Shown here in pieces: positions 1 to 36,095 of a DNA stretch of 36,095 nt (positions are counted from its first letter, which is position 1; the number at the start of each line of letters is the position of its first letter). Made by a program: the position numbers and the translations under genes. This stretch comes from Patescibacteria group bacterium (lineage in GTDB: Bacteria; Patescibacteriota; Minisyncoccia; UBA9983). The notes beneath the pieces are model-generated. The model searched no databases. It worked only from the letters and a program-made list of their open reading frames with translations, and was not told where the DNA came from. The stretch covers positions 1 through 36,095 of the forward strand of contig JAHIOX010000025.1 in assembly GCA_018895015.1 (NCBI GenBank), written 5' to 3'.

Positions 1-2298
1 AATTTTCCCGACCGGGTTAATCACCAGTCCTTTCATTCCGGACATTTGAGAAACCTGGCTCCAATTTCCCCTGGCTGCCGAACTTATCATCGCGAAAACA
101 GGACCTTTTTTATCAAGGGCTTCAGGCACAAATTTATCAACTTTATTCTTCGCTTCCTGCCAAATTTCAATAATTTTATCATAGCGCTCGCCTTCGGAAA
201 TCAAGCCGTCTTTCAGCTGTTTTTCAACCTTTTCCGATTTTTCATTCGCGTCCTTTAAAATTCCTTTTTTCTGCGCCGGAACTTTTAAGTCGTCAATTCC
301 CCAGCTGATTCCGGACACCATCGCGTATTCAAAACCGAATCCTTTTATTTTGTCTAAAATATCAGGAGTCATGTCAACGCCGTAGTCTTCAATCATTTGA
401 GAAATAAGTTTTACCAGCGGTTTTTTCCCCATCTCTTCGTTAACATACGGAAAATCCTCCGGCAAAACGCTGTTAAAAAGCAGTCGCCCAACGGTTGTCT
501 CAAACACTTCGCTGTTAAACGCCTTATATTTTGGCTTGTCAGAAGATAAAACTTTTATTTTGGCGCGCATGTCAATGTAATCAAAATCATACGCCATTAT
601 CGCCTCGTTCGGAGTTGAAAAATACAAACCCTCGCCCTTTGCCCCTTCTTTAACTCCGGTCATCCAATAACATCCTATGACTATGTCCTGGGAAGGATTA
701 ACCACCGGTTCGCCATTGCCCGGCTTAAGAAGATTTTTTGTTGAAGCCATTATTTCTCTCGCCTCCTTTTGCGCCTCTTCGCTAAGAGGGACATGAACGG
801 CCATCTGGTCTCCGTCAAAGTCTGCGTTAAAAGCGCTGCACACCAAAGGATGGACTTGTATCGCGTTCCCTTCTATTAAAATCGGCTGAAACGCCTGGAT
901 CCCCAAACGATGCAGAGTCGGAGCGCGGTTAAGAAGAACGTATTTATTTTTTATAACCTCTTCAAGCGCGGCCCACACCTCAGGAGTTTTATCGTCAATC
1001 ATGCGGCCCGCTCCGCGGATATTGTAAGCTAATTCATTTTTAAGAAGTTCGGCGATAATAAAAGGGCGGAATAATTCCAAAGCCATGCGCTTTGGAAGCC
1101 CACACTGGTGCATCTTTAATTCCGGCCCGACAACAATAACAGACCTGCCTGAATAATCCACTCTTTTTCCCAAAAGATTTTGCCTGAATCGCCCCTGCTT
1201 TCCCTTAAGCATGTCCGCCAAAGATTTAAGCGGCCGTTTCTGCCCTTGGCTTGTGGCGACATTGCCGTGGCGCATGGAATTGTCTATCAGCGCGTCAACC
1301 GCCTCCTGCAAAATTCTTTTTTCGTTCCTGCAGATAACTTCAGGCGCTTTAATTTCAATTAATTTTTTTAAACGGTTGTTTCTGTTAATCACTCTTCTGT
1401 ACAAATCGTTTACGTCGGATGTCGCGTGCCGCCCGCCTTCCAAACTTACCATCGGCCTTAGCGCTGGCGGAATGACCGGGATAACGGTTAAGAACATCCA
1501 TTCCGGCCTAATCCCGGAAAGTTGCATTGATTTGACAATATTCAATCTTTTTACAAGTTTAAGCTGGTCGCTGGCAACGTTAGCGCCAATCTGCTCTTCT
1601 ATTTTTTTCCTAAGCTCTTCCAAGTCAATCCCTTTAAAAATGCTGTGAATCGCTTCAGCGCCCGCGCCAACTTCAAAAATTTCTCCGTATTTTCTGCTCA
1701 AATAATAATAATCCGGCTGGCTTAAAACTTTATAAAGCCGGATCATGTCCAATTCTGATTTTGCTTTTACAAACAAAGCTTTCAATTCTTCTTTTTCTTC
1801 TTTGGAAACGACGGTTTTAGATTTTGATTTATATTCAGCGTCAAGATTTTTAAAAAATACGCCCTTGCCCTCTTCATTAACCTTTGTAACAATATAACCG
1901 GCAAAATAAATGACGCGCTCAAGATCCTGCACGGTAATATTCAAAATCAAGCCCATTTGCGAAGGAATGCCGCGCAAAAACCAAATATGGGAAACAGGCG
2001 CCGCAAGGCTGATGTGGCCCATTCTTTCGCGCCTTACGATAGAGCGCGTAACTTCAACTCCGCATTTCTCGCATATAATTCCTTTGTATCTTATCCTTCT
2101 GTATTTTCCGCAATAACATTCAAAATCTTTTTCCGGGCCGAAAATCTTTTCGCAAAAAAGGCCGTTTCTTTCCGCGCGCTGGGTTCTGTAATTGATAGTC
2201 TCAGGCTTGGTAATCTCGCCGTGAGACCACGACAAAATTTTCTCCGGCGAAGCCAGTTTTATTAATATTGATTTAAAATCCGTGACTTTGGTTTCCAT
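1..2298 (-). CDS. rpoC: DNA-directed RNA polymerase beta' subunit (3' end runs off the window)
   Basis: Manual translation from ATG at 2298: METKVTDFKSILIKLASPEKILSWSHGEITKPETINYRT...CYCGKY...CEKCGVE zinc finger; catalytic NADFDGD at about 809-829; directly downstream of rpoB. Absent from the ORF track because it has no stop in the window. Confidence 0.98.
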   Translation of the reverse strand, partial: METKVTDFKSILIKLASPEKILSWSHGEITKPETINYRTQRAERNGLFCEKIFGPEKDFECYCGKYRRIRYKGIICEKCGVEVTRSIVRRERMGHISLAAPVSHIWFLRGIPSQMGLILNITVQDLERVIYFAGYIVTKVNEEGKGVFFKNLDAEYKSKSKTVVSKEEKEELKALFVKAKSELDMIRLYKVLSQPDYYYLSRKYGEIFEVGAGAEAIHSIFKGIDLEELRKKIEEQIGANVASDQLKLVKRLNIVKSMQLSGIRPEWMFLTVIPVIPPALRPMVSLEGGRHATSDVNDLYRRVINRNNRLKKLIEIKAPEVICRNEKRILQEAVDALIDNSMRHGNVATSQGQKRPLKSLADMLKGKQGRFRQNLLGKRVDYSGRSVIVVGPELKMHQCGLPKRMALELFRPFIIAELLKNELAYNIRGAGRMIDDKTPEVWAALEEVIKNKYVLLNRAPTLHRLGIQAFQPILIEGNAIQVHPLVCSAFNADFDGDQMAVHVPLSEEAQKEAREIMASTKNLLKPGNGEPVVNPSQDIVIGCYWMTGVKEGAKGEGLYFSTPNEAIMAYDFDYIDMRAKIKVLSSDKPKYKAFNSEVFETTVGRLLFNSVLPEDFPYVNEEMGKKPLVKLISQMIEDYGVDMTPDILDKIKGFGFEYAMVSGISWGIDDLKVPAQKKGILKDANEKSEKVEKQLKDGLISEGERYDKIIEIWQEAKNKVDKFVPEALDKKGPVFAMISSAARGNWSQVSQMSGMKGLVINPVGKI

Positions 2299-2305
2299 AA
2301 TTTTA

Positions 2306-5300
2306 TTAATTTAGTTCCTTATTTTCTTTAAGCCCTTTTAATTCTATGTCCAGCGCCATTCCCTTTAATTCATTAAGCAACACATGGAAAGAAGCCGGCA
2401 AGTTCGGGTTTTTAAATTTTTCTCCGCGCACAATCGCGTTGTAAACCATGGATCTTCCGAGAATATCATCCGATTTTACCGTCAGCATTTCTTGCAAAGT
2501 GTGCGATGCGCCATATCCCTCCAAAGCCCACACTTCCATTTCTCCCAATCTTTGGCCTCCGCCCTGCGCCTTTCCCTTAAGAGGCTGCTGTGTAATCAAC
2601 GAGTAAGGCCCGATTGAGCGCATATGGATTTTGTCTTCGGCCATGTGGTCAAGTTTCATCATGTAAATTTTTCCGACAGTCACATTTTGCTCAAACGATT
2701 TCCCGGTTCTGCCGTCGTATAATTTAACTTTGCCGTCTTCCGGAATGCCGGCTTTTTTCATCTCTTCTTTTATTTCATTTTCAGTGGCGCCTCCAAGCGA
2801 AGGCGTAACTACCTGGTAGCCGAGTTTTTCAGCCGCCCATCCAAGATGCGTCTCAAGAAGCTGGCCAAGATTCATACGCGAAGCGACTCCGAGCGGATTC
2901 AAAATAATATCAACCTGGGTTCCGTCTTCAAGATACGGCATATCTTCAACCGGCAAAATTTTTGAAATGACTCCTTTGTTGCCGTGCCGTCCGGCCAATT
3001 TGTCTCCGACTGAAATTTTTCTAAGCTGAGCGGATTCAATATAAATTTTCTTTATTATTCCCGGCTCAAGCTTGTCGCCTTTTTCTCTTGAAAAAACTTT
3101 CACGCCTATCACTCTTCCTTGCTTTCCGTGTTCCATTCGCAAAGAAGTGTCTTTCACGTCGCGCGCCTTTTCTCCAAAAATTGACCTTAACAGCCGCTCT
3201 TCAGGAGTAAGGTCAACTTCTCCTTTCGGAGAAATTTTCCCGACAAGAATATCTCCGGGCCGAATTTCAGCGCCGATTCTTACAATTCCGTCTTCGTCAA
3301 GATCTTTTAATTTCGCCTCTCCGACATTTGGTATGTCGCAAGTATTAAGTTCCGGCCCAAGCTTTGTGTCGCGCACATTCACTGAAAATTCCTCGATGTG
3401 GACGGAAGTTAAAACATCATCCTTAACCAATCGTTCCGAAAGAATGATAGCGTCTTCAAAGTTTGATCCTCTCCACGAAAGAAAAGCAACCAAAAGATTT
3501 TGGCCAAGCGCCATTTGTCCTCTGTCGCTGGAATAATTATCAGCAAGAACATCTCCTTTTGAAACTTGAACTCCGATATCCACGGACGGCCTGTGATGAA
3601 TGGCTGAAAAATCATTTGAGCGCATGAAAGAAACAAGATTGTAATTTCTTTTTTTGCCGTTTTTTTCCTTAACAATTATCATTGAAGCGTCCGCGTATTC
3701 CACAATGCCGTCCTCTTGGCAAATAATCAGCCTGCCCGTGTCTCTTATCGCGTACTCTTCTATGCCGGTGGAAACAAGAGGCGCCTGCGGATTGATGCAC
3801 GGCACAGCCTGCTTCTGCATGTTCGCGCCCATCAGCGCGCGAGTCGCGTCATCATTTTCCAAAAACGGAATCATGCTTGTAGCGATGCTAAAAGCCTGGT
3901 AAGTACTCACGTCCATAAAATCAACTTCTTTTTTCGCCACAAGGCCGGGCTTTGAATGAACCCTCGCCTCCACATCTTCGTCTAAAATTTCTCCTGTTTT
4001 TTCATTAAAATTAACGCCGGCGTGCGCGATATTGTATTTTGATTCGTCAAGAGCGTTCAAATAAACAATTTCATTTATGAGCTTTCCGTTTTTAACTTTG
4101 CGATAAGGCGTTTCCAAAATCCCATATTCATTCAAGCGCGCGAAAGAAGACAAATGCACGACTAATCCGACATTTGAACCTTCCGGAGTTTCAATCGGGC
4201 AAATTTTCCCGTAGTGCGAAGGATGAACATCGCGGACTTCAAAACCAGCTCGTTCGCGAGTTAGTCCGCCGGGACCCAAAGCTGTCAGTCTTCTTAAATG
4301 CTCCAGCTCATCAAGGCAATTTTTCTGGCTCATAAATTGCGAGAGCGGATTGGTTAAGAAAAAATCTTTTATGACGGCGGCAACAAGGCGGCTGTTTATA
4401 AGCTGGCTTGGCGAAAGCGTTGTGGAATCATACGTTGACATTCTGTCCTGAATGTTTCTTTTCAGCCTTGCCATTCCAACCTTGATTCTTTGCTGAAGCA
4501 ATTCGCCGATTGACCTTACGCGCCTGTGGCCCAAGTGGTCAATATCGTCAGGCTGGGCGCCGGGCGTGTTATTCAATTCAATTACTTTAGAAATGATCGC
4601 GACAATATCGTCTAAATTTATTACTCTTGGCGCTTTTTTAAGATCGTCCAAAGAAAATCCGAGGCGATGGTTCAATTTGTATCTTCCGACCAAAGAAAGG
4701 TCGTATCGCGCCGGGTCAAAAATCGCGTTTATAAAATCGCGGCTGCTGTCAGGATTAGACATTTCTCCCGGGCGCAAACGCTTGTAAAGCTCAACGTAGG
4801 CGTCTTCCGCGCTTTTGGCGGGATCTTTTTCTATGCTTTTTTTTATATAAGAAACCGCGCCTGTGTCAACTTTGGCAAAACGTTTTTCAATATCTCCCGC
4901 GTCTTTGGCGCCGAATATTCTCAAAAGAGAGGTAATCGGTATTTTTCTTTTCTTGTCAATGCGAGTGTAAATTACGCCGTCCGGCTCTGTTTTAATCTCA
5001 ATCCATACTCCGGCGCTTGGAATAATTTTAGCTCCGAAATATTTTTTCCCTTTTACGATGTCGGCGGTAAAATAAACTCCGAAAGAACGCGCGAGCTGGG
5101 AAACTATTGTCCTCTCAACGCCATTAATAATGAAGGTGCCGTGGTCTGTCATCAAAGGAAAATCCGCGAGAAAAATTTCCTGCTCTTTTGTCTGGTTAAT
5201 GCTTTTGTTAGTAAGTTTTACTTTTATTTTAAGAGGCGCTTCGTATGTCGCGTTATTCTTTTTCGCGTGATACTCGTCATATTTCGGCTCTTCAATAGAA

Positions 5301-5479
5301 AAACCGGTAAATTCCAAAGTGAACTCTTTACCGGTATAATCATTAATTGGAGAAAATTCTTGAAACACTTCTTTGATTCCATCCGTTGTAAGCCAATGAA
5401 AAGAGTCCGTCTGAATTTTTGTTAGGTTCGGAAAAGGAATAATCAGCTCTTTATATTTAGAGAAATACTTTTTATTCAT
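2306..5479 (-). CDS. rpoB: DNA-directed RNA polymerase beta subunit
   Basis: GTFIINGVER, LGPGGLTRERAGFEVRDVHPSHYG, GDKLAGRHGNKGV, GGQRLGEMEVWALE motifs; 1057 aa compact form. Confidence 0.99.
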   Translation of the reverse strand: MNKKYFSKYKELIIPFPNLTKIQTDSFHWLTTDGIKEVFQEFSPINDYTGKEFTLEFTGFSIEEPKYDEYHAKKNNATYEAPLKIKVKLTNKSINQTKEQEIFLADFPLMTDHGTFIINGVERTIVSQLARSFGVYFTADIVKGKKYFGAKIIPSAGVWIEIKTEPDGVIYTRIDKKRKIPITSLLRIFGAKDAGDIEKRFAKVDTGAVSYIKKSIEKDPAKSAEDAYVELYKRLRPGEMSNPDSSRDFINAIFDPARYDLSLVGRYKLNHRLGFSLDDLKKAPRVINLDDIVAIISKVIELNNTPGAQPDDIDHLGHRRVRSIGELLQQRIKVGMARLKRNIQDRMSTYDSTTLSPSQLINSRLVAAVIKDFFLTNPLSQFMSQKNCLDELEHLRRLTALGPGGLTRERAGFEVRDVHPSHYGKICPIETPEGSNVGLVVHLSSFARLNEYGILETPYRKVKNGKLINEIVYLNALDESKYNIAHAGVNFNEKTGEILDEDVEARVHSKPGLVAKKEVDFMDVSTYQAFSIATSMIPFLENDDATRALMGANMQKQAVPCINPQAPLVSTGIEEYAIRDTGRLIICQEDGIVEYADASMIIVKEKNGKKRNYNLVSFMRSNDFSAIHHRPSVDIGVQVSKGDVLADNYSSDRGQMALGQNLLVAFLSWRGSNFEDAIILSERLVKDDVLTSVHIEEFSVNVRDTKLGPELNTCDIPNVGEAKLKDLDEDGIVRIGAEIRPGDILVGKISPKGEVDLTPEERLLRSIFGEKARDVKDTSLRMEHGKQGRVIGVKVFSREKGDKLEPGIIKKIYIESAQLRKISVGDKLAGRHGNKGVISKILPVEDMPYLEDGTQVDIILNPLGVASRMNLGQLLETHLGWAAEKLGYQVVTPSLGGATENEIKEEMKKAGIPEDGKVKLYDGRTGKSFEQNVTVGKIYMMKLDHMAEDKIHMRSIGPYSLITQQPLKGKAQGGGQRLGEMEVWALEGYGASHTLQEMLTVKSDDILGRSMVYNAIVRGEKFKNPNLPASFHVLLNELKGMALDIELKGLKENKELN

Positions 5480-5494
5480 TTTTGTATAACGCGC

Positions 5495-5530
5495 AAAAAA
5501 ATAACTCCTTTTTATTTTAACGAAGGAGAA
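5495..5530 (-). terminator. possible attenuator hairpin in the rpoB leader
   Basis: On the minus strand CTCCTT-N12-AAGGAG followed by TTATTTTTTT, then GCGCG. Confidence 0.4.
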
Positions 5531-5589
5531 ATTGGCCTATTGATTATTTGATAAATTGCCGATAATGCAAAAAATTATTATAAGATTAG

Positions 5590-5619
5590 ATAATAACACT
5601 CAAATACCCTTTAAGTCAA
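5590..5619 (-). promoter_or_regulatory. sigma70-type promoter for rpoBC
   Basis: TTGACT-18 nt-TATTAT with extended -10 TG, about 110 nt upstream of the rpoB ATG. Confidence 0.55.
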
Positions 5620-5665
5620 CTTAGGGTGTTTATAACTCCATTATACGCATACAGCCCAAATTTTG

Positions 5666-6313
5666 TCAATTGGAATGTTTCTCGCGCCATTCTTCTGTTT
5701 TTTTGTGGTTGCCCGAAAGTAAAACTTTTGGCGCGCGGTATTTCTTGCCTTTAAATTCAAAAATTTCCGGCCTGGTGTAAACCGGCGCGCCCATTTGGCG
5801 CGTTTCTTCAAGAGATTCTTCTTTGCCTAAAACGCCCGGGATGTGGCGGGAAACCGCGTCTATTATCAACGCGGACGGCAATTCGCCGCCGGTTAAAATA
5901 TAATCACCAACTGAAATTTTCTCCGCTTTAAAAATTTTTTTCACTCTTTCATCCACGCCTTCATAGTGTCCCGATATTAAAATTATATCTTTATATTTCT
6001 TCGCCCATTCCCGCGCCATTTTCTGATTAAATTGTTTTCCTGCCGGAGACAATAAAACTATTTTTGATTTTTGAGATTTAATTTTTGATTTTGCAGATTG
6101 AATCGCTCTGGCTAGCGGCTCAATCCGCATCACCATGCCCGGCCCGCCGCCAAACGGCCTATCGTCTACATTTTTATGCTTATCTTTCGCGTAATCGCGA
6201 GGATTGTAAAATTTAATTTTTATCAATTTCTTCTCTTGCGCGCGCTTTAAAATAGAGCTGTCAAAATAGCTTTTTATTGACTCCGGAAAAATTGTAATAA
6301 AATGAAAAACCAT
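5666..6313 (-). CDS. trmD: tRNA (guanine37-N1)-methyltransferase
   Basis: VDDRPFGGGPGMVM, LSPAGKQF, GHYEGVDER, SVGDYILTGGE motifs. Confidence 0.98.
   Translation of the reverse strand: MVFHFITIFPESIKSYFDSSILKRAQEKKLIKIKFYNPRDYAKDKHKNVDDRPFGGGPGMVMRIEPLARAIQSAKSKIKSQKSKIVLLSPAGKQFNQKMAREWAKKYKDIILISGHYEGVDERVKKIFKAEKISVGDYILTGGELPSALIIDAVSRHIPGVLGKEESLEETRQMGAPVYTRPEIFEFKGKKYRAPKVLLSGNHKKTEEWREKHSN
6059..6100 (-). repeat. degenerate 7-nt tandem repeat (6 units) inside trmD
   Basis: Minus strand CAATCTG CAAAATC AAAAATT AAATCTC AAAAATC AAAAATA, encoding QSAKSKIKSQKSKI. Confidence 0.75.
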
Positions 6314-6347
6314 GCCTTTATGTTAGCATGGTTTTTCTAAACTTCAA

Positions 6348-6662
6348 TTATATTTTCAAATCGTCTATCGCTTCGTCAACACTTCTTGGCTCTTCTCTGC
6401 TGAATTCACGTCCGCCTGCCGGCTCCTCAATCTTCAAATTAACGCGGGCGTTATTTTTAATCCCGACAACTCTTAAAAGGGTTCTTATCGCTTTGGCGGT
6501 ATTGCCGTTTCGGCCGATAATTTTTCCCATGTCAGCCGCGGCTGTTTTAAGGGTCATCAAAACTCCCATTTCGTCAACCCTGCGGTCAATTGTAACCTTA
6601 TCCGGCTCGTCAACGAGCGCTTTCACGACATACTCCAGAAACTCTTTGTCTTTTTCAACCAT
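6348..6662 (-). CDS. khpA: KH-domain RNA-binding protein KhpA
   Basis: DMGKIIGRNGNTAKAIRTLL GxxG KH motif; rpsP-khpA-trmD order. Confidence 0.92.
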   Translation of the reverse strand: MVEKDKEFLEYVVKALVDEPDKVTIDRRVDEMGVLMTLKTAAADMGKIIGRNGNTAKAIRTLLRVVGIKNNARVNLKIEEPAGGREFSREEPRSVDEAIDDLKI

Positions 6663-6714
6663 TTTATAGCTTTAAGATTATGCTTGTAATTCGACCATTC
6701 TGCGTTTGCCTAAA

Positions 6715-7014
6715 TTATACCCCCGCTTTTTTTTCTGTCAATTTTTTCTTTGGCGGCAAAACATTTATTTTTTTTGCTTTGATTATTTTTTTTCTTACCA
6801 AAAGATTATGCACCGTGCCTGAAAGCTGCGCGCCTTTTGAAATCCACTCTTTTATTCTTTCCGAATCAAATTGCGGTTCGCCCTTTCTGGCGTTATAAAC
6901 CCCGAGAATCTCTAAAAAGGACCCGCTTTTAGCCGCCCTTCTTGAATCAACCAAAACGACCCGAAAGCTTGGGTCATGTTTTCTTCCAACTCGCTGTAAT
7001 CTTATCTTTAACAT
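6715..7014 (-). CDS. rpsP: 30S ribosomal protein S16
   Basis: MLKIRLQRVGRKHDPSFRVVLVDSR...EILGVYN. Confidence 0.98.
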   Translation of the reverse strand: MLKIRLQRVGRKHDPSFRVVLVDSRRAAKSGSFLEILGVYNARKGEPQFDSERIKEWISKGAQLSGTVHNLLVRKKIIKAKKINVLPPKKKLTEKKAGV

Positions 7015-7021
7015 CTTTAAA

Positions 7022-7050
7022 ATATTAGCAAACTATTAATTTACGGTCAA
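7022..7050 (-). promoter_or_regulatory. sigma70 promoter giving a probably leaderless rpsP mRNA
   Basis: TTGACC-17-TAATAT-7 nt-ATG. Confidence 0.65.
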
Positions 7051-7068
7051 TGCCGCTCTGCTGAAAAA

Positions 7069-7776
7069 TTAAACTTTCCATTTTTTTAATCGCAAGGCGT
7101 TGCTCGCCGCGTCCTGCTCCGCCTCCTGTTTTGAAACGCCCTCGCCCTCGGCGACCAATTCATCGCCAATGTGAACTCCGACAATAAAATACTTCGCGTG
7201 GTCCGGCCCGGTTTCTCTGATGACTTTATAGGAAGGAGTAACGTTTTCAAATTCCTGCGCTTTTTCCTGAAACAAGCTTTTGGAGTCAATCCATAGTTTT
7301 TTCGCGATAATCTCCTTGATTTCAGGCAAAAGGCTTCCGGTTAAAAATTCAAACGCGGCGGCATAACCAGAATCAAGGTATATCGCGCCTACCAATGCCT
7401 CAAAAGTGTTCGCCAAAATAAATTGGCGCGCTCTGCCATTGTCTTTTGATTCTCCGCGCGACAAAAGCAAAAAATCACCCATTGAAATCTTGCCGGCAAC
7501 CTCGGAAAGCATTTTGGCGTTTACCAAAGCGGCGCGAAAACCCGTCATTTCTCCTTCTGTTTTATGCGGATAATTGCGATATAAATATTCCGTGATGGCC
7601 AATTCTAAAACCGCGTCTCCCAAAAATTCCATCCTCTCGTTATGCTCCAGCGGCAATCCGCCCGGCGGCGGAGGATTTTCGTTTATGTAAGACCTGTGCG
7701 TAAACGCCTGTTTAAGCAAATTTTTATCCTTAAACTCAATATTTATTTTTTTTTCAAATTTTGAAAAATCAATCAT
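7069..7776 (-). CDS. rnc: Ribonuclease III
   Basis: AFTHRSY, NERMEFLGDAVL signature, ANTFEALVGAIYLD, C-terminal dsRBD (GPDH...GEGVSKQEAEQDAA). Confidence 0.98.
   Translation of the reverse strand: MIDFSKFEKKINIEFKDKNLLKQAFTHRSYINENPPPPGGLPLEHNERMEFLGDAVLELAITEYLYRNYPHKTEGEMTGFRAALVNAKMLSEVAGKISMGDFLLLSRGESKDNGRARQFILANTFEALVGAIYLDSGYAAAFEFLTGSLLPEIKEIIAKKLWIDSKSLFQEKAQEFENVTPSYKVIRETGPDHAKYFIVGVHIGDELVAEGEGVSKQEAEQDAASNALRLKKWKV
7657..7672. repeat. TCCGCC-N4-GGCGGA palindrome inside rnc
   Basis: TCCGCCCGGCGGCGGA encodes the atypical PPPGG just before the RNase III signature. Confidence 0.6.
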
Positions 7777-8642
7777 TTTAATTTATCCTGTAAAATTCTT
7801 ATGGCTTTAGCTATAATTGAACGTATATCGTCGTACATCTTCAAATCAGCTATCTCCTCCACGTTAAACCATCTGGCGCCGTCAAGGCCGCCCGTTTCTT
7901 TCAGCTTAAGCTCTTTATCTTTCGTGGATGCGAGAAAATAATTGACAATTTTTTTAACTTTGCCTTTTTGCGGATCGGAAGCGATGTATTCATTTGAACC
8001 AAGGTCTCCTTCAATTTTAACATTTACTCCAATTTCTTCTTTTAATTCCCTTCTTGCTCCTTCCCTGGCTTCTTCGCCGGCTTCAATGCGGCCTTTTGAC
8101 AAAGTCCAGTATCCGAAAACATCATGGACAAAAGCGAATAATATTTTATCGCCTTCTTTTTTGTACACCACCGCGCCTGCCAATTTTTCTTCCAGTATTT
8201 TCTCAACTTCTTCGGCGCTGTTCGGATACATTTCCCGATAAACGGTTCCCAAAACTCCGTTAACGAATCTGCCCGAGGAATCGCCGCCGAAATTCTTGGC
8301 AAGCTCAATTGACTCATTTATCGCCACTTTCGGAGGAACCTCGTTTTTATTTCCAAAAATCAGCTCATACAATCCGATTCTTAAAATATTTCTGTCAACA
8401 AAAGCTATTTGGCCTATCGGCCATTCCGGAGCCGCCCTTTCAATTATCTTATCAAGTTTTTCTTGACGCTTTAAAACGCCTTTTACAAGGTCTTTGGCAA
8501 AATTCGCGTCTTCAATGCCAGGCGCGAATTCTTCTATATTACGCTCAACAACGGCATTAACCTGCGCATCGCCAAGAAAATTAAAATCTCTTTCAAAAAG
8601 AGACTGCATCGCAATACTGCGGCATAAATGACGATTTGCCAT
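7773..8642 (-). CDS. nusB: Transcription antitermination factor NusB fused to a C-terminal Nudix hydrolase
   Basis: N-terminal RHLCRSIAMQSLF, DRNILRIGLYEL, VAINESIELAKNFG, FVNGVLG; C-terminal complete Nudix box GRIEAGEEAREGARRELKEEIGV. Confidence 0.95.
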   Translation of the reverse strand: MANRHLCRSIAMQSLFERDFNFLGDAQVNAVVERNIEEFAPGIEDANFAKDLVKGVLKRQEKLDKIIERAAPEWPIGQIAFVDRNILRIGLYELIFGNKNEVPPKVAINESIELAKNFGGDSSGRFVNGVLGTVYREMYPNSAEEVEKILEEKLAGAVVYKKEGDKILFAFVHDVFGYWTLSKGRIEAGEEAREGARRELKEEIGVNVKIEGDLGSNEYIASDPQKGKVKKIVNYFLASTKDKELKLKETGGLDGARWFNVEEIADLKMYDDIRSIIAKAIRILQDKLK

Positions 8643-8645
8643 AAA

Positions 8646-8876
8646 TTATTTTTTTTCTGAAAGTTCTTTCTCCTTTTCTTTGCGCTCTTTTTTGCCGAGC
8701 TTTGCCAGCACATCAATAACCTCTCTCCCTTTATATGTTCCGCAATTCATGCAAAGAGTATGCGCTAAAACATCCGCTTTGCATTTTTTGCATTTGGAAA
8801 GCCCCGCCTCTTTTAATGCGTGATGCGATCTCCTATTGCGCGTATGCGCCCTCGTATGCCTCATTCGTACAACCAT
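8646..8876 (-). CDS. rpmF: 50S ribosomal protein L32
   Basis: [17 protein letters not shown]...[13 protein letters not shown] zinc ribbon. Confidence 0.95.
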
Positions 8877-8925
8877 ATTAAATAAATACTATATCATCCC
8901 CGAAAATTTTTCAAGCCGATTTAGA

Positions 8926-9531
8926 TTAAGAAATATTATTTTTTAGAAACGACCTTCTGTGTTCTTTGGAAACGCCGTGTTTTTTAAGCATTTTATAATG
9001 CAGTTTAGTCCCGTATCCTTTGTGCTTGTCAAAACAATACGCCGGAAATTTTTTATGCGATTGGATCATTTTCCTGTCTCTTGCGACTTTCGCGATTATT
9101 GACGCCGCTGAAATAAGCGGAATTTTTTCATCTCCCTTGATAATTGTTTTTTGCCCGTATTCCATCGGCGCCATTAATGAACCGTCAAGCAATATAAAAC
9201 AATTATTCGGATTTATTCCGATTTTTTTCTCCATTTTTTTTATTATCCTTTTTATCCCGATATCCACCGCCTTAACAATTCTTTTTTTATCTATAATTCT
9301 CTGTCCCACAAAAGCCACTTCAGAAGGCAAATTGAGTTTGATTTTTTTCTCCCATTCTTCCCTTTTTTTCGCGCTTAATTTTTTAGAATCTTTGATTCCC
9401 GCAAGGACTCCCCTTGAAGAAGTCCCGAAGGGGAGTCCTTGGGAAACAACTCCTGCGACGGCAACCGGTCCAGCCAGCGGCCCCCGCCCCGCTTCGTCTA
9501 TTCCAATTATGTATTTATATTTTTTCTTCAT
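8926..9531 (-). CDS. rnhB: Ribonuclease HII
   Basis: GIDEAGRGPLAGPV, DSKKL, IIKGD, ISAASIIAKVARD, HKGYGT. Confidence 0.98.
   Translation of the reverse strand: MKKKYKYIIGIDEAGRGPLAGPVAVAGVVSQGLPFGTSSRGVLAGIKDSKKLSAKKREEWEKKIKLNLPSEVAFVGQRIIDKKRIVKAVDIGIKRIIKKMEKKIGINPNNCFILLDGSLMAPMEYGQKTIIKGDEKIPLISAASIIAKVARDRKMIQSHKKFPAYCFDKHKGYGTKLHYKMLKKHGVSKEHRRSFLKNNIS
9402..9441. repeat. 14-bp perfect inverted repeat inside rnhB
   Basis: CAAGGACTCCCCTT-N12-AAGGGGAGTCCTTG, encoding QGLPFGTSSRGVL. Confidence 0.85.
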
Positions 9532-9574
9532 AATTTAATAATAACAAATTTTTCTGTTATAATGATAATGTTTT

Positions 9575-12500
9575 ATGGCGTCTAAATTCGTACATCTTCA
9601 TACGCACAGCGATTATTCCCTGCTTGACGGCATGGCAAAAGTCAGCGATCTCGTTGAACGCGCCGCGCTGTTGGGAATGCCGGCGCTCGCCTTGACCGAC
9701 CACGGCAATATGCACGGCGTTATTGAATTTTACAAAAAATGCAAAAAAGCCGGCATTAAGCCGATTATAGGCGTGGAAGCGTATATCGCGCGCGATTCTC
9801 TGCGCCAAAAACGGCCCAACATAGACAACAAAAGATATCATCTGACGCTTCTCGCGAAAAACGAAGTCGGATATAAAAATTTAATGCGGCTGGTTACAAT
9901 CAGCCATTTGGAAGGATTTTATTACAAGCCGAGAATGGACAAAGAAATTCTGGCTGAACATTCCGAAGGAATAATCTGCCTCTCCGGATGCATGGCCGGA
10001 GAAATTTCAAGATTGCTTGAAAGAAAAGATTTTGAGCAAGCCGAAAAAACCGCTAAAGAATACGGAGAAATTTTCGGCAAAGATAATTTTTTCATTGAAA
10101 TCAGCCACCATCCAAACATAGAGCGCCACGACGAAATTCAAAAGGGACTGATTAAGCTTGCCAGGAAACTTGACGCTCCTCTTGTCGCGACCCAGGATAT
10201 ACATTACATAGAACCAGAGGATGCCGTGGCGCAAGATTTCCTTGTCGCCATACAAAGCAACGCCAAAATGACAGACGCAAACCGCCTCTCAATGCTAAAA
10301 GAAGATTTTTCAATGCGCTCCGGCGAACAAATGGAAAACTTTTTTAAAGAAATTCCCGAAGCGATTGAAAACACTTATCTTATATCTGAAAAATGCGACA
10401 TTAAATTGGAACTTGGGAAATGGGTATTCCCTAAAGTAGATCTTCCTGAAGGAATGAGCGCGAGGGCGCGCCTTGAGAAACTTGCCTTTCAAAATTACTC
10501 GGAAAAAATCGGGGTTGAAAAAGACGAAAACGGAGAAATCAAAAAAAGGCTGGAATATGAATTGGGCGTTATAATTTCAAAAGGATACGCGCCTTATTTC
10601 TTGGTTGTCGCCGACATCATAGACTTTGCCAGAAAAAATAAAATATTCACAAATACCAGAGGCTCGGCCGCCGGCTCTCTTGTCTCTTATCTCATCGGCA
10701 TCACAAATATAGACCCGATAAAATACAAGCTTCCGTTTGAAAGATTTCTTAATCCCGAAAGGCCGTCTCCGCCGGACATAGACATGGATTTCGCGGACGA
10801 CAAACGCGAAAAAGTGATTGATTACGTCAAAGAAAAATACGGCAAAGATAAAGTGGCGCAGATAGGAACTTTCGGAACAATGATGGCGCGCGGCGCGGTT
10901 AGAGACATAACCCGCGCGCTCGGCAAGCCGTACGACCTCGGAGACAAAATCTCAAAACTTATTCCGTTCGGTTCGCAGGGATTTCCAATGACAATCACTC
11001 AAGCTTTAAATATCACGCCTGAACTGCGGCAAATGTACGAAACAGAAAATGAAGTAAAAGAAATAATTGACTTGGCGAAAAAAATTGAAGGATGCGCGAG
11101 GCATATTTCAGTGCACGCGGCCGGCGTGGTTATCGCTCCGACCGCCCTTACGGATTTCGTACCTCTGCAATTTGAACCGAAAGGAGAAAAAATAATCACG
11201 CAATACGATATGCACGCCATTGAAGACGCCGGGCTTCTTAAATTCGACTTTTTGGGAATAAAAAACTTAACCGTTCTGGAAAATTCCGTAAAGCTTGTAA
11301 AATTTTTCCACGATACCGATATAGACATAGACAATATTCCGCTTGACGACAAAAAAACTTTTGAGCTTTTGGAGCGCGGAGAAACTCTGGGCGTTTTCCA
11401 ATTGAGCGGAAACGGAATGACGCGCTGGCTAAAAGAATTAAAACCACATTCCATCTGGGACATCATGGCGATGATAGCCCTTTTTCGTCCGGGACCGATG
11501 GCTTTTATTCCCGACTATATTAAAAGAAAAGAAAATCCAAAACTTGTTAAATACATTGACCCGAAACTAAAAGAAATTCTTGAGCCGACTTACGGAATTA
11601 TAATTTATCAAGACGATATTCTGCTGATTGCGACAAAAATCGCCGGGTACTCATGGAAAGAAGCTGATAAATTTCGCAAGGCGGTCGGCAAAAAAATTCC
11701 GAAAGAAATGGCCGCCCAAAAAGAAAAATTTATAAATGGATGCATAGAAACCGGCGGCATGGAAATATCAAAAGCCGAGGAGCTTTGGGAAATGATTGAA
11801 ACATTCGCCGCGTACGGCTTTAACAAAGCGCATACGGCAAGCTACGGAAAAGTCGCGTATCAAACCGCGTACATGAAAGCTAATTATCCGATTGAATTTA
11901 TGACGGCTGTTCTAACCGCGGACGCCGGCGACACTGAAAAAATCGCCGCCTCCATCGCAGAATGCAAACGGATGAAAATTCAAGTTCTGCCGCCAAATGC
12001 AAACGAAAGCTTTGGCGATTTTACGGCGACAGATAAAAAAGCTATCCGTTTCGGATTATATACAATTAAAAATCTTGGCGAAGAAATCGCTAACGCAATC
12101 ATTGAAGAAAGAAAGAAAAACGGCCAGTTTAAATCGTTTTCTGATTTTTTAGACAGAATCAAGCACAAAAATCTTAATAAAAAATCTCTTGAAGCGCTCG
12201 TAAAATCCGGCGCGATGGATGAATTGGGAGAAAGAAACCAATTGCTTGAAAACATGGAAGACGCGCTCGGCTACAACAAAGAATCCGCCAGGTCCGCGCA
12301 AAACCAAAATTCCCTTTTCGCAATGATGCAAGACGTCTCCAGCGTGCCGACTTTAAAATTAAAAGGCGCGCCGAGCGCTTCCCAGCAAGACAAACTGCTG
12401 TGGGAAAAAGAATTGCTTGGCTTATATATTTCAGGTCATCCGCTGGATAAATTCAAAAACAAGCTGGAAAAAATAAAAACTGGAATCGGCGGCGCCAAAA

Positions 12501-12766
12501 AACTTCCCGATAATATGCCTGTTGTTACCGCGGGAATGATTGAGGAAGTAAAAAAAATAATGACAAAGAAAAACGAGCCGATGCTTTTCGTAAAAATTTC
12601 GGATTACACGGACAGCGTTGAAACGGTAATCTTCCCGAGAATTTTAGAAAAATACGGAGATATCATACGCGAAGGAAACTGCGTCGCGATAAAAGGCAGA
12701 ATTTCCCTCCGCAACGGCGACCCGTCAATAATCTGCGAGGAAATGAAAGAGATGAAAAATAATTGA
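9575..12766 (+). CDS. dnaE: DNA polymerase III alpha subunit
   Basis: PHP motif HLHTHSDYSLLDG, RGSAAGSLV, PDIDMDF catalytic Asp residues, YGFNKAH, C-terminal OB fold. Confidence 0.99.
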   Translation: MASKFVHLHTHSDYSLLDGMAKVSDLVERAALLGMPALALTDHGNMHGVIEFYKKCKKAGIKPIIGVEAYIARDSLRQKRPNIDNKRYHLTLLAKNEVGYKNLMRLVTISHLEGFYYKPRMDKEILAEHSEGIICLSGCMAGEISRLLERKDFEQAEKTAKEYGEIFGKDNFFIEISHHPNIERHDEIQKGLIKLARKLDAPLVATQDIHYIEPEDAVAQDFLVAIQSNAKMTDANRLSMLKEDFSMRSGEQMENFFKEIPEAIENTYLISEKCDIKLELGKWVFPKVDLPEGMSARARLEKLAFQNYSEKIGVEKDENGEIKKRLEYELGVIISKGYAPYFLVVADIIDFARKNKIFTNTRGSAAGSLVSYLIGITNIDPIKYKLPFERFLNPERPSPPDIDMDFADDKREKVIDYVKEKYGKDKVAQIGTFGTMMARGAVRDITRALGKPYDLGDKISKLIPFGSQGFPMTITQALNITPELRQMYETENEVKEIIDLAKKIEGCARHISVHAAGVVIAPTALTDFVPLQFEPKGEKIITQYDMHAIEDAGLLKFDFLGIKNLTVLENSVKLVKFFHDTDIDIDNIPLDDKKTFELLERGETLGVFQLSGNGMTRWLKELKPHSIWDIMAMIALFRPGPMAFIPDYIKRKENPKLVKYIDPKLKEILEPTYGIIIYQDDILLIATKIAGYSWKEADKFRKAVGKKIPKEMAAQKEKFINGCIETGGMEISKAEELWEMIETFAAYGFNKAHTASYGKVAYQTAYMKANYPIEFMTAVLTADAGDTEKIAASIAECKRMKIQVLPPNANESFGDFTATDKKAIRFGLYTIKNLGEEIANAIIEERKKNGQFKSFSDFLDRIKHKNLNKKSLEALVKSGAMDELGERNQLLENMEDALGYNKESARSAQNQNSLFAMMQDVSSVPTLKLKGAPSASQQDKLLWEKELLGLYISGHPLDKFKNKLEKIKTGIGGAKKLPDNMPVVTAGMIEEVKKIMTKKNEPMLFVKISDYTDSVETVIFPRILEKYGDIIREGNCVAIKGRISLRNGDPSIICEEMKEMKNN

Positions 12767-12791
12767 CAAAACCACTGATTTTCTTTAGCCT
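12763..12791 (+). promoter_or_regulatory. possible sigma70 promoter for the 237-aa ORF
   Basis: TTGACA-17-TAGCCT. Confidence 0.45.
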
Positions 12792-12836
12792 GATAGCCAG
12801 AAGCAAATTTACATATCAAAAAACGGGGGTGGCGCG

Positions 12837-13550
12837 ATGATAAAATTAGCCAAAACAATATGTTTTTTAAACGCAGAGTCAGGAGAAATGAGCCATAAAA
12901 ATATCCTGGAATTAAACGATTCCCATCTAAAAATCTATGGCGATTTTCTCGCCAGAATTTTTAAAGAAAACTGCGATGGAAAAGAGGAAAGAGAGTGTGC
13001 GAAGATTTTTAAAGAGATAATCTCCGACTATCTTGAAAGCCTAAATCTTTTTGTTAAGGTACTTTATCTCGAAAGAATTGACGCAAAAAACATCCATATG
13101 ACAGCTTATTGCAAAGGGACAAAAATAAAAGATGAATTCCTTGACGGCTACGAGCCTGAATTAACCTTTTGTCTTAAACCCAAAAAACCAAGTAAAATTG
13201 TGGTTTATTGCGAAATTATTGAAAGTGGCTCCAGGCTTCTTAGCCATCTCATAAAAGTGGCTTTTCTGCTTGACATAAAAAACGACCTTCCAGCTGTATC
13301 GTTTCCTAAAATCAAACACGGGCAACCCGCGTACAATGTTGGCAATATTGAAAAAATTTCAATGTTGTTAAATAGAATCAAGGAAACTTATGATTTGATA
13401 GGGCATGGCGGACTAAAACAGCTGGCGTATTTGGAAAAATTTATATCAGATTTTCCAAGTTCGTCAGAAATTATGGAAACTTTTAGAGAAAACATGAAAG
13501 GCCTATATCTGCGAACACTATTTGGGCTTCTCGGGAAAAGAGTTTTTTAA
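12837..13550 (+). CDS. Hypothetical protein
   Basis: 237-aa AT-rich ORF with its own promoter-like motif and terminator; no motif recognised. Confidence 0.7.
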   Translation: MIKLAKTICFLNAESGEMSHKNILELNDSHLKIYGDFLARIFKENCDGKEERECAKIFKEIISDYLESLNLFVKVLYLERIDAKNIHMTAYCKGTKIKDEFLDGYEPELTFCLKPKKPSKIVVYCEIIESGSRLLSHLIKVAFLLDIKNDLPAVSFPKIKHGQPAYNVGNIEKISMLLNRIKETYDLIGHGGLKQLAYLEKFISDFPSSSEIMETFRENMKGLYLRTLFGLLGKRVF

Positions 13551-13562
13551 ACTCTGAAATGT

Positions 13563-13604
13563 AAAAAAACGGCGGCCGTTGTTTTATGCAACGGCCGTTT
13601 TTTT
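13563..13604 (+). terminator. intrinsic terminator, likely bidirectional
   Basis: A-run, CGGCCGTTG-N7-CAACGGCCG, then T7. Confidence 0.8.
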
Positions 13605-13616
13605 ATTTTATTAGAT

Positions 13617-13705
13617 TATGTCAACGTGGCAGGTTGACATATATAAATTAGCTATATTCTATCAACTATCACCTATAATTACGATCGCAAAAATAGGTGA
13701 TAGTT
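13617..13705. repeat. two inverted repeats upstream of thrS
   Basis: TATGTCAAC-N7-GTTGACATA (13617-13641) and AACTATCACCTAT-N16-ATAGGTGATAGTT (13664-13705). Confidence 0.75.
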
Positions 13706-13739
13706 TGCTTATCGTTAAATTTTTGTTATCATTATTTTA

Positions 13740-15455
13740 ATGGAAAAATCGGAAAAAATACGGCATTCGCTGGCGCATTTGCTGGCAATGGCGGTTTTGG
13801 AAAAATTTCCGGGAGCCAAACTTGGCATAGGCCCGACGATAGAAAACGGATTTTATTATGACTTCGGCGGCATTTCCCTGTCCGCGGAAAATCTGCCGGA
13901 TTTGGAAAAAAGAATGCGAGAATTGATTAAGGATAATATTAAATTCACACGCGAGGAAATTTCAGAAAAAGAAGCGAAAGAAATTTTTTCAAACCAGCAA
14001 TTTAAACTTGAATTGATTGAAGAATTAAAAAACAATAATCAGCAAATAATTATTTACAAATCCGGAAATTTTATTGATTTATGTGCCGGCCCTCATATTG
14101 AACAATCAAAAGAAATAAATCCTGACTCGTTTAAGCTCACAAAAATCGCCGGCGCCTATTGGCGCGGAGACGAGAAAAATCCAATGCTCGCGCGAGTTTA
14201 CGGCGTCGCGTTTGACACAAAAAAAGAGCTTGAAAATTATTTAAAATTTTTGGAAGAAGCGGAAAAAAGAGACCATCGTAAAATCGGCAAAGAGCTGGAT
14301 TTATTTTCTTTTCACGAAGAAGGGCCAGGTTTCCCGTTTTGGCACCAGAAAGGAATGGCCTTATATAATCAGCTTAAAAAATTTATAAGAGAAGAAAACA
14401 AAAAACGCGGGTACGGCGAAGCAGCCACGCCGATTCTGCTTAAAAAAGATTTATGGGTTCTTTCAGGGCACTGGGAAAAATTCAAGGACGATATGTACTT
14501 TTCAGAAATTGACAAGCAAGAATTCGCGGTCAAGCCGATGAATTGTCCGGGCGGGCTTCTTATATATAACGAGAAAATACATTCTTACCGCGACCTGCCA
14601 ATACGGCTGGCCGAATTCGGATTCGTGCACAGGCACGAGCTTTCAGGCGTTCTTCACGGGCTATTCCGCGTCCGCGCCTTTACGCAAGACGACGCTCACT
14701 CTTTTTGCGCGCCTGAACAGCTGAATAATGAAATTATTCAAATGATTGAATACGCGCTGAACACTTACAAAGCGTTCGGATTTAACGATTATGAAATTTT
14801 TATCGCCACGCGGCCGGAAAAATACATTGGCGACGATGAAGTGTGGGAAAAAGCGACAAGCGCCTTAATGAATTCGTTAAAAGAAAAAGGGCTTGATTAT
14901 AAAATAAAAGAAGGCGAAGGCGCTTTTTACGGGCCGAAAATTGAATTCAACATAAAAGACGCGGTAGCCAGAAACTGGCAGTTAGGCACAATTCAAGTTG
15001 ATTTTTCCATGCCAAAAAGGTTTAGCGCTTTTTATGTTGATAAAAACGGGGACAAGCAAACGCCGATTATGATACATCGGGCAATCCTCGGCTCCTTGGA
15101 AAGATTTATCGGTATATTGATTGAGCATTATGCTGGCGCTCTGCCGGTCTGGCTCTCCCCGATTCAAGCGCAAATAATTCCGGTTAGCGAAAAATTTAAC
15201 AAGTACGGAGAAAAAATTCTGGAAGAATTAAAAAATGCCGATATCCGCGCGGAGATTGATACCAGCAACGAAACATTGGGGAAAAGAATCAGGAACGCGG
15301 AACTCCAAAAAAATCCATATATTCTGGTTGTTGGAGAAAAAGAAAAAGATTCGGGCGCCGTTTCGGTTCGCTCCCGCATTGGAGACGAAGGCGTTATGGA
15401 ACTTAAAAATTTTCTGGAAAAAATCCAAAAGGAAATTTCAAGCAAGAAAAACTAA
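13740..15455 (+). CDS. thrS: Threonine--tRNA ligase (lacks the N-terminal TGS domain)
   Basis: RHSLAHLL editing domain, DLCAGPH, RDHRKIG, KPMNCP, GLFRVRAFTQDDAH, HRAILGSLERF. Confidence 0.99.
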   Translation: MEKSEKIRHSLAHLLAMAVLEKFPGAKLGIGPTIENGFYYDFGGISLSAENLPDLEKRMRELIKDNIKFTREEISEKEAKEIFSNQQFKLELIEELKNNNQQIIIYKSGNFIDLCAGPHIEQSKEINPDSFKLTKIAGAYWRGDEKNPMLARVYGVAFDTKKELENYLKFLEEAEKRDHRKIGKELDLFSFHEEGPGFPFWHQKGMALYNQLKKFIREENKKRGYGEAATPILLKKDLWVLSGHWEKFKDDMYFSEIDKQEFAVKPMNCPGGLLIYNEKIHSYRDLPIRLAEFGFVHRHELSGVLHGLFRVRAFTQDDAHSFCAPEQLNNEIIQMIEYALNTYKAFGFNDYEIFIATRPEKYIGDDEVWEKATSALMNSLKEKGLDYKIKEGEGAFYGPKIEFNIKDAVARNWQLGTIQVDFSMPKRFSAFYVDKNGDKQTPIMIHRAILGSLERFIGILIEHYAGALPVWLSPIQAQIIPVSEKFNKYGEKILEELKNADIRAEIDTSNETLGKRIRNAELQKNPYILVVGEKEKDSGAVSVRSRIGDEGVMELKNFLEKIQKEISSKKN

Positions 15456-15458
15456 AAA

Positions 15459-17450
15459 CTACACGTCCAAATTCTGGACGGCTTTAGCGTGAGTTTGGAT
15501 AAAAATTCTACGCGGCTCCACTTCGCTGCCCATCAAAATTTCAAAAATTTTATTGGCTCCATCGGCGTCATCAACAGTTATCTGCTTCAAAACGCGCCGT
15601 TCTGGATCCATGGTCGTCTCCCATAACTGCCCCGGGTTCATTTCTCCCAAACCTTTATATCTTTGGATGCCATATCCCTGGGTGTCTCCGTTTCCTATAA
15701 TTTTATTCTTTTCATCCTCGCTGTACGCGTAAAAAATTTCCTTTCCTTTTTGAATCCTAAAAAGAGGAGGAAGCGCTACGTACAAATACCCGTGTTCAAT
15801 AACGGGCAAGTAATATCTGAAAAATAACGTGAGTAAAAGCGTGCGGATATGCGAACCGTCAACATCCGCGTCTGTCGCGATTATAATTTTATGATAACGG
15901 ATTTTACTGATATCAAACTCTTCCGCGATGGCGGCTCCCAAAGCGATAACCAAAGATTTGATTTCTTTTGATGCCAGCATTTTATCGATTCTCGCCCGCT
16001 CAACATTCAAAATTTTTCCCCTTAACGGAAGAATGGCTTGAGTTCTTCTGTTTCTTCCCTGCTTGCTTGAGCCGCCAGCCGAATCTCCTTCCACGATAAA
16101 AAGCTCCGATTCGCTTGCGTCGCGCGACTGGCAATCCGCCAGCTTGCCCGGCAAAGTCAGCCCTTCAAGAATACCCTTTCTAAGGACGCTGTCTTTCGCG
16201 GCCTTGGCCGCTTTGCGCGCCCTTAAAGACAAAACAACCCTTGAGATAATGGCTCGCGCGTCATTCGGGCTCTCTTCCATAAACTCGGAAAACGCATCCG
16301 AGAAAACCGCTTCTACCGAGCCCCTTGCCTCCGGGTTGCCAAGCTTGGCTTTTGTCTGGCCTTCAAACTGCGGCTCTCTCAATTTTACGGAAACGACAAC
16401 CGTTAAACCCTCGCGCACATCCTCGCCTGTAAAATTATCCTCTCCTTGTTTAACCAAATTATTTTTCTTCGCGTAATCATTAAGCGCGCGCGTAAGAGCT
16501 GTTCTAAAGCCAGTCAAATGCATTCCACCTTCAGGCGTATAAATATTATTCGCGAAACTAATCTCTTTCGCCAAAATATCGTCAATATACTGCAAAGCTA
16601 TTTCCGTTGTAATGCCGTTTGATTCTTTCTCAACATAAAAAACTTTATCCTGTATAACTTTTTCTTCTTTATTCATGAATTTTATCATAGATAAAATTCC
16701 GCCTTCAAAATAAAAAGTGTGCGAATTTACCGGCAGATTAAGCGACTCCAAAAACAAAACTTCTGACTGCCCGGCAGGCATGCCCAAATCGTCAATTTTG
16801 CCGCTGTATTCTCTGGCATCAATAATATTAATTTTTAATTTTTTTACTAAATACGCCTGGCGCCGCAAATGGCCTACTACTTTACCCCAGTCAAATTTTA
16901 TTTCTTGAAAAATTTCCGGGTCAGGTTCAAAAATAACCGTTGTTCCTTGAAATTTGCTCGGTCCAATTTTTTTTACCCTTGCAGCCGCCTTGCCTCTTTT
17001 ATATTCTTGAATGTATTTCGCGCCATCGCGATGGACTTCAGCGCGCATCCAAACCGAAAGAGCGTTCACGACAGAAACTCCGACGCCATGCAAACCTCCG
17101 GCAATTTTATAAGATTCTCCTCCAAATTTTCCTCCGGCGTGAAGCGTAGTCATAACTGTTTCCAGCGCTGAAACTTTTGTTTGTTTGTGAATTTCAACAG
17201 GAATTCCGCGGCCATTATCAGCCACGCGCACTCTGTTTCCCGGCAAAAACGCGACCTCCACTTGATCCGCGAATCCGCCCATTGCTTCATCGCGGCCATT
17301 ATCAAAAACCTCCCATACAAGATGATGAAGCCCGTCCAATCCGGTTGAACCAATATACATTCCCGGGCGCTTTCGCACCGGCTCAAGCCCCTCTAAAACA
17401 TAGATATCTTTGGCAGTATACCCGTTATTCGCGCCATTGTTCTTTGCCAT
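15459..17450 (-). CDS. gyrB: DNA gyrase subunit B
   Basis: LEGLEPVRKRPGMYIG, DNGRGIP, GGLHGVGVSVVNALS, VEGDSAGG, PLRGKILN, DADVDG, YKGLGEMNP. Confidence 0.98.
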   Translation of the reverse strand: MAKNNGANNGYTAKDIYVLEGLEPVRKRPGMYIGSTGLDGLHHLVWEVFDNGRDEAMGGFADQVEVAFLPGNRVRVADNGRGIPVEIHKQTKVSALETVMTTLHAGGKFGGESYKIAGGLHGVGVSVVNALSVWMRAEVHRDGAKYIQEYKRGKAAARVKKIGPSKFQGTTVIFEPDPEIFQEIKFDWGKVVGHLRRQAYLVKKLKINIIDAREYSGKIDDLGMPAGQSEVLFLESLNLPVNSHTFYFEGGILSMIKFMNKEEKVIQDKVFYVEKESNGITTEIALQYIDDILAKEISFANNIYTPEGGMHLTGFRTALTRALNDYAKKNNLVKQGEDNFTGEDVREGLTVVVSVKLREPQFEGQTKAKLGNPEARGSVEAVFSDAFSEFMEESPNDARAIISRVVLSLRARKAAKAAKDSVLRKGILEGLTLPGKLADCQSRDASESELFIVEGDSAGGSSKQGRNRRTQAILPLRGKILNVERARIDKMLASKEIKSLVIALGAAIAEEFDISKIRYHKIIIATDADVDGSHIRTLLLTLFFRYYLPVIEHGYLYVALPPLFRIQKGKEIFYAYSEDEKNKIIGNGDTQGYGIQRYKGLGEMNPGQLWETTMDPERRVLKQITVDDADGANKIFEILMGSEVEPRRIFIQTHAKAVQNLDV

Positions 17451-17456
17451 ATTTAT

Positions 17457-18023
17457 TTAAATTTTAGCATAAACGCTCATTTTCCGCCAGTATTTTTTGA
17501 AAATACCAATGGGGACAAATTTATGCATTCCTTCTTCTATGCTGAACGAATCAGGGTCATGATAATAGAAACCAGATACGCGATTTTTATTCGCATGAAA
17601 ACCTGTCAAAATAACCATATGAAATTTTTTCTCATCTGAAAAATTTCTTACGGCCGAAATTATCACAGGCCTTTTTTTCTTTAAAAAATTTATTGTTTCT
17701 TTAATTGCCTGTTCAATAATCTTTTTTTGTTCGTCATAGTCCGCGCTTTTGTATTCTTTCCTGAAAACTTCCAGCCCGCGCTCTTTCATCATTTCAACCA
17801 AAACATCATGAACCCATCCGTACTCGCAATACCCTACTTTTTCAATTCCCTCTTTAATCAAATCATCCAACGATTCCGAATCTTTTTTATAATAATCCAA
17901 AACCATCTTTACGCATGCCATCCCGCATGCCCGATTTTTCCAATATTCATCGCCAACATCCAAATACTGCGAACAATACGGCACATCCAAAATAAATTTT
18001 TCTGTTCTGCTTTTACTTGGCAT
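17457..18023 (-). CDS. C39-like (papain-fold) cysteine peptidase, no signal peptide
   Basis: VPYCSQ...RACGMACVKMVLDYY, HMVILTG, YYHDP: Gln/Cys/His/Asp pattern of Peptidase_C39-like proteins. Confidence 0.8.
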   Translation of the reverse strand: MPSKSRTEKFILDVPYCSQYLDVGDEYWKNRACGMACVKMVLDYYKKDSESLDDLIKEGIEKVGYCEYGWVHDVLVEMMKERGLEVFRKEYKSADYDEQKKIIEQAIKETINFLKKKRPVIISAVRNFSDEKKFHMVILTGFHANKNRVSGFYYHDPDSFSIEEGMHKFVPIGIFKKYWRKMSVYAKI

Positions 18024-18075
18024 ATATTCTCATTATGGGCCAGTTATTGTAATTTATGCAAACGTATGTTAAATT

Positions 18076-18450
18076 ATGGGCAGATTTGAAAAATTTAAAA
18101 AGGGGGATTGTCTAATGGAAATGACATGCACGATAATTGGTGGAATTATTCTTTATTTTTTTGTAGGGATTATTTTTTGCGGGATAGAAGTGAGATGGCA
18201 TACCTATGATAGATTATTTTATTTTTTAGGCGGTGATCCGTGGCCAGAAGAATGCAATTTTGCCGACAAAATGTCATTCGTGATTTTTTGGTTGCCATTA
18301 GTTCTTATCATTATTTTGATGCTAATAAAAGAAATTCTATTCGGCTTGATAAGGATATTTATAAAACCAATCGTGGTTTTTTTCACTAGCGGATTCCGCA
18401 TGCCGAAAAAAGAGGTGAATGGGAATGAACATAATCATGAAATATCTTGA
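18076..18450 (+). CDS. Small membrane protein (2 TM), start possibly at 18115
   Basis: Two hydrophobic stretches; SD-like AAGGGGG before ATG 18115; terminator downstream. Confidence 0.6.
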   Translation: MGRFEKFKKGDCLMEMTCTIIGGIILYFFVGIIFCGIEVRWHTYDRLFYFLGGDPWPEECNFADKMSFVIFWLPLVLIIILMLIKEILFGLIRIFIKPIVVFFTSGFRMPKKEVNGNEHNHEIS

Positions 18451-18530
18451 AAATATGAGAGCGCAAAATAGAATTTGCAAAATTGGTGTTATCAAAAAAT
18501 GATTCGTTTTAATAAAGAATTTTGTCTGTC

Positions 18531-18558
18531 AAAAAAGGCGCTGAATAGCGCTTTTTTC
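18531..18558. terminator. bidirectional intrinsic terminator
   Basis: A6-GGCGCT-GAAT-AGCGCT-T-run between convergent genes. Confidence 0.7.
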
Positions 18559-18567
18559 TTTTAATAT

Positions 18568-20934
18568 CTATTTTCTCACTTCCCATTCCGGATTTGATTC
18601 AATGGCTTTAAAAATTTTTCCCATAATCGCGTTTATTTCGCTGTCAGAAAGAGTCTTTTGGTAAGATTGAAATTTTAGATGGAACGCGAAAGATTTTCTG
18701 TTGTCTTTTTCAAAAATATCAAACAAATCAGCGTCTACCAAAAGCTTGCCCGCGATATTTTCTATAGTATCAAGAACTTCAATGACTTTTGTTTTTAACG
18801 AAACAAAAACCGCGATGTCGCGCGACGCGACAGGATACACGGAAATCGGCCTGAATTCCATTTCTTCGCTCGCCAATTTTATAAGCTCCTCAAAATTAAT
18901 CTCCCATCCCCATGATTGCGCGAATTTGTCTATATGCCCCACTGACGCATTCCCTATTCTAATATCCGCTGTTTTATTCGCATGCTCGGCAAAATAAAAA
19001 TCGCTGATACCGATTTTTTGCAAAATTACGCTAACAACGCCTTTTATTTCGTTAAAATCGCTATCCTTGAGCGCGCCTGCGAAAGAAAGAATCTCAAGAC
19101 TGAAAGCGGGAAAAATTTTCCCAATCTCAAAAATTTTAATCTTATCAAAATAACGGCTATTGTCTTTTATGCTAGTGTATAATCCGTCCAGCAAATTAGT
19201 CCGCAAAAACGCCTTGTCTTTCGCGATTGGATTCTGAAGCTCCATTTCGCCTTTATCGGAAAAAGAATAGTTATAAACTTCTGAAAATCCAAGCCCGACT
19301 AAAATATTTCTGGCGGCATCGGTGTAAAAATAATTGTCATTTCGTTTTGCCGGAATCAGCATGCCTTCGGGCATTTTCGGCTTAATATTTTCGTAGCCGA
19401 AAATCCTAGCCACCTCCTCAATCAAATCCTCTTTTATTCTCACGTCCAATCTTTCAAAAGGAACACCGGCAATAAGCAAATCGTCGCCGCTGTTAAACAT
19501 TCTTTTTATTGCTATGATGTTTTTAAACCGTTTTGAAGTTTTCAGATTTTCAATAAGAACGCCTCTGCTGTTATACCTTGATGAGTGAATAACTTTCCCG
19601 TTGCCTAAATATATTCCGCAATGGTCAATTCCCTCTTTTATTTTCATGCCTTTCATAAACTCCAACGATTCATAACGCGCTTTTCCGATTTTTGTATTTG
19701 AAAAAATCATATCTCCTGGCTGTATTTCTTTTTTATCAACAGATTCGCCGAAAAAATACTGGTCAACGGTCATTCTTGGAATTTGAATTCCGGAATGCGC
19801 GAAAACATAAGCCGCAAAAGAGGAGCAATCAAAGGCGTTCGGCGCGTCAAAACTTACGCTTGCCCCGTATTTATACGGCTTTCCTTCCAGACTTTTCGCG
19901 AGAGCCAAAATATTTTTCAGCGGATTTATTTTTTTTATCTCAAAACCCAAAGATTTTAAAATATCAATAATTTCTTTTTCGGGAATTTCAATGCCTAAAT
20001 TTTTTGAAACATCGCGGGGATGAATGCCGATCTTGTACTGATTCGCTTTTTTAGGATATATGTCAATTTTGGCAGCGGCTTTTCCTCCGGCTGTTTCTAA
20101 AATCAAACCGGCCAGCCTTTCAATCGCAGCCAGCGCGGTCTCAGGCGAAAGTTCATTTTCAAACCTTAAAGACGATTCGGTGCGCAGATTCAACCGGCGC
20201 ACGGTTTTTCTTATGTTAATCGGCTCAAAATTCGCCGCCTCCAAAATTATATTTTTTGTTCCGCCGTCAATCTCGGCTTTTTTGCCGCCCTTTACTCCGG
20301 CAATCGCCAAAACTCCTTTGTCATCCGCAATGACAAGCGTATCATCGCTCAACTCAAATTCCTGATTATCCAAGGTAATAATTTTTTCTCCTTTTTTCGC
20401 TTTTCTAACAATAATCGCTCCATCAACTTTATCCGCGTCAAATGCGTGCAATGGCTGACCCATTTCAAACATCACATAATTGGTTGCGTCCACAATATTA
20501 TTAATTGATTTTTGGCCAATGGCTTCCAATCTCTCCTTCATCCATTTAGGCGACGGCCCGACTTTCACGCCCTCAATCGCTATGCCAATATACCGTCTGC
20601 ATAACATCGGCTCTTCAACTTTTATTTCTAATTTTTTTGAAGTCTTGGAAATTGGAAATTTTTTGGAAATTGTCCACCAGCTGGCGGATTTGAAATTAGA
20701 AATTCTCATTATGGCTGCAAGCTCGCGAGCAACGCCAAAATGGCACAAACAGTCGTGCGCCCGATTCGGCAAAATATCAATATTCAACAGAAAGTCCGAC
20801 TTCCCGCTTGGAAGTCGGACTTTCAAGACGCTCTCAACTTCAAAACTATGCATAGTCAAAATCTCCGCCACTTTTTCCGGCTTCGGCAATTTTTTATCAA
20901 AATATGATTGCAACCAGTTATAAGATATTTTCAT
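18568..20934 (-). CDS. pheT: Phenylalanine--tRNA ligase beta subunit (no B2 OB-fold) with an internal NlpC/P60 domain
   Basis: MKISYNWL, ILPNRAHD, NNIVDATNYVMFEMGQPLHAFD, RLDVRIKEDLIEEVARIFGY, RDIAV FDX-ACB domain; about 145-aa insert in B5. Confidence 0.97.
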   Translation of the reverse strand: MKISYNWLQSYFDKKLPKPEKVAEILTMHSFEVESVLKVRLPSGKSDFLLNIDILPNRAHDCLCHFGVARELAAIMRISNFKSASWWTISKKFPISKTSKKLEIKVEEPMLCRRYIGIAIEGVKVGPSPKWMKERLEAIGQKSINNIVDATNYVMFEMGQPLHAFDADKVDGAIIVRKAKKGEKIITLDNQEFELSDDTLVIADDKGVLAIAGVKGGKKAEIDGGTKNIILEAANFEPINIRKTVRRLNLRTESSLRFENELSPETALAAIERLAGLILETAGGKAAAKIDIYPKKANQYKIGIHPRDVSKNLGIEIPEKEIIDILKSLGFEIKKINPLKNILALAKSLEGKPYKYGASVSFDAPNAFDCSSFAAYVFAHSGIQIPRMTVDQYFFGESVDKKEIQPGDMIFSNTKIGKARYESLEFMKGMKIKEGIDHCGIYLGNGKVIHSSRYNSRGVLIENLKTSKRFKNIIAIKRMFNSGDDLLIAGVPFERLDVRIKEDLIEEVARIFGYENIKPKMPEGMLIPAKRNDNYFYTDAARNILVGLGFSEVYNYSFSDKGEMELQNPIAKDKAFLRTNLLDGLYTSIKDNSRYFDKIKIFEIGKIFPAFSLEILSFAGALKDSDFNEIKGVVSVILQKIGISDFYFAEHANKTADIRIGNASVGHIDKFAQSWGWEINFEELIKLASEEMEFRPISVYPVASRDIAVFVSLKTKVIEVLDTIENIAGKLLVDADLFDIFEKDNRKSFAFHLKFQSYQKTLSDSEINAIMGKIFKAIESNPEWEVRK
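19495..19929 (-). other. NlpC/P60 domain inserted in PheT B5
   Basis: AKSLEGKPYKYGA...FDCSSFAAYVF...IQIPRMTVDQY...IQPGDMIF...DHCGIYLGNGKVIHSS...IKRM; Cys codon 19825-19827, His 19621-19623, His 19585-19587. Confidence 0.93.
20645..20704. repeat. TCCACCAGCTGGCGGA palindrome embedded in TT(G/A/T)GAAA heptamer repeats inside pheT
   Basis: Palindrome at 20673-20688; translates RISNFKSASWWTISKKFPISK in the B1-B3 linker. Confidence 0.75.
20790..20824. repeat. 15-bp perfect inverted repeat inside pheT
   Basis: GAAAGTCCGACTTCC-CGCTT-GGAAGTCGGACTTTC, encoding KVRLPSGKSDF. Confidence 0.9.
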
Positions 20935-20948
20935 AGCTATGCTATTCA

Positions 20949-20982
20949 GGAAACTGGATTTCCACTTGGAAATCCAGTTTCC
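20949..20982. repeat. 16-bp perfect inverted repeat between pheS and pheT
   Basis: GGAAACTGGATTTCCA-CT-TGGAAATCCAGTTTCC; no U-tract. Confidence 0.9.
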
Positions 20983-20993
20983 AAGTACAAGTA

Positions 20994-21767
20994 TTAAAAT
21001 TGCTTGATAAATCTTAAGTCGCTGGAATAAAATAATCTGACATCATTTATTTTGTATTTAATCATCGCCAATCGATCCATTCCCATTCCAAAAGCAAAAC
21101 CTTGCCAGTCATTAAAATTTAATCCGGCATTCTCCAAAACTCTTGGATGAACCATTCCGGCGCCGGCGACCTCCATCCACTTTCCATTGTATTTCATGTC
21201 AATTTCCACTCCGGGCTCCACAAAGGGAAAATAACTCGGCCGCAGGCGCACCTCAATATTTTTCTCAAAAAATATTTGAAAAAATATTTCCATTACGGCC
21301 TTAAGATTCGCGAGAGTGATATTTTTATCTACCATCAATCCCTCAAGCTGATAAAATTGAATTTCATGCGAAGCGTCAGTCGCCTCATACCTAAAAACCT
21401 TGCCTGGCGCGATAATTCTGATCGGCGGCTGATGTGTTTCTATATAACGAACTTGCACCGGACTCGTATGCGTCCTTAACAATAAATTTTGAGATTTGAG
21501 ATTCTTGCCCCGCTTGGCGGGATGAAAGATTTGAGATTTCTGGCGGAGCCAGAACGTGTCCCACAAATCCCTTGCCGGATGTTCCGCCGGAATATTCAAA
21601 GCGTCAAAATTATAATATTCTGTTTCAACCTCAGGGCCTTCCGCGATTTCAAAACCCATTGAAGAAAAAATCTCAATTGCCTTGTTCTGAACCTGCGTAA
21701 GCGGATGCAAATGCCCATGCTCAACCTTTTTCCCCGGCGCCGTAACGTCAATCCATTGTTTATTCAT
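20994..21767 (-). CDS. pheS: Phenylalanine--tRNA ligase alpha subunit, lacking the N-terminal coiled coil
   Basis: GHLHPL, NFDALNIPAEHPARD, LLRTHTSPVQ, FYQLEGL, YFPFVEP, GAGMVHP, FAFGMGMDRLAM. Confidence 0.98.
   Translation of the reverse strand: MNKQWIDVTAPGKKVEHGHLHPLTQVQNKAIEIFSSMGFEIAEGPEVETEYYNFDALNIPAEHPARDLWDTFWLRQKSQIFHPAKRGKNLKSQNLLLRTHTSPVQVRYIETHQPPIRIIAPGKVFRYEATDASHEIQFYQLEGLMVDKNITLANLKAVMEIFFQIFFEKNIEVRLRPSYFPFVEPGVEIDMKYNGKWMEVAGAGMVHPRVLENAGLNFNDWQGFAFGMGMDRLAMIKYKINDVRLFYSSDLRFIKQF
21487..21540. repeat. GATTTGA heptamers plus a CCCGC-TTG-GCGGG hairpin inside pheS
   Basis: Encodes QKSQIFHPAKRGKNLKSQN in the variable loop between DTF and LLRTHTS. Confidence 0.7.
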
Positions 21768-21774
21768 ATTCTAA

Positions 21775-21803
21775 ATTATAACTCTTTTATTTTTAATTAC
21801 CAA
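21775..21803 (-). promoter_or_regulatory. sigma70 promoter giving a probably leaderless pheS mRNA
   Basis: TTGGTA-17-TATAAT-7 nt-ATG. Confidence 0.6.
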
Positions 21804-21824
21804 TTACTCGTTACTCGTTACTTT
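21797..21824. repeat. 7-nt tandem repeat across the glycosyltransferase stop codon
   Basis: TTACCAA TTACTCG TTACTCG TTACTTT. Confidence 0.65.
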
Positions 21825-23342
21825 TTTATGTTTTGGTGTAGCCCAAAAGCCCATATACTTGCCAAGCAAAAGGCGAGTTTGAGAATCCACTCCGGGAATC
21901 GCTCCAAAAATTGGAATCGTTAATGGAATCAGAATCCATTGCAAAACCATAAATAAATATTTGTATTTCTTTTTCCGCGCCGGCATAGGCGGCAAAAGGC
22001 TCATTGAAATTATTGCCGACATAATCAAGCCAAGCATTGCCAAAGTCATCAAATTTCTTGTAACCCGCGGCAAATTATAAGAAAGCAAAGTTTTATTAAA
22101 ATTCTGGCCACCCAAGAAAAGAGGAAGCCACCCAAGAAAAAAAATTATCAGCGGGTTTGTCGCCAAGGACCAAAAACCCTCAATTTGCACGAACGCGAAT
22201 CTTAATTTTTTGCTTAATGAAATTTTTTTGTTTCTTAAAAAACCAAAAAGTATGTATGGCACATTTTCAACGCCCCAACTCCACCTCCTCTGCTGTTTGT
22301 ACACATTTTTTATCGTTCCTAAAAAAGTCGGCGCGAGATTGGCATCCAAAGACACGGGATAAGAAAGAGGCACCACTTGGTAATCTCCGTTAAAATGCAG
22401 CAACGAATTCCAAAAAATGCGCGAATCCTCGGAAACCATATTCTTCTGCCAATATCCAACTTCGTAAAGCGTCTTAAAACTCATTGAATGAGAGGAAAAT
22501 GTTGATAGCCTTTCAGGCCTTTCCTGCTGAATCATTTGCCAAAAAGTGCCTGATACTGCCACGACGCGCGAAAACGCGGGGGCGTCCCAAATATTATTGT
22601 TGTAAACCGGCACAGGCTGGAAAGAAGACCGGTACGGCTTTTCACAAGTCAAAAAATGCCAAGTGAGGCATAAAAAATACTGCGGATAGACGCGCGTGTC
22701 TATGTCAAAGGCAGAAACTAAAACATTTTCGTATTTAATATTATTTTTATCCAAAATTTTTTTTCTTGCCTCTTCGGCGGCATAAGCGATATTTGAACCT
22801 TTGCCCGGCATTTCCCCCTCAAGCCCGTCCGGATGTTTTACGGCTAAAAAATGCATAAATTTATTTCCGTATTTTTCATAAACACTCTTCACGACTTTTT
22901 CCGCTTCTTCCCCGGCCCTTTGCTCATAAGCAAGGATTATTATCATTTTGCCTTGCGGCCACTGAGACTCAACCAATTTTTCCATTGTGGCTAAAACCAC
23001 GTCCAAACCCTCTTTATAAAAAGGCAGTATTACCATTTGCAAAACATGGTCATATTTGATATTTTGAAGCCTTTTCTCCCAATCCATCTTTAAATAACCG
23101 CGCATTCTTTTCCAATTGACACGCAGATGCGCTGACAAATACACCGTTTTGACAAGCCAATATATGTCAAAAACAATTATAAAAAAGGCTGCCCACAAAG
23201 GAACAACCCATGCCATTAAAACAACTCCGAGCAAAGTTAGCCAGGTAAAAAAACCAGGCATGATTTCCAGCGCTCTGTAAATTTTTCTGTCTTTTCCTTT
23301 AAGCTCGCTAGCTCTTCCAACGCGCGAATATTCATAAAGCAT
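21804..23342 (-). CDS. Membrane-bound processive family 2 glycosyltransferase
   Basis: PFYKE, PGKGSN, FDIDT (DxD), VSEDS, QQRRW motifs; N- and C-terminal TM helices; start placed at ATG 23342 on promoter spacing. Confidence 0.85.
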   Translation of the reverse strand: MLYEYSRVGRASELKGKDRKIYRALEIMPGFFTWLTLLGVVLMAWVVPLWAAFFIIVFDIYWLVKTVYLSAHLRVNWKRMRGYLKMDWEKRLQNIKYDHVLQMVILPFYKEGLDVVLATMEKLVESQWPQGKMIIILAYEQRAGEEAEKVVKSVYEKYGNKFMHFLAVKHPDGLEGEMPGKGSNIAYAAEEARKKILDKNNIKYENVLVSAFDIDTRVYPQYFLCLTWHFLTCEKPYRSSFQPVPVYNNNIWDAPAFSRVVAVSGTFWQMIQQERPERLSTFSSHSMSFKTLYEVGYWQKNMVSEDSRIFWNSLLHFNGDYQVVPLSYPVSLDANLAPTFLGTIKNVYKQQRRWSWGVENVPYILFGFLRNKKISLSKKLRFAFVQIEGFWSLATNPLIIFFLGWLPLFLGGQNFNKTLLSYNLPRVTRNLMTLAMLGLIMSAIISMSLLPPMPARKKKYKYLFMVLQWILIPLTIPIFGAIPGVDSQTRLLLGKYMGFWATPKHKKVTSNE

Positions 23343-23344
23343 AA

Positions 23345-23378
23345 TTGCATTATATGCACAACGGGGGTATAATTTCAA
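23345..23378. promoter_or_regulatory. overlapping divergent sigma70 promoters
   Basis: Plus: TTGCAT-17-TATAAT-7-ATG(23381). Minus: TTGAAA-18-TATAAT-6-ATG(23342). Confidence 0.7.
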
Positions 23379-23380
23379 CG

Positions 23381-23827
23381 ATGAGCTTTGTTAATTATAT
23401 CTACATTATAAATATCGGCGTTGTTGCGCTTCTCGCACTCTGGATTTTAGCGATTGAATTGCGGCTGAAAAAAATTTTCAGGGGCGGCGGCTCTAAAAAT
23501 CTTGAGCAAACATTGTCTTCCTTTGGCGGCGAATTGAAAAAATTGGACATTTCCAGAGAAGAAACGGAAAAATATCTTATAACAGTGGAAAAGCGGCTTA
23601 GGCAAAGCGTCCAAAATGTCAACACAATTCGCTTTAATCCTTTTCAGGATTCAGGCTCAAACCAAAGCTTTGCCGTTGCTTTCCTGAATGAAAAAGGTGA
23701 CGGTGTTGTAATTTCAAGCCTGTATTCAAGAGAAAAGGTCAGCGTTTACGCCAAGCCGATTAAAAATTACGCTTCAGAATACACGCTTTCAGAAGAAGAA
23801 AAACAAGCAATAAATGAAATTAAATAA
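23381..23827 (+). CDS. DUF4446-family membrane-anchored protein
   Basis: N-terminal TM, coiled coil, IRFNPFQDSGSNQSFAVAFLNEKGDGVVISSLYSRE...YAKPI...LSEEE. Confidence 0.85.
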   Translation: MSFVNYIYIINIGVVALLALWILAIELRLKKIFRGGGSKNLEQTLSSFGGELKKLDISREETEKYLITVEKRLRQSVQNVNTIRFNPFQDSGSNQSFAVAFLNEKGDGVVISSLYSREKVSVYAKPIKNYASEYTLSEEEKQAINEIK

Positions 23828-25355
23828 AAACAACGATCTTATTCCAAGGTCCCCTGTTGTGGCAGTAATGGGCCATATTGACCACGGCAAATCAAAACTG
23901 CTTGACTTCATAAGGCAAACAAATATTGTTGAGAAGGAAGCGGGCGGAATCACGCAGCACATTGGCGCTTACGAAGCGGAAGTTAAATGCGAAGATGCCG
24001 CGCACGCGCCTGCCTGCGCAGGCAGGCATAAAACCAGAAAAATAACTTTCCTTGACACTCCGGGCCATGAAGCATTCTCTCAAATGCGCGTCAGAGGCGC
24101 CAAGGCGGCTGATGTGGCCATACTGGTTGTCGCAGCAGACGAAGGCCCAAAACCGCAAACCATTGAAGCGCACGAGGCAATAAAAAATATCGGCATTCCG
24201 TTTGTAATTGCCTTAAACAAAATTGACAAACCCAATGCAGAGCCGGAAAAAGTCAAAAGCCAGCTTGCTGAACACCAAATTTTCGTTGAAGGATACGGCG
24301 GGAATATTCCAACCGTAAATATTTCCGCTAAAACCGGGGAAGGCATTGATGATTTGCTGGATGTCGTTCTGCTTTTGGCGGAAATGGAAAATTTGCAAGC
24401 CAACCCAACGGAAAACGCTTCCGGCTTTGTAATTGAATCCAAGCTTGGGACAAAACGCGGCGTCTCTGCCACGCTTTTAATACAAAACGGAACAATGAAA
24501 AAAGGCATGCTTGTTGTTGCTGGAGAAGCCGTGGCGCCGGTAAAAATATTTGAAAACTTCCAGGGCCTGGCGGTTGAAAAAGCGACTTTCTCCTCTCCTA
24601 TAAGAATTTTCGGCTTTGACAAAATGCCGGAGGCGGGCGCCGAATTTAAAACTTTTAATTCCAAAAGGGAAGCGGAGGCGGCTATTGGCGCCTTCAAAGA
24701 AAAAAATCTTCCGGAAAAATCAAAATTTAAAAAAACGGAAATCGTTGAAGGCAAAATCGCCCTGCCAATCATTATAAAAGCTGATTTTTCTGGCTCATTG
24801 GAGGCGCTTGAAAAAGAAATTCTAAAACTGGAAAAAGAAGAAACCACGCTCGATATTTTACGAAAAGGAGTCGGCAATATCAATGAAAATGACGCGAGAC
24901 TTGCTTCCAGCGCGGAAAACGCGATTATAATCGGCTTTAATGTAAAAACTAACCCTGCCGCCAAAGAAATCGCGGAAAAATTCCGTGCGGACATTTTTAC
25001 CTCGGATATTATTTACAAAATAAGCGAATGGCTTGAAGAACAAATCAGCAAAAGAAAAAAACGCGAGACAGAAGAAAAAATAATCGGGACAGCGAAAATT
25101 TTAAAACTCTTCAGTAAAATAAAAAATAAGCAGCTTGTCGGAGGAATGGTAATTTCGGGGAAAATAGAGGCGGGCAAAACCATAAAAATAAAAAGGGGCG
25201 ATCTCGCGGCTGGCGAAGGGAAAATATTAGAGCTTCGGCGCAATAAAATCAAAGTAAAAGAGGTTGGCGAAGAAAATGAATTTGGCGCTATGATTGAAAG
25301 CAAAATTGAATTAGACAAAAACTGCGCCATTGAAATTATAGAAAAAATAAGTTAA
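23814..25355 (+). CDS. infB: Translation initiation factor IF-2 (no N-terminal domain)
   Basis: RSPVVAVMGHIDHGKS, EAGGITQHIGAY, FLDTPGHEAF, NKID, KADFSGSLEAL, IIGFNV. Confidence 0.98.
   Translation: MKLNKNNDLIPRSPVVAVMGHIDHGKSKLLDFIRQTNIVEKEAGGITQHIGAYEAEVKCEDAAHAPACAGRHKTRKITFLDTPGHEAFSQMRVRGAKAADVAILVVAADEGPKPQTIEAHEAIKNIGIPFVIALNKIDKPNAEPEKVKSQLAEHQIFVEGYGGNIPTVNISAKTGEGIDDLLDVVLLLAEMENLQANPTENASGFVIESKLGTKRGVSATLLIQNGTMKKGMLVVAGEAVAPVKIFENFQGLAVEKATFSSPIRIFGFDKMPEAGAEFKTFNSKREAEAAIGAFKEKNLPEKSKFKKTEIVEGKIALPIIIKADFSGSLEALEKEILKLEKEETTLDILRKGVGNINENDARLASSAENAIIIGFNVKTNPAAKEIAEKFRADIFTSDIIYKISEWLEEQISKRKKRETEEKIIGTAKILKLFSKIKNKQLVGGMVISGKIEAGKTIKIKRGDLAAGEGKILELRRNKIKVKEVGEENEFGAMIESKIELDKNCAIEIIEKIS
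24008..24027. repeat. 20-bp perfect palindrome inside infB
   Basis: GCCTGCCTGC|GCAGGCAGGC, encoding (A)PACAGR(H). Confidence 0.9.
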
Positions 25356-25365
25356 ATTAAATTTA

Positions 25366-25686
25366 ATGAAGACGCGGCAAGAGAAAGCCGGTTCCCTGCT
25401 AAGAAATCTCGCCGGCTCTTTTATAAAATTAGAAATAAGGTCAAGCGCGCTGCTTACTGCCGCGCGAGCGGAAATTTCGCCCGACCTTCGTCGCGCCAAA
25501 ATATTTGTCAGCGTTTTTCCCGAAGAAAATGAAAATGAAATTATCGGGCTTTTAAAAAAGAAAGAAAGAAAATTCCGCGATTTCATTAAACCGAAACTCA
25601 AATGGAAATTTCTGCCAACGGTTTCATTTGAAATAGACACTGGAGCAAAAATGGAAAGGCGCATAGACGAACTTTTAAAATTATGA
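25366..25686 (+). CDS. rbfA: Ribosome-binding factor A
   Basis: ISPDLRRAKIFVSV, LKWKFLPTVSFEID...RIDELL; follows infB. Confidence 0.9.
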   Translation: MKTRQEKAGSLLRNLAGSFIKLEIRSSALLTAARAEISPDLRRAKIFVSVFPEENENEIIGLLKKKERKFRDFIKPKLKWKFLPTVSFEIDTGAKMERRIDELLKL

Positions 25687-25720
25687 TGGCGCGGTGGCGA
25701 AGTGGTAACGCAACGGTCTG

Positions 25721-25840
25721 CCTGCCCGCCAATCGGCCTGAGCCGTTATGGTCTGGTAGCCAAGTGGTAAGGCAAGAGTCTGCAAAACTCTTACACGGGA
25801 GTTCGATTCTCCCCCAGACCTCAAGGCGATGGCAGGCGGG
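25721..25840. mobile_element. inverted-repeat element carrying a tRNA gene, inserted in the tRNA-Cys anticodon
   Basis: Left arm GCCTGCCCGCCAATCGGCCTGAG (25720-25742) is near-complementary to right arm CTCAAGGCGATGGCAGGCGGGC (25820-25841); GC duplicated at the junctions. Confidence 0.75.
25750..25821 (+). tRNA. tRNA-Cys(GCA), intact, nested inside the interrupted tRNA-Cys
   Basis: GGTCTGG TA GCC AAGTGGTAA GGC A AGAGT CTGCAAA ACTCT TACAC GGGAG TTCGATT CTCCC CCAGACC T; U73; no encoded CCA. Confidence 0.96.

Positions 25841-36095: not shown

Follow-up and report, generated by a model that had tools for sequence, protein, structure and literature searches.

A predicted NlpC/P60 amidase domain inserted in the B5 hairpin of phenylalanyl-tRNA synthetase beta subunits of Patescibacteria

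The window, a stretch of 36,095 nucleotides from a Patescibacteria group bacterium, carries the two subunit genes of phenylalanyl-tRNA synthetase (PheRS) on the minus strand, flanked upstream by a gene for a glycosyltransferase-like membrane protein and downstream by a gene for a C39-like papain-fold peptidase and gyrB (Table 1). Locus maps generated with phmmer showed that this entire block is conserved, with the C39-like gene as a recurrent member and the glycosyltransferase-like gene in the same place in loci L030, L038, L039 and L051-L054. The pheT product is a bacterial PheRS beta subunit: NCBIfam TIGR00472 (pheT_bact) matched it with 500.6 bits against a cut-off of 402.65, the B3/4, B5, B6/7 and B8 domains are present (Pfam B3_4, residues 112-283, E 7e-67; tRNA_synthFbeta, residues 517-668; FDX-ACB, residues 698-787), and pheS lies directly upstream. 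PF01588, the B2 (tRNA_bind OB) family, gave no match in the window PheT, in which residue 47 aligns with E. coli residue 155; because PheT proteins without B2 are usual in CPR bacteria, as far as PMC5370408 describes them, the missing domain is no argument against this membership. AF2 modeled the full-length protein with a mean pLDDT of 92.3, and the context of the domain bears out the cytoplasmic location assumed in the original prediction.

Table 1 Features of the PheRS locus in the window (positions are those of the whole stretch).
Feature	Position	Strand	Evidence and remarks
gyrB, downstream anchor of conserved block	15459..17450	-	ORF; phmmer locus maps
C39-like papain-fold peptidase, 188 aa	17457..18023	-	Pfam Peptidase_C39_2 E 4e-13; locus maps
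pheT, PheRS beta subunit	18568..20934	-	single uninterrupted ORF, 788 aa; Pfam, NCBIfam, alignment to solved PheT chains
B5 domain, C-terminal half, from strand 486-490 on	19393..19494	-	Pfam, PheT alignment, AF2; holds insert-specific positions 486, 488, 499
Inserted NlpC/P60 (C40) domain, residues 336-480	19495..19929	-	Pfam; PDB sequence match; AF2; Foldseek
Third triad residue, His450 codon	19585..19587	-	translation; H in 100/106 orthologues, the rest Y 3, F 2, D 1
Catalytic His438 codon	19621..19623	-	translation; H in 106/106 orthologues
Sub-insert of NlpC/P60 domain, residues 413-435 (~20 residues)	19630..19698	-	gap vs 7cfl and 4xcm; homologue alignment
Catalytic Cys370 codon, DCS motif	19825..19827	-	translation; C in 106/106 orthologues
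B5 domain, N-terminal half, through strand 332-336	19930..20052	-	Pfam, PheT alignment, AF2; holds insert-specific conserved Y300, G303
B3/4 editing domain, editing-site residues retained	20086..20601	-	Pfam; residue mapping on PheT alignment; 198 insert-bearing vs 42 insert-less PheT
pheS, PheRS alpha subunit, 257 aa, catalytic core only	20994..21767	-	Pfam tRNA-synt_2d E 2.5e-101, residues 6-257
Glycosyltransferase-like membrane protein, 524 aa, upstream anchor of block	21804..23378	-	weak PgaC_IcaA match

The original prediction had placed about 145 extra amino acids with NlpC/P60 hallmarks inside the B5 domain of this protein, and the annotation agreed on each count. The extra stretch translates in frame, all quoted motifs (GKPYKYG, FDCSSF, IPRMTVDQY, QPGDMIF and DHCGIYLGNGKVIHSS) occur in the translated ORF, and Pfam NLPC_P60 matched the core of the insert (residues 351-469; 19528-19884) at E 4.1e-20 and 72.1 bits against a cut-off of 23, while B5 was split into two pieces (best stretch, residues 481-514, corresponding to profile positions 34-67). 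Alignment to solved PheT chains showed that ~148 residues replace a single residue of the B5 hairpin (query 334 aligns with E. coli PheT 438 and query 483 with 440), and the insertion site is the tip of the beta-hairpin (the "wing") of this helix-turn-helix domain. When the window's genome was scanned with PF00877, the insert scored 73.1 bits and no other match was found. Its GC content (0.35-0.40) is the same as that of its flanks, with no compositional anomaly.

Sequence and structure searches both assigned the insert to cell-wall peptidases. Its best PDB sequence match was 7cfl_A (1.2e-19), the best matching entries 7cfl and 4xcm were 33-35% identical, and 3h41 matched in sequence as well as fold. 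The names of the 35 PDB sequence matches were those of NlpC/P60 proteins, cell-wall hydrolases/endopeptidases or invasion proteins, apart from two entries with the bare titles "putative uncharacterized protein" and "hub-hydrolase". Folded alone by AF2, the insert reached a pLDDT of 91.6, and Foldseek superposed it on its top match 7cfl_B with a TM score of 0.79 by query and 0.93 by target (rmsd 1.3 A); all Foldseek matches listed were NlpC/P60-type peptidases or cell-wall hydrolases, including one diffocin baseplate chain, with TM scores of 0.65-0.79 by query. As modeled, the insert has the papain-like alpha+beta fold of the NlpC/P60 family, and it forms a well-packed domain on B5 in the full-length model. 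The sub-insert within it is missing from canonical wall enzymes and shorter in stand-alone homologues; its pLDDT was 60-74 in the isolated fold versus 93-97 in the full-length model.

Across an alignment of 106 orthologues spanning 38-99% identity, the catalytic triad was kept as the original prediction had anticipated (Table 1), and the residues flanking Cys370 were D369 in 106/106 and S371 in 97/106 sequences. On this sequence evidence the insert is a complete NlpC/P60 (MEROPS C40) cysteine amidase domain that is predicted to be catalytically competent. A triad that is invariant or nearly so over such divergence argues against a non-catalytic structural or nucleic-acid-binding appendage that compensates for the missing B2 domain and alpha coiled coil, an explanation that we consider very improbable. 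It would suit the window PheRS, which has neither B2 nor a PheS N-terminal extension (compare the CPR synthetases covered in PMC5370408), and the seating of the insert on B5, described as DNA-binding-like in PMC3275996. However, insert-bearing PheT proteins with B2 exist (P0043 and P0103-P0105 carry PF01588, and frames of 929-970 aa were found in other classes), and insert-less PheT proteins without B2 are common.

The survey of orthologues recovered PheT-length proteins with the same Pfam set for 105 of the 108 database matches to the insert region. These matches were drawn from NCBI, JGI, ENA and Logan assemblies; with 105 or more protein clusters of independent assembly origin sharing it, the architecture is neither a chance match nor an assembly chimera. 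Some of the insert-bearing pheT genes are annotated as "C40 family peptidase" at NCBI, and the literature searched contained no description of an NlpC/P60 domain within PheRS beta. The insert was present in pheT in 24 of the 401 genomes sampled from the class, PheT trees required at least 16 gains or losses, and insert-less PheT proteins carry clean excision scars of 1-15 residues. Patchy presence and clean scars could also be left by a self-splicing or mobile (intein-like) insertion, or be mimicked by an assembly or frameshift artefact, but either is scarcely credible here: the reading frame is uninterrupted, Pfam reported only PheRS domains and NLPC_P60 at E <= 0.01, with no Hint domain or homing endonuclease, the inserts fall into a single group of the domain tree, and divergence of insert and backbone is correlated (r = 0.85). 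The self-processing insertion that the original prediction had offered as one option is contradicted by the same Pfam content, by close homologues that are free 150-aa proteins, and by the well-packed domain predicted on B5. The insert has been co-inherited with the PheT backbone, with repeated clean losses.

Sequence conservation points to purifying selection on the insert. Over 197 sequences, identity to the query was 51% for the insert and 48% for the backbone, with the insert more conserved in 79%; relatives of this genome are 63-70% identical, a range at which synonymous sites would be saturated. Backbone positions conserved solely in insert-bearing PheT all fall within B5, namely G303 (91% in insert-bearing vs 2% in insert-less PheT), Y300 (80% vs 5%), position 486 (70% vs 2%) and R499 (76% vs 10%), and the same comparison revealed no insert-specific conservation in B3/4, B6/7 or B8. 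Insert and B5 are a co-evolving two-domain module, with coupling to B5 only.

The insert belongs to a Patescibacteria-specific NlpC/P60 clade without signal peptides that also occurs as free proteins of 145-170 aa. Stand-alone homologues without a signal peptide were found in 28 further genomes, and among 71 free homologues C38 and H97 were invariant while H109 was kept at 90% or more. In 13 genomes, the free NlpC gene directly adjoins a gene for a monomeric, mitochondrial-type PheRS (PF01409 + PF03147, ~375-400 aa; TIGR00469 210 bits, below the cut-off of 258); the two genes overlap in most of the 13 and are separated by a short gap in L009, L013 and L014, and this arrangement was found in 12/12 of the family-f19 genomes having NlpC. 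These enzymes have the same two-domain make-up (catalytic module + B8) as mitochondrial monomeric PheRS; unlike the latter, they are bacterial, sit at the pheST locus position and are operon-linked to NlpC/P60 and C39-like genes. In one genome (G313), the neighbour of the monomeric PheRS gene is an excised B5+NlpC relic, and this relic retains Y300 and G303 as well as the consensus residues of positions 486 and 488. Three gene architectures connect the clade to PheRS: the domain lies inside pheT, its gene overlaps the start of a monomeric PheRS gene, or it persists in this relic. Of the "moonlighting fusion" in the original prediction, the fusion is real, but the label understates a link of this breadth.

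This link is not universal. Half of the free copies (13/26) are located elsewhere, in genomes with ordinary PheST, so tethering to PheRS is not required, and NlpC/P60 is absent from 5/6 relatives that have a monomeric PheRS. For 10 free copies not adjoining PheRS, the neighbours were SerRS, IF-2, IMPDH, a methyltransferase, DUF5667 (four copies) and two genes without a family, with translation genes as the sole shared theme among these 10. A search for fusions of NlpC with monomeric PheRS returned 37 matches, all of wall-hydrolase architecture, and the same search missed the PheT fusions too. Complex prediction with alignments of free NlpC and monomeric PheRS, run without controls, scored 0.00, a value that counts neither for nor against an interaction. 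The adjacency of NlpC and PheRS may be inherited synteny instead of selected coupling, given that the block is conserved from the glycosyltransferase-like gene through to gyrB.

The second peptidase of the block has no hydrophobic signal-like stretch at its N-terminus (judged by eye), its homologues retain Q19, C33 and H135 in 23/23 cases, and a single fusion with NlpC was found (L029). Two papain-fold peptidases with intact catalytic residues, encoded in one operon-like block and fused once, might process or degrade PheRS, nascent chains or imported peptides as an amino-acid supply, instead of cleaving gamma-D-Glu bonds, and such a role would suit organisms that parts of the literature infer to be auxotrophs. 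We consider this improbable, as NlpC/P60 enzymes with such a motif set are gamma-D-Glu amidases and not general proteases in the account of PMC2954226, and the 105 orthologues included neither cleavage products nor split forms of PheT, contig-end fragments aside.

Recurrent linkage to two structurally different kinds of PheRS keeps options related to Phe-tRNA alive. In the broadest of these, which we regard as rather unlikely, the insert would be a PheRS-directed thiol hydrolase or transferase that acts, perhaps together with the C39-like enzyme, on a Phe or near-cognate ester or amide made or bound by PheRS. Candidate substrates would be mischarged or D-aminoacyl-tRNAPhe (extra editing), Phe-tRNAPhe (transfer via a thioester) or, with the enzyme as a built-in antidote, an inhibitor resembling an aminoacyl-adenylate. 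Papain-type Cys chemistry can act on esters and thioesters, the G313 relic stayed beside a new PheRS, D-aminoacyl-tRNA deacylase (DTD, PF02580) was found in 0/41 relatives, and a patchy, accessory distribution fits a quality-control or resistance add-on. Monomeric PheRS, moreover, has no B3/4 editing domain (see also PMC3275996).

Other results weigh against an action on PheRS products, including the restriction of insert-specific conservation to B5, the free copies in genomes with ordinary PheST, the monomeric-PheRS relatives without NlpC/P60, and a sequence and fold that place the insert well within the peptidoglycan DL-endopeptidases and retain the Asp-Cys-Ser that binds D-Glu. There is also no editing gap to fill in B3/4. 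Equivalents of His265, Asn254 and Thr354, which we take to be PheRS editing-site labels, were H in 195/198, N in 197/198 and T in 188/198 insert-bearing PheT proteins. Those of Gly315 and Glu334, named as editing-site residues in PMC3275996, were G in 198/198 and E in 163/198. B3/4 residues were equally kept in 198 insert-bearing and 42 insert-less PheT proteins, so the insert is no replacement for a decayed editing site. A role as substitute for DTD or Pth found no support either: the insert matched neither Tyr_Deacylase (DTD) nor Pept_tRNA_hydro (Pth) in the Pfam scan, Pth is present in 39/41 relatives, and DTD is missing whether NlpC is present or absent and offers no contrast. That the NlpC/P60 and C39-like proteins form a PheRS-dedicated thiol enzyme, with an acyl-Cys intermediate derived from (mis)acylated tRNAPhe or an aminoacyl-adenylate-like molecule, is unlikely; if true, it would represent a new papain-fold class of synthetase-associated editing, antidote or aminoacyl-transfer modules, which heterotetrameric PheRS would carry as a fusion and monomeric PheRS, itself without editing, would receive in trans.

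Known PheRS-associated modules differ from the insert. The B3/B4 module and CtdA, reportedly a free relative of it, are likewise hydrolytic and either attached to PheRS beta or derived from it, but their fold and chemistry are unrelated to those of the insert, beside which B3/4 is present and conserved. The editing module of PheRS beta clears wrong aminoacyl-tRNA (PMC3275996). CtdA reportedly does so as well. Domain insertions and appended domains are also described for CPR synthetases, e.g., B2 fused to TyrRS (PMC5370408), in the same phylum and similarly modular; those modules are RNA-binding, whereas the one described here is a peptidase-family enzyme. Among the functions proposed in the original prediction, an amidase for peptidoglycan-type peptides is the one that homology favours. 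Wall DL-endopeptidases (the C. difficile autolysin Acd24020, 7cfl; T. thermophilus 4xcm; CwlO, LytE and MepS) share fold, Cys-His-His triad, and DCS and PR..Q motifs with the insert. In contrast to these enzymes, which are exported with wall-targeting domains, the insert has no signal peptide, lies inside a cytoplasmic tRNA synthetase and carries the sub-insert of ~20 residues.

Our preferred reading, to which we assign a probability of about 0.4, is that the insert is a cytoplasmic amidase for soluble peptidoglycan-derived peptides in an accessory role. Cys370, His438 and His450 would hydrolyse an amide of the gamma-D-glutamyl-diamino-acid type in such peptides, serving salvage or recycling of stem peptides by an amino-acid auxotroph. 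B5 would take the auxiliary role of the YkfC SH3b domain (support and steric gating), PheRS would be a constitutively expressed carrier and operon partner and not the catalytic target, and the peptidase activity would be accessory, not essential. Cytoplasmic NlpC/P60 enzymes that act on soluble stem peptides are described for Bacillus (B. subtilis YkfC and DPP VI; PMC2954226) and Chlamydia trachomatis (YkfC; 10.1101/2022.11.17.516864), and the Cys-flanking Asp237 and Ser239 of BcYkfC bind the NH and alpha-carboxyl of D-Glu (PMC2954226). Several further observations were counted in favor of the amidase: genes for MurE, MurF and a PBP in the window's genome provide substrate context, C39-like genes in the same block and the one NlpC-C39 fusion suggest a partner peptidase, and the 24/41 relatives without any PF00877 match, together with the 16 or more state changes on the PheT tree, support an accessory nature.

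The cytoplasmic precedents are not exact counterparts. In YkfC-type enzymes, SH3b and an acidic residue require a free N-terminal L-Ala, whose amine is bound by Asp256 (PMC2954226), whereas the insert has B5 as its partner, SH3b gave no Pfam match in the window PheT, and the position 18 residues past Cys, the Asp256 counterpart as mapped by counting and not from a displayed alignment, is M/I/V/L in 104/106 sequences; the insert is therefore not a YkfC-type enzyme. Without gating, a DL-endopeptidase in the cytoplasm could attack UDP-MurNAc-peptides of the cell itself, a danger raised in PMC2954226 that counts against an amidase, as does the finding that LD-carboxypeptidase S66 (PF02016) was not detected in the window's genome; nor was FemAB (PF02388) found there. 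Muropeptide salvage also gives no reason for linkage to PheRS in three architectures. Free copies away from PheRS speak neither for nor against the amidase specifically.

To our knowledge, aminoacyl-tRNA synthetases rarely contain unrelated enzymes within their domains. Here, a peptidase and PheRS are persistently linked, since many ultra-small Patescibacteria carry the peptidase inside PheRS beta and relatives encode it separately, in a gene adjoining that of the synthetase. Much of the Patescibacteria has kept a predicted peptidoglycan-type cysteine amidase domain intact within an enzyme essential to translation, and the linkage outlasts replacement of the synthetase, as the peptidase gene still adjoins monomeric PheRS. 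This is also relevant to the annotation of pheT genes that carry a peptidase name. Natural contrasts (with vs without insert, free vs fused, heterotetrameric vs monomeric PheRS) make the question directly testable. Should the salvage reading be true, it would show in what way minimal bacteria that depend on hosts arrange the salvage of cell-wall peptides in their cytoplasm, and B5 would be an auxiliary domain of a new kind among NlpC/P60 enzymes; the alternative outcome would be an undescribed PheRS-linked quality-control or transfer chemistry.

The original prediction placed an NlpC/P60 domain within the B5 domain of the PheRS beta subunit, and this placement was confirmed by a Pfam match and by alignment to solved E. 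coli PheT chains. All motifs quoted in that prediction were found in the PheT translation, where 19495-19929 corresponds exactly to residues 336-480. The window PheT scored 500.6 bits against pheT_bact (NCBIfam cut-off 402.65), and its Pfam domains comprise B3_4 (112-283), NLPC_P60 (351-469; E 4.1e-20, 72 bits, cut-off 23), B5 split in two, a B6/7 catalytic-like module and FDX-ACB. Query residues 334 and 483 align with E. coli residues 438 and 440, so that ~148 residues stand in place of a single B5 hairpin residue. The GC content of the insert is unremarkable. The same alignment revealed that B2 is absent, a loss described as common in CPR PheT in an excerpt of PMC5370408. The window PheRS is minimal overall, with PheS reduced to a catalytic core lacking the N-terminal extension and PheT lacking the B2 OB-fold. 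In a number of distant relatives, too, the glycosyltransferase-like gene at the head of the series precedes the PheRS genes, its position having been kept.

Genes of the window PheRS-gyrB block and related features in locus extracts (L) from sampled genomes (G)
Feature	Location	Strand	Remark
Glycosyltransferase-like membrane protein	21804-23378	-	First of the minus-strand series; 524 aa, multi-pass, weak PgaC/IcaA-like glycosyltransferase match
pheS	20994-21767	-	257 aa
pheT	18568-20934	-	788 aa, single uninterrupted frame
Small ORF between pheT and C39-like gene	18076-18450	+	124 aa, hydrophobic, candidate gene only; no match in Pfam or NCBIfam
C39-like peptidase	17457-18023	-	Papain-fold; N-terminus without hydrophobic signal-like stretch, by eye
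gyrB	15459-17450	-	Last of the series
Monomeric PheRS (G035)	L035:5454-6602		In place of pheS-pheT; mitochondrial-type, class II core + FDX-ACB
G313 protein	L030:4861-5541	-	226 aa, shortened B5 halves around insert-type NlpC/P60; between monomeric PheRS gene and gyrB
G116 fusion	L029:4388-5374	-	NlpC/P60 + Peptidase_C39_2 in one 328-aa protein
Free NlpC with adjoining tRNA-Met and tRNA-Asp genes (G035, G037 and G031)	L002:2914-3237, L003:3011-3622, L004:3629-3797		
Free NlpC with preceding seryl-tRNA synthetase gene (G383)	L008:601-1830		

The insert sequence alone matched 35 PDB sequences (best 7cfl_A, E 1.2e-19, and 4xcm_A), all but two of them named as NlpC/P60, cell-wall hydrolase/endopeptidase or invasion proteins; the exceptions were a hub-hydrolase and an entry with the bare title "putative uncharacterized protein". 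AlphaFold2 modeled the insert with a pLDDT of 91.6 (56-sequence alignment), and Foldseek against the PDB returned NlpC/P60-type peptidases and cell-wall hydrolases (including a diffocin baseplate chain), with the C. difficile autolysin Acd24020 at the top (TM 0.93 by target, rmsd 1.3 A). In the full-length PheT model (pLDDT 92.3, 80-row alignment; insert part 93-98), strands 332-336 and 486-490 flank the insert on both sides, placing it at the predicted wing of the helix-turn-helix / winged-helix-like B5; B1 and B5 are termed HTH "DNA binding-like" domains in the excerpted text of PMC3275996. A sub-insert of ~20 residues (413-435) is missing in wall enzymes and shorter in free homologues.

The predicted integrity of the catalytic residues held across orthologues. 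Among 106 sequences (the query and 105 orthologues, 38-99% identical within the insert), C370 and H438 were kept in 106/106 and H450 in 100/106, as were D369, R387, D408 and F411 (each 106/106) and S371 (97/106); as the sequences were chosen by similarity to the insert, these counts reflect constraint among carriers, not prevalence. Identity to the query across 197 insert-bearing PheT was 51% for the insert vs 48% for the backbone, and in 79% of these sequences conservation was higher in the insert. The two values correlated (r = 0.85), indicating that insert and host protein diverged together. As judged by its residues, the NlpC/P60 insert is real, under selection and catalytically intact.

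When the backbones of 198 carriers and 42 non-carriers (PheT with and without the insert) were compared, all positions conserved in carriers only fell within B5: G303 (91% of carriers vs 2% of non-carriers), Y300 (80% vs 5%), R499 (76% vs 10%), an arginine at 486 (70% vs 2%) and a valine at 488 (65% vs 12%). No position in B1, B3/4, B6/7 or B8 came near such conservation in this comparison. Because the signal is confined to B5, the insert would pack on B5, and docking on the editing or catalytic modules is without a sequence sign. At the sequence level, this establishes insert and B5 as one module.

Distribution of the insert is accessory. In an exhaustive representative search, close PheT relatives with the insert gave one matched stretch and those without it (617-713 aa) two. 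Insert-site length was bimodal in 240 PheT: 198 sequences had 125-172 residues there and 42 had 1-50, a ratio in which carriers are overrepresented, as the query itself bears the insert. On a PheT tree (FastTree, insert columns left out), 24 state changes were counted, of which starred branches force at least 16, against a shuffled mean of 39. In one of the sister pairs, P0069 / P0214, 73% identical over 637 backbone positions, the domain is cleanly swapped for three residues. The insert occurs in 9/17 other genomes of family f1 and in the PheT of 24/401 class-sample genomes (18 verified by locus maps, 6 through a match that covers the two halves of B5). In the phylum sample (401 genomes), 9 candidate carriers belong to other classes, with the NlpC domain in frames that measure 929-970 aa, as do those of the B2-containing carriers P0103-P0105. 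In the window genome (570 kb, 98% complete), the insert is the only PF00877 match, and 24/41 relatives, including all 8 insert-less f1 genomes, have none, so the activity appears accessory. In the FFT-NS-2 alignment, two insert-less sequences, P0229 and P0245, carry an unrelated 44-50-residue stretch at the B5 site, and almost nothing was aligned to their B5 N-half; this may be an alignment effect.

Free homologues of the insert were present in 26 class-sample genomes (143-201 aa, 34-44% identical to it), with hydrophilic N-termini and frames leaving no room for a signal peptide; beyond these, G116 has an NlpC-C39 fusion and G313 a form of 226 aa, and the protein database holds 148 free NlpC-type proteins. 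A domain tree (FastTree, 138 columns) with wall enzymes as outgroup (support 99, starred) grouped all 71 sampled inserts with G313 (support 83) and the free forms separately (support 90), which is compatible with, but does not prove, one insertion event at the origin of all inserts.

In 13/28 genomes, the NlpC gene directly adjoins a gene for monomeric PheRS (375-402 aa, PF01409 + PF03147); they comprise G313 and all 12 NlpC carriers of family f19, for which 19 genomes were sampled. The frames overlap by 4-11 bases in most loci, with gaps of ~10-30 bases in L009, L013 and L014. Besides L035, monomeric PheRS was seen at L006, L007, L009-L011, L013-L018, L030 and L055-L057, and it also substitutes for pheS-pheT in family f19; an excerpt of PMC3275996 (2010) gives the mitochondrial enzyme as the only monomeric form known. 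PheST is replaced by monomeric PheRS, full-length in 6/6, in six of the 41 relatives, only one of which has the NlpC gene. G035 gave no match to B3_4, and the other five no B5/PheT match to the window query. The G313 protein aligns with the window over both B5 halves (44% identity / 200 residues, E 2e-52), retains Y300 and G303 together with the consensus at positions 486 and 488, and is nested in the insert clade inside a starred group of 66 rows (support 99). Its locus frame, from the glycosyltransferase-like gene to gyrB, is that of the window, and the protein is best read as a B5+NlpC module left over after PheT loss.

The second peptidase, the C39-like protein, has homologues in 32/401 class genomes, with Gln19, Cys33 and His135 retained in 23/23. 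Its gene lies between the insert-bearing pheT and gyrB in 11 loci (window, L038, L039, L041, L042, L048, L049, L051-L054) and is absent there in 6 others. In family f19 it comes directly after the gene for monomeric PheRS, at 8 loci with NlpC and 3 without, and it adjoins the free NlpC copy in G118 and G331. The NlpC clade is also present in 20/32 C39-carrying genomes (a raw count, kinship ignored), and since the whole pheRS-gyrB block is syntenic, part of this linkage may be inheritance. Overall, the genomic tie of the NlpC clade to two kinds of PheRS and a C39-like peptidase is persistent. Neither an NlpC/P60 domain in PheRS nor a bacterial monomeric PheRS operon with NlpC/P60 was described in the literature searched (full texts, supplements aside). 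Insert-bearing proteins are already in public databases, some entered as "C40 family peptidase" and others as "phenylalanine--tRNA ligase beta subunit-related protein". The component families are known; the architecture and the three-way linkage are a new variation on them.

Sequence, fold and D-Glu-binding residues point to gamma-D-glutamyl amidase chemistry. In BcYkfC, D-Glu is bound by Asp237 and Ser239, one on each side of the catalytic Cys (PMC2954226, section 3.5), and the PheT insert shares this Asp-Cys-Ser arrangement around the nucleophile. The YkfC-specific acidic residue (position mapped by counting from Cys) and SH3b are not found in it. Cytoplasmic precedents are described in excerpts on B. 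subtilis YkfC and DPP VI (PMC2954226) and Chlamydia YkfC (10.1101/2022.11.17.516864). The window genome encodes MurE, MurF and a PBP, and gave no match to FemAB or S66. The amidase reading leaves the PheRS linkage of the NlpC clade unexplained, and for this reason a PheRS-directed hydrolase or transferase is retained, as an unlikely alternative. The B3/4 editing residues, to which we take His265, Asn254, Thr354 and Ala356 to belong in addition to the two named ones, were conserved alike in carriers and non-carriers. Those named are Gly315 and Glu334 (excerpt of PMC3275996). DTD (PF02580) was found in 0/41 relatives (8/14 control genomes matched) and Pth in 39/41. Protein processing, a structural role or something else takes the remaining probability. 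We favor, at a probability of roughly 0.4, a cytoplasmic gamma-D-glutamyl amidase that would act on soluble peptidoglycan peptides, in which B5 may take a gating role that keeps the enzyme off the cell's own precursors.
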